Shown piece after piece: positions 1 through 64,000 of a stretch of 64,000 nt of DNA. The notes beneath the pieces were generated by a model. That model searched no databases and was not told where the DNA came from. It saw only the letters and a program-made list of their open reading frames with translations. The stretch comes from Mantamonas sphyraenae STR306 (taxonomy: Eukaryota; Protista; CRuMs). The stretch spans positions 62,001-126,000 of the forward strand of contig JAPMXV010000073.1 of assembly GCA_026936335.1 (NCBI GenBank), read 5' to 3'. The position numbers and the translations under genes were made by a program. Positions within the stretch are counted from its first letter, which is position 1. Each line of letters begins with the position of its first letter.

Positions 1-3000
1 AGCTGCTGGATGAAGCTAGGATCAAGCGGGAGGGAGCGCTGGGACGGCGGCAGATCGAGCTTTGGGAGACGTTTATTCTGGACTGCGAGACCAAGGCAGG
101 CATGGCGGTGGTGGAAGACAGGGGAGGTGAAGAGGAGGAGGAGGAGGCTGGTAAGTGAGAGGAGAGAAGAGGTTTGGGGGGGAAGGTTGGGGGAGGCGCT
201 GACACCTGCCCGCGTGCTTGAGCAGAAAGGGCGTCCAGCTCGTCATCGGCAGGGAGTGTCGTGGGCATCATGGACTATTCACGTGTGATGCAGATGAGTG
301 TGGTGCGTGGAGGGGATGTGTCGTCGGCAGGTTCGTCGAGTGGAGGAGGGGCGAAAGTGAAAGCGGGCGTTGTGAAGGAAGGGCAGATTGTGCCACACAA
401 GCAAAACACGCGGGACAGGTGTGGATGGGACAAGGGCGGGATGAGCGATGTGCGTGTGCTGCTGCTGGGTTCGGATGGACAGGCACGAGGAAAGGTCAAG
501 ATAAGCTGTGCAGAAGAGCAGAGGGCGGTGGAAGCAGCGCGACGAGTGGGCGGCTTGCTGACGAGTGCTGTGGGGGCGGCTGAACAGGTGGACTTTGTGG
601 CGGAGATTCGTTCATTGAAGGCACCGATGGTGCACATCATGACACACATGGGGGTGGCAGTGGTGGAGGGAGAGGATGCCTCTGTGACGAGAAAGACGCT
701 TGTGGACTCGCTGCGAGAAGCACGTCCCGTGGCAGTGTTTTTGAACGGATGCAGCAGTGCAGAGATGGCCATGGAGATCAATGACCATGTGCCACTGGTG
801 ATTGGGTACACCGATGCTGTGGACGATCATGCGGCTTTGGACATGGCCAAGGTGTGGTATGGGAACATTGGGAGTGGAGAGACTGTGCAAAAGGCGTTCC
901 GGGCTATGGTGGAAGCAGGAGGGGAGAAGGAAGGGCCGAAAGCACTGTTGTGTCTTTGGCAGGGCATGGAAGACACAGTGTTGGTCAACACGAGTGGAAA
1001 GAAGGCACAGGATGGATTTTCCAGGAGGCGTGTGGACAATCTGGGCAAAGCAAGAGAGCTTGTGCGACGAGAGGAGGTGCTGAAGGAGCTGCAGGAGGCA
1101 GAGGGAGTGGTGGTGGTGTGTGGTGCGCGGGGCATGGGCAAGACAAGCGTGGTGGAGATGCATGCGCAGGAGGTGAAGGAGAAGGGTGGCACGGATGTGG
1201 TGTGGTGGTGTGCGGGACAGAGCAGAGAGGCCTTGGTGAGTGACTTGCTGCAGTTGGGGGTGGTATTGGGCGTGTTCACGGATGCTGGAGTGCAGGCGGC
1301 TGAGAAGGAGGATGTGCGAGAGGGAATGGCAAAGAGGGTGATGCAGGCGTTGGATGGACAGCGGTGGATGTTGGTGATGGACGGGGTGGAGGCATGGGGG
1401 GATGTCAAGGCTTTTGTGCACGCAGGAGGTCGTGTGGTGATGACGACATGGCGGGATAGGATTTGGGACAAGCGGGTGGTGGACGCTGTGGTGAGGGTGG
1501 ATGTGATGCGGGATGATGAGGTGGATGCCGTGTTTGCGAGTGAGGGTGTGGTGGTGGATGGGGAGGAGGAGGAGGAGGCGTATGGGGAGCTGAAGAGGCT
1601 GCTGGATGGGATGGCATTGGCTGTGCGACAGGCAGCGGCAGTGATTGGAGAGTGGGGACAGGGTGGATCGGTGCAGAAGTACGTAAAGAGACTGGGACGC
1701 AGTCTGAGGCAGCTGGGAAAGAAAGTGGAGGGCGATGTGTACAGTGGAACAGCGTTGAGTGTGTGGCAGATTGCGATGGAAGAGGTATCGGGGAGGAACG
1801 AACATGCAGCAAGGTTGATAATGTGCATGGCGCTGTTGGATGGACAGGATCTGCCAAAGAGACTGCTGGTGACGCTGATGGAGCAGATTGCGGGTGTGCA
1901 GGACAAGGAAGAGGCGGAGGAAATGGCAGAGGAGGCATTGGAGGCACTGCAGAGAGTGTCGCTGGTGCAGCGGATGGTGGGGGAGGGAAGGAGTGGGTGG
2001 AAGGTGCATGGGCTGACGCAGATGATGGCAAGGGGAGGGCAAGTGGTGGTGATCGATGGAGAGGGAGGCATAGGGAGGCTGGTGGGTGTGAAGCAGGTGT
2101 TGAAGATGATGCGGAAGGAGTTTGCTTTCGATCCGAGCGAGTCGCTGGACGAACTTGCATGGCACAGGAGAATGCTGGTGCATGGTGAATCTGTGTGGAA
2201 GACATGTCACGAGGTGTTCGCACGCAGAAGGAATGTGGAGGACGTGTGCTGGGTGGGACGGAATGTGGCGCATGTGCATCACTGGATGGGCTCGTACGGA
2301 GAGGCGAGAAAGTGGATAGAGGAGGTGATAGGGGCGCAAAAGGAAGCTGGAGAAGAAGAGGAAGAGACCGAAGGATGGGCGAGAAGTCTGTTCCTGACTG
2401 CAGGGATTGCGATGGCAAAGGGAGAGTACGATCGGGCACTGGAGCTGCATGAGCAGGTACTGGAGATCGAGCGACGGGTACATGGTGGGGATGAGCACCC
2501 GAGTGTGGCCACAAGCATGCACAACATGGCTTTGGTGTACGATTCCAAGGGAGAGTACGATCGGGCACTGGAGCTGTATGAACAGGCACTGGGGATCACG
2601 CGACGGGTGCTTGGTGGGGATGAGCACCCGAGTGTGGCAGCGAGCATCAATAACATGGCTGCGGTGTACGATGCCAAGGGAGAGTACGATCAGGCACTGG
2701 AGCTGCATGAGCAGGCACTGGGAATCAGGCGACGGGTGCAAGGTGGGGATGAGCACCCGGATGTGGCATCGAGCATCAACAACATGGCTGGGGTGTACCA
2801 GGCCAAGGGAGAGTACGACCGGGCACTGGAGCTGTATGAACAGGCAATGGGGATCAAGCAACGGGTGCATGGTGGGGATGAGCACCCGGAAGTGGCCACG
2901 AGCATCCACAACATGGCTGTGGTGTACCAGGCCAAGGGAGAGTACGACCGGGCACTGGAGCTGCATGAGCAGGCACTGGGGATCAAGCGACGGGTGCATG

Positions 3001-3731
3001 GTGGCGATGAGCACCCGGATGTGGCCACGAGCATCCGCAACATGGCACAGGTGTACTTTGCCCTGGAAGAGTACGACACTGCTCTGCAACTGCTGCTTGT
3101 GGTTGAAGCCGTTCAAACTGCTCTTCTTCCTCGCAACCATCCATACCTCAGTGACACAAGATCAGCTCTCTTTGCCCTGAACCAGCGCAACACAGCGCGC
3201 ATGAGTGACGCTGAGGGCACCCTCCGATCCATCCGCTCAAAGAAGAGTGTTCGATTCACGCTCGCCAATCATGCCTTGTCCCTTGCCCAGCTAAGTGCAG
3301 ATGACCCCACCTCTGCGTTGGCCACTCACAGCCGAGTGGTTGCAGACATACAACGTCGCCAATCCTCCTCCTCCTCCTCGACATGCTCGCTGCCCAAGGT
3401 GGTCACTGACTTTGTTCAACGACTCGTTATCACCCATTCCTTCACCCTGCTCACATGTGACCTTCTCCCATTGTGGTTAGAGCACGTTTCGGTCGACCAA
3501 CTCCTATCGTGGACACCTGCCGTCCTCCCTGGGTCTCTGAACTCCCTCCTCCAACACGTCCCAGACACAATTGCCACTGTGGACGCCTCTGAAGCACTGA
3601 TTGACTCCCGTGCTCATCTGTATGCACCATCCCAACACAAGGAACTCATGCACACCCTGGCATCCAAGGCCATGCGAGCGGGTGACATTGAACGAGGCAA
3701 GCAGCTGGCTTCTCAATCCCAACGAATGTGA
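1..3731 (+). CDS. NLR-like protein copy 1 (5' partial): SAM-like exon, CHAT protease-like domain, NB-ARC, 5 x 43-aa TPR, C-terminal helical domain
   Basis: Exon 1 (..150) ends at GTAAGT (151). Branch GCTGAC ~198 and CAG acceptor 225 join it in frame to ORF 261..3731. CHAT-like motifs VHIMTHMG (~630-650) and VFLNGC (~735-752). P-loop GARGMGKT (1122-1145), Walker B WMLVMDG, sensor VVMTT, GLPL-like DGMALAV, MHD-like VHGLTQ. Five KGEYDRALEL...HP.VA.SI.NMA.VY repeats. Confidence 0.88.
2418..3062 (+). repeat. 5 x 129-bp TPR-coding tandem repeat
   Basis: Periodic AAGGGAGAGTACGA..GGCACTGGAGCTG...GATGAGCACCCG. Confidence 0.95.
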
Positions 3732-3799
3732 CGAGGTCAAGATCATGACAGTGAGGAGTGCTGATGCATGTTGCTTCAAATGCATCCTCTAATGGTCCT

Positions 3800-4560
3800 C
3801 GTCTTGAGCCGCCGATCTTCACTCTGGGCTGTCGTCGTCCCCGGTGCACTCCCGCAGGGCCAGTGGCCGAGTCCGCAGTCCCTGTATGGAAAGCAGTGCC
3901 ACACCAGATGCACTCTGGGCGTACGTGGCTGGTGGCGTAGGTTTGGGTGGTGGGCGGTGCGACACAGGGACACGATGGCGCTGAATGGGGTCCCGCATCT
4001 TCATCGCCAGCTGGCGATGCATTGCCAAATAAAACGGCCTTGTCGACCTTTTCCACACGAGGCATGGTGAGGACAGGCTTCCACTGGCTCTGCCGGCGGT
4101 GCTACGACGACGACGATGCCAGTCCCGGGTAAGGATCGGTGGGGTGGACACGAGGTGAGGAGAGGAATGCCAATGAAGAGAGAGCACACACATATACACA
4201 CATTCTGTCCCTCGTTGCCTCCTCTTGCAAATCGATCACCGTATGAGGGAAGGATGTGTGGAGGAGATCAGCCAGCTGCTGCTGAATGGGTCGCTGCAGT
4301 GTCCATTCTGGAGTGTGCTGCAGAGAGAGAGAGATGAAAGACACCAGCTTGCACTGCATCCACATCCCACCCCTCCCTTCCTCCCTCGCTCTCCATGCAG
4401 GCCAGTGCCACCCCACAGACGCACACACAGGGCCATCACCAGTCATTGCACGCGGTGCATGGCGGCATAGACGACAATGGTTTCTTGTCAACGTGCCGCC
4501 ACCGCATGTGTGCAATGACCGTCTCACATGGCCCTGATTCCCGTGCGTCTGTGTGATCAC
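3800..4560 (+). pseudogene. Possible decayed multi-RING-finger gene inside the duplicated unit (second copy ~9330-10080)
   Basis: Fragments HWLCRRC, HRMREGCVEEISQLLLNGSLQCPF and HCTRCM..CRHRMC, interspersed with GTAGGT/GTAAG donors and a TGCAG acceptor; stops and frameshifts in both copies. Confidence 0.35.
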
Positions 4561-4847
4561 TGGCCCAAACAGGAGGGAGTGGTGGGGTGGGGTGGGGGTA
4601 TGTGGGTGTGTGGAAGGTGGGGCGTGTTTCATCCCCAACCACCGCCCACTCCCTCCTATCTCATCGAGCATCCCCTGCCTGTACGTCTGACGTGAGTCCG
4701 GTTCGATTTGAAGCACCATCTGACCATCCTCAATGATTGGATCACCACGGGGTGCTTTTCTGCTGACGGCGCTGAACGGTTGGGTTTGTGTGCAGTGACA
4801 CGAAGGATGCCCCCGCTGACCCAAACAATCGACACACGCGGCTGCAC

Positions 4848-7800
4848 ATGAGCACAAAGGAAGACAGCGGTGCGCTGTGTCGGCGGTTGTTGGACTGTGA
4901 GGGCGAGGATGACCAGAGGAAGGCGTTGAAAGAGTGTGGGTTCCACAAGAAGGTCATCGATGCCTTGTTGGAAGAGAATGCGTACGGAGTGGCACTAGTG
5001 GAGCTGTTTCAGGAGGAGAGCGAGTGGGTGAAATTGCTGGATGAAGCTGGGATCGAGCGGGAAGTGCGAAGAGGACAGCGGCAGATCGAGCTTTGGGAGA
5101 CGTTTATTCTGGACTGCGAGACCAAGGCAGGCATGGCGGCGGTGGAAGACGGGGGAGATGAAGAGAAGGAGGAGGCTGGTAAGTGAGAGGAGAGAGGAGG
5201 TTTGGGGGGGGGGGAAGGTTGGAGGAGGCGCTGACACCTGCCCGCGTGCTTGAGCAGAAAGGGCGTCCAGCTCGTCATCGGCAGGGAGCATCGTGGGCAT
5301 CATGGACTATTCACGTGTGATGCAGATGAGTGTGGTGCGTGGAGGGGATGTGTCGTCGGCAGGTTCGTCGAGTGGAGGAGGGGCGAAAGGGAAAGGGGTC
5401 GTTGTGAAGGAAGGGCAGATTGTGCCACACAAGCGAAACACGCGGGAGAGGTGTGGATGGGACGAGGGCGGAATGAGCGATGTGCGTGTGCTGCTGCTGG
5501 GTTCGGATGGGCAGGCACGAGGAAAGGTCAAGATAAGCTGTGCAGAAGAGCAGAGGGCGTTGAAGGAATCTAACCGAGTGGGCGGCTTGACGACGATTGC
5601 CCTGCCCGCGGCTGAACAAGTGGATTTTGTCGCCCAGATAACGGCATTGAAAGCACCGATGGTACACATCGTCACACACATGGGGGTGGCTGTGGTGGAG
5701 GGAGAGGATGCCTCTGTGACGAGAAAGACGCTTGTGCACTCGCTGCGAGAAGCAAGTCCCGTGGCAGTGTTTTTGAACGGATGTTGGAGTGCAGAGATGG
5801 CCATGGAGATCAATGACCATGTGCCACTGGTGATTGGATACACCGAGGCAGTGGACGATCATGCGGCTGTGGACATGGCCAAGGCGTGGTATGGGAACAT
5901 TGGCCGTGGAGAGACAGTGCAAGAGGCATTCCGGGCTTTGGTGGAAGCAGGAGGGGAGAAAGAAGGGCCGAAAGCACTGCTGTGTCTTTGGCAAGGCATG
6001 GAAGACACAGTGTTGGTCAACAACACGAGTGGAAAGAAGGCACAGGAATGGTGCTCCAGGAGGCGTGTGGACAATCTGGGCAAAGCACGAGAGCTTGTGC
6101 GACGGGAGGAGGTGCTGAGGGAGCTGGAGGAGGCAGAAGGGGTGGTGGTGGTGTGTGGTGCGAGGGGCATGGGCAAGACAAGCGTGGTGGAGATGCATGC
6201 GCAGGAAGTGAAGGAGAAGGGTGGCACGGATGTGGTGTGGTGGTGTGCGGGACAGAGCAGAGAGGCTTTGGTGAGTGACTTGCTGCAGTTGGGGGTGGCA
6301 TTGGGCGTGTGGAGTGTGGAACAGGTGCAGTCGGCTGAGAAGGAGGATGTGCGAGAGGGAATGGCAAAGAGGGTGATGCAGGCGTTGGATGGACAGCGGT
6401 GGATGTTGGTGATGGACGGGGTGGAGGCATGGGCGGATGTCAAGGCGTTTGTGCACGGAGGAGGTCGTGTGGTGATGACGACATGGCGGGATAGGATATG
6501 GGACAAGCGGGTGGTGGACGCTGTGGTGAGGGTGGATGTAATGCGGGATGATGAGGTGGATGCTGTGTTTGCGAGTGAGGGTGTGGTGGTGGATGGGGAG
6601 GAGGAGGAGGAGGCGTATGGGGAGCTGAAGAGGCTGCTGGATGGGATGGCATTGGCTTTGCGACAGGCAGCGGCAGTGATTGGAGAGTGGGGAGAGGGTG
6701 GATCGGTGCAGAAGTACGTGAAGCGACTGGGACGCAGTCTGAGACAGCTGGGGAAGGAGGTGGAGAGCGATGTGTACAGTGGAACAACGCTGAGTGTGTG
6801 GCAGATTGCGATGGAAGAGGCATCGGGGAGGGACGAGCATGCAGCAAGGTTGATGTCGTGTTTGGCGCTGTTGGATGGACAAGATCTGCCAAAGAGGCTG
6901 CTGGTGACGCTGATGGAGCAGATTGAGGGTGTGGGGGACAGGGAAGAGGCGGAGGAAATGGCAGAGGAGGCATTGGAGGCACTGCAGAGAGTATCACTGG
7001 TGCAGAGGATGGTGGAAGGAGGGAGTGGGTGGAAGGTGCATGGTCTGACGCAGATGATGGCAAGGGGAGGGCAAGTGGTGGAGTTGGATGGAGAGGGAGG
7101 TGAAGAAAGGGTGGTGGGTGTGAAGCAGGTGTTGAAGATGATGCAGAAGGAATTTGCTTTCGATCCGAGCGAGTCGCTGGACGAACTTGCATGGCACAGG
7201 AGAATGCTGGTGCATGGTGAATCTGTGTGGAAGGCATGTCACGAGGGGTGCGCACGCACAAGGGATGTGGAGGACGTGTGCTGGGTGGGACAGAACGTGG
7301 CGGGTGTGCATGGTTGGATGGGGTCGTATGGAGCCGCGGAGGGAAGGATAGAAGAGGTGATGAGAGTGCAAAGGGAAGCTGGAGAAGAAGAGGAAGAGAC
7401 AGAAGGATGGGCAAGAAGTTTGTTCCTGGCTGCAGGGATTGCAGATGCGAAGGGAGAGTACGATCGGGCACTGGAGCTGTATGAGCAGGCACTGGGGATC
7501 AGGCGACGGGTGCATGGTGGGGATGAGCACCCGGATGTGGCCACGAGCATCAACAACATGGCTGGGGTGTACGATGCCAAGGGAGAGTACGATCGGGCAC
7601 TGGAGCTGCATGAGCAGGCACTGGGGATCAAGCGACGTGTGCATGGTGGGGATGAGCACCCGAGAGTGGCTACGAGCATCAACAACATGGCTTTGGTGTA
7701 CGATGCCAAGGGAGAGTACGATCGGGCACTGGAGCTGTATGAGCAGGCACTGGAGATCACACGACGGGTGCATGGTGGGGATGAGCACCCGAGAGTGGCT

Positions 7801-9305
7801 ACGAGCATCCACAACATGGCACAGGTGTACGATGCCAAGGGAGAGTACGATCGAGCACTGGAGCTGTATGAGCAGGCACTGGAGATCAGGCGACGGGTGC
7901 ATGGTGGGGATGAGCACCCGGATGTGGCATCCAGCATCAACAACATGGCTAGGGTGTACGATTCCAAGGGAGAGTACGATCGGGCACTGGAGCTGTATGA
8001 GCAGGCACTGTGGATCTGGCGACGGGTGCATGGTGGGGATGAGCACCCGAGTGTGGCATCGAGCATCAACAACATGGCTTTGGTGTACCAGGCCAAGGGA
8101 GAGTACGATCGGGCACTGGAGTTGTGTGAGCAGGCGCTGGCAATCGAGCGACGGGTGCATGGTGGGGATGAGCACCCAGATGTGGCCACGAGCATCAACA
8201 ACGTGGCTGGGGTGTACGATGCCAAGGGAGAGTACGATCGGGCACTGGAGCTGCATGAGCAGGCACTGGGGATCAGGCGACGGGTGCATGGTGGGGATGA
8301 GCACCCAGATGTGGCCACGAGCATCCACAACATGGCTGGGGTGTACCATGCCAAGGGAGAGTACGATCGGGCACTGGAGCTGCATGAGCAGGCACTGGAG
8401 ATCAGGCGACGGGTGCATGGTGGGGATGAGCACCCGAGTGTGGCATCGAGCATCAACAACATGGCTGGGGTGTACGATGCCAAGGGAGAGTACGATCGGG
8501 CACTGGAGCTGTATGAGCAGGCACTGGGAATCGCCCGACGGGTGCATGGTGGGGATGAGCACCCGCATGTGGCATCAAGCATCAAAAACATTGCGTTGGT
8601 GTACCATGCCATGGAAGGGTACGACACCGCTCTGCAACTGCTGCTTGTGGTTGAATCCCTGCAAACTGCTCTTCTTCCACGCAACCATCCAAACCTCAGC
8701 AACACAACATCAGCTGTCTTTGCCCTGAACCAGCTTAACACAGCGCGCATAAGTGACGCTGTGGGCAACCTCCGATCCATCCGCTCAAAGAAGAGTGTTC
8801 GATTCACGCTCGCCAATCATGCCTTGTCCCTAGCCCAGCTCAGTGCAGGTGACCCCAATTCTGCGTTGGCCACTCACAGCCGAGTGGTTGCGGACATACA
8901 ACGTCGCCAATCCTCCTCCTCGACATGCTCGCTGCCCAAGGTGGTCACTGATTTTGTTCAACGACTCGTAATCACCCATTCCTTCACCCTGCTCACATGT
9001 GACCTCCTCCCATTGTGGTCAGAGCACGTCTCGGTCGACCACCTCCTATCGTGGACACCAGCCGTCCTCCCCACGTCTCTGAACTCCCTCCTCCCACACG
9101 TCCCAGACACAATTGCCACTGTGGACGCCGCTGAAGCACTGATTGACTCCCGTGCTCATCTGTACGCACCATCCCAACACAAGGAACTCATGCACACCCT
9201 GGCATCAAGGCCATGCGAGCGGGGGACATTGAACGAGGCATGCAGCTGGCTTCTCAATCCCAACGAATGCGACGAGGTCAAGCAGATGACAGTGAGGAGT
9301 GCTGA
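4848..9305 (+). CDS. NLR-like protein copy 2: SAM-like–CHAT–NB-ARC–9 x TPR–C-terminal domain
   Basis: Exon 1 4848..5178 (LKECGFHKKVIDALLEENAYGVALVEL...LDEAGI, SAM-like), intron 5179..5257 (GTAAGT..GCTGAC..CAG), exon 2 in frame with ORF 5293. One C is missing at ~9206 relative to copy 1 (GCATCCAAGG vs GCATCAAGG); restoring it ends the protein ...RMRRGQADDSEEC* at 9305, so the listed end 9498 is likely an artefact. Confidence 0.88.
7450..8610 (+). repeat. 9 x 129-bp TPR-coding tandem repeat
   Basis: Same unit as copy 1, nine copies. Confidence 0.95.
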
Positions 9306-10816
9306 TGCACTCAAATTTATCCTCTCATTATCCTTGTGTCGAGCCGCTGATCTTCATCCTGGGCTGTCATCGTCCCCGTTGCACTCCCGCAGGGCCAGTG
9401 GCGGCCAGTCCGCAGTCCCTGTATGGAAAAGTAGTGCCACCTCAGATGCACTCTGGGCGTACGTGGCTGGTGGCGTAGGTTTGGGTGGTGGGTGGTGAGA
9501 CACAGGGACACGATTGCGCTGAATGGGGTCCCGCATCACCTATTGCCAAATAAAACGGCCTTGTCGACATTATCCACACGAGGCATGGTGTGGACAGGCT
9601 TCCACTGGCTCTGCCGGCGGTGCTACGACGACGACGACGCCAGTCCCGGGTAAGCATCTGTGAGGTGGACACGAGGAGAGGAGAGGAATACCAATGAAGA
9701 GAGAGCACAGACACACGTACACACATTCTGTCCCCCGTTGTGTCCTCTTGCAAATTCATCACCGTGTGAGGGAAGGATGTGTTGCAGAGATCAGCCAGCA
9801 GCTGCTGAATGGGTCGTTGCAGTGTCAATTCTGAAGTGTGCTGCAGAGAGAGTTGAAAGACACCAGCTTGCACTGCACCCACATCCCACCCCTCCCTCCC
9901 TCCCTCCCTATCCATGCAGGCCAGTGCCACCCCACAGACGCACACACAGGGCCATCACCAGTCATTGCACGCGGTGCATGGCGGCATAGACGACAATGTT
10001 CGCCTCTTCAACGTGTCGCCACCGCATGTGTGCAATGACCGCCTCACATGGCCCTGTTTTCCGTGCGTCTGTGTGATCACTGGCCCAAACAGGAGGTAGT
10101 GGTGGGGTGGGATGGGGGTGAGTGGGTGTGTGGAGGAGGGGCAGTGTTTCATCCCCAACCACCCTCACACCCACTTCTATCTCAGTCCCATCCCCTTCCA
10201 GTTCCTGTTCTCTCCACACTGTGTCGTGCATCCTTTCATCCCCAATCCCCCTCCCCCTCTCCTCCCGTTCCATTCCGTGCGTTTTTCCCAATCCGTTCCA
10301 TTCCTGACAAAATCCGTCGACCCCAGCCGCCCTGCACAGCCGTGTGTCCTCCCCCTGTTGCACCCTGCATTCAGAGACGATGTTCATCGAAATCCTACGT
10401 CGATTGCAGGTGTTGGAAGATGCCCCCTTTGTCGCCATGGACGATCCGCAGGTGGGAACCACGACGACGACGGCGACGACGGTGGAAATCGTCGACCCAA
10501 AAGTTGCTGCCGGAAACGTCGACCCCCCTTTTGTCCAAACCCCACCGTCCGTCGCCATCCCCTCCACCACCACCCCACACACCCATGTGTTCCCACTCTG
10601 GGGATGCCGTGTGTTGTTTTCCGACGCCGTCGAGTGAGCACCCATGGGACATGTTTTCTCCGTTTGTGCATGGCTTGTCTCTGCTGGCGCAGGCCTTGGC
10701 CAACCTCCCACCCAGCTTCCTCAACACCCGTCACAATCACCCACACATCATCGATCCACAACCAATCCAAATGGCAGAAGGGGCCCATCCCATGTGTACA
10801 TTCACCCCATGGCGCA

Positions 10817-13800
10817 TCAAATACCACCCCCACCGTCTGCCCACCCACCCACATGTCCCTGCACATGCCACCCTCGTCCACCACCACCACCACCACCACC
10901 ACGTCCTCTCCTCCTCCCCTTCCTCCTCTCCCACGCCCTCTGCCACCCCCACGCACACTCCCACCGCCACCACCAAAACCCTTGCCACGTGCACCACCAC
11001 CACCACCACCACTGGCACTCAACCGGCGTGCGAGATCCACCCACACGCCGTGCACAGGACCAAACTGCCGTGCATTGGCCAGGGCTTGCGCCTGCGACAA
11101 CACCGTCTTTGGCACATACCGTCGTTGCTTGCGGTCATACTGCAGCACAATGGCCACGTCCACACTCCAGGAGGCGCCTCCCTCCTTGTTGCGTCTGCTG
11201 TGTTTGCTCTGCAAACACACGGGCACCAGCCACTGCGGACGCAACGATTGCAACTCCACCGACTCGCACACCAGCCGCCCCTGCAGCGTGTTGTGCAATC
11301 CCATGGCCTCCTTCACCGCCCGTTCCAGCTTCATCCACTGTGTGTCCCCGTCGTCCAGCTCCTGGAACCGCACCGGAAACCGGCCCATCCGCTCCTCCAG
11401 AATGTGCCTCTGCGCCACACCGTCCGCCTCGAAAAACACAGCGGCACGCTTGTCAAACACCAGCTCTGCACGATGGAGTGGCTCACACGCGTCCTCGTCA
11501 CCCTCATTCGATGATGACCATGATGATGATGATGATGTCGATGTCGTCGTCTCCTCACCCCTCTCCTTCTCGTACTGTGTGTGCACATCCATCCACTCCA
11601 CCTCGTGTTTCAACGCCTCTTTGATGCCATCGATGTCACCGACGTCGTAGGCGCCGTCAAAGCCCATGTCATCCAACGCCTGCGGCGCATCGCGTTCCAT
11701 CTCCCGCTGGCTGCTCACACCCACCGCAAACACGTCCACCCCCGACCTCTGCGTGCGACGCATCACAAACGACACATACGTCATGTTCAGTTGATCCACA
11801 GAGTCCTGGCCACCATTGTCATTGTTGTTGGTGGTGGTGGTGCACACCAGACCCGTGTTCAACACCACCCCATTGGCCAGTGCCACACAGCCCTGCTTGC
11901 ACCTCAACGACAGCATCAGCCTGGCACGCAGGTAATCACTGATCAGCACACGTTGTTGCTGCCCACCATCATCACCCTGCCCATGCCAACCATCGTCATC
12001 CTCAACATCATCATCATCATCGTCCACATACCCAAACACATCCACATCGCCACGTCTCCTCCTGAACGCACGTGCAATCACCTCGTCCAGCACGCCGTCG
12101 TCCAGTGCCGCCGCAGGCAGCAGCTGCCTCGTCAGATCCTTCCTGCGCACAAACTCCTCCCATCCCATCTCCTCCCTGCCCAGTCCCTCCACATACGCCT
12201 GCAATGCCCCATGTGGCACCAATGCCTCTCTGCCCCACTTGTATGCCAGTGCCTCCAGCCACCTCACAGGGATCCTTGGCAGCGAGCTCAGTCCCACTCT
12301 CTGCTGCCTTCCTCCTCCTCCTCCACGGCCCGTGTCACACAACTCGCCCAGGGTGGCCAGCCAGTTGCAAAAGAAGGACTGCGAGGTGGTACCCTTGCGA
12401 TCGTTGGTGGTGGCCACCAGACACCAGATGCGTGCCAGCCCATGCTGGTCCTGCTCGGCATAAAAGGGCACCACCAGCAATCGATCACGCCCCAACTGCA
12501 GCGTCCACGTGTACTCACGACACAGAAATATAAACACCTCCCGATCCGAACCCAGCCTGGATGACATCGCCACCTCCTCCTGCACCCGACGTGCAATCGC
12601 AGACGGCACAAACATGTGGTCCAGCAGACTGCTGCTGTGGTGGTGGTTGTTGCTTCTGCTGCTTCTTCTTCTGTTCCTGCTGCTGCTGGGTGCCCCTGTG
12701 CCCGTGAATGCCTTGTACCGAATCATCCATGCTTCGTCGTCGTCGTCGTCGTCGTCGTCGCCCTCACCACCACCCACATCATCCTCATCATCAACAACAC
12801 CATACCCATCCTCATCATGGTACGTGTCCTGCTGCTGCTGCTGCCGCTGCTGCTGTGGAGAATGATACGTAGGATGACGGGAATGACGATGGTCATGGGG
12901 ATGGTATGGACGAGGGTCATGGTTGCCTGTGTGCCAGCGTGTCCCACCAGCACCCCCTCCCCCACCATCCCCACCACCCTCATCATACACCCTCATCCCA
13001 TGTGTGTGCTGCTGCTGCTTGCTATTGCTACTTCCATAGTCCCCTTCCTCCCCTGTGCTCGGTCCGAAATCCTCCTCCAGCCTCTGCTGCAGCCGTTGGA
13101 CCACGTCGTCGATGCTGGCCACCGCCTCGGCCGGCCATTCCACACCGCCGCCACCACCACCGCCTCCACTGCCACCACCACCCGCATCCGTCGTCATCAT
13201 CGTCATCGTCGTCGTCACCACGTCTGCCACCTCGTCCAATCGACACAGATGCGTGGCACGGAAGTGCTGACTGTGATGGTTGGCTTCGTTGCGTTCGGCC
13301 AGCAGACACCAGGCGTGGCCTGTGAGAGCGTCCCTGTGCACCACCACCACAAGCGCCTCCCTGCTCTCGTGCCTGGCTGCCCACGTGTAATCCTCACACA
13401 GACGGGCCAACACACGCTTAAAGTGGGCCGTGGGATAGTCTGGCACCCGCGTGGGAATCTCCCCCACCAGTTTGGGCGGCACAAAGCACGCATCCAACAG
13501 CGTCGTCCGACTGCGTCGCTGGTGCAGTCCACCGTCAAACATTTTGTACCCCACATGCCATCCATTCGATGACGACGACGATGACGATGATGATTGTGAC
13601 CATACTGGCTGTGTCAATGATGATGATGGTGAGGAGGAGGAGGCGGAGGAGGAGGACAACGAGGACGCCAATGCCCATCGCTCACCTCCGCCTCCTCCTC
13701 CCTGCTGCCCCTTTGCCTCCCAACCACCACCACCACCACCACCACCACCACTGCCACCGTAACTGCTGCTGTTGCCCACCTGCATGTGTTTCCTCCTGGC

Positions 13801-13833
13801 TGGTGGCACGTATGCCTTTGCTGCTGCTGTGAG

Positions 13834-13868
<35 letters not shown>

Positions 13869-13926
13869 TGCCACCACCACCATCCCCACCACCACCACCA
13901 CGGCGTGGCTGGCCTTGGCTCCTCAT
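10817..13926 (-). CDS. DUF3825-like protein with N-terminal PAM2-like motif, duplicated ~110-aa domain and C-terminal RGG tail
   Basis: Within ORF 10384..13983; likely start MRSQGQPRR (13926). DUF3825-like motifs DYLRARL, LNTGL, HILEERMGRFP, QWLVPVCL, DVAIVL, KTVLSQAQALANARQFGP...W (~11950-11040). The tail probably shifts frame in GGT repeats and ends at TGA 10817. Confidence 0.65.
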
Positions 13927-14096
13927 CTCTCTCTCTCTTTCTTTCTCTTGTTTTTGCCTGCGCCATGGCACACCACCATACAACTCCCATCACCACCAGG
14001 CCATTTTGCGTCCTTTAGTGGTGGTGCGAGTCCCCATTCCCCCCCGTTCCCCCGTCCCCGCTTTTGTCCCGTCTTCTGTGTTGGTACACGCAGACA

Positions 14097-15988
14097 ATGA
14101 GCAGCTCCAAGGATCATCCAAATCGCCCGGCCGTGGCCCAGAAGCAACCTCGCCGCACCTGGACATCCTGTAGGTTGCCTCCACGCATCACACTCCCATC
14201 CATGTCTCTGTACAGCCCATGTGCCACCCGTCTGTCTGTCCTCTGTGTCTCTTCCATGCTTGTGTCTGCCTGTGGGAGGGCGAGAAGCCGGCTGGCCGGG
14301 GGGTCGACGGTTTTGTGGGGCGAATCCCGCTTTCGCCAAAGAGCGGCTTTTGTCTTTCCTCCCCTCCCCTGCACTCCCTCTGTGTCATCCACACGTGATT
14401 CCCACCCCAACTGCACCGGGAGCAGTGCACCTGTGTTTCCATGCATTTGGCCATGTGACTCCCCATGCGCCCATCCCCACCCCCTTTCCCCCACTTTTTG
14501 GCACCATGCCCACCACCCCGTTCATCGCCGCCCCACGGACGCCTGTGCTGTCCCCACGCCCCCATCCATTCCCAACGGCGTCGCCCAAGTGTCATCCACC
14601 CGTTCCCAATCCCCATTGTGTCTGTTCTGGAACAGGGCCACGCCTGTGGGAGGGGAAACCCCCCGTGGACGATGATGGCGCCGAGCTGGGCTGGTTTTTC
14701 CCGCCCCCGCCCCTTCCCCTTCCCCTTTCCCCACCACCGGCCCCATGCACGCCTTTCTCTGCCCTCCTCCGTGTACCCCACCACCCACCACCACTAACGC
14801 CACTCTCTTACCCCAACCCCCCCTTTTATGCCCACTGTAGATGGGATGACACCGAGTGACACCCCCCACGACGACGACGACGACGGCAGCAGCAGCAGCA
14901 GCAGCCGGAAGGAATGGGCCGGCAGACTAAAGTGTCACTCTGAGCACTGCCCCTGCAGCCACTCGGACGCTTGTAAGCAGGATCGAATCCGCAAGATGGT
15001 GGATGCACTTGCCATGGCAGTGTGGAAGGCAGGGGACAAGGCATGGTTCATCCCAGCAGAAGAGAGGGAGAAGAAGGATGGAGTGGTGGAGGAGGAAGAG
15101 ACAAAGGTGCCACTGTGTGCCTATGCAGTCATGTGGGCCAACATCAGTGCACCCGTGGCACGAAAGGTGTTCTGTCGCCCTGGTCTGTATGGCTTTTGGT
15201 TGCGTGGGTCCCATGGGATGGAAACGGAGGAGTGGGTGACACGGGTGACCATGGACAATGATGATGGTGGTGGTGGTGGTGGTGGTGGTGGGCCGACGTT
15301 GACGCGTTTGACGAACAAAGTGCTGGGATTCAAGCGAGGCTCAACGGGACGCAGGCTCAGGAAGAACGGCAAGGCGAACGCATTGTCTGGAATCCTCGGC
15401 AAGGACAAGAAGAAGCTGATGAGGTTTCTGGGAGTGGAGGTGGAGCAGCAGCAGAAGGAGAGGGTGGCCATGAGTGAGGAGGAGGAGGAGCAGCAGCAGA
15501 AGGATAGTGACACTGAGGCAGCAGGACAGGACGACACGAGGTGCATGGGGGTGGCAGACGGGACGACGATGATGATGGACAGTCCAACCTACGCATCGGA
15601 TACGAGCAGCGAGTGGTCGTCGGATGGTACAGAGAAGTACGAGGAGGAGTTCGACGATGACGATGATGATGATGGTGATGGTGACATTGCATCACAGGGC
15701 GATGGCAGTCGCAAGCGCAAGCAGACAGAGGTTGCCAACGAGGACACGGGTGGCAACAAACGGCAGCGAGTGGACGATGATGATGACCACGGAGGATGCA
15801 GCAGCCACGGCACCCCCGATGGCTCTTCCACAACGATGGCTGGTCTGATGACAGCAGCTGCAAATGCGCCCACCTTGATGGAGTCGACCAACGAGGAACG
15901 GATGGACGAGGAGGAATTCACGCTGGCCGTTTGGAACAACGCCTACTTCCACGACGGCAACGACGACGACGACCAAGTGCAAGACTGA
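14097..15988 (+). CDS. Orphan, probably nuclear protein (Cys/His motif, basic segment, acidic tail, NLS-like RKRK/KRQR)
   Basis: ORF 14828..15988. Putative exon 1 14097..14169 (donor GTAGGT) joins in frame at the acceptor TGTAG 14840, which is preceded by branch CTAAC ~14794. Confidence 0.55.
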
Positions 15989-16215
15989 CTTTGATTGTCT
16001 TTTATGCATCAGAAACACAAAACACGGTACACATTACAGTGTACCTGTGCAACCAAAAACAACAACAACAACGACACAAACCAAGAGCTGGGCACCATAC
16101 CATACCCAAACACAAACAACAATGCAAAACCCCGGTTTGGCACCCACTCCTCAAGTATTCGTACATTCTTTCCCCCACACACTCTCCGATTGCACAGCCC
16201 GCGCACGTGCGTGTG

Positions 16216-19200
16216 TCAAAAGTACCGTCCGTACATCTCCTGCAGCTCCACCCCCGCCTCATGTGCGTCCCGTGCCCCACGGACATCCTCAGTCTCACAC
16301 GCAAACTCAAACATCGCCTTGTACTCGTCCATGCGCTTTTGCAGCATCACCTGAACGCCGTCGCGCACCACTTGTGCTGCTTGTTCATCGGTTTGTGCCT
16401 GTTGAACGTACCTCTCCACCATGCCTTGGAGTTCAATCCGCACTGCATCCATGGGTACGACTGTAGGCTTCACCATGCTATCCCGCGTCCTCCTGGCCTC
16501 ATCGGCTGGCTGTACGTACGTCGTGTGCATCTCCTTGGCAAACTCCACATCATGCTCCATCATCAGATCCTCAACCATCTCACGCATGCCTGTCCTCACT
16601 CTGTCCAGCTCCTTCTTTACCCGTTCTGCCTTGTCAAAGTCACCTCCTTGCAGCGCGCCGTCCACTTCCATCTTCAGTTCATCTCGCCGGCTTTCCAGTG
16701 ATTCCAACTCCTGTCGCACACTCTCCTCGGATTTTGGAGCCAGTCGTGCCTCCAAAAGCTCAATGTCGCGTACCAGGTCGGCTGCTTTGGCAAACTCCTC
16801 TCTGATCATCAGCTTCTCTTGAAGTTTGCGCAACTCGTCCAACTCCACCTGCAGGTCCGTTTTCACTTCGATGGCGACGTTGGCATTCTGCTCGTCTGTA
16901 AACAGCGTTCTACTCTCCCGGGCAACCATCAAGCGACGTTCGTGTTCCGATACTTTGCCTTTGCGATCGACAATGGTCGCCTCCAACTCAATGATCTCTG
17001 CATCAGACACCTGTCCACTCTTGGGCTTGTAGATCTCCAGTTCGTCAACCAAATGTTTAACCGGTTGCATGCGAGCCCTTCCCACCTCCATCAGCCGATG
17101 AAGTTCAGCTCCGCGAAGCCCTCGGATCTTGGCCAGCTCCTCCTTCAGCTCCCCAACGAGGCGTTTGTCGCCCTCCATCGACGCCTGGTGGATGTCCATC
17201 TGAATCTTGAGGTACACTTCTTTGTCCGTCATGTTCTTGTGGCGACGTGGATCACGCCAGGCGTACTTCTGTGGAATCACCACAGCCAACACCACAAGCA
17301 CATTGATGAGCACCAGCAGCACATCCACTCCGGAATCCGGCTGTACTGCGTTGGATGCCAGCAGCAGCGCCATCAGGGCGTTGAACACACTCGTCACCGA
17401 CATCACCAGATCCAACACAACGTGTGCATCAAACTGCAGCCAAGCCTTGCGAACATTGCGTGCACTGTATGGTCGTGTCCCTGCCAGAACTACAAAATAC
17501 AGCACCGATGTGACTAGCAGCATTACGGCTTGTGCAACCGGAAATTGCGCAAGTGACACTGCAAACACGAGCAGCAGCACCTTGCGCACCATGATCACCA
17601 CCTCAAACCACGCCCATTCCTCCCGGTACGACTCGTACAGCGGACCGAACAGCATCGCATTGTCTCCATAGCGTAGATTGGACACACCCATCTCCTTCGC
17701 TCCTTCGCTGGTTTCCTGAGTCTTGAGGCGATGGACAAGCCACCAGACACCGTATGGGATTCCAATGCCCACCACGATCATCAACAGCGCAGAGATCACC
17801 ATCACCACCACGTGTTCCGGCGACCCCAGACTGATGGTGGTGTCTCGCTGCAGACGAGGACTCCCTGGATCCCCCTCGATGTCCACGTACTGGAACGCGG
17901 TGAAGCTCATGGACAGAAACGGCGTGTACAGCGCCACCACTGCCAACACTCCCAGTCGGCGCAGGCGGTTCATGCGCTTGCTCAGCCGCTGCTCCAGCTC
18001 CATGTCCTGGTCCGCAAGCTTCACCTCGGTGCGGTTGTGTTCGCGGCGCTGGTTGAGACGGCGATCGTACACTGCCACGGAAGCAGCAATGACCACAGAC
18101 GACGCAAGCACCATGAAGAAGGACCAGTGCCAGTTCCAGCCGCCGATGCACTCGGGGCTGAACACATCGATGTTGAGATTCACCACTGCCAGCAGCTTGG
18201 CCAAGGCAGCAAACATCGGGCGGCCAGGGCACGTTGACCTGCACAATGATCAGCGACACTTGGATGTTGTTGACGAGAATGCGCAGACGGGTGGTGAGAT
18301 CACCAGACAGCCCACGATATCCAACAACCGCTGCAGCAGCAAGCAGCAGCACACCCACAATCACGTTGATGGGAACTGATTCGGCACACGGACGGCATTC
18401 TCCAGCAAAGTGGTAAAAGTTGTCCGCGCATCGATAGCAGCCATCGCCAGTGTAGCCCGTGCGACAGCTGGCACCCCCCACGCAGTTCCGCGCAAACAGG
18501 CACACGTGACACACGGATGCACCAGTGCGGTTGCTGAACGTGCCGCCAGCACACTGTGTCAGCAGTCCACGAGAGCAGGCGGAGCCACGCGAGCAGACGG
18601 TACAGGCAGACGACTCTATGTTGACATACGTGCCATCGGCGCACAACTGGCACGGGGAAGATCCGGGAGAGAACTGTCCAACTGCACAGAGACTGCATGT
18701 AGCACTGGCATCACTGGATCCGAATCCCGGTGGGCAGCCCACGCACGTGGAACTGCCAGTAGTGTTGGAGTAGGATCCAGCAGCGCAGGTTGAACAAGTG
18801 GTCAGTCCTGGAGATGCAGCAAACAACCCGGGTGAACACAGTGAGCACGTTGATATTCCGCTCTGTGCTGAAACTGAACCGATTGGACATGGATGACATG
18901 TGGTACTGGTCGTGGTGTTGGAGAAGAATCCAGCAGCGCAGGTTGAACAAGTGGACAGTCCTGGAGATGCAGCAAATGTGCCAATGGCACACAGTGGACA
19001 ATCAATGTTTCCTGGATCGGCTGGTGCTGGTGGAGCCAGCACTGACCCGGAAAATGCACCTGCGGGGCAAATTTCAACGGACTTGACCTTGCTCAGGAAG
19101 ATGTCGTAGCGACCAGCACTGGTCTGGCCATTCAGAGCACCAAACGTGACTCCAGTGACAACCACCTGGCCAGTGGCGGCTACAGTCACGTGGTAGCCAT

Positions 19201-20491
19201 AGTCGTCGCTGCCGGTGCCCCACAGCTTGGTCCACTGCCTGGTCCCTGCTGCGTTCCACTTGGTCAGCAAGATGTCCCGGTCGCCAGCATTGGTCTGGCC
19301 ATCCAAAGCACCAAACGTGTTCCCAGTAACATACACATCCCCAGTGGAAGCCATTGCCACGCCCAAGCCAAAGTCGCTGAGGCTGGTGCCCCACTGCCTG
19401 GTCCACTGCTTCGTTCCTGCTGCGTTCCACTTGGTCAGGAATATGTCCCAGAAACCAGCATTGTTTTGGCCATCCAGTGCACCATTCGTGTTCCCAGTAA
19501 CAAACACATCCCCGGTGGAGGCCACTGCCACGCCCAAGCCATCGTCGGTGCTGCTGGTGCCCCACTGCCTGGTCCACTGCTTCGTTCCTGCTGCGTTCCA
19601 CTTGGTCAGGATGATGTCGTTGCCACCAACATTGGTCTGGCCGTCCAGAGCACCATCCGTGTATCCAGTGACATACACATCCCCGGTGGAGGCCACTGCC
19701 ACGCCCAAGCCATCGTCGGTGCTGCTGGTGCCCCACTGCCTGGTCCACTGCTTCGTTCCTGCTGCGTTCCACTTGGTCAGGATGATGTCGTTGCCACCAA
19801 CATTGGTCTGGCCGTCCAGAGCACCACCCGTGTATCCAGTGACATACACTTCCCCGGTGGAGGCCACTGCCACGCCCCTGCCGCGGTCGTCGCTGCTGGT
19901 GCCCCACTGCTGTGTCCACTGCTTGGTCCCTGCTGCATTCCACTTTGTCAGGAAGATATCAACAGAACCAGCATGAGTCTGGCCATCCAAAGCACCACCC
20001 GTGGTCCCAGTGACGTACACGTCGCCGGTGGAGGCCACTGCCACGCTGTGGCCTTCGTCGCTGAGGCTTGTGCCCCACTGCTTGGCCCACTGCTTGGTCC
20101 CTGCTGCGTTCCACTTGGTCAGAAAGATGTCGTTGCCACCAGCACTGCTTTGGCCATCCAGAGCACCATACGTGTTCCCAGTGACATACACGTCGCCAGT
20201 GGAAGCCACTGCCACACCGTTGCCACCTTCGTCGCTGCTGGTACCCCACTGCTGTGTCCAATCGCTCTTGACCACGACGCATAGCGCCAGCAGACAAATA
20301 CATATCTGTGCCGTTCGTACTGTCAGCTACAGTATTTCACAAATGACAACACCGCCGCATGCATGCAATCCTACTTTTGCAGTGCTTGCCCAACGCCCCC
20401 GTTGCAGCACAAGCAGCTTGGCAGCACTCACCAAACCACGGAGAGTACCCCTCCAGCCACTCTTGATGAGTCCCGACTCATTGGAACGCAT
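16216..20491 (-). CDS. Cell-surface receptor-like protein: signal peptide, 7-blade SBBP beta-propeller, Cys-rich GCC2/GCC3-like repeats, multi-pass (~7) TM region, cytosolic UVR-like helical hairpins
   Basis: Exon 1 20491..20432 plus intron 20306..20431 gives MRSNESGLIKSGWRGTLRGLICICLLALCVVVKSD. 57-aa (171-bp) WT.QWGTS..D.G.GVAVASTGDVYVTG repeats; C..C..G.F repeats. A 1-nt frameshift at ~18220 (CCGCCCGATG) links ORFs 17603..20275 and 16216..18246. EEFAKAADLVRDI and GDFDKAERVKKEL motifs. Confidence 0.8.
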
Positions 20492-20789
20492 CGGGCTGGT
20501 TTAGTTGGATACTCTGGAGACCACGCCCCGAAAAAGACAACCGCCCCATCGAAAGAATGAGTATCTAAGGCATGATGGAAGTGTTTCAATGGTCTATTGT
20601 ATGCAAAGCAGTACGCCAAGATGTATATAAGCAGTGAACCCCCTTGTGAAAAACACACTCGTTCAAAAGCTAATCCCTGAGAACGCAAACTGCCACTTTT
20701 GCGATCCAAAGTTTGTGCATGATGATGAGCGAACAAGTGTGAGAAGGCAATCATGGAGGACGCGTGTGCGTCATTTGTTCGCCCACACA

Positions 20790-21776
20790 TCAACTCGTCC
20801 CCGCCGCCTTCCACACCAACCCCCCTTCCAACGCCTTCACCAGCTTCCCAATGTGCACCTCAGCACACAACTTCCTCTCCATCAAGCTCTTGTGCCTTGC
20901 ATCCGGCAGCTCAAACGGAAACCGCGCATGAAACTCCAACTCGTCCACAGGCGTCCGCAGAAGCTCCACATGACTCTGCAGCGCAACCGTCCTGTGATCC
21001 CTCGGCCGCGTCTCCATAAACACCCGCAGCGTGCACTTGGACCCCGGTGTGCCACACTTTTCGCCCCTCTCACGTCCCTTCTTGATCACCTCGCACCCAC
21101 CGTTCCCTTCTCGTCGCCCGCCGGCTCGTCGTTTGTTTTTGCTCTTCAAATCCCCGAGCATCCGCTCAAACGCAAACCACCGCATATGCGGCGACTCCAT
21201 CTCCGCCAGCATTTCCCTCTTTAGCATTGCAATGCGCTCCACACTCATTTTCGCTTCCACCTGCTTTCCCTTGCCCTTCCCTGCCGCCCGTTTCCTCCCC
21301 ACGCTCGACAAGCTCTCGTTGCTTCCGCTCCTCTCCATCCCGGACCCTCCTTCGCTTCCCAACGCCCACGGGCTGCTCCCTTCCGACCCTTCGTCGCTCC
21401 CTCCCGCCGACGACACGCTCACCTCGTTCCCAAGTCCTGCTGCGCTCGATCCGCCTCCGGCCCGCGGTTGCTCCGCATTTGCATGCACGCCCACCCGCGC
21501 TCGTTTGCTTTCCGGTCCCAGACTGCCCACCCCCTTTAGCGCGTCGATGGCCACATCCAACAGGCGTTTCGACTGCATTTCCATCCTCGACTCCACCTTC
21601 CCCTCTCCACCTGCCCCGCGGACCGGCGATCCGCCTCCGCCGCTAACCACTTCTCCTTCTCCGCTTGCCTCTTCCAGCCACACATCCTCCATCTTCCGCT
21701 TCCTCCGCCCCCTTCGTGTTCGCATAGATTGCCCTTCCATACCCATGGCCATCTCGCTCACCGCTGCCGTCGACAT
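20790..21776 (-). CDS. Hypothetical protein (low-complexity basic N-terminus, globular C-terminus)
   Basis: Part of ORF 20790..21914 with protein-like composition, divergent from the acyltransferase gene; start uncertain. Confidence 0.5.
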   Translation of the reverse strand: MSTAAVSEMAMGMEGQSMRTRRGRRKRKMEDVWLEEASGEGEVVSGGGGSPVRGAGGEGKVESRMEMQSKRLLDVAIDALKGVGSLGPESKRARVGVHANAEQPRAGGGSSAAGLGNEVSVSSAGGSDEGSEGSSPWALGSEGGSGMERSGSNESLSSVGRKRAAGKGKGKQVEAKMSVERIAMLKREMLAEMESPHMRWFAFERMLGDLKSKNKRRAGGRREGNGGCEVIKKGRERGEKCGTPGSKCTLRVFMETRPRDHRTVALQSHVELLRTPVDELEFHARFPFELPDARHKSLMERKLCAEVHIGKLVKALEGGLVWKAAGTS

Positions 21777-21843
21777 CGCAAGACAAAACGCAAAATCCGC
21801 TGGCCCGCCCACCGCAACACACAAACCCAGCACCACCAGCACC

Positions 21844-22707
21844 ATGTCTGGCTCCGAGGCGGACCCCAAGTTCCGCCCACCGCTGATGTCCATGTTTACC
21901 CAACACCGCTTCACACGTCCTCTCTCCCTCTCCTCGGTGGCCTACTTTCTCTACCTCTGCAGTCCGCTTGCCTTTGTCGCATTCTGGGGCCGCCTCATCC
22001 TCTCCTTCCTCTGCCAGCTGGGCTTTCTGCTGCTCTCCAACCCGCACGATCGCACCCTCCTTCGCACCTTCTTCCGCTACGTCAACGGCTGGCGCTTCAA
22101 CCACCACGGGCGCGATCGCTACGCGGACAAGCATGTGCACATCATTGTCGGCAACCACGTCTCTGAGCTCGACGGCTGGCTGTTCATTTCCCAGCACGAC
22201 TACATGCAGGTCAGTGTCAGTCCCCTGTACTGGCTGGTCGCACCAAAGTTCAACATCGTCTACCTCGGCAAGGACAGCTGGCACACAGACGACCCCAAGG
22301 ACCGCTTGCGCCACCGCCTCACCACAGACAAGCGCACCCTCATTGCCTTTTCCGAGGGTGGCTTCACCAACGGCCGCGTCGGTCTCCTTGCCTACTCGAA
22401 ATTTGTGTACTCCTTGCCTGGCCTCGTCATACAGCCCGTGGCCATCCGCATGTCCCTTCCCGTGCCCATTGAGCTCGACACCTTTGGCTCCCACGCCGCC
22501 ATCAACTACTTTTTCATTTTCACCTGTCCCTACATCACCTTTGACGCCACCTACCTCCCGCCCATGGAGCACAACGACGACGACGACGACCAGGGCTTTT
22601 CCTTTGCCCGCCGCGTCCAAGAAGCCACTGCCGAGGAGCTCGGCATCATTCCCACCACCTGGCTCTACAAGGACAAGCTCAAGCTGAGCAAGGAGACCTA
22701 TGGATGA
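21844..22707 (+). CDS. AUP1/LPCAT-like lysophospholipid acyltransferase family protein
   Basis: NHVSELD (HX4D) motif, FSEGGFTNGRVGLL, IQPVAI, FARRVQ; N-terminal hydrophobic segment. Confidence 0.8.
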   Translation: MSGSEADPKFRPPLMSMFTQHRFTRPLSLSSVAYFLYLCSPLAFVAFWGRLILSFLCQLGFLLLSNPHDRTLLRTFFRYVNGWRFNHHGRDRYADKHVHIIVGNHVSELDGWLFISQHDYMQVSVSPLYWLVAPKFNIVYLGKDSWHTDDPKDRLRHRLTTDKRTLIAFSEGGFTNGRVGLLAYSKFVYSLPGLVIQPVAIRMSLPVPIELDTFGSHAAINYFFIFTCPYITFDATYLPPMEHNDDDDDQGFSFARRVQEATAEELGIIPTTWLYKDKLKLSKETYG

Positions 22708-22753
22708 CGAGAACAAATCGAGACCCTTTTCCTTGTTTAATCTCCCTCCACTG

Positions 22754-23477
22754 CTAGTCGTCTGGCCCTGGATGCACAGGATGTGGCAATGGAATCATGC
22801 TCTTCCTCTCCACGTCTCTCGGCAACGCCTTGTGCATGTCTGAGCCTTGTGTGTGAGCCCCCGCTCATCCCCCTCCTCCCTTTTCACCCCCCCCCCCTCC
22901 ACACCCACCCCACAACCCCCCCCTTTCCCACCCCACACCCCCACCCACCCACTACTCACCATACGCATCCTCCTCCCCAGCATAATACCCCAGGACCGTC
23001 CTGTAAATCACGTATCCCAGCCCCTCGTACATCTGAATTGCCACGGCATTCGACTTGCGCACATACAGATCCACAAAGTACCCGTTGTACACATACTGCG
23101 ACACAGCCTCCAGGTTATCCATCATCCTGCTTGCCAGTCCCATCCTCCTTGCCTGCGGCGCCACCGTCACCGCCGTCACGTGGCCGTGCCACTTTTCGCC
23201 CCGGCCCTCCGCCTTTCCCAGGCAGTAACCTACGCCGTACACGCCGCATGCCCGGCCTGTGTCAGTATCCATCCCTTCTCCGTCACCCGAAGAAACCGCC
23301 CTCCTACGTCCTACCAATGCCCAGGCCCGTCGGCGACAACCGCATTTCGCACAGATCCGGCCACTCGCTCAGGTACTGCAGATAAAACGAGTCTGTGTAC
23401 GTCTCTGTCAGTACGTCCAGGTTCACTGCATTCATTGTAAACAGGTCATTGCACACAAACGGCCTGGAAATCGACAT
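22754..23477 (-). CDS. NAA20: N-alpha-acetyltransferase 20 (NatB catalytic subunit), 3 exons
   Basis: Introns 23230..23314 and 22840..22959; NLDVLTETY, WHGHVTAVTVAP, FVDLYVRKSN, EEDAY|DMHKAL..IPLPHPV. Confidence 0.93.
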
Positions 23478-23583
23478 CCCTTTGCCTGGCCCACCGCCCC
23501 GCCGCCCCACCCACCCCAACACAAAACCCCCTCTCCTCCTCTCTACCCCCTCTCCTCCTTCCCCTCCCCTCCCCTCCCCTCCC

Positions 23584-23868
23584 ATGCAACGCAAGCCCCG
23601 CCTTGCCGACCATGTGCCCGTCCTTCCGGCTACCCAGGACAACACCTACCTCTACGGCTACGCCCTCCTCGTGGCCACCTTTCTCTTCTTTGCCGTTTCC
23701 ACCTACTGGGTCCTCGTCAGCTCCTGGATGCCCCAAACCGGCAATTCTGTCCTCGATTGGATGGCCAGCGACCGCTACTACTGCCTCCTCGTGCCCATGA
23801 CCATCCCCATGACCGTCATCAGCGTCTACACCAATTGGCTTTCCCTCAAGTTCTTCCGACACAAGTGA
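23584..23868 (+). CDS. PIG-Y-like GPI-GlcNAc transferase subunit
   Basis: Two TM helices, MPQTGNSVLDW, DRYYCLLVP, NWLSLKFFRH motifs. Confidence 0.8.
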   Translation: MQRKPRLADHVPVLPATQDNTYLYGYALLVATFLFFAVSTYWVLVSSWMPQTGNSVLDWMASDRYYCLLVPMTIPMTVISVYTNWLSLKFFRHK

Positions 23869-23912
23869 AGACCCCACCCCCAACTGTTACAACTATATTC
23901 ATTATTCACACC

Positions 23913-25507
23913 TCACACCACCTGCGAGTCGTTCAACGCCAACCACGACGAACTCGTTACAAAGACCCCAAACAAAATCACCAGCACCCGGAAACGCCTG
24001 CTCGCAGCACACGCGCTCCCTCGGTCACCACATCCACATCATGCCTCCACGTGCACCAAAACCACACCAATGCCGCTGCTCCCCACTCGCACACCAGCAT
24101 AATCACCGCCAGCGTCATCAGGTTGGCAAACTGGCCCTCTGGCAAACGTCCCACAGAATACAGCTCCCGGTTCCATGTGTAGTGCACCACTGCCCCGTGT
24201 GCAAGAAACCCGAAAATAGACGTCCTCTGAGCCATTGCAAACCAGTAGTACCGCGTGCTCACCATGCGCACATACGATCGCCGATCCACATCCGGCGACA
24301 ACGCCTGCAGCACCTCTGCGAAGCGAGGCATTCGCCGACGTGCATACGCCTGCAGCGCCTTGCGCCACTCATACACCTTCTCTTCCATCAGCGTCATGTA
24401 CACCAGCACCACCGCCAGATTCTCCACCACCAGCACCGTCGCAAAGTTGTCGTCATCAAAGCTGTAAAACAGCGAACGGTAAAAGACGACCTGTAGCACA
24501 CGCGACATCCAGTGTGCAACACTACGCATCGTAAACCCGGACCCTCCATAATGATCCGCGTCGATGCGTCCGCACACGCCTACCAGCACCTCCATCAGCG
24601 GGAACATCGCCGGCACAAACGCAACCGAGTACCACGTCCGCTCCTGCGCCGTCAACTCGCTTACTCGGTAGAGATAGGCTGCCAGCTGCACCGTCACCAC
24701 CTGCAACATCATCACCACAATCACCTTGCTCACCTCGGCAAACCCGGAACGCGCAGTCGACTCCATGTGCACCACCATTCGCAGCGAGTTGGCCTTTCGC
24801 AGTGTCTTGGACGCAGGCGACATGTCTCGCGTCATGTACTCGTTCGTCTGCTCCACAGACGCGCGCATCTTCTTCACGTGATGCTGTGCCCCCAAGTACA
24901 GTGCCAGCATTGTCCCAAGCGTCACCACAACCGTTACAATCAGACGCGACCCCTCCATCCTCCACAGCAGCAAGTCCAACACTCCTGTCGTCACCAAGCT
25001 CACCAGGCCAATCAACAGCTGGTTGAACGGCTTTGCAAACGGGTTGTACACAAACACGCTCACCATTGTGCACAGGCTCATACACAGTAGCAACATCACG
25101 GGCCCGTGTAGCAAAAACCCGTATAGGTACGGGTTCACGTCCTCTACGCTGTTCACCTCGCCCGTGCTAAGCGGAATCAGCAGCAGCAAGCCCGTCCCAA
25201 TCGTCGGACCCATGGCCAACGCCAAACTCAGCGTCCACGCATCCCAATAATTCTGCCATTCCTCCCCACCCTGCATCGAGCTCAAGCGTGGCCGCGCTGG
25301 CCCAGGCTCCTCCAAGAACCGTACGGGCCGTTTGGGTGGCGGAGTAACGCTTTCCCCACGCCCGGAAGGTTTCCCTTGACTTTGCTCCGTCCTACTGGAG
25401 CCCGTCTCCCGACTCTCCCCTTCCACCAGACTGATTTCCGAGTCCGATTGTCTGTTCACTGTCACTTGTTCTGGGTCCTCGCTTTCGTTGCTCTTGCTTC
25501 GAGCCAT
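23913..25507 (-). CDS. Multi-pass membrane protein of unknown function
   Basis: ORF 23978..25540 from MARSKS with ~8-9 hydrophobic segments. A probable frameshift at ~23998 adds a last TM helix (FRVLVILFGVFV...) ending at 23913. Confidence 0.65.
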
Positions 25508-25794
25508 GGAACCCCAAATCATCCTCTGCGCGGAAACCAATCCACATTTTGGTCAGCCGTCTCCGGAGACGCCTTTTCACTTCAGTCCGCCCAACCCCCC
25601 TACCAACCCCACCAAGACCTGCTCACTCCCCAAACAGCCTTCCCCGCAAAATACCAACCCTTCCCACAAGCACAATCACATCGCCCTGGCCCTCACTCAC
25701 CCTGCTTCTTCCGTTCAAAACCAAAGCGCGCCTTCTGTTCTTTTTTCACTTGCCTTTGCACGCGCCTCCTCAACCACACACCCTCCCCCTCTCC

Positions 25795-27274
25795 TCAGTC
25801 ATCTTTTGCCCTGCTGCTGTCTCCACCATCTGCTGTCGGTGTGCGTGGACGCCTCCCCATTGTGCTGCTCGGAGGCGCATCCAGCAGATTCTGCATTGCA
25901 CTCATCGTCTCTGCCAGAGATGAGTCTGCCCGCTGCACCATGGGGCTCGCCGAACCACTCTCGTCCGTCAGCAAGCCGCTGTCCCTCAGCTGCTGCATCA
26001 GATTTGCGCTCATCTCGCGGAACCGTTCCTCCATGTGCGCCTCCTCCTCTTCCTCCTGCTCCTTCAGCAGATTCGACAGCGACTCCTTCTGCGCGTCGAT
26101 GAAATTGGCCATGATCGCAGACACAAACAGGTTGAGCACCACGTACGTGCCAATCAACACGAACGACACAAAGAACGCCACCGACGAAAACCCAAGTCCC
26201 TCCGAGTGTGTGCACCGCTCCGGATGGCTCGTGTATCCGTACGCCTTGCACCCGTCCATGTTGATGTACATCAGGTCCGTCCAGTCCTCCAGCGTAATCA
26301 CCCGCAGCATCGACAGCATCGACAGCCCCAGCGTCCCAAAGTGCACCGGATCGTTCGTGGAGAACATAAAGCATCCCAGCACCGCATACACGTAAAACAG
26401 CAGACACAGCAGAAACCCAATCGACACGATTGACCTCAGCGACTTGATCAACGTCTGCGTCACAACCTGCAGTTCCGGCAGAATCGACAGCAGCCGCAAC
26501 ACTCGCAGCAGACGCACCAGACGCAGCACAGTCACGTACTCCTCGTCCTTCACGAACGACGCCACCACAATCGCAAAGTCAAACACATTCCACAGCGACT
26601 TGAAGTACACCCACGGCTAAAATCCCGTCGTTCCCCGATTCCCGCCCGCGTCAGGTGTCAGCGTGGCTCCTTTTCGCTCTCTGCCCCGCTTCCCACGCCC
26701 TTCCCCTTTGCCTCTTCCTCTTCCCACACCCATCGCCGCCTTCTCGCACCCGACACCCGTCCTCCCACCCGTTTACGTCGCAACCACTGGCCCTCCTTCA
26801 CGCCCGCGCCCTCCGGAAAACGTCCTGCTCCCGCCGAGCATTTCCCCTCTCATCCCTCATCCTTTTTGCTGCCCGTCCTCCCGTCCCACTCACCTTTGGC
26901 AACAACGCCGCCCACTTCAGCAGCACTTCGACCGAGAAAATAGCCACCACCAGGTAGTCAATCACTGCAAATGCAAGCTGGAACTGCAAGTCAAGGCTTC
27001 GGTTCGTTTGGATGCCCACCACCAGGGCGTTCAGCATGATCACAGACACCACAAACTTCTGGAACCAGCCCGAGTACACAACCTCCGCTGCCCAGTCGCT
27101 CAGCTCCGCCATGAACGGCCTCGGTTTGACCCAATCCAGGTGCTCAAACTGCCCGTCCTCGTCCATGAACAGCGAGTCTTCCAACGCCTCCAGCCGATCC
27201 ATTTCGTGCTCGTCCCTCCCACGCACCATCGGCGCCTCGCTCACATCTTCGATGTTCAGGTGGCGTCTCGACAT
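25795..27274 (-). CDS. Single-domain (6TM) voltage-gated Na+/Ca2+ channel, BacNav/EukCat-like
   Basis: Intron ~26618..26894 (GTGAGT..GCTGAC..TTTTAG) joins AALLPK|PWVYFKSLWNVFDF. S4 LRLVRLLRVLRLL, filter ITLEDWTDLMY, S6 VLNLFVSAIMANF. Confidence 0.9.
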
Positions 27275-27357
27275 TCTCGCCAACAACCAGGAAACCTTTG
27301 GTCTGTTCCGCGCGGCCCTCCATCCTCCACCCTCCATCCCATCCAACCCATCACCAC

Positions 27358-28022
27358 ATGAGTCAACCCGAACAACCCCCCACCGACACCTCCGACACGA
27401 CACCTCCGACACCTCCGACAACTCCCCGGAGGAACCCCTCGACTCCCGCGACTCGCCTGAAATCACCCTCACCGAGGAACAGAAGCTCCAAATCTACGAC
27501 GAGTGCATGGAAATCAAGGAGCGAGGCAACAACCTGTACAAACAAGGCCTGCTCACAGAGGCCATCCAAGCCTACGGCGAGGCCATCGACCGTGCGCATC
27601 CGGAAATGGCCGAAGCAACAGGCGTCCTCTATGCAAACCGCGCCGCTGCACACATGCAGCTCGACGCCTGGGAAGACGTCTTTCAGGACTGTACAGACGC
27701 CATTGACCTCCATCCCTCCTACGCAAAAGCCTACAAGCGCCGCGCCGTCGCCGCCGAACACCTCGACAAGCCGGAAGCTGCCCTCGACGACGCACGCCGC
27801 CTCCTCGAACTGGAACCCGACCACGCCCGCCACTGGAACACAGAAATCCGCAGGCTCGAGCAGGCCGTCAAGGTCCGTGACGAAAAGATGAAGGAGGAGA
27901 TGATGGGCCAGCTCAAAGACCTGGGCAACTCCCTCCTCGGCAAGTTTGGCATGAGCGTCGACGACTTCCAGTTTGTCCAGGATCCCCAGACTGGCTCCTA
28001 CTCCGTGAAAATGAACAAGTGA
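27358..28022 (+). CDS. TTC1: TTC1-like TPR co-chaperone
   Basis: KERGNNLYK, YANRAAA, AYKRRA TPRs and C-terminal LKDLGNSLLGKFGMSVDDF..QDPQTGSYS. ATG 27358 needs a frameshift in the GACACCTCC repeat at ~27397. Confidence 0.85.
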
Positions 28023-28040
28023 CCATTACGCGCCTCCCAT

Positions 28041-29652
28041 TCATGCACTATCCCTCCTCCCAAACTCCTCCCCTGCCGGCTTGCTCATCCCCACCGGCGT
28101 CACAGGCGTGCTCTTCAGTTCCCCGGCCCCGCCCTGCTCTGCCTCCACATGCAGCCTCAACGTGCCCTTTCCAGAGGACTCGTCCCCACTCTCTTCCTCT
28201 CCCTCCTCCTCCTCCCCAGGGAGATCTCCCTCTTCCTTCTCCTCCTCCCCATCCGCCCAGAAATCCTTCCCGGCAAACCCGTCCTCCTCCTCCTCCCCTT
28301 CGCTCTCCACCTCGTCCACCAGCGGCATTTGGTCCAACATGTACTCTCGTCCCTTTTCCTGCAACCACTGTTGCCCGGGCATCCACAGGTACACAGACAT
28401 CAGCGTAAACAGGTTGAACAGCGTGTAGAACGCAGTCAACCGCAACGCACTGTTGCTCGAGGGCAACGTCACCGTCGCCACGGCCTCCACAACCACCACA
28501 CCCAGCACAAACATCGAAAACCCCAGCAGGAATCGCAGCCGTGTGTACCGTTCGGGCTCTGCCCGAGTTCCGCTCAACGCACGCATCGCAAGAAGCACAA
28601 TCAGCACAAACAGTGCCACAAACAATGCTGCCGTGGCCACTCCCAACCCACTGAACCCTCCCTGCTCCCGAAGCGACCCCTGTGTCGGGTCGTCTGCTTG
28701 CAGATTCAAGCTCCACACACGGAAGCTCAGCAGCAGCGCCCACAGCACCACACACACCAGTGCCAACACCACACGGTGCACCCGTCGCAACACACTCACC
28801 CGAGCGCCTGCCATTGCGTCGGGGGTCACCAGCCAAAAGTACAGCAGCAACACCACAAACGAGTCTCGAAACACCGCATCCACCACCAGCGCACCCGGCG
28901 ACGCCACAAGCAGCCGCAACGCAAAGAATGGATTGTCCAACGCCACCGTGGCTGCCAGCAGCACCAGCGCCCACTTTTGCTCTGCCGCCCACTGCCTCAG
29001 CGGAAACAAACGCAGCGAACGCACATACGAACACCGTCGCCGCAAGCACAGGCAGGAGCAGAAGGAAGCGAAAGTACAGCTCAAACTGTGTCGACGCATC
29101 GTTGCGGTACACAAACGTCACCAGCGCATCGCCCACCTTCAACGCGTGTGCATCCACCACGCTCGCATTGACTCGGTAGTCCTCAAACTCCAGAAACCGC
29201 AGGTGGGCCACCGTCACGTTGTTGCACAACCTCGCCTTGCTCTCACACCTCACCGTCCGTGTGTGCACCCCGTGCGACGCCAGCGTCTCCCACGGCCCCA
29301 CCCCGCTCTTCCGTCGCCCTTCCAACCCCACATCCAGTTTCACCGCCGTCTCTATCGCCTCGTGCTGCGCCCCGTACACCAAGCCCAGCTTAACAAACAG
29401 CTGTTCCTGCAGAGTCGACATGTTCACAATGCTTACGCTCGCCGTGGCCCCCGTGCCAAGGTCTGTCCCTGTGCAATACGCACTCGCAAACTCACGCAAT
29501 CCCGCCGGACACTGCCACACACTCTGGCTCTGTTCCGTATACAACCCCGGCGCATACGCCCCAATCGCCACCGCCGCAGCCATCACCACCGCAAACACTG
29601 CAAATGCTCGGAATAGCGACGGCCGCGTCGTCTCATCAAACTGAAGCTGCAT
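28041..29652 (-). CDS. TMEM181: TMEM181/Wntless-like membrane protein
   Basis: RTVRC...CNNVTVAHLRFLEFEDY, FTQFE-like STQFELYFRF, W..EQKW..LL...LDNPFF, LLLYFWL. Frameshift at ~29028 joins ORFs 28048..29790 and 28041..29114. Confidence 0.8.
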
Positions 29653-29671
29653 CGCCCTATTCTTGCCCACC

Positions 29672-29678
29672 CCTGCGC
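29672..29678. promoter_or_regulatory. Candidate bidirectional core-promoter motif CCTGCGC (also at 13957, 49099 on minus, 52103, 63253)
   Basis: Exact 7-mer in five short divergent intergenic spacers. Confidence 0.4.
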
Positions 29679-29692
29679 ACCCAACAATCAAC

Positions 29693-31456
29693 ATGGATCT
29701 CCCTGCCATGTTGGCTCTTGCCGAGCGCCAGCACGGCACACGTGTAGCCTGGGACCCCATCCAGCGTCGTCCTCGATGGCTTTGTGACAAACACTCCCAC
29801 CGCGTTCACCTCGCCCTTTTCCGCGCCCTCGACCGCGCCGAATCCACACAACAGACCACAAGCCCTCCCTCTCCAAAGCGCAAGCAACCAGACAGCCCCA
29901 ACGCACCATCCCCGGCCCCCAAACGCCAACGCGTCGCCGTCGTCCGCAAGGCCTCCTCTCTCGCTGCCCTTAGCAACCCACAATCCTCCTCATCCCCCGC
30001 TGCCGTCATTGACACACACACGCCTCCACTGGCCCCTTCCATCCCTTCCAAGAACCCCTACCTGTTGGGCAAAGCTCCTGCTCACCTCAAGGCACGCCTC
30101 CACGTCCAACGCGTGCCGTCTGCCAGGCACACGGGCCAATCCATTGTGTATTGGATGACCCATGTGCCTCGTGTACACAACAACCGCGCACTTGAGCTCG
30201 CTCTCTGGTACCAGCATCAGCTGCACCTGCCCGTCCTCGCCCTCGCCCTCCTTCCACCCTCTCTCTTACCGGACGACGTGGCCCAACTCCGTCGCTCCCA
30301 ACAGGTCCACACCATGGCCACCCTCCAGTTCCTGGCTGCCCTTCGTGCCATGGGCGTCCCCACCGCCGCCGTGTCCTCCGTCGACGCCGTGCCCGCCTTC
30401 TGTGCCATGCACAATGCCCACCTGGTCATCACCGACGATGTCCATGGCACCACACAACACACCGTTGCCCAGGCGCTCCAACAGCCCCTGTTTGCAGTCG
30501 ACTCCCTCCACCTCCTCCCACTCCGCTACGCACATTCCTGCTCCACGCTCGCCCAGCAAACACGCGACGTGCGTGCACAACTCACCAAGCTTTGCGACCC
30601 CAAACACATGCACGCCTCATACACTCCTCTGCCCGGCGCACAGCTCCACGCACACATCGACCGCTCCACCCCACACCTCGTCGATCTCCTCCACACGCCT
30701 ACAGACGCCCTTTTCGACGCCCTGGGCGACGTGCCCATCCTCGGAGGCGAACGCTACGCCCTCTTTGCCCTCGACCAGTGGATCCAGTCTGGTTTCGATC
30801 CTCGCCTCGACGACGACCATCCCCAGGGCCTCTCCCTTCTCCTTGCCTTTGTCGACACGGGTCTCCTCTGCCCGTCCCACCTCCTTGCAAACACCCTCTT
30901 CGCCCCCTCCTCCTCCTCCTCTTCCTCTTCCACTCCCTCTTCCTCCAACCTCCCCGATTCCAACGCAAACGACGCCCGCCAAGATCTCTTCCAACTCCTC
31001 GTCCGACGCCAATGGCACGCCCACCGCGCACACAACCACGGCACACAACTCACCCTGCACAATCTCCCACCTTGGTGGCTCTCCGAGTTTGCTTCCCGCT
31101 CCCCTCTGGCCGAAACCGACCACACGGGCCTCCTCGAGCATGACGAGGTGCAGCAGCAGCTCGTCGATGACGCCGTCCTCGATCTCCGCCGCATCCGTGT
31201 CTGGGCCCGCCGCATCCTGGCTTCCCACGACAGTGCGTGGTTTGCCTTTGAGGCCATCAAAGAGACCTTGCGCACACACTATGCCCTGCGCTGGGACAAA
31301 CGGATGAGCCTCTGGCTCCTTGCAGACGTTTTCGGTCTCGATTCGGCCAAGGGCCAACGCATCTGGTGCAACCTCAATGACAATGCCTACGTCCCATCGC
31401 CCTCTCCCACATCCTCCACTTCCACATCCTCCACCCAAGAATCAAGCCCCACCTGA
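29693..31456 (+). CDS. Degenerate class II CPD photolyase-like protein
   Basis: IVYWMTHVPRVHNNRAL, GGERYAL, LLVRRQ, LPPW and RVWARRIL occur in class II photolyase order, but FAD-binding motifs are eroded. Confidence 0.7.
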   Translation: MDLPAMLALAERQHGTRVAWDPIQRRPRWLCDKHSHRVHLALFRALDRAESTQQTTSPPSPKRKQPDSPNAPSPAPKRQRVAVVRKASSLAALSNPQSSSSPAAVIDTHTPPLAPSIPSKNPYLLGKAPAHLKARLHVQRVPSARHTGQSIVYWMTHVPRVHNNRALELALWYQHQLHLPVLALALLPPSLLPDDVAQLRRSQQVHTMATLQFLAALRAMGVPTAAVSSVDAVPAFCAMHNAHLVITDDVHGTTQHTVAQALQQPLFAVDSLHLLPLRYAHSCSTLAQQTRDVRAQLTKLCDPKHMHASYTPLPGAQLHAHIDRSTPHLVDLLHTPTDALFDALGDVPILGGERYALFALDQWIQSGFDPRLDDDHPQGLSLLLAFVDTGLLCPSHLLANTLFAPSSSSSSSSTPSSSNLPDSNANDARQDLFQLLVRRQWHAHRAHNHGTQLTLHNLPPWWLSEFASRSPLAETDHTGLLEHDEVQQQLVDDAVLDLRRIRVWARRILASHDSAWFAFEAIKETLRTHYALRWDKRMSLWLLADVFGLDSAKGQRIWCNLNDNAYVPSPSPTSSTSTSSTQESSPT

Positions 31457-31478
31457 GAGAAAAAACGTTCCTTCCCCG

Positions 31479-32117
31479 TCACTGATTTCCACTGCTCTTG
31501 CCCTTCCCGTCACCCTCCCCCTCCTCTTCCTCTTCCTCCTCGTCTTCATACTCTTCCTCATCCTCCTCCTCATCCTCCCCTGCCTTGGAATTGGACGACG
31601 AGCCCGACGAGCCGCTGCCGGTTGCCCCAAACTCCTCTTCCGTCACCTTGCCGGCCTCCACCATGTACGGGATCTCCGACGCCAGCCACGGACCCAGTGC
31701 AAGACACATGCTGTGTGCAATGCCAAACCGCGGCACGTTGCGTTGCCACAACGGGTTGAAATGGTCCGTTTGGCAAATGCGTCCGCCTCGGTACATCTTG
31801 GCCGTGCGTCCGTCCAGTTGCGGCAGCATGATGTCAAAGCTGCTCACGGGATACGTCACCGGCAGCTCAAACTTCAACTCAAACTCGTACTTGATCATTT
31901 CGTGCACGTACCACACCTTGCCTTCCCACCGTGTGCCCGTTTTGTTGCTCGTCAGCGTAAACCAGTCGTTGTCGTTCGCCTTGTTCATCTTTACCAGCGC
32001 AATCAACGCCGTGTATTCCTCCTTCAGACGCTGCACCCACTTGTCCCCATCCGTCGGCCCAGCCTTCGTCTTCAGCAGCGGCAACTTGCTCACCGTTTTC
32101 TTCACCGTGTCGTCCAT
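31479..32117 (-). CDS. UFC1: Ufm1-conjugating enzyme 1 with acidic C-terminal extension
   Basis: [44 protein letters not shown]. Confidence 0.95.
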
Positions 32118-32259
32118 GCCTGCCCACACCCCTAATGTCAGCACCTCATGAACCGACCCCTCCCCCCCTCTTCCCTCTCTTTCCCTCCTCCTCCCCACTC
32201 CCACTCCAACCCACTGTGTTGAAGTATTGATTGATTTCTTTGCTTGCCACTCCGCCCCA

Positions 32260-33889
32260 TCACGCCTGGCTCCACAGTTCCAGCACACGTGCATAGAAGC
32301 TCACCGCACGCTCAAACTCGCTCACATTCAACTTCTCATTCTGACCGTGGATGCGCTTCAGGCCGTCGTCCGTCAGTTTGAACGGCGTGAACCGGTACAG
32401 ATTGTCCGCCACCTCCTCGTAATGCTTGCAATCCGTGCCACCCACCACCAGGTACGGCGCCACAATGGACTCGGGCCAGTACTCACGGATGGCCTGGTGC
32501 AACGACTCAAACGCAGGCACGTCCACACGCGACACACGCGACGGGTTGTTTCCCCCGCACTCTTCACCTGGACACGCTCATCCGCCACCACACGCCTCAC
32601 ATACGCCAACACATCCTCCATGCTGTCTCCATGCCGGATGCGAAAGTTGATGTTGGCCGTCGCCACCTGCGGCACCACGTTGCTCTTCTGACCCGCGTGG
32701 AACAGCGTCGGCGCCATCGTCGTACGCAGCAACGCATTCGTCGATGGTTTGGCCTTGAGAATCTGCACCAACAGTGGCTCCAGCACAGGGTTGCTCATCA
32801 CCACCCGCTGTACCATCGGCACATGCGGCGCCAGAAACTCAAACATCTTTGCACTCGCTTCGCTCAGCCGTGCCGGCGGAGGCGACGCCTGCAGACGTTG
32901 CACCGCATCCACCAGCGCCACAATTGGGTTCTCCCCCTCCCTGGGCATGGACGAGTGGCCACCCTTCATCTGGATTGTCAGGTTGACGTTCAGGAATCCC
33001 TTTTCCCCAATGCCCACCACAGCCACAGGCTTGCTGACCCCGCTCACCACCCCATCCGTCACCACGCCTCCTTCGTCCAGCAATGCCTCTGCATGCACCC
33101 CACGTTCCTTCAGCACTCGCGCAATCTGCTTTGCTCCCTTCAGACCTTGCACCTCCTCGTCGTGTCCAAACGCAAGGTACACCGTCCGTTTGGGCGTGTA
33201 CCCTTGCTCCAGCAGCAATTCCACACCCTCCATCGTGCCCACCAGCGACGACTGCACGTACAGCGCCGACCCACAATGTCAGCCCCCGTCAGCACGTCAG
33301 CACTCTCCCCCTGCTCCCCCTACCTCTCTCCCCTCCCTCCCTTTTCCCTCTCACCCTCTCTCTCTCTCTCGTGCACATGCCCCCATCCATCTCCCACATG
33401 TTTCCCTCTTCCAACACTCACTTTGGTGTCAATCGACCCGCGTCCCGTCACCTCGTCGTCGAAAAACATGCCGCCAAACTCGGGAAACTCCCAGTCGTCT
33501 GCATGGTCCACAGGCACCACGTCCTGGTGCGCCATAAGAATCACCGGTTTCAACGAGGCGTCCGAGCCTTGCCACGTGTACAGCAGCGAGTACGTGTTGA
33601 CAAACTCCCGCTTCAGGGTGGCGTGCACACGCGGGAACGCCTTGACCATCCACTTGTGCATCTCATCAAACGCAGTGTAGTTCCACGGCGCCTCTTCACG
33701 CTCATACGACACCGTTGCAAATTGCACCGCATCGCTCAACTTGTGCACTGCTGAGTCACGCGGAGCAGGCTCACGCACTGCAAACTGGTCCGCTTGCAAC
33801 TGCCTGTCCGGCATCGTCATCGTGTTGAACGCAAGGAATGCACTGCCCAACACGGCACACACAAGCATCATGTTCACAACGGCCCCCAT
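32260..33889 (-). CDS. M20 peptidase, PM20D1/Gly-Xaa carboxypeptidase-like
   Basis: [16 protein letters not shown]|S (intron 33252..33421), GHDEEV, DEGG, GGHSSMP, IHGQNE. A missing G in the G-run at ~32553 shifts the C-terminus. Confidence 0.9.
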
Positions 33890-33943
33890 GCTTGACCTTT
33901 CTGCCTCTTTGATTGTTGTCTCTGCACCGGCGCATCCATTGCA

Positions 33944-35044
33944 ATGTCCACCTCCACCCTCACACACATCAAACACGCCAAGGACACATTCACGTCTGCC
34001 ACTCTCCTCCTCGACGCCGTCGCTCGACTTGCCCTCCCGTCAGCCGAAGCCATGCGGCTGACTCCCGATGCCGAGGATCATCTGGCCATCCTCTTTGAAT
34101 GCGCCCTCCTCGAACGCGACCTCACCAGCAACGACGAACTGCTGTGGACAACCTACACACTGGCCGTGGAACACGGTCACAGTTTGGAAACGACCATTGC
34201 CCAACACCTGTTTGCTGGAGAGTTGTCCTTCGAGCTCGACTCCTCTCACACCGTCCTCATCGGCCAAGGCGACCTCACACTGGGCCACCACGACGCCCTC
34301 GACACACCACAGAGCATTCTCGTTGCACAGGCGTTTCTTCACCACGTCCTGGCCGGCCATGGCGATGCCACACGCCTCGCATTGCCTTGTCTCCAGCTGC
34401 TCCGAGCCCACCCGCCCACCCTCTCCTCTGCCTCCTCCCTCTCCGACCCACATGCACACACATCCATGCAGGTGCGCTTCCACACCGCCGTTGCAGACTG
34501 GCATCGCCAGCTCTGTGCCGCAGGACAAGCGGACAACCATCTTCAACCTGCCCACGCCGCATACACCCTTGCACACACCCTCGCCACCGCCTGTCTCGAC
34601 CCAGACGACCCCACCCGCTTGGGCTGCACCCTGAACTTTGCCCTTCTCCTCCATCACCACGCCTCCTCCTCCTCTCTGGCACTCCAGCTCCTTGCCCACG
34701 CCCTCGACGCCTTTGCCACACACACAGAGTCCACCACCACCTCCTCCACCACTACCCCATCCACATCCTCATCCACCCAACAACTCCTCGCCTCCATGGC
34801 CCGCCTCGTGCAACAGATTCGCCCGTCCAAGACTGCATCGGCCAACACAAAACAGCCACCACCACGGCTGACCCTTCGTGCCCAACTCACCACCTCCACC
34901 ACATCGTCGTTGTCTTCATCTGCATTCGACTCGTCCGCGTCACCCTCCCTGCCTCTCACGCCACAACGCGCTGTCGACACTCGCAATCTCATCCTCTCCT
35001 CCACCCGTGAAACCAATCTCTACCAGGACGAGGAGCACTCCTGA
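33944..35044 (+). CDS. Highly divergent 14-3-3-like protein
   Basis: ADWHRQL (cf. GDYYRYL), AY..A..LA...LDPDDPTRLGCTLNFALL (cf. PTHPIRLGLALNFSV), ALQLLAHALD. Confidence 0.65.
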   Translation: MSTSTLTHIKHAKDTFTSATLLLDAVARLALPSAEAMRLTPDAEDHLAILFECALLERDLTSNDELLWTTYTLAVEHGHSLETTIAQHLFAGELSFELDSSHTVLIGQGDLTLGHHDALDTPQSILVAQAFLHHVLAGHGDATRLALPCLQLLRAHPPTLSSASSLSDPHAHTSMQVRFHTAVADWHRQLCAAGQADNHLQPAHAAYTLAHTLATACLDPDDPTRLGCTLNFALLLHHHASSSSLALQLLAHALDAFATHTESTTTSSTTTPSTSSSTQQLLASMARLVQQIRPSKTASANTKQPPPRLTLRAQLTTSTTSSLSSSAFDSSASPSLPLTPQRAVDTRNLILSSTRETNLYQDEEHS

Positions 35045-36432
35045 AACTGCTTCAAGGCCACATTGTACACCGCACACACATAAACCGCCTTGTCCGGGTC
35101 AAAGTTGCCGCTGCGCCTGCTCTTCCACGCCATGTACACGCCCTGGTCGTTCACCAGCTGCGACGCCAGGTTGGACAGGGCCTCTGTGTCCACACCTCCC
35201 TTGGGTGACTGGCCGTACGCCTTGGAAAACGTGTACGACGGCGCAAACACCACCGGTGCCCCATGCTGGATGTACACCAGATCCGCCGTGTAGTCTTCGT
35301 AGTCCACAATGCCGCTGCTCACACACTCGGCACACTTGCTGCGGCCGCTTCCACCCGTGTTGCCGTTGCTCATGCCCAGTTCCACAATGCGGAATGCCGG
35401 GTTGTTGCCCGTCAGCGGGGTGATCGACGGCGCCAGCAGCATGGACCCAAACGCCTGCTCCTCCTTGGTGCCGTCGTGTTCGCTCATCAGACGGAACGCA
35501 TCCCTGTGTTCGTGTCCATACAGCTGTGCTGCCACCACGTCCTTGTACTCGTACATCAGGCTTGCAAACGTGGCACGGTACTCCTCTTCCCACAGCTGCG
35601 ACCCGTCGTACGCCACCTGTCCCGGTGCAATGTGTGTGGCAAGCATCACTTGCTGCCCACTGCTCTGTGCACTCTTCAGCTCGCTGTCCAGCCATGCAAA
35701 CTGGCCCATCGGATCCTTGCTGCTCGTGTTTGCCGGCTTGTGCCGCGTGCTGTAATACACGCTGTTGTACACCACCAGCTTCAGGTTGCTCGTCCCTGCG
35801 GGCGCCACGGCGTAGCTGCCCATGCTCAGGAACGACGTGTTGGCCTGTGCTGGCAACACAGCACTCCACACTCGGTACAACGACTGCAACCACGCATCGT
35901 ACGCATCCTCGGGCAGGTTGTAATCCGGAAACAGGTCGTTGTTCCCAATGCACGGGTAGATCGGCGTGCCCGGAAACACACTCTGCAGCGACGCCGTCAC
36001 ATTGGCCACCGTGGCCAACACCAGCGTCGCGTTGGGCAGGTGGTGACCCACGAAATCGCCCGTCACCAGGATAAACGCAGGCTTGGGGTCCACCTGTGCC
36101 ATGGCCGTGAAGGTGCTCATCATCAACGCGTACGGCGTGTCACATCCCACCTGTCCATACGCCACATTCGGTCCTGCACGCGGCAACGGATTGTTGCTCC
36201 CCTCCAAATGCACGTCCTGCGGCGTCTTTTCCCCGTGGTGATACTTCACATTGCCCACGTTGCGGCAAAACGTAGCGGGACTCTGGTCCACTTCGTACAG
36301 CGGGTCAAAGTGGATGTCGCTCAGGTGGAAGAAGCTCACCGGCGTGCTCGGCAACGCCGCTTCCTTCCACCCCGCCGCCTCTCCGGCCATCACCACCGCC
36401 ATCGCCACTGCCATCCATGCCACCGCACACAT
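35020..36432 (-). CDS. Acid sphingomyelinase-like phosphodiesterase (SMPDL3-like), secreted
   Basis: Signal peptide MCAVAWMAVAMAVV; metallophosphoesterase motifs SDIHFD, GCDTP, TGDFVGH, IGNND, THIAPG, YGHEHRD, PSITP...NNPAFR. Confidence 0.92.
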   Translation of the reverse strand: MCAVAWMAVAMAVVMAGEAAGWKEAALPSTPVSFFHLSDIHFDPLYEVDQSPATFCRNVGNVKYHHGEKTPQDVHLEGSNNPLPRAGPNVAYGQVGCDTPYALMMSTFTAMAQVDPKPAFILVTGDFVGHHLPNATLVLATVANVTASLQSVFPGTPIYPCIGNNDLFPDYNLPEDAYDAWLQSLYRVWSAVLPAQANTSFLSMGSYAVAPAGTSNLKLVVYNSVYYSTRHKPANTSSKDPMGQFAWLDSELKSAQSSGQQVMLATHIAPGQVAYDGSQLWEEEYRATFASLMYEYKDVVAAQLYGHEHRDAFRLMSEHDGTKEEQAFGSMLLAPSITPLTGNNPAFRIVELGMSNGNTGGSGRSKCAECVSSGIVDYEDYTADLVYIQHGAPVVFAPSYTFSKAYGQSPKGGVDTEALSNLASQLVNDQGVYMAWKSRRSGNFDPDKAVYVCAVYNVALKQFQECSSSW

Positions 36433-36571
36433 CCAACCTTGGCTCCTTGGTTCCTCCGCCTCACCGCTGCACACGCTCCCTTCATTCAAAGCCGCGTTGT
36501 TTTCTGTTTGCTGCCGCCGCCGCGTCCACGCAGCCACACAAAAAAACCAACCCAACTTCCTTTCCTCAACG

Positions 36572-38073
36572 ATGCACAAGTTCCTTGCATTGATCCTCCT
36601 GTCCCTTATGGTTGCTTCGGCTGTTGCCAGCTCCGAGTACGTGTCCTCCATCCTGCCCTTGCCCCATCCCTGCCTGCGTCCGCCCACAAACCCAGTCCGC
36701 CTCCACCCTAAGCCAATTTTCCACCGCTCCGAATCTGCCCTGCACCGTGTTCCCTCCTCGTACCCGTCCCTCCCGTGCCCTATCCACGCACACGGCCATA
36801 CAAACACCTCTGCGGCGTCCCATGCAACGTCACGCCCTGCTCTCCCTTTCCATATCTTCCCGCATGCGCTCTCCAAGCGCACGCGAAACAAACGCACGCA
36901 CGAGAGAGGGGTTTTTTCAGCGTCCCGCCTGCCTTGCTGACCCACGACCCTCCACACCCGTTGTCCCGCCCCCTTTCCCCCTCCCTGCTCCCCACAGCGA
37001 CTCGGGTGTTGAGACGCCGGACGACGAGCGCTTCCAGGGTACGTACATCATCCAGCAGCCGCGCATGTTGGCCTGCCCAACTTGGCGAATTTCGACCCCC
37101 CCCTTTTTTTTTTCCGCTCTCGACCCGATTTGCCGCCGCCCTCGTTTTTGCTGCCTTGTAGACTCACACCTGCGCCTCACTCCTACAGGCTGGGACGCCG
37201 TCGAGGTGGCTGACCCGAACGACGAGAGCAGCGGTGATGAGACCACCGATGACGAGAGCGAGGTCGGCGATTACGACGAGAACGAGTTCTGGGGCTCTCT
37301 TCCTCCAAGTCTTCTTCGTCCAAGAAGTCGTCTTGCGGTTTCTGGGGCTGCAGCAGCACGCGCCGCAGCAGCACCCCTACCCCGACCCCGACCCCGACCC
37401 GTCGCACCACCACCACGACGCGCCGCACCTGCTCGTCGTTCTGGGGCTGCTCCTCCACCTCGGGCTCGTCCTACACCCGCCCGACGACCTACACTCGCCG
37501 ACGACCTACACTCGTCCGACGACCTACACCCCGCCTTCGCCTGCCAACAACTGCGGCAACGTCGGTGGCTCCAACTGCCAGGTCAGCTCTTCCAGCCGCA
37601 AGGTCAACTCGCAGGGTCTTAACGACCTGAAGCAGTACGAGGGCATCGTGTGGGCCGGCGACCGCCGCTGCATTGCTCAGTGCTCGCGTGGCCAGGCTTG
37701 CCGCTACAACGACCCGCGCAACTTCCCCACCATCGGTTACGGCCATCTGTGCCGCTCCGGTGACGGCCTCAACTGCCTGTCCGCCCAGGGCGCCCTCGAT
37801 CTGTTCTCGCGCGACCTCGTCCGCTACGAGCGCCCCGTCGCTACCTCGGTCCGTGTCCCGCTTACCGACCAGCAGTTTGCTTCGCTCGTCAGCTTCACCT
37901 ACAACCTCGGCCCGGGTGTCATCCAGAACCCCAGCTCGAGCATCCGCCGTGCCCTCGATGCTCGCAACTACGCCGGTGTTTGCGACGCCCTGATGCTGTA
38001 CACCAAGTCTCGCGGCCGTGTCCTCCAGGGTCTTGTCAACCGCCGTCGCCACGAGTGCCAGGCCTTCCAGTAA
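36572..38073 (+). CDS. Secreted GH24 (phage-type) lysozyme with acidic pro-region and S/T/P-rich linker, 3 exons
   Basis: Signal peptide MHKFLALILLSLMVASAVA; introns 36637..36997 and 37039..37188; LKQYEG, YNDPRNFPTIGYGH, QQFASLVSFTYNLG, GLVNRRRHE. Two 1-nt deletions (~37298, ~37498) in low-complexity linker. Confidence 0.88.
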
Positions 38074-38173
38074 GCGCTGTCTTTGGCTCTCATCGCCACG
38101 GTTGAGCGCGGTCAGGGTACACAATACCCAAAAACAACAAACATGGCCGTGTTCCCCTAGATTGGTTCCCTTT

Positions 38174-40201
38174 TCATTGCTCCTCCTCCTCCTGCTCCTG
38201 CTCCCCATCCTCTTTGCGTTCAATCGCTTGCCGTTTCACGTCCTGCTTTGCCTCTTCCTCCCCATCCTCCTCCTCCTCGCCATCGTTCCCGTCCCCGTCG
38301 CCACCACCTTCCCCTTTGCCCTTGCTCTCGTCATCCTCCCGTTTCCTCTTTCCCCCCACCACCGTGCTCTTGGGCTGCTCCGCCTCTGCTTTTGTGCGTG
38401 CTTCCTCCTCTGCCTTTTTCATCTCTTCCAGCATGCGTGCGCGCTCCTCCTCCTCCTTCTTCCACGCTTCACGCAGCTGAGCCATCCTGTCTGGCTCGCC
38501 ACGTTCTGCACACAGCTGGCTCACAACCTGCTGCAATGTGTTGGGCGCCGAGTCCGCGTTCAACACCCCCACATACCCCAACCGCTGTTTTGTCACCATC
38601 CTCAGTCCACGCCACGTCTCCAGCTTGGAGTTCACTCGCAGATACTCCACCTCAATCCCTGCCTCCGGATCCAACTCCTCCATGATCGGTTCCAAGAACC
38701 CATCCAGAGTGACCCCACCCTTCTTTGTGCTCTCCATCTCAAACGCCTCGCCCCCTGTTTCCCACAGTTCACTCACTTCCTCCTCATCATCGTCTCCTCC
38801 GTCACCCAACGCCCCAAACACTCGCCTCCTGCCCTTGCTGCTGCTGCTTGCATCCGCCGCCCCTGCCCCTGCTCCTGCACTGCGTTCATACGGCGCACAC
38901 CCGCCCTTCTTCCACTCAATCCAATGCTCTTCGCGTTGCAACACCATGCGCAGCGTGCGCACGTACGCCTTGCCTTCGGGCGGAATGTTGCCCAGTTGGC
39001 CCCACGCCCGTCGTTCAAACTTGTCTGCCTTTTTGCGCTGCGCATCACTCAGCGTCTCCTTTGCCTTCCAGTTGAACTTGAGGTAGTTCAGCATCAACAG
39101 GAGCTGTGTGAGCACGTGCCGCTGAAAGTGTGCGTCGTTCAGCTGCAGGTTGATCAACTTGCTCGACGTCAAGTACTTTGGCACACGCGTGCGTCCCTCT
39201 GCCTCTGCCCCTGCCTCTGTCTCCCCTTCCCCACCCTCCTCTTCCATCTCATCCCTGCTGCCTCCTCCTGTCCCATGCTTCCCTCTCTTCACGCTCTCGT
39301 TGGTGGACGACGTCTTGCGTCGTGTAAACGCGTTCAAGATATCATTCACCCCGGCCGCCATCGCCTCCCACGCCTCTGCGTTCCCGTACAACTGTGCAGG
39401 CGCGTGAAAGTATGCATGGGTGGCCCAAAAGTCCCTGTAGAAACGGTAGTCCACGTGTGCACTCGCATGCGCCTCCTCCTCCTGCTTGGCATGCGCTGCA
39501 AGTTGCGCTTCCGCTTCTTCGTGCGGCTTGTTCGAGCTTTCCACCTCCATCGACCCGTCGTCGTTGGCGCCATCCTGCTCCGCATCTGTGTTGCCACCCT
39601 CCTGCGACCCACTCTCCTCCTCCGCATCCGCCTCCACTTCCGCTTCGTACTCGGTGAGGTTGGAGACGTTGAACGCACCCTTCAGGTTCACGCCCGACTT
39701 GTCCGAAAGAGGGAACAGCGCCGCGCACAGGTTGAGAATGCGGCCCATGAACCGCGCCTGCATCACACGCGACGCACGCTGCAACAGATGGTTGCATGTG
39801 CGCAGGATGGCCAGTTTGCACACCTGTGTTTGCATAAACTTGTCCACACGCAGCCTCTCCACACGTGCTTCCACCAGACCAAACAGCCCTTCGTTCTCAC
39901 TCACCGTGTGCCTTCCAAACACCTCTTCCAGCATGCTGAACGGTGTCAACAGATCGCCCGTCCCACTCTCTGCCAGTTCCAGTGCCATGTCCAGCAGCAA
40001 CTCCATCGTCGCCTTGTCCTGCGCCCCTCGCATGTGTTCCCGAAGCGCAATGTCCACCGCCGCCTTCTGCTCCGCCACTTCCTCCTCCTGACCCTCCCTG
40101 CCTCCACCACACGCCTCCACCACGGCTTCCACCCCACCATCCACCTCCTCGCCATTCCTCACCACCCTCTCAATCGCCTCAAAAATCTGTTCCGTCAGCA
40201 T
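38174..40201 (-). CDS. THOC1: THO complex subunit 1 (Hpr1)
   Basis: LRTCNHLLQRAS...FMGRIL...FPLSDKSGVNLKG.FN, FYRDFW, KYLTSSKLINLQLND, REEHWIEWKKGGC. Confidence 0.93.
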   Translation of the reverse strand: MLTEQIFEAIERVVRNGEEVDGGVEAVVEACGGGREGQEEEVAEQKAAVDIALREHMRGAQDKATMELLLDMALELAESGTGDLLTPFSMLEEVFGRHTVSENEGLFGLVEARVERLRVDKFMQTQVCKLAILRTCNHLLQRASRVMQARFMGRILNLCAALFPLSDKSGVNLKGAFNVSNLTEYEAEVEADAEEESGSQEGGNTDAEQDGANDDGSMEVESSNKPHEEAEAQLAAHAKQEEEAHASAHVDYRFYRDFWATHAYFHAPAQLYGNAEAWEAMAAGVNDILNAFTRRKTSSTNESVKRGKHGTGGGSRDEMEEEGGEGETEAGAEAEGRTRVPKYLTSSKLINLQLNDAHFQRHVLTQLLLMLNYLKFNWKAKETLSDAQRKKADKFERRAWGQLGNIPPEGKAYVRTLRMVLQREEHWIEWKKGGCAPYERSAGAGAGAADASSSSKGRRRVFGALGDGGDDDEEEVSELWETGGEAFEMESTKKGGVTLDGFLEPIMEELDPEAGIEVEYLRVNSKLETWRGLRMVTKQRLGYVGVLNADSAPNTLQQVVSQLCAERGEPDRMAQLREAWKKEEEERARMLEEMKKAEEEARTKAEAEQPKSTVVGGKRKREDDESKGKGEGGGDGDGNDGEEEEDGEEEAKQDVKRQAIERKEDGEQEQEEEEQ

Positions 40202-40316
40202 CGTGCCCTCTTGCGCAAACCACTGTTGACGATGCCCCTGCCCGCGCAACGAAATCCCCAACCCCACACCTGGTTCACCCCAACCACCCCACACTGTGTC
40301 TTTGGTTGCCTTTTGC

Positions 40317-41713
40317 ATGCGTGAGACCTGTTGCATCATCATCTTGGCCGTGCTTCTGGCCACGGGGTATTCTGCTCTTCACCGCCCTCGCATCACTGCC
40401 CATGCCACGTTTGCCTCGTCGCATCCCACCCTCGCCCATCTCAAGTCACCCCCGCGTCGCTACGACCTCACCCTCGTCGCCGACGGTGATCGCAGGACAC
40501 GTCATCCAAAGGGTGAATTCAGGGCCACCGTCCTCGTACGTCATACCACGACACAAACCCCCCACTCGATTTCCCCCTCTCGCCCAACCATCCCATTCAC
40601 ACTCACGCTTTCTGCCCCTCCCTCCCCTCCCCCCCCCCGGCAGAATGCCACGTTGACGTGGGACGCAGCGGATCGTGTGTACGACCTGCAACTCGGCACC
40701 AGCTGGCACTGGAGCGGCCATGCGTCGTACAAGGCGCGTGGCATGGAACTGAGTGCCCTCACGCCCATGTGTGGGCGATTATACACAGTGTGCGACATCA
40801 CAGGCATGCTGTACACTGTAGAGTCGCTGGAGGAGCGTCCGGACGCGCTTGTGCCTCGCCAGGTGCTGATCAACGGCGACGGCACCGCACGCAAGCCGCT
40901 CAAGGGCGAATGGATGGCTGTGCGCGATGGCTACCTGTACATTGGATCCACAGGCAAGCCATGGATCAGTGGGGAGGATTGGACGACGGTGTTGAACAGG
41001 GACGCAGAGTGGATCAAGGTCATGGATGCCGCTGGTCACCTGAGACATCTCGACTGGGGTCATGTCTATCACAGGATACGAGAGCATTGGAAGTGCGCAA
41101 ACCGGGCTGGATTTGGATTGAGGCGGCGTCGTTTGTGCCGCACACGCGCACGTGGGTGTTTGGCTTGCGCAAACTCGACCGATCCCAGAGCTATCACGAG
41201 GACAATGAGTGGAAGCAGGGTGCCAACAAGCTGGTGTTTATGGACGATGAGACCATGCATGTGCAACATGTGGTCGATGCCGTTCCTTTTGATCGCAAGT
41301 GGGGTGCCTCTGCCATGGCGTTGCTGCCCTTTTCCATGGATGAGGACGAGCAGGAGATGGACGACGAATCGCATTGGGAAGCGTGGCAACACACCGCTGC
41401 CCTCCAGGTGCATGATTGCTTGCACCGCACACCCATCAAGAGGGGAGACCATGCACAGCATCTGTTGAGGCAGGACGACAGTGCTGCTGCCGCAACCAAG
41501 TTTATCCACGGCGCCATGCCGGGCCATCATCTCGTCGTGTTGTACACCACCGAAGTGGGCGACCACACAGCCACACGACTGACTGTCATCGACCTGCGCA
41601 CAGGCGATTCCGTGCTCCGCGACGGCGTCAACGACCTCAGCGTGCACCACAAGTTTGAAGGCGTTGCCGTCACCGGGGTGCATGCCAATGCCACAAATGC
41701 AGTGGTGGCATAA
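40317..41713 (+). CDS. Apyrase / CANT1-like calcium-activated nucleotidase
   Basis: Signal or anchor segment; LVADGD, RGMELS, CDITG, LINGDG...KGEW, LYIGSTGKPW, KFEGV. Intron 40536..40643; missing G at ~41084. Confidence 0.88.
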
Positions 41714-41738
41714 GTCCGTGTGTGTGTGTACGCGTCCT

Positions 41739-43072
41739 TTAGCCCCGGAAAATGGATTCCCAGGAGTAGTCGTTGTACACCACCTTCCAGTCCTTGCGTG
41801 CCAGGGTGTACGACAGATCCTCGGCCAGTTGGCCCTCCACAAACCCACCCACGTAATCCAACACGCCGCGTTCGTCGTCTGCAAAGTCACTCGCGTACCA
41901 TTGGAAGATCTTGCTGAGGTAGACCTTGTGTTCGCGCAGGTCCACACGCACATTCTGCTCCTCGTTGCAAAACACACGTGCTGCCAGCTCCAGTTGCTCG
42001 TCCAGTTTGTCGGCCTCGTAGGCACGCAGCACAGGACACCCCACCACGCCGCAGTTGAGCGCAAAGTGGATGCGAGGGTCCATCGGTTCGATGCACAACG
42101 CGGCCGCCGCCTCGTCGTCGGAAAAGGTGGCACTGCGCAGACTGAACAACGGTGCCTTGTTGCCACGTAGGATGCCGTGTTCGATGTCATTCAGTGTGTA
42201 CTCGTGACCTCGGATCTCATAGGCAGGGCCCGCGAAAAAGCGCAGCCTTTGGAACGCGTTGCCCGGCGAACCGAGCTCCACCACCGCGTGCATCACAAGC
42301 AGGTTGTAAATGTTGATAAACAGACCCATCAGTTCGTGTCGTTCCAACGAGTGTGCGTTCACCTTTTGCAACTGCGAACACTCCATCACGTACCGTCGAA
42401 ACAGCGGCGATTGCTTCAATCCACCCAGGTCAATGTGTCGTTCAGACACCTGAAAGTCTTGCAGAAGCCTTCGCATGGTGTCCACCAGGGACACACACAG
42501 TGCCGGCACATCCTCCACCTCGCTGCGCCAGATCTTTTTCCGGTTCAGCACCGTTTCTGCCTTTTCGTCGTCCACCTGGAAACGGTACAGTGTGTCGTCG
42601 TCGCGGAACGGTGCACTCGAGTGCACGTGGTGCAGCATGTACGATCGCATCATAATCTGGCCCAGTTGCACGGCCTGTGCGCGCGTGGTGATTTCTTGCA
42701 GATTGGCAAGCATCCAATCCACTGCCTCGCGGCCCACAAAGCACTTGCGATGCACGCGCAGAAACACACGCCTGTTCTTCACTTCCACCCCTTTTTCAGG
42801 CTCTCGCATGCGCCACACCAAACTGTCCAGCAGCTGGGCATCCACTGCATCCGTCTCCACGCTCACTTCTCGCCACGATTCAGCCCACGCCTCGCTTCCC
42901 TCTTCCTCCTCCTCACCCTCCTCTCCAGCCCAATCCAACTCCCGTTCCATCTTCTCCCCCTCTACCCCTTCCTCGTCCTCGCTGTACGTCTTCCAGTCCC
43001 GTGCACGACCACTGTGTTCGTGGTACTCATTGTCCACACTGCTGTTCTCCTCGTTCACCATCATCACTGTGG

Positions 43073-43103
<31 letters not shown>

Positions 43104-45516
43104 GTCTGCGTTGTTGTTCTCATAATACTCGTCATTGTCATCGTCGTATAGCCCTTGCTCTTCGTTCTCCTCATCCACAACGTCCTCCACGTCGTCCCCT
43201 TCCTCCGGTGGTACGTACGTGTACACATACGTGACTTCGTCTTCCCCGTCGTCGGCCGTGGCATATCCATCGTCGCCACTGCTGCTCGACCCATCCTCCC
43301 GCTCCGTGGCATTTTCTCCCTCCTCGTCCTGCTCGTCGTCATCATCGTCTGGTAGTCCCACCCACCAAAAGGCTCTCTCCACATCGACACCCAGTTTGCA
43401 CACGTGTTCCTTGTCCTGTGCATCCACATGTGCCTGTAACCTGCGTCGCAGTGGCTTGTCGAAATCGTACCCGGAATACTCATCCAGCGCCTGCCGGAAG
43501 CACTCCAGCGCACGCGAGCGGTCCTCCATCATGAGATACACCTCACCCAGTTCGCACAAGGCATGGGGCATCAGGTACGTGTCAGCCTGCACCGCACCCT
43601 TGCTTCCTGCGTCCAATACCGCCTCGAAACACTCGCGTGCTAGAGTCAGCGCCTCCAGCTGCTTGAGCATCAAGCCTCGCATGTAGAGAATGCGTGCTTG
43701 GGCGTCGTCGTGCGCCTCGATGCGCACCACGAGGTCGTTGAATGTGTGTTGCAACCGAGTGCCCACAGCAGCCGCCACGGTGTCGTCCACCATGTCGACA
43801 GTGAAGCCAAACACGGTCAGTGCGTTGCTTTCCAGGTAGTTCAGTCCAGACCATGCCTCTTTGCTCTCCTGCAGACACGCCAAGACAATCAGCGTCCTCT
43901 CCTCCGTCAGCACACGGTTCATCTCGGACGAGGGTGGGGAAGATGATGATGACGATGACGATGATGACAAAGCTCCAGATGCATCCTTGGGCATGCTTTC
44001 CATCAGTGCCTGGAAGCGTGTGGCCTGTCTCAAGGCATACTGATCGTAGGAAAAGTGTTTGCGAGCCACACCTGCAATGCGGGAGTAGGCATGCAAGGCA
44101 GCGTGTGCGTCTCCCTGCATGAGATGGCAGTGGGCCAGTTGCATGAGAGCCCATGCCATGAACGATTGCGTGGTGTTTTCGTCCACAAAGCGTGTCAACA
44201 CCTTGGCTGCCTCTGCATACTCCAGGCGCAGGTAATGGCACCAGCCGCGTTCGGCAAGCGACGCCAGTTGGATTTGCAACACATCACCAGAGTCGCCATA
44301 CACGTCGATGAACAGGTCCAAGGCCTGTGAGATCTCGCCTGCCCGACGGTGCAGGTATCCGGCAAGGTACTTGAAGAGGGCACCGCGTGGGTATCGGTCC
44401 ACCATGTCTTTGTACAACAGTCTTGCTTGGGTGAGCTCGTTGGTGTAGAATGCATACACCCACAGCATGAGGAGGGAGGAAAACGCCCCACGCAAGCCGT
44501 CCTGGACCTCCATGCACTGCTTCAGCTTCGCCAGCCCACCCGCACGGTCGCTCTCAAACCCAATGCTCTTTAGCACCCACGCGAACGACGGAGGCACAAG
44601 CGACACGAAAAAGTGGAAGAACCCAACGCCAAAGCGGCTCCGTTGCAACAGATCCACAGCCCAAAACGCCTGCACCCCTCCCTCGTCCAAATGCGACAGT
44701 GCTGTGTGTACACCGTGTGAGTGGGCGGGTGAGAGAGTGTGTGTGTGTGGGAAGGAGCGGAGGAGCCACAGAACTGTACTCACTGGACGAGTCTTCCTCC
44801 TCAATGAGCGGCAGCAGGGTTGCCTCCCCTGCGTTGCTGTACGCTTTCCACGAGCGAGTGAGGTTGTATGCACCTGCATGGGAGGGGTTGTGAGCATGTG
44901 TGCGTGAGCATGTGTGTGTGTGTCAGCTCTGGTCATGATGGATATGGATGCTGGCATATCATCCTCGCTCACCTTTGGCAGGATTCCGCTGACGAAAGTG
45001 CAGGCCGGCAAACCAGAGATATATCTCCCCGTAGAGCAGCTGGGAGGCCCATTCACACAGCTGTTCCACACACCGTTCGCTCTCGTCACTCATGTTGCGC
45101 CCCCATGCCGAATCCTTTCGATTCTGTGTCTCCTTGGCCCCTGAGCTGCCGCCGCCACCAAAGAAGTCGAGGAACGAGGACGACGATGCCGCCCTGACCT
45201 TGCCCAGCACGCGTTCCAACTCGCTCAGCGCCTGCAACGCGTCATCCAACGATTCATGTGCCTGCTTGAGCCACCCTTCCTCCTCACTGTACACAGCCCA
45301 CAGCGTATGCACCTCTGCCAACTGGCTGAGACTCTGTGTGCGTCTCAACAGACCCACCAATTCAGTGTGGTGGTGATTTCCTGACACGTGTGCCCCTTCC
45401 ACCATTTCCTTTGTTTCCGCCTCCACCTGACCCACCATCTCTCTGGCATAGCCCTCTGCTCGGCGGAACTCCATGTTCCACAGCGCGTAGCACGCCTCTG
45501 TGCTCCAGTGTGCCAT
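41739..45516 (-). CDS. TTC39/Iml2-like TPR protein fused through an acidic linker to DEP and DUF547 domains
   Basis: Introns 44874..44972 and 44702..44783. TTC39: FGVGFFHFFVSLVPP...IGFESDRAGGL, YPRGALF, GYDFD. DEP: KCFVGREAVDW...HHV...FRDDDTLYRF. DUF547: FINIYNLLVMHA, LNDIEHGILRGN, DPRIHFALNCG..GCP, SKIFQWYASDF. Confidence 0.88.
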
Positions 45517-45702
45517 CACAAAATGGTTGTGTGTGTGTGTGTGTATGTATGTATGTGTGTGTATGTGTGTGTATGCTATGTCTTTCCCTGTGCCGATGTC
45601 TTTCCAACTTTTTCCCCCCTGCGTTCGCCAAAAAGGTTTGCCACGACGACGACGCCGCGACGTCACATACAAAACAAACACCACCCACGGAGCAGGGAAA
45701 CA

Positions 45703-47874
45703 ATGATTGCATTGCATCGACTGGTGATTGCGTTTGTGCTGACGTACACAGTGTACGGCCTGTCGTGGCGTAGCACGACGGGGGCCGGTGAGATTCTGCT
45801 GCCGGTCATCCTTGTTTTCCAGGCCGCCTTGATTGTCCACAACCTGCTCAACGACACCCTGTTTGCTGCACACACGCGGTTCACACGTGGCTACAAGCAC
45901 CAGCCCTCGCGTCACCTTGCGTCGCACGCACACACGCTGGGAAGCCTGTTTCGTCGTCGTCGCTTGATCAACGGGTCGCGGCCTGCGTTCTGGCAGCCGA
46001 GTGCCAAGGCGACATGGAGCAAAGTGACGTGGGACCAATGGTACGACCAATCGTCGCGTGTGGCCAATGCCATGTTGGGCATGGGTGTGGAGCCTGGCGA
46101 CCGGGTGGCGATTTTGGCGCCCACAAGTGGCACGTGGGCCGTGGTGGACATGGCTGCCCAATTGATGGGCGCCGTGTCCTTTGGCATCTATCAACACCAG
46201 ACCAGTGCACAGATTACACAGCTGTTGGAGCACAGTGGGGCACGGGTGCTGTTTGTGGAGGGTCAGGAGGATTTGGATGCGGTTGTGGCGGCGGTGGCTG
46301 GCAACACGCAGTTGCTTGCGGTGGTGGTCATTCGGGACATGGAACTCAAGGTGGTGCGTGACCGCCTGCGTAACATGCACCCGGCGTTGTATGACTCGAG
46401 TGCGTTGTGGCATATGTTGAGGTCGTACCGTGGGGACATGCTCAGCCATGCCCCGATGGATGAGTATGTGTTGGAAGCCATGATTGAGAGCCAATCGTCC
46501 GACGACGTGGCTCTGTTTGTGTACACCAGTGGCACGACTGGGGAACCCAAGGCGGCGATGTTGACCCATGCCAGCATCCTTCAGTTCCTCACCTGTGCCA
46601 CCCATGTGATTGACACCTACGACGACGATTTGGCATACTCCTTCCTGCCCATGCCTCACGTCGCCGAGCGAGTGCTCTCCTTCTACGGACGCATCAGCAG
46701 CGGGATCACCACGGTGTACGCCTCCTCCACAGCCCATCTCCTGTCCGAACTCACCATCGTGCGACCCACCCTGTTTGGCTCCGTGCCACGGGTGTTGGAA
46801 AAGGCATACAACATGATGCACCTGAAGATCCAGGCGCGCGGACGGATCATTGCGGCGGCCTTCCAGTGGGCCGAATCCGTGGGGCGACGCTATGTGCAAA
46901 CACAGCAACGGCACGAGATGCCCTCGTTGTGGCTGGCCATCCAATACCTGTTGGCCAACCAGCTTGTGTTTCGTCAGCTTCGCAATGCGTTTGGCGGACG
47001 AGTGCGACGATACATTGTCGGGGCGGCGCCGACGGCCAAGGAGATGGTGGAGTTGTTTGTGGCAGCAGGCATCCCTGTGTACGAGGTGTATGGTATGACG
47101 GAAACATGTTCGGCCACACATGCCAACACGCCTGCGTTCACACGCATTGGCAGCGTGGGACGAGCGATCCCGGGCATCGAAACCAAGATTGAAACCGATG
47201 GGGAGATCTGCGTGCGCGGCGGCCAGTTGTTCCGCGGGTACTTTCGCAACGAAGAGGCCACACGGGCCACGTTGGACGACGACGGATGGTTGCACACGGG
47301 TGATTTGGGACGCATGGATGCCGATGGGGCGTTGACCATTCTCGGTCGACGCAAGGACGTGGTGATTCCCAGCACAGGCAAGAATGTGAATCCCAACGTC
47401 ATCGAACAGGCGGTCAAGGTGGCATGCCCACTTGTGTCCCATGTCGTTGTGTGTGGTGACGCACGACCGTTCCTCAGTGCCATTGTTGCCCCATCGCCCA
47501 TGGAGACCCTGGACTATGGTGTGGAGCATGGTGTGTTGTTGGACAGCAAACAGGTGGCCGTGCTGCAGAAGGAGCTGTTGCACAACGTCACCCTTCGTTC
47601 GCCCGCCCTCGACGATGCCATGGCCAATGTGGTGCAAACGCCGGGCTTCCGTGCCACCCTGCGTGACGCCGTCGCCCAGGCAAACCTCACCCTGGCCAAA
47701 CACGAACGTTTGGGTCGCATCCTCCTCCTGCCTCGTGACCTGTCCTTGGAACGGGGCGAAATGACTGCCACCATGAAGGTCAAACGCAACGTCGTCACAC
47801 AGGCCTTCCTCGACGACCTCGACGATCTCTACCACGGCCACGGCGACATGCTCATTGTGGTGGAAGACAAGTGA
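45703..47874 (+). CDS. Long-chain acyl-CoA synthetase (AMP-binding) with N-terminal membrane anchor
   Basis: YTSGTTGEPK, SFLPMPHVAER, VYGMTET, GWLHTGDLG, GRRKD, GEMTATMKVKR. Confidence 0.93.
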   Translation: MIALHRLVIAFVLTYTVYGLSWRSTTGAGEILLPVILVFQAALIVHNLLNDTLFAAHTRFTRGYKHQPSRHLASHAHTLGSLFRRRRLINGSRPAFWQPSAKATWSKVTWDQWYDQSSRVANAMLGMGVEPGDRVAILAPTSGTWAVVDMAAQLMGAVSFGIYQHQTSAQITQLLEHSGARVLFVEGQEDLDAVVAAVAGNTQLLAVVVIRDMELKVVRDRLRNMHPALYDSSALWHMLRSYRGDMLSHAPMDEYVLEAMIESQSSDDVALFVYTSGTTGEPKAAMLTHASILQFLTCATHVIDTYDDDLAYSFLPMPHVAERVLSFYGRISSGITTVYASSTAHLLSELTIVRPTLFGSVPRVLEKAYNMMHLKIQARGRIIAAAFQWAESVGRRYVQTQQRHEMPSLWLAIQYLLANQLVFRQLRNAFGGRVRRYIVGAAPTAKEMVELFVAAGIPVYEVYGMTETCSATHANTPAFTRIGSVGRAIPGIETKIETDGEICVRGGQLFRGYFRNEEATRATLDDDGWLHTGDLGRMDADGALTILGRRKDVVIPSTGKNVNPNVIEQAVKVACPLVSHVVVCGDARPFLSAIVAPSPMETLDYGVEHGVLLDSKQVAVLQKELLHNVTLRSPALDDAMANVVQTPGFRATLRDAVAQANLTLAKHERLGRILLLPRDLSLERGEMTATMKVKRNVVTQAFLDDLDDLYHGHGDMLIVVEDK

Positions 47875-48064
47875 TGATGAAATGGATGCAACGTACACAC
47901 AAAGTGTGTGTGGGAAAGGGGGGAAGGGGGGGGGGTGGGAATGTTGTGGGCTGAAAGGCTCTGCTTTCCATTTTCTGCTCCCTTCGCGTGCAAATTTTGG
48001 GTTGGGTGGTGTGTTTTTCTTCGTTTTGCGTTGATGGGTGCATGCTGTGCAATGGCTGGGCGGC

Positions 48065-48947
48065 TTAGCGCAGGGGCAGGTACTGGTTGCCAGCGGCACC
48101 GGCACGGCCGTGCTTCACCGGCGTGTAGGTGACGGAGAACTCGCCCAGGTAGTGGCCGGTCATCTCCGGCTTGATCTCCACGGTGCAGAAGCGGTTGCCA
48201 TTGTACACACCCACCACAGAGCCAATCATCTCGGGCACAATGATCATGTTGCGCAGATGACTGTGGGATGGCAATGAAATGCACACACGGGAGGAGGGAG
48301 GGAGGGGCGGGGGCAGACGGGGTTAGTGGTCTGTACGCATGCACGCGGCTACAAACACGCTCCAAACTCACGTCTTGACGGTGGCCGGCTTCTCAAACTC
48401 GGGGCACTCCTTCTTACTGTGGGGTGGGCGACACATGGGAGGCACAGATGTGTGTGTGTGTGGCTGCGTGAGCGTGTGCGCACGGGTTTTGGCGCGGCGG
48501 GCTGGGAGGAAAGGCGGTGCCACGAAAAATGCATGCGCGGCGGCAAACCTACGCCTTCCTCAGCTTCTTGATCAGAGCCATGGGCTTGCGGGTCATGCCA
48601 CGGTAGAATCGACGGCGCGCGCGAGCGTGCAGCAGCTCAATCAGCTGTGGGGTGGGATGTGTGAGCAGAGGGCGTGGTTTTTTGGGGGTGGGGCAATGAT
48701 GCCCGGGGGCGACCTTGGGCCAGGCACACGAGCCTTTGGCGACGTCGCAGGCGTGCGTGGGGGCATGTGGAGACACGGCACACGGGTGTGTGGACGCATG
48801 ACGGTGTGGCAACTCACATCCTTGGACTTGAGCTTGAGCAGGGCATCGAGTTCCACTCCACGGTAGGAGAACTTGCGGAAGGTGCGGCGACGCGGTTGGG
48901 CAGCTTCAGACTGTGGGGGCGAGCGGCAGGCGGGTCAGCAACACGTA

Positions 48948-48985
<38 letters not shown>

Positions 48986-49065
48986 ATGTCCACATGCACA
49001 TATGTGGACACACGTTGTGTCCCAAAAGGGCAATCAACGTGAGGCAAGAGAGCAGAACGAACCAT
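48065..49065 (-). CDS. RPS15: 40S ribosomal protein S15 (uS19), 5 exons
   Basis: ATG|intron; [15 protein letters not shown]; [10 protein letters not shown]; LIKKLRKA|KKE; VKT|[21 protein letters not shown]...GHYLGEFS. Confidence 0.95.
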
Positions 49066-49128
49066 GTTTTTGCTTTGCTTTTTTGGATGGGTTGGCGAGC
49101 GCAGGCGGGGGCAGCCTCCCACAATTGC

Positions 49129-49620
49129 ATGACTTCGACGCCGCTGCAGTTGGACATTGCCATCCAAGGGGAGGTGGTGGAGCGTGTGCGTGTGGAGGTA
49201 GGGGCGGATGCCACGGAGCTGCCGGCCGACAAAGACGATGCTCTGGACATGAACGGCCTGGTGGGCGAGGGCAGCGGCCTGGTGGCCGCCCTGGAGAAGC
49301 TCCACGACGACAGTATGGCCGTGTTTGCCACCCTCATCCAACAACAGGCCGGTGCAGACGGAGACGAGGATGCCATTGACGAGGAACGCTTCATGGAAGT
49401 GACCGAGGACGACCTGGAACAGGGCGAGGAGCAGGCAAACGCAGAGGCCTTTGTGGAAATCGACTCCATGGTGGATTCCTCCTCCGCCAGCAACGCAGGT
49501 GCCTCGGGCGCCGCCTCCGCCTCCACCGCCTCCTCCTCCGATGCAAAGAGGAAGAGTGACGACGAGGACGAAACACAGGGTGCAAGTGACCTCAAACGCG
49601 AGCGTGTGGACGAGGAATGA
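49129..49620 (+). CDS. Small acidic protein, candidate GON7 (KEOPS subunit)
   Basis: Beta-hairpin-like N-terminus, amphipathic helix GLVAALEKLHDDSMAVFATLIQ, acidic tail with KRK. Confidence 0.45.
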   Translation: MTSTPLQLDIAIQGEVVERVRVEVGADATELPADKDDALDMNGLVGEGSGLVAALEKLHDDSMAVFATLIQQQAGADGDEDAIDEERFMEVTEDDLEQGEEQANAEAFVEIDSMVDSSSASNAGASGAASASTASSSDAKRKSDDEDETQGASDLKRERVDEE

Positions 49621-49749
49621 ATGGTCCAGTCCTCCGGCGAGTTTTCTCTGTGTGTGTGTGTGTGTGTGTGTGTGAAAGGGGGAGAACGAAATGGGTGAGG
49701 GGGGTGAGGGGATTGCTTTCTGCATTGTTTGCCAATCCAATCGATGGAA

Positions 49750-51928
49750 TTACCAGCCGTCCGAATCGCTGCCGTCGCTCCACTCGTCGTCGTCGTCGCC
49801 GTCCGAATCCGAGTCGCTCATCTCCACCGCCTGACGGATGCTCATGGTCTTTGCCAGAATGGCTTCCACCGAAATCGCACCGTCGTTGGCCGGCTTCTTG
49901 TCTGCCAGCTGTCGTTCGTCCACACTCTTCAGGCTGATGCCCTGGCGAATGGAGTCGAGCAGATTCGTGCGCGGATCCGGCTCATACACCTTCTTCTCCA
50001 CCGGCGCCGCCTTCTTCAGGTTTGCTCCTGCTCGGATCTGGGACAACAGATCGCCACGTGCGTCCTGCTGCTTGGGTGCCTGCTGCTGCGGTGCTGCCTT
50101 CTTCAACTGCTTCCCTGCACGGATGCTGCTCAGCAGATCCGAACGTCCTCCAGACGCAGGCGGCGGCATCATGCCTCCACCACCGCCGTTGTTGCTGGGC
50201 GGAGGAGGGGGTGGTGCCGTGCCACCGCCGGTGCTCATGACCGGTGGCGGAGGAGGCGGAGGTGCTGTGCCTCCACCTCCACCCATCGCAGGCGGCGGAG
50301 GAGGAGGAGGAGGCGGTGCCGTGCCTCCGCCTCCACCCATGGTGGGTGCAGGCGGAGGAGGAGGCGGTGCCATCGTTGTCGTCTGCTGCTGCTGTTGCTG
50401 TTGAGGAGGGGGTGGCGGCGGTGCCACCACGTTGGTGTTCTGCACCTGTTGCACCTGTTGCACCTGTGTCGTCTGCTCGGGTGCCGGAGGAGGAGGCGCA
50501 TACTCCTCGGGTGCCGGAGGCGGCGGTGCATACTCCTCGGGTGCAGGAGGAGGAGGCGCATACTCGTCCTGCGCTGAAGGCGGCGGTGCATACTGCTGCT
50601 GCTGCTGCTGCTGCTGCACCTGCACCTGCTCAGTCTGCGCAGTGGGCGGCGGAGGAGGCATCTCATCCGTCATCACGGGTGGCAGATCCGAGGTAGGCGG
50701 AGGAGGGGGCATCTCGTCCATGGGCGGCGGAGCGTGCTGTTGCTCCTGAACCACCTGCTGCTGCTGGTGGTGGTGCTGTTGCTGCTCTTGTTGCGAAGGT
50801 GCAGAAGAACGGAACTCGGGCGGGGGTGCAAACATGCCCACACGCACCTTTTGCGGCAGGCGTCGCATACCCTGGGCTTCGGCGTCGGCCAACTTCTGCT
50901 GCAGGGCATCGTACGTCTTGTCCGCATCGGTCTCCTCCGTGCCTCCAAACTCGGAGCCCATGGCAGAGTACTTCTTGACCTTGACCTTGGCCACCTGTCG
51001 CTTCTCCGACTTCTTCTTCTTCTTGCGCTTGCGCTTCTTCTTCTTGTCCTTGATGGCCGACGCCCGTGCGTTCAGCTGCTGCTCCAGCCAGCTCTCAAAG
51101 AAGAAGTCCGGGTTCGAGTACAGCGTCTTTGAGGAGATCGTATTGCCCTCCTCGTCCGCCTCCCGAAACGTGTCCAGCACCTCCAGGCGAGGCAGCGGCA
51201 CAGAATTCGCGTACGACTCCTGCAGCGACTTGGGCAGCGTCGGACGCGACACCTCGTTCGTGCTCAGGCGCACCGCACGGTTCAGCGTCACTCCCGTGTG
51301 GTGGTATGCCGCAGGGTAGTTCTTGGCAATGCGCGGTTCGTCCTGTGTGCGAGTGTGTGTGTGTGTGTGTGTCTTTGTCAGCCTGGCTGCTGTCTCTGGC
51401 AATCGAGAGGGTTTTTTTCCCCGCTTGGGAATCCCCGAGCACAACGTCGGGTCCCCTGGCCTCCGTGAGGAGGTTATGAGGACAAATGCCACCGGCTGTG
51501 CATGGGTGGCATGCGTGCATGTCCCTCCATACGGTACAGGGAGTGTCTATGCGAGTGGCAAAGGCGTACGGGCAGACACAAGGGCGAAGCAAACGCGCGA
51601 GGCGTTTGCGTGACAAAGGAACGTGCGGGGGGGGCTGGGTTTGACATCCTGTGAATGACTGCGTGCTACATACCTTGGCAATGCCCGTGTTGAGGACCTC
51701 GAGACGTTGGTTGATGCTGCTGATGCGACCAGCAGTCTCTGCGCTGAGTTCAAAGATCTCGCCAAAGATGTTGCTGGCAATGTTGCTCAACTCGGCCAGC
51801 TGACCCAGCACGCCGGCCATGGCGGCCACCGAAGATGACTTGAGCACATTCTCCGGCTTCTCGTCGCTGTACAGCTCATGACGAGTGTACGCGTTGGCTC
51901 CTTCGACGGTGTCGAGAAAGAGCGGCAT
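49750..51928 (-). CDS. WAVE/SCAR-family Arp2/3 activator with three WH2 motifs
   Basis: WHD (GVLGQLAELSNIASNIFGEI; intron 51343..51673; PLPRL..LD.FR; YSNPDFFFESW), basic run, poly-Pro, three LL..IR.G..LK motifs, C helix, acidic DDDEW tail. Confidence 0.92.
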
Positions 51929-52156
51929 CGAGGAAGGGTTTTGGTTTGGCAGGCACTCGCGTTGCGGCAGCAGACAATTGTTGAACAAACATGGAACCCT
52001 CACTCGCCCACTCACTCCTCCCCTCGCTCACTTTCCCATTCACTCACTCTTTCACTCACTCACACCTCTCACGCAGCAAGTGGGAAGGAGGTCAGCGGTT
52101 GACCTGCGCACTCTCCGCCACCGCAACGCACACACACGAAACACCGAAATCAAGTG

Positions 52157-54080
52157 ATGTTCAAGTACGTTGCCATTGTGACCCTGCTGTTGGCTCTGTC
52201 CATGTCGGCTGTGGCCGAGGAGGACGATGCCTTCTACACGGAGGATCCCAACGTGGAGGAGCTCAACGACAAGACCTTTGACGAGTGGATCACCAACAAC
52301 AACGGCTTTGTGGAGTTCTACGCCCCGTGTACGTGTGTCACACCTGGTTTTCCCCACCCCCTCCCCTCTCCCCTTCCTTCCCTGATCCTGTTCCGCCGTC
52401 GTTTCCGCCGCCCCTTGCGTTTTCCACCTGCACCAATGCGTCTGGGGCTGACACACGCTTTTCCGGCCTCCATCGTACCATCATCGTACCCACCGTTTCA
52501 GGGTGTGGACACTGCAAGGTACGTGCCGTGTGTCTGCATGCCATCACCCGTGTGCCTCCAGTGCCCTCTGCAAACGCCTCGTCTGCATAGGGCCGTTCCG
52601 TCGATGACGTGGAGGGCCCTCTCAAATTGCGTTGTTTTCCGGCGCCCGCCTTGAAAACACCCATGCTGACACACCATCGACGTGTACATGCCACCGTGGC
52701 ACTGTGTGTCCCTGTCCCTGCACACGTGTTGTGTGCATGCGTGTGTTTGCCTTGTCGTGTGCCCCCCCACAGAGCCTGAAGCCCATCTACAAGGAGGCGG
52801 CCGCCAAGGCGCCGGAGGGTGTGGGTTTTGCCGCGCTGGACGCCAACAAGGGCGAGCACGGCGAGTTTGCGTCCAAGTATGGCGTGCAAGGCTTCCCCAC
52901 CATCAAGTTCTTCCGCAACGGAGTGGCTGTGGACTACGATGGGGACCGCAGCGCGGATGCGTTCCTTGCGTTTGCGGCCAAGATGAACAAGCCGTCGTTC
53001 ACCAAGGTGGACACCGCCCAGGCACTGGCAGACTTTGACGAAACCGAGGGTGTCAAGGTGTATGGCTACTTTGAGGATGCGGACAGCGAGCACGCCAAGG
53101 CATTCACCAAGCTTGCCGACACGCGCTTCACCAAGCAGGCCTTTGCGCTTGTGACGCAGGCGGATCTGGTGAAGGGCAAGGCCAACCAGGTGCGCATTGC
53201 CAAGGAGGGTGAGGACGACGAGGTGTACGACATGGCGGCGGGTGACAAGAACGAACTGGATCTGGAGGCGTGGGCCAAGGCCAACTCGTACCCGGTGGTG
53301 GATGTGCTGGATCAGGCATCGTTTGGCGAGCGTGTGGCCAACTCGGACATCGGCAACTTTATCCTGTTTGTGGACCCCAGCGACGACAACACCGAGGTGA
53401 AGGACACACTGCGTGGCGTGGCCAAGAAGTACAAGGGCAAGACCCAGTTCTTCACCATCGACGGCGTGGAGTACGGCCAGTTTGCCAAGAACCTGGGTCT
53501 GGACAACACCCTGCCTTCCCTGGCTGTGTTGACGCCTGCCTCGCAGAACCACTACCTGTACAAGGGTGAGAAGATCGACACCGAGGGCGTGACCCAGTTT
53601 GTGGAGGACCAGCTGGCAGACAAGCTGGTGCGCACATACAAGAGCGAGGAGGTGCCTGCGGAGCAGACGGGTCCCGTGCGTGTGGTTGTGGGCAAGGCCT
53701 TCAACGAGGAGGTGCTGGACAACGACAAGGACGTGCTGGTCATGTACTACGCCCCGTGGTGTGGTCACTGCCGCAAGCTCAAGCCCATCTACGCCAAGGT
53801 GGCCAAGTACCTGGCTCCCATCGACTCGTTGGTGATTGCCAAGTTTGATGCCGATGCCAACGAGGTCAACCCCAAGTGGGGCAACGTCCAGGGCTTCCCC
53901 ACCCTCCTCCTCTACAAGAAGGGCGAGAAGCAGACTCCCGTCTCCTACGACGGCGCACGCACCTTTAAGGCTCTCGTCAAGTGGCTCAAGAAGAACGTGG
54001 CCACCGAGTTTGAGCTGCCCAAGGTCGAGGGGGCCTCCGCCGCCGCCTCCGACGATGGCAAGAACAAGGACGAGCTTTAA
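52157..54080 (+). CDS. Protein disulfide isomerase (a-b-b'-a'), ER-resident
   Basis: Signal peptide; first WCGHCK formed by a 17-nt micro-exon 52502..52518; second YAPWCGHC; C-terminal KDEL. Confidence 0.95.
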
Positions 54081-54249
54081 AGAGTTTTTGAAGTGGAAGC
54101 AATGGAAATCGGTTGCTGTGTGTGTGAGTGTGTGTGTGTGTGTGTGTTGTTTCTTGCAAATGGGTGGTTTGGGTGGGTTGTTTCGATGTGCAATGTGCAC
54201 ATGTTCACGTGCGCTGCGCTGAACGCCCCAATACACACAGCGCAGCCCC

Positions 54250-56912
54250 ATGGACGTGGAAGACACTGTACAAAGCGACCACGAAGAGGAAGAGGAGGAG
54301 GAGGAGGAGGATCCGCTGGAGTTGGACGATGTGAGCGATCTGCAGGCATCTGTGGACTCGTTGATGATGTCAAGTGCCACGCAACCGTCTGCAGCACCAG
54401 CCACACAGACGCACACAGCACACAGCAATGATGCAAGTGAGGCAGACGATGTGTCACCCAGGAAGCGCAAGCGTGGACCAGATTCACCTCATGCAAAGGC
54501 AGGAGTTGTTGTTGCCGAAGCCGGCAACGGGGATGATGATGAGGATCCCCGCGTTGATCAGCCTGCACAAAACGCATCCGCAGAGCAGGACGAGGAAGAC
54601 GAGGATGCCCTTGCGGCGTTGTATGATTCAGAGTCGGATTATGAGGGCGACGAAGCGGTGGCAGAGGAGGAGGAGGACGGGGTCAAGCGCATTCGCGTGG
54701 TGTCGGCGCCGCTGGAGCCGCTGGCCATGGAACCTGTGCGCGGCTCCAGCAGGCTGGCACAGGTCAAACAGAAGCGCAAGAAGCGCAAGGTGGCCACAGA
54801 AGAGCAGATGCGTGAAATGAGTGGCGACCAGGGTGATCGCGACCGCGTGGCGGAGCTGCGTGCAGAGACAAACGCGCTGGCAGCAGGTGAGCTTTGCGCC
54901 CTGGCACTTTGGCGCGCTTTTTTTGGCGATTCGATGGCTGACATCTCCCTCCACAGACACACAGATGAGCACTGCGGGACTGATGGTGCAGCAGCCTCGT
55001 TCCATGGACCTCAAGAGTGTGTTGAGCAAGCTGAAGAGCAAAGGAGCTGCGCGGCCAACGCTGGGGGGTGGGGTTGCCGCGCACGGGCAAAGTGGATTTG
55101 GCGGGAAACTCCAAGCGGCCGCCACGTCCGACAGGCGCAGCTGGGAGCGACATGAGTGCAGCAGCAGCTCAACGGAGCGTGTGGAAACGACAGATGCAAA
55201 TGGCAGCAAAGGAACACATGTCGCGCAAGCAGAGGGAGGAGGAAGAGCAAAAAAGGCGGGAAGAAGCCGCCAAGCAGGAGCGCAGGGAGCAGGAACGGCT
55301 CAAGGCGGCAGAGGATGTGCGTTTGGAAGAGGAGAAGCTGCAACGGTTGTCGTTGGTCAAGTTTGAGGACGGTGAGGAGGAGGAAGAGGAGGATGACGAG
55401 CCTGAGGAGGTGGATGAAGCGGAGCAAAAGGCGGCGTTGGAGCGAGCAATGGCACAGGCCGACCGGCTGGAGGCGGCAGAGGAGGAGATGGCCAACAGCA
55501 AGAACAAGAACAACACACAGGCGGCAGAGATTACCGGAGTGCGTCCGCTGGCGATTCCGGAGAATTCGATGTTGTTGGAACACAGCAGCAGCAGCAGCAG
55601 CAACTTGGGTGGAAGCGCAACACCCGAGGTGGAGCTGCGTTTCAGCATGAGCATGAGCATGGACATGGACAGCCAGCCTGCAACACAGCCAAGCAGCAGC
55701 TTTGTGGAGGACCAAGCAGAGGAGGGAGAGGATGACGATGACGACGACGGGCAGACGGGCGGCGTCCAATCCAACGGTGATGACGACGAGGGTGAGCATG
55801 CAGACGGACCAATGACAGAGGAGGACATGCGGTTTGTGGCAGGCGATGGCGAAGAGGGAGAAGAGGGAGAAGACACGGATGCGATGGATACGCTGCTGGC
55901 ACAACAGAGACGCGCAGACGAGGATGCAGAGCTGGAACGAGTCATGCAAACGGTGCAGGGGAGTGATCGATTTGGCACGTTGGGTGTGGGCAGCAAGCTG
56001 GGCAGCAACGATCTGTTCCGTCCGGATACGTCGGCCTCGAGTGCATCGACGTCGACGGAAGCCAACACGCAGACACAGGAGGAAGAGCAGGAAGAGGAGG
56101 AGGAGGAGGAAGAGGATGCGTTGGCTCGTTTCCGTCGTGTGTCGGAGGGAGTGGGTCTGTTGGCACGTGCACACAGCCACATGGCACAGCTGATTGGAGA
56201 CGAGGAGGAACAATCGCGACAGGCGACGCTTCGCATGCGCAAAGAGATGGAACAGAAGCGACAGAAGCAGGTGCTTGCACGTGCTCGATCGGCTAGCAAC
56301 CTAGGCAATGCCAACAGCGACAGCATGTCGGGGATGGGTGGTGTGGGTGGAGGCAGCAGCAACGACGGATTCTATGCCATGGATGGCAGTGGAGGAGGCG
56401 CCATGTCACGCAGTGCTTCACTGCTGTCGTTGGCCTTTGATGAGGAGGAGTCGCAGATGTCACGCGAAGTGCAGGCTCGCATGGGACGCCGCAGTGCCAC
56501 ACCCACACAACCGTTTTCGTTGGTGCGATCCATGAGTGCCCACTCGCTGTCACAGGACGAAGAAGGTGGACCCTCGCCCATGATGATGACGATGATGTCA
56601 TCGTCAACGGGCAGCAGCAAACAACAGCATCCGCAGATCAATCCCATTGCGGCTGCGCCTGCGGTGTTGCCTGTGCGACGTGTTGCCAAACGCAACAGTC
56701 TGATTGGCCTTGTGGTGGACCCCACGGTGGCAAAGAGCAAAGACAACAGCAAGCATGGACGCAGCTCGAGCAGCCGGTTTGTGTTTCAGCGTGTGGATTC
56801 GGATCTCAGTTCGCAGGGTGACACCTCGGCACAGGGTGCTGCTCGCGCCTCTGCACCTGCCTCCTCTCCTTCCTTCCTCAGCTCCAACAGTGAGTTTCGA
56901 CAGTCGGTGTGA
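54250..56912 (+). CDS. Acidic disordered protein, possibly Claspin/Mrc1-like
   Basis: Intron 54887..54956 gives AELRAETNALAADTQ...PRSMDLKSVL. Frameshift in the G-run at ~55065; coiled coil; SQ/TQ sites; C-terminal KRNSLI and RFVFQ motifs. Confidence 0.5.
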
Positions 56913-56965
56913 GGGTGATGGGGATCTGTGTGCGCGTCGCAAGACACACGAAACAAAGCATTGCA

Positions 56966-59754
56966 ATGGTCGACTGTCCACATCTTCTTGCCATTGATGT
57001 CGACCATCTGTTTGCACGCTTTTCCAAAGACACATATCTGGTGGGTGACGCTGAAGGGGTGGTGGGGGGGACGCACGGGACGAGGTTGAGTTGGCGAATT
57101 CAAATCCAACTCACACACGCCCTACGTTGGATCACACACACACACACACTCATGGGCTGTATGCAGAACCAAGTGGCATCCAAGGCGTTGCATTGTCGAA
57201 AGTGTAGCGCAGAGATGCCCTTTCTGTGGGCGTGTTTGGAGGTGAGTTTGGCGGGTGCTGTGTGACACAAGGAGAGGGCCAGGAGGAGTTTGCTCACAGC
57301 GTGTGATGGCGCACAACGGCGCGTTTTGCGGACGCATCACAGACGGACTGCTACTTTTTGGGATGTGGAAGGGACCGCAACAAGCATTCGATGCTCCACG
57401 TGGACACAGATGAGGAGAAACACACACTGTGCATCAACCTGAGCACAAAGCAGATCTGGTGCCACCTGTGCGACGCGGAAGTGCTCGACGTAGACACGGC
57501 TGCAGACGCAGAGGACGTGGACGACGAGTGGGCACGCATCATGAAGGAGGTGCACCGAGTGGAGGAGGAGGCCGAGGAGAGTCACTTGGGGCTGGGGGAT
57601 GACGAGGAGGGGGCCAAAGACAACGAGGCGGAAGGTGGCGAGGCGGCGGCGGAGGGAAACAATGACAACGGAGGGGCCAGTGAGGAGGAACGAGCACATG
57701 CAGAGGCACGTGAACAGATGGAAGCCGTGGTCATCGACCTGCGTAGGGTGCGCAGGGCGTTGGATTTTGAATACGTGGGCAGCAGCAAGGACAAGGCGAG
57801 CGGAAGCGTGGGTGGAGGAGGCGGTGGAGGGAGCCGCAAGGGAAAGGTGGGCCTGGTGAACCTGGGCAACACATGTTACCTCAACTCGGCCACACAGAAC
57901 CTGTCCCATTGCAGGGCATTGAGCAGGTACTTTCGCAAGTGCGAAGGGTACCTGCCATCACCCAAACAGGGGCACTTCCTGGGCAAGAATCTTCCTGCTG
58001 CCTTTGTCCTCCTCATGCACAACCTGTGGAACCCGAAACTGGACAGATACGCACCGAAGCCTTTGGTGCGTGAGATCTTTGACATCAATCCGGCGTTCAG
58101 TGGCTACGGCCAGCAGGACAGCCAGGAATACCTCCGCTTGGTTCTCGACTTTCTCCACGAACTCATCAAGGAGGAGGCACCTGTTGATCGACAGCATCTC
58201 GATGGCATTCGAGAAGGCGACGAGATGGTGGATGATGAGGAGAGTGCGTCTGCATCGTCGTCGTCGTCATCGTCATCCTCATCCTCATCCTCCTCGTCGT
58301 CGACGGCGCCCGAAGATGTGATCAAGCAGGGGCCGACGCCGTCTCGGTTTACGAGCATTGTGTCAGAGGTGTTTGAGGGCATTCTGTTGAGTCACGTGAA
58401 GTGTCTGGTGTGCAAGCGGACGTCGAGCAAGTTTGAAAAGTTTTATGATTTGAGCGTGAGCATCCCGTCGAAGCGACAAAACATTTCGGATCGCAAGAAC
58501 AGCGGGGACGAAAAGGATGAGGACGACGATTCTGGGAGCAGTAGTGGCGGCGGTGGTGGCAGCAGCAAGGGGGGCTTCTTCTCGGGGCTTGGTTCGTTCC
58601 TGGGCATGGGCAAGAGCAAGATCACCATCGACGATTGCATCTTTATGTTTTGCGAGCCGGAAAAGCTGACGGGCAGCGAGCGGTACAAGTGTGAGCACTG
58701 TGACAAGTTTACAAACAGTGAGAAGCGATACGAGGTGTGGAAGCTGCCGGAGGTGTTGTGCATCCACCTGAAGCGGTTCCGATACGACATGTTTGGCAGC
58801 AAAGTGAGCACGCCTGTGTCGTTCCCACTGACGGACCTGGACATGGGCATGTATCTGGCCAAGGAGGCCGGGGAACAGTTGCACACGTACGACATGACGG
58901 GCATTGTGAACCACCTCGGGGGCGTGGGTGGAGGCCACTACATTGCCTATTGTCGCAACTACAAGGACGGTCTGTGGTACGAGTACGACGACAGCAGGGT
59001 GTCGCAGGTGGACAAGAACACGGTGCGGGACACGGAGGCATACGTGCTGTTCTACGAACGCAAGCGGCCGGGCCAGGAGAAGGAGCGTGCCACAGTGCGA
59101 GAGATGGTACGATCGCCCAAGGGCAAGGCTCGGTACATGTTGTCCAAAAAGTGGTACCATCGGTTCAAGACCATGAGTGTGCCGGGGCCGATCACAAACA
59201 CAGACTTTCTGTGTGCGCACGGCAACGTCAACCCGAGGGACAGCGAAAAGCTGCCGGCGCTGGTCAAGTTGGTGTCCAAAGAGACGTGGGTGTACCTGTA
59301 CGAACGGTACGGGGGTGGGCCCGAGGTGCGTTCGGAGGGCCAGCGTGTGTGCGAGGTGTGCCTGGAGGCGTTGACGGCGCATCGGGACAGGTGCAACGCG
59401 GAAAAGGCAACCATCAACGAATTGGACCAGTTGCCACGCAAGCAGGGTGACATGTGGTACATCATCGACAACAGCTGGTTGTCAAGGTGGCACACATACA
59501 CAAGCACCCCAACGACCCCGAGGTGGAACACCCGGGTGAGGTGACCAACCGCTTCCTGGTCTCTCAGGATGGCAGGCCACGCAAGGGACTCATCCGTGCC
59601 CACGATTACCGCGGTCTCAACAAGCAAGTGTGGGACTTTTTCATCGAACGCTACGGGTGGCGGGCCTGCCATTGTCTGTCCCCGCCTGGACATCTACAGC
59701 GGGGCCAACGGGGGCGAGGAAGAGGACGATGGGTACTCGTACGGGTACAGTTGA
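56966..59754 (+). CDS. Ubiquitin-specific protease, USP20/USP33-like (zf-UBP, USP catalytic domain, two DUSP domains)
   Basis: Introns 57041..57166 and 57242..57342 build zf-UBP (CPH, CRKC, WACLE, GCGR..H). Cys box GLVNLGNTCYLNS; QQDSQE; His box HLGGVGGGHY; PGPITN and YGGGP DUSPs. Frameshifts at ~59500 and ~59655. Confidence 0.92.
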
Positions 59755-59855
59755 TGATGGGTGTGGGATGGGTGGGATGGGTGGGATGGGTGTGCGGGTT
59801 GGAAGGCAAGCAAAGAAACGATCCCATTCCCTGCTTTTTGTGGTTGGACGAAACA

Positions 59856-60425
59856 ATGAGTGGAGACGCAGAGGTGGATCCATGGGACGCGGTGTTGAAT
59901 GTGGAATCGGATGCGGTGGCGAGTGGGTATGCAGACGGGTGGAAGGAGGGGATTTCGGCGGCGGAAGATGCAGGCAGTGCGTTGGGGGCCAAACAGGGCC
60001 TTGCTGTGGGCCATGAGGTGGGATTCTACATGGGCATGGTGGACACATGGATGTACATACTGGAAAACGACGAGGAGACACGTGCCAGCATGGCATGGTT
60101 GCCAGCACGTGCGCACAAGGCACTTGCACAGCTGCAGGCGCTGCTGGATGAGTTTCCCGTGGACGACCCTCACGACCAGGCGCTTCAGGAGGACATGCAA
60201 CGTGTGCGCACCAAAATCAAACTGCTTGTGTCGTTGCTGCGTGTGCACAAGGTGCAGAGCTACGATGATGCACCGCCGCTGCCCAGCGACGACGGCGACG
60301 GAGCTGACGAGGAGGAGGAGGAGGGGGGTCAGGATGAGGCAGGTGGAACACAACAACAACAGGGAAGCAGCAGTGGGACGAACAGTAGGAGGAGGATTCC
60401 AAATGCATCGGACATTTCATTCTGA
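59856..60425 (+). CDS. LTO1/ORAOV1-like protein (deca-GX3 motif)
   Basis: GYADGWKEG...G...GAKQG..VGHEVGFYMG, RVRTKIK, C-terminal ISF. Confidence 0.85.
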   Translation: MSGDAEVDPWDAVLNVESDAVASGYADGWKEGISAAEDAGSALGAKQGLAVGHEVGFYMGMVDTWMYILENDEETRASMAWLPARAHKALAQLQALLDEFPVDDPHDQALQEDMQRVRTKIKLLVSLLRVHKVQSYDDAPPLPSDDGDGADEEEEEGGQDEAGGTQQQQGSSSGTNSRRRIPNASDISF

Positions 60426-60470
60426 TCGACAGCATGACTCAAGTGTGCCAGAGGGCATCAGGAGGGACGT

Positions 60471-61856
60471 TCACGAGGTGGATGTGCGCAGACGCAACAC
60501 GTTGCGGACATCAGAGGCAAAGCGAAGGACAGAAAGGAAGGAGAGGAGGTCGAGGAGGGCCTCATCGTTGGGATCGGTGACGGCCCAGTCTTCGATGGGG
60601 ATGGCGTTGTCCTTGTTGATGCTGTAGGCGATGGGGGAGTTGTCGACGAGCATGATGGTGTGCATGGGCAAAGCGAGCACGGAAAGATCCTTGATGAAAC
60701 GACCCTGGCGATTGACACAGCTCTGACGAAAGAGCCTGCGTTGGACGAGACCGGTCTTGTCCAACTGGTCGAGGACGGGATTGGCATACTGTTCCAGGGA
60801 GGCAGTGAACACGTAGACATCGTACCATTGGGAGACCTGTTGGAGAAAGTAGTCCACATAGGGGCGTTTGTACACATAAAAGGGCATGCTGTGCTGCTCG
60901 ATGCTCACGTGCACCTGAAAGTCACACTTGATGCGTGTGCCACCCGCAGCCACCATGGTGGCATGCGACAGACTGCTGTGCACCAGTGTCTCATCCAAAT
61001 CCAACACCAGCGTCTTGCCCGTGTGCAACCCCATCGTCGGCGTGCGCACCACCCGCCTGGCAAACTCTGCCGTCTCCTTGCGCATCAACAACGCTCCCAA
61101 CGCCCACTTTAGCCCTTTGTTCCGCTGTGAACTGCGTCCCCCATCCGGAAACAGGAAGCCGCTGGTGGTGCCTGTGCCTGTGGAGGCTGTGCTGGGCGTG
61201 GGACTGCCATTTCGCGCGCCTCGACCCGTCCCTCCTCCTCCTCCTCCGCCACGCCTCGCTGCTGTTGCGTCCACTGTGCTGCCTGTGTCTGCGCCTCCAA
61301 GCAACACAGAGGCACCCGATTCGCCCATGAGGGCTCCCCATTTGCTGCGTGCCGTGTCTGTGCTGTCCACTCGCCGCTGGCGTGGTCGTTGTTGGCTGCT
61401 GCTGTGGTTGGTCAGCACGGAGGCCCCCGACGATTCGGCAAGGGCACCCCCCTGGCTGGATTGCAACGAGGACATGGCCTGTCGTTTGCGCAACACACTG
61501 TTGCTCTGTACAAGGACATCCAACACCGTCACGTCCGCCTGCACCAGTTGTCGAAGCCATAGCTTGGCCTTGGTGCTCATCTTGTCTCCGTCCGGCGGCA
61601 GAGTGAAAAGGCCGTATTCCGAACAGAACGAACGGGGCACCAACTGTTCACAATAAGGACGGAGGGGTGGGGGTGGGGGTGGGAGGGAGTGGATGGTGTG
61701 TGAGTGAGAACCCTGGTGAGAAGGAGAGAGAGAAGGAGAGAGAAATGAGCATACCCAGTTGGCTGTGCGATGGACTATGTCCAACAGACGTGCCATGCAC
61801 ACAAGGAAGAACGTGCGTAGCAATGCAAACAGCCGTGATGGACCTCCTTGTGCCAT
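60471..61856 (-). CDS. CTD nuclear envelope phosphatase (Dullard/Nem1-like, FCP1/SCP family)
   Basis: KTLVLDLDETLVHS, KRPYVDYFL, VFTASLEQYA, DNSPIAY, DEALLDLL..L..LRF..DVR; probable intron 61644..61754. Confidence 0.9.
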   Translation of the reverse strand: MAQGGPSRLFALLRTFFLVCMARLLDIVHRTANWVCSFLSPSLSPSHQGSHSHTIHSLPPPPPPLRPYCEQLVPRSFCSEYGLFTLPPDGDKMSTKAKLWLRQLVQADVTVLDVLVQSNSVLRKRQAMSSLQSSQGGALAESSGASVLTNHSSSQQRPRQRRVDSTDTARSKWGALMGESGASVLLGGADTGSTVDATAARRGGGGGGGTGRGARNGSPTPSTASTGTGTTSGFLFPDGGRSSQRNKGLKWALGALLMRKETAEFARRVVRTPTMGLHTGKTLVLDLDETLVHSSLSHATMVAAGGTRIKCDFQVHVSIEQHSMPFYVYKRPYVDYFLQQVSQWYDVYVFTASLEQYANPVLDQLDKTGLVQRRLFRQSCVNRQGRFIKDLSVLALPMHTIMLVDNSPIAYSINKDNAIPIEDWAVTDPNDEALLDLLSFLSVLRFASDVRNVLRLRTSTS

Positions 61857-62116
61857 GGGGGGGGGGGGGGAAAGAGTTGTGGTGGCCCTGTCATCGCCGC
61901 CGCCACCTGAATAGACACACACACACACACACAAGAGACCACTCTCCTCCTCTCTGTGTTTTCCGTCTGTCTGTCTGTTTCTGTGCCATGTGTACATTGA
62001 TTGATGGGCCTTTCTCTCTCTCTCCCTCTCTCTCACCCGGTGTCTCTCGTGTGTGTGTTGCAAATGCTCTCTCTCTCTCTCTCCTCACCTCCTCCCCACT
62101 TCCCTTCGAATGTGCT

Positions 62117-63226
62117 TCACTTGCTGCTCTCTTCCGTGAGCGAGTCGATGAGCTCCTGGAGCGGGGCGAGCTCCTTGGTGTCGACGAGGGAAAACTCGTC
62201 GAGGAAGAAGTAAAAGTGTTTGAAGCAGGTGTTCAGGTGTGCCTCCTCACCCAGGGAGCAGATCTTCTGGAAGTGAGAGTAGTAAATGTGGGCGTAGACG
62301 CGGAAGAGACGCTTGAAAATGTTGCCCACAATGGTTTGGAAGTTCTTGGGAAAGGCCACATCCACCTTGGACGGGAAGATGTCCTCGTCGTCCAGCTGGT
62401 CCTGCACCCATGTCATCAGGTAGTCCACATACTCGGGTGCACTCACTTTGATTGCCTTTTTGATCTTGACCCCATCCGCCCACAGGTACTCGTACTTTTG
62501 CCCTGCGCTCATCACCGGGCACGACTCCGGTGTGCAAAACTCTGTGATCGACCCGTACAGCAGGTTGATTTGGTTGAAAAAGTCAACCGCTGCATGGGTG
62601 AGGATGTGTGTAACAGGATGTGTGTGTGCGTGTACGTGTGCGTGAGTGTGTGCAGTGTTTGTGTCGGTGTGGGGAAGGCGTTTGGGTTTGCGGGAAAACG
62701 TGCCCAAGGCCAAGCCCTCTTTGGCTCCTGCCGCCCTTTGCAAACGCACTATTGACTGCCAGCCATTCGTTCAGATCCTCTCCTTCGGGCAGCGTGACGG
62801 CAGCTCGCAGGTTGCCCGAACCAAGCGTGGCCTTGGCCTGCTTGTGCAACTCATAGCGCTTGGTGCCGATCTGGAAATTCTTCTTTGGTTTGAACGTCTT
62901 GCTTTGGTTGCCACTGCAAGTCACGACACACCGTGTCAGCACACAGAGAGAGAGAGAGAGAGAAAGGGAGGGAGAGAGGGAGAGAGAGAATGAGGGACCT
63001 TGGAAGCCACCGGTCATCCACACACGAGGTGTGTGTGCATTGGAATGGGACGCGGGAGGCTGGCACGGAGAGAGAGCACATATTTTGCAGCGCGCAGTCA
63101 GGAATTTCCCACTGCGTGGCACAGGAGGGAGCGGGCGTGGGGAGAAACACACGCAGTGGCATGTGGGCACATGTGCATGTGCATGGGTTGACAAACGTAC
63201 AAGAGGCCACCGAGGATGCTGGACAT
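62117..63226 (-). CDS. MOB1: MOB kinase activator 1, 3 exons
   Basis: [33 protein letters not shown]|[32 protein letters not shown]; introns 62914..63200 and 62590..62749. Confidence 0.96.
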
Positions 63227-63295
63227 GTTTTGGGAGGATCGGAATGGTGCCACCTGCGCTGGCGTCGACAAAAAGGTCGCGAGAGCGGGTGCGAA

Positions 63296-64000
63296 ATGAG
63301 TCGGACAGAGGAGACGGGACAGGATGTGGTGTTGCACATCCTGGTGGCTGGGTTCCACCATAAGAAGGGCAACCACGTGGAGTTCATCTACCCGGAGCCC
63401 GGAGGAGGGGGCGGAGGCGGAGCCCAGGCGAATGGCGCGGTGGCCAGCGAGGAGGAGACGACGAAGGAGGAGGAGGAGGAGGCCGGAGGGGACACAGACA
63501 CCGCATCCAATGGGGCAACGGAGGGGGGATTGGGAATGGATCAGGTGGTGGTGGAAGAGGATGCGTCTGTGGTGTTGCCTGTGGCATGGGAGGCGTTACC
63601 GTTCCTTGCGTTGCCCGATGGGGCCCACGCGTACGACGAAGACTACACCTACTTCACGCTGCCCGGGTTGAACACGACCACGGCGGGGCCGGGGACGACG
63701 ACGGTGGCGGCGGCGGAGAACGTGTACTGTGTGTCGTGCTTCCAACAAATCCGCATGGAGGATGTGCCGGAGGAGAAGCGTCGCACGGACTGGAAACGAA
63801 GCAGCATCCAAAAGGCGGTGTGTGTGATTGCCCGCGTGCCCTTCTACGCCACTCTGCGCAACAGTTTGCATGCAATCACACGTGCGTACTTCCACGACCA
63901 TTTTGACGACCTGGCCATGTTGAAGGAGTCGCTGGCCACCATGAATGCCAACATTCTGCGTGCGGTGCACGATCCCTCGCAGCTGTACAACGGCTTCTCC
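63296..64000 (+). CDS. AVL9: AVL9-like DENN-domain trafficking protein (3' partial; not in ORF track)
   Basis: Open frame from ATG 63296: [48 protein letters not shown]. Confidence 0.9.

Follow-up and report, generated by a model that had tools for sequence, protein, structure and literature searches.

Two head-to-tail gene copies, 91% identical across 3.1 kb, lie at the start of a 64,000-nucleotide stretch (the window) of the genome of Mantamonas sphyraenae (CRuMs), a unicellular marine flagellate, and raise the question of what protein they encode and what it might do. The Mantamonas lineage is unicellular and branches at the base of Amorphea. In our reading each copy (Table 1) is a two-exon gene whose sequence probably specifies a single protein made up of a SAM-fold domain, a CHAT cysteine protease, an NB-ARC switch, an array of 43-aa TPRs and a helical tail. 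The original prediction spoke of a tandem array; two tandem copies are indeed present, but because LRR genes lie upstream and a DUF3825 gene downstream the array is a pair, and a longer one was rejected.

Table 1. Positions in the window of the features of the two gene copies.
Feature	Position	Strand	Basis or remark
Copy 1 exon 1, 3' part (SAM-fold domain)	1..150	+	exon start 184 nt before window
Copy 1 intron, 75 nt, phase-1 GT-AG	151..225	+	GTAAGT donor, CTGAC at -27, in frame
Copy 1 exon 2: linker, CHAT, NB-ARC, TPR array, C-terminal helical tail	226..3731	+	Pfam
Copy 1 CHAT caspase-like domain	441..957	+	His codon 645, Cys codon 750
Copy 1 NB-ARC/STAND module	1060..2030	+	Pfam NB-ARC 30.2 bits, over cut-off
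Copy 1 NB-ARC motifs	Walker A 1122, Walker B 1371, altered GxP 1608, winged-helix His 2004	+
Copy 1 TPR array, 129-nt (43-aa) unit, 4.9 copies	2414..3046	+	TRF 89% matches
Copy 1 C-terminal tail, ~186 aa	3171..3731	+	five genome matches only
Copy 2 exon 1, ~100-aa SAM-fold domain	4848..5178	+	AlphaFold2, VIA
Copy 2 intron, 79 nt, phase-1 GT-AG	5179..5257	+	GTAAGT donor; CTGAC 27 nt before CAG acceptor
Copy 2 exon 2: linker, CHAT, NB-ARC, TPR array, tail	5258..9498	+
Copy 2 CHAT caspase-like domain	5473..5988	+	His codon 5677, Cys codon 5782
Copy 2 NB-ARC/STAND module	6090..7062	+	Pfam NB-ARC 28.4 bits; NCBIfam FxSxx_TPR 365 bits
Copy 2 NB-ARC motifs	Walker A 6157, Walker B 6406, altered GxP 6643, winged-helix His 7036	+
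Copy 2 TPR array, 129-nt (43-aa) unit, 9.2 copies	7444..8624	+	TRF 90% matches
Copy 2 C-terminal tail	8700..9498	+	1-nt deletion near 9206, other frame at end

Exon 1 of copy 1 (G000:C73:61817-62146) is 82% identical to that of copy 2. The exon 2 open frames span 1169 codons in copy 1 and 1414 in copy 2, where the deletion near the end, relative to other copies, alters the last ~95 residues. An in-frame GT-AG intron joining exon 1 was part of the original prediction, and the comparison of copies bears it out. The introns of five close copies are 75, 79, 78, 78 and 79 nt long, all in phase 1 and in frame, and a distant paralog (36% identity in exon 1) has a 71-nt in-frame phase-1 intron between the same two domains; the phase is identical in all six loci despite four different lengths. 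We argue from this phase conservation and from the paralog because the intron signature alone, found 5 times in the window against 2.7 in shuffles, is not above chance. On these grounds we have high confidence in the predicted splicing of exon 1 to exon 2; the exons were searched separately rather than as the joined, spliced protein.

The genome-wide paralog count proposed with the original prediction gives at least 18 CHAT-NB-ARC genes, six of them with SAM and about 12 of 18 lacking a SAM match, together with about seven LRR/Roc-like-CHAT genes. In 16 of the 19 NB-ARC frames found the domain immediately upstream is CHAT, which seems to dominate among the NB-ARC effectors of Mantamonas and to cap the Roc-like receptors too. 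The loci on C5, C13, C49, C73 (155k), C21 and C51 (534k) are known from match coordinates alone. The family is spread over many nuclear contigs amid eukaryotic genes (THOC1, USP, TRP channel), has the GC content of the host and clusters with LRR and ankyrin genes, and several copies carry frameshifts. The PF04598 model detected no gasdermin in the genome, a weak negative as it may miss divergent microbial gasdermins, and equally weak negatives were obtained there with the Peptidase_C14 (metacaspase), MLKL_N and HeLo models. No gasdermin was recognised beside the pair, whose neighbours are the LRR and DUF3825 genes. PADLOC returned nothing meaningful, no relative turned up in the viral contigs, and word-index searches retrieved no full-length CHAT+NB-ARC relative.

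The CHAT assignment is carried by profile comparisons more than by the Pfam model (PF12770), which the window copy matches below cut-off (E 0.0016) and paralogs match above it. The copy 2 domain finds PDB 8tl0 (SAVED-CHAT) by phmmer with E 1.7e-5 and the family profile does so with E 2.4e-18, while hhalign to a bacterial CHAT gives 99.3% with the His and Cys at conserved positions. These two residues, originally put forward as the catalytic pair, align to the H375/C422 dyad region of SAVED-CHAT and are invariant in 15 aligned paralogs at identities down to 22%, a result that favours the assignment. The window CHAT has Met after the catalytic His, where Gly is usual: among the 150 best outside matches this residue is Gly in 125, Ala in 14, Ser in 8, Thr in 2 and Met in none. 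Within the family His-Met and His-Gly versions both occur, and the dyad is kept in both. The Met makes the predicted CHAT activity less certain, though not the homology. CHAT pN/pS between copies is 0.38-0.47, a signature of purifying selection, and we consider it rather likely that the domain is an active protease.

The NB-ARC module scores above the Pfam cut-off and is followed by TPR_10/TPR_12 (E about 1e-110), giving the order effector, NB-ARC, repeat. The GxxGxGKT, hhhhD and HxL motifs are present in 12 of 12 aligned paralogs, and in the same 12 the GxP Pro is replaced by Ala, whereas the nearest bacterial relatives keep the Pro. The sensor-1 basic residue is displaced by one Trp, at a position that varies in bacterial relatives too. 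The NB-ARC-TPR body of copy 2 passes NCBIfam NF040586 (FxSxx_TPR; cut-off 300), with a score driven by the TPRs. Outside relatives of the NB-ARC retrieved by word-index searches are distant bacterial-type NB-ARC-TPR proteins at 26-33% identity, none above 33%.

The TPR unit lies within a single exon. We found 111 distinct repeats with a mean nucleotide identity of 90%, and they remain ~90% identical even between clades that are only ~55% identical in CHAT/NB-ARC; their number ranges from 5 to more than 40 in a single gene. The variation falls at fixed hypervariable codons (17, 28, 31, 34, 38 and 41); codons 17, 38 and 41 have dN/dS of about 5, values that fail correction for 43 codons and are inflated by recombination. 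The repeats thus combine at least 85% identity, hypervariable sites and length variation, the features of high internal conservation. Both the hypervariable codons and the variation in repeat number support the sensor role originally ascribed to the TPRs, and we regard a receptor function in non-self sensing as likely on this pattern. The tail occurs only in the five close copies that carry SAM; its Atlas neighbours are TPR proteins, at a recognition level below threshold, and it is probably a degenerate TPR-like solenoid.

For exon 1 the proposed SAM-like domain is upheld in its fold, but neither Pfam and PDB sequence searches nor Foldseek with the model recovered SAM. A single-sequence prediction was poor (pLDDT 56), and an 8-row alignment raised the AlphaFold2 model, which is helical, to pLDDT 80.6. 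When this model was searched with VIA almost all of the top 29 rows were SAM domains, the best match having Z 7.3 and an rmsd of 2.8 over 70 residues. A Z of 7.3 is within the range that common folds reach. Atlas similarity was 0.83-0.84 only, and a word-index search among proteins of 55-175 aa found no outside homolog. A five-helix SAM fold is therefore supported by the modelled structure and not by sequence. The domain occurs at 8 loci and is a real coding module, because it shares one open frame with TPRs on C17 and with ankyrins on C6. In every one of the 8 copies a mid-loop segment is acidic, with a net charge of -3 to -8, and a segment of the end helix ranges from neutral to basic (0 to +4), both segments being of our choosing; this asymmetry fits the pattern of head-to-tail SAM contacts. 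That a predicted SAM homopolymer is required for activation seems doubtful.

The core of this architecture has precedents. Fungi have an already recognised class of NLRs with the CHAT-NB-repeat layout (PMC10197012, PMC9815663); fungal CHAT-effector NLRs and HET-Q2-like proteins share the N-terminal protease effector, NOD and repeats (Clave et al., 10.1101/2021.06.03.446900; PMC10197012; PMC9815663), an arrangement described as a contracted pyroptosis-like pathway. HET-Q2 itself, cited in the original prediction as a CHAT protease, is an S8 serine protease, with CHAT in some HET-Q2-like proteins only (10.1101/2021.06.03.446900). The fungal CHAT-effector NLRs have been studied beside gasdermin genes, whereas the PF04598 search found none in Mantamonas; and SAM and CHAT are listed in fungal NLRs as separate effector types but stand together in one predicted Mantamonas protein. 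Fungal NB-ARC-TPR NLRs provide the closest parallel to the TPRs, with near-identical units, repeat-number variation, few hypervariable sites and pseudogenised copies (PMC4986451, PMC13449251), features that the Mantamonas family shares. Brown algal NB-ARC-TPR genes (cited in PMC11378527) are alike in their TPRs but show exon shuffling, in contrast to the one-exon Mantamonas unit. Mantamonas differs from both in having CHAT as effector and a unicellular CRuMs flagellate as host.

Among bacterial systems the closest solved relative of the Mantamonas CHAT is SAVED-CHAT of the Haliangium type III-B CRISPR system (PDB 8tl0), which has a His-Cys dyad, spaced about 4 A in the active form, and is activated by oligomerisation (10.1101/2023.06.23.546230). 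Its sensor is SAVED, which binds cA3, its substrate is PCaspase, and it lacks STAND, TPR and SAM; no PCaspase-like Peptidase_C14 was matched in the Mantamonas genome. Bacterial NB-ARC-TPR proteins (NF040586) share the architecture of the Mantamonas body, yet the Mantamonas genes have no FxSxx operon and possess an intron and SAM. Bacterial CHAT-STAND-repeat proteins have the same kind of effector-STAND-repeat order. SARM1, by analogy only, places SAM (VIA Z 6.3-6.4) beside an enzyme that plausibly needs clustering, but is an ARM-SAM-SAM-TIR NADase without STAND, as opposed to SAM-CHAT-NB-ARC-TPR. We found no text with SAM and CHAT in one protein, and no report of the CHAT-NLR design in the CRuMs lineage or with SAM attached. 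Because the core is known in fungi and bacteria, the novelty suggested for the four-part architecture narrows to the SAM fusion and the lineage, which look new for CHAT-effector NLRs.

We propose, as the most probable reading overall, that the pair belongs to an expanded family of NLR-type immune receptors in which oligomerisation activates the protein's own protease. At rest the TPRs would keep NB-ARC closed; binding of a foreign or altered protein to their variable face would allow nucleotide exchange and NB-ARC oligomerisation, and the resulting clustering may put the active sites of CHAT in order, an effect that filament formation has in SAVED-CHAT. The protease would then cut a substrate, apparently no canonical gasdermin or metacaspase, with the outcome that the infected cell stops growing or dies. 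The Met after the catalytic His, the Ala in GxP, the frameshifted copies and the model searches that yielded no substrate candidate count against this reading. SAM cannot be obligatory in the self-contained inflammasome of the original picture, because about 12 of 18 paralogs show no match to it. Most likely SAM is an optional add-on that would contribute avidity or dock SAM-bearing partners.

Several alternatives bear on this proposal. The closest relatives of NB-ARC and CHAT come mostly from bacteria, with CHAT-nSTAND1-WD40 and CHAT-NACHT-HEAT proteins among the matches beside a choanoflagellate protein among the top CHAT matches. In a quick-mode CHAT tree without fungal CHATs the Mantamonas CHATs sit on a long branch; no sister group is supported and no donor emerges. 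This tree gives no support to the originally suggested horizontal origin with later intron gain, nor does it reject it. Bacterial contamination, or decaying and non-functional repeats, would agree with the bacterial relatives and with the frameshifted copies, but is most improbable given the introns of spliceosomal type, the host GC content, the purifying selection and the absence of close outside NB-ARC relatives; contamination was rejected on the nuclear contigs with their eukaryotic neighbours, and genomic context largely rules out this whole explanation. Exon 1 could instead be a small separate SAM gene, with the NLR starting from its own ATG and the two being neighbours or alternative forms: the exon 1 frame stops at 5184-5186, exon 2 offers an ATG in frame at 5302, and there are paralogs without SAM. 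Donor, branch point and acceptor nevertheless hold phase in six loci of varied intron length, including the distant paralog, and the C2 copy lacks a stop at the corresponding place, so that we judge a separate gene improbable.

Two further explanations accept the receptor and question its output or role. CHAT may be a pseudo-protease or scaffold, with signalling through SAM-recruited partners and no cleavage, as the substitution of His-Met for His-Gly, the Pfam score and the failure to find known substrate families in the genome would allow; we think this unlikely, since the dyad is invariant among paralogs at 22-25% identity in both versions and most paralogs have no SAM, which leaves CHAT as their only effector candidate. 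A receptor for non-immune signalling, such as protease-controlled stress, encystment or self/kin recognition, draws on the unicellular habit, under which death-based immunity requires kin benefit, and on the lack of a pathogen link in any tool result. Several features are typical of conflict systems, however: homogenised repeats that contain hypervariable codons, variation in copy number, copies with frameshifts, and clusters shared with LRR and ankyrin genes. Kin recognition would itself be a form of non-self sensing. We consider a non-immune role quite unlikely.

The immune-receptor reading extends protease-effector NLRs, so far fungal and bacterial, to a unicellular CRuMs lineage, in which the TPRs follow the same repeat-diversification regime as in fungal NLRs. 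The SAM fusion offers a way to test whether a caspase-like enzyme can be clustered by SAM in place of a death fold. As the gasdermin and metacaspase models found no match in the genome, a new executioner could be the substrate. More tentatively, and rather against the odds as a joint claim, Mantamonas might possess a protease-centred innate immune network. Two classes of receptor, NB-ARC-TPR and LRR/Roc-like, would have CHAT as their principal output, and the SAM fold would connect the SAM-CHAT-NLRs with a SAM-TPR sensor and with a SAM-ankyrin protein, as death-folds do in animal inflammasomes. If this were true, the executioner, neither gasdermin nor metacaspase, would be a new cell-death or arrest effector.

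Two long reading frames at the start of the window (222-3728 and 5254-9495) share 91% identity over 3.1 kb and lie in tandem. No third copy adjoins them, with LRR genes upstream and a DUF3825 gene downstream, so the tandem array of the original prediction stands as a pair. The genome is that of Mantamonas sphyraenae, a CRuMs flagellate in which single-exon genes are the majority; the assembly (25,061,354 bases, 78 contigs) agrees with the published 25.06 Mb, 78 contigs and 59% GC (PMC10492846). In Pfam searches both copies match NB-ARC above the cut-off, with strong TPR_10 and TPR_12 matches, and a weak CHAT match (E 0.0016) lies ahead of NB-ARC. A 1-nt deletion near 9206 in copy 2, not present in copy 1 or in the close copies on contigs C76 and C77, moves the C-terminal end to another frame, while the remaining four copies stop ~15-30 codons past the equivalent point; it may be a true allele or an assembly error.

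Coordinates of the gene pair, its surroundings and related loci (window positions unless prefixed; C, contig; L, stretch of the same genome outside the window)
Feature	Position	Strand
Copy 1, part of exon 1; intron; exon 2	1-150; 151-225; 226-3731	
Copy 2, exon 1; intron; exon 2	4848-5178; 5179-5257; 5258-9498	
Copy 2 intron signals, from sequence	GTAAGT at 5179; CTGAC 27 nt from end; CAG at 5255-5257	
C-rich tails	3171-3731; 8700-9205	
DUF3825 gene	10384-13983	-
LRR_6 genes	L030, L031; 2-20 kb before window	
LRR/Roc-like/CHAT genes	C68:203k-235k (L043-L045, L047); C68:142k (L038); C3:340k (L048); C6:380k (L049)	
C67 ankyrin-like genes	L036:784-2055; L041:2312-3640 and 7784-9055; L042:7139-8032	
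SAM-fold/TPR frame	C17:38.5k (L029:1-1857)	-
SAM-fold/ankyrin frame, then LRR/GTPase/CHAT frame	C6:375k-381k (L049:1682-7563)	
CHAT/double NB-ARC frame	C5:276k-281k	-
Paralog with altered Walker B	L027:2004-3269	
Paralog with hydrophobic insertion	L041:2048-6625	

The DUF3825 gene (Pfam E 5e-7) is directly downstream of the pair and convergent with it. Upstream, LRR_6 genes stand in tandem with small Cys/His-rich ORFs between them; the copies on C76 and C77 have similar ORFs ahead of them, which suggests a larger duplicated immune block. A C-rich tail of ~186 aa is private to the five close SAM-bearing copies, and its composition, in sharp contrast to the rest of the gene, suggests a graft.

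Searches were run with each exon separately. Exon 1 has no sequence match in Pfam, the PDB or a word-index search, and only weakly matches SAM clusters in the Atlas (0.83-0.84). A model built from its 8 genomic copies (pLDDT 80.6) gives no significant Foldseek match, but nearly every one of the 29 leading VIA-align matches is a SAM domain, the ASK3 SAM first (Z 7.3, rmsd 2.8, 70 aligned) and Scm/Sfmbt, Hyphen and SARM1 after it. It is chiefly the agreement among these hits, and less the Z value, that supports the SAM-like domain originally proposed, as a predicted divergent SAM fold. Its presumed mid-loop segment is acidic and its end-helix segment mostly basic, a pattern compatible with polymer formation. 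The domain occurs at 8 genome loci, 6 of them ahead of CHAT-NB-ARC. Another, on C17, shares a frame with TPRs and has neither NB-ARC nor CHAT, making its product a candidate adaptor, sensor or decoy. The last, on C6, is joined to ankyrins; an LRR/GTPase/CHAT frame comes next, and the two frames are not bridged by any intron of the expected pattern, implying a frameshift or two genes.

The CHAT profile and Pfam together identify about 30 CHAT loci in this genome. It lies directly upstream of NB-ARC in 16/19 NB-ARC frames, and CHAT-NB-ARC genes number at least 18 when those on C77 and C2 are counted. A SAM match is confined to 6 of them, and none was found within the flanks examined of a second clade (8 genes). 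Some 7 further genes encode LRRs and a Roc-like GTPase (Roc itself below the Pfam cut-off) and then a C-terminal CHAT; four stand in tandem on C68 and retain the canonical His-Gly. A 2387-codon frame on C5 carries CHAT and then two NB-ARC matches. On C67, several SAM-less CHAT-NB-ARC-TPR genes face ankyrin-like genes, judged by eye, in head-to-head orientation; such neighbours are possibly sensor/helper pairs, or substrates.

The NB-ARC domain retains Walker A, Walker B and the winged-helix His. All 12 aligned paralogs have Ala in place of the GxP Pro, which is present in the nearest outside relatives. Elsewhere, a distant SAM-CHAT-NB-ARC paralog has Asn for the Walker B Asp, and one paralog has a transmembrane-like insertion separating CHAT from NB-ARC. 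Each TPR repeat spans 43 aa (129 nt); the pair has 4.9 and 9.2 copies of it, and genes elsewhere have up to more than 40. Comparison of 111 distinct units shows most codons fixed and variation at codons 10, 15, 17, 28, 31, 34, 38, 41 and 42. Three of these, codons 17, 38 and 41, reach dN/dS ~5 in a parsimony count (per-site p 0.013, 0.002 and 0.008), values inflated by recombination and non-significant once corrected. Units are ~90% identical across clades sharing just ~55% identity in CHAT/NB-ARC, which points to repeat exchange among genes. TPRs of fungal NLRs evolve in this way too, and their variable sites lie on the concave face (PMC4986451).

That exons 1 and 2 are instead unspliced neighbours is quite improbable. 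The bare intron signature is not rare (5 observed, 2.7 expected), and the case for the intron therefore rests on phase conservation. In all five close copies (75, 79, 78, 78 and 79 nt) it is phase 1 and in frame, and a separate 71-nt intron, likewise phase 1 and in frame, lies between the same two domains in the distant paralog at C68:246k, whose identity is 36% in exon 1 and 25% in CHAT/NB-ARC. The predicted intron in both copies is supported by this sequence comparison. Several family copies carry frameshifts; we give contamination or decay very little credence.

Both putative catalytic residues of CHAT are kept, as had been proposed. When a profile of 15 paralogs is matched to SAVED-CHAT (8tl0; E 2.4e-18), their His falls on that of HFIGHG and their Cys on that of LNAC; both residues are invariant among paralogs down to 22% identity. 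SAVED-CHAT uses an H375/C422 dyad and is activated by oligomerisation (10.1101/2023.06.23.546230). The residue after the His is Gly in the C68 Roc-like cluster and Met in the NB-ARC clades, a Met seen in 0 of the 150 best outside CHAT hits. Protease activity is likely, though not certain, and a pseudo-protease scaffold is an unlikely but not negligible alternative. Models for gasdermin, Peptidase_C14, MLKL_N and HeLo found no match in the genome, all weak negatives; the lack of a Peptidase_C14 (metacaspase) match at E 0.001 would, if it holds, be unusual for a non-animal eukaryote. A receptor in non-immune signalling we rate slightly below the scaffold.

The best CHAT hits beyond this genome are distant; 4 proteins pass E < 1e-30, aided by multiple domains. 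Of those labelled, most are bacterial, CHAT-STAND-repeat proteins among them, and one belongs to the choanoflagellate Salpingoeca kvevrii. A quick tree puts the Mantamonas CHATs together on long branches (SH-aLRT 90, two long outside rows included) with no supported sister. Bacterial ancestry is plausible; lineage-specific transfer with later gain of the intron is a hypothesis. [quoted passage not shown] HET-Q2, cited in the original prediction as a CHAT effector, is an S8 protease (10.1101/2021.06.03.446900). The literature searched, incomplete in coverage, held no account of a protein that combines SAM, CHAT, NB-ARC and TPR, nor any of Mantamonas NLRs. The SAM/CHAT/NB-ARC/TPR genes are real, and their CHAT-NLR core is already known from fungi.

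By analogy with STAND and CHAT biology, we on balance favour a mechanism in which ligand on the variable TPR face would release NB-ARC. The released NB-ARC would oligomerise and cluster the CHAT domains into an active state, and cleavage of a substrate would lead to arrest or death. SAM would be an optional module, adding avidity or recruiting SAM-bearing partners.
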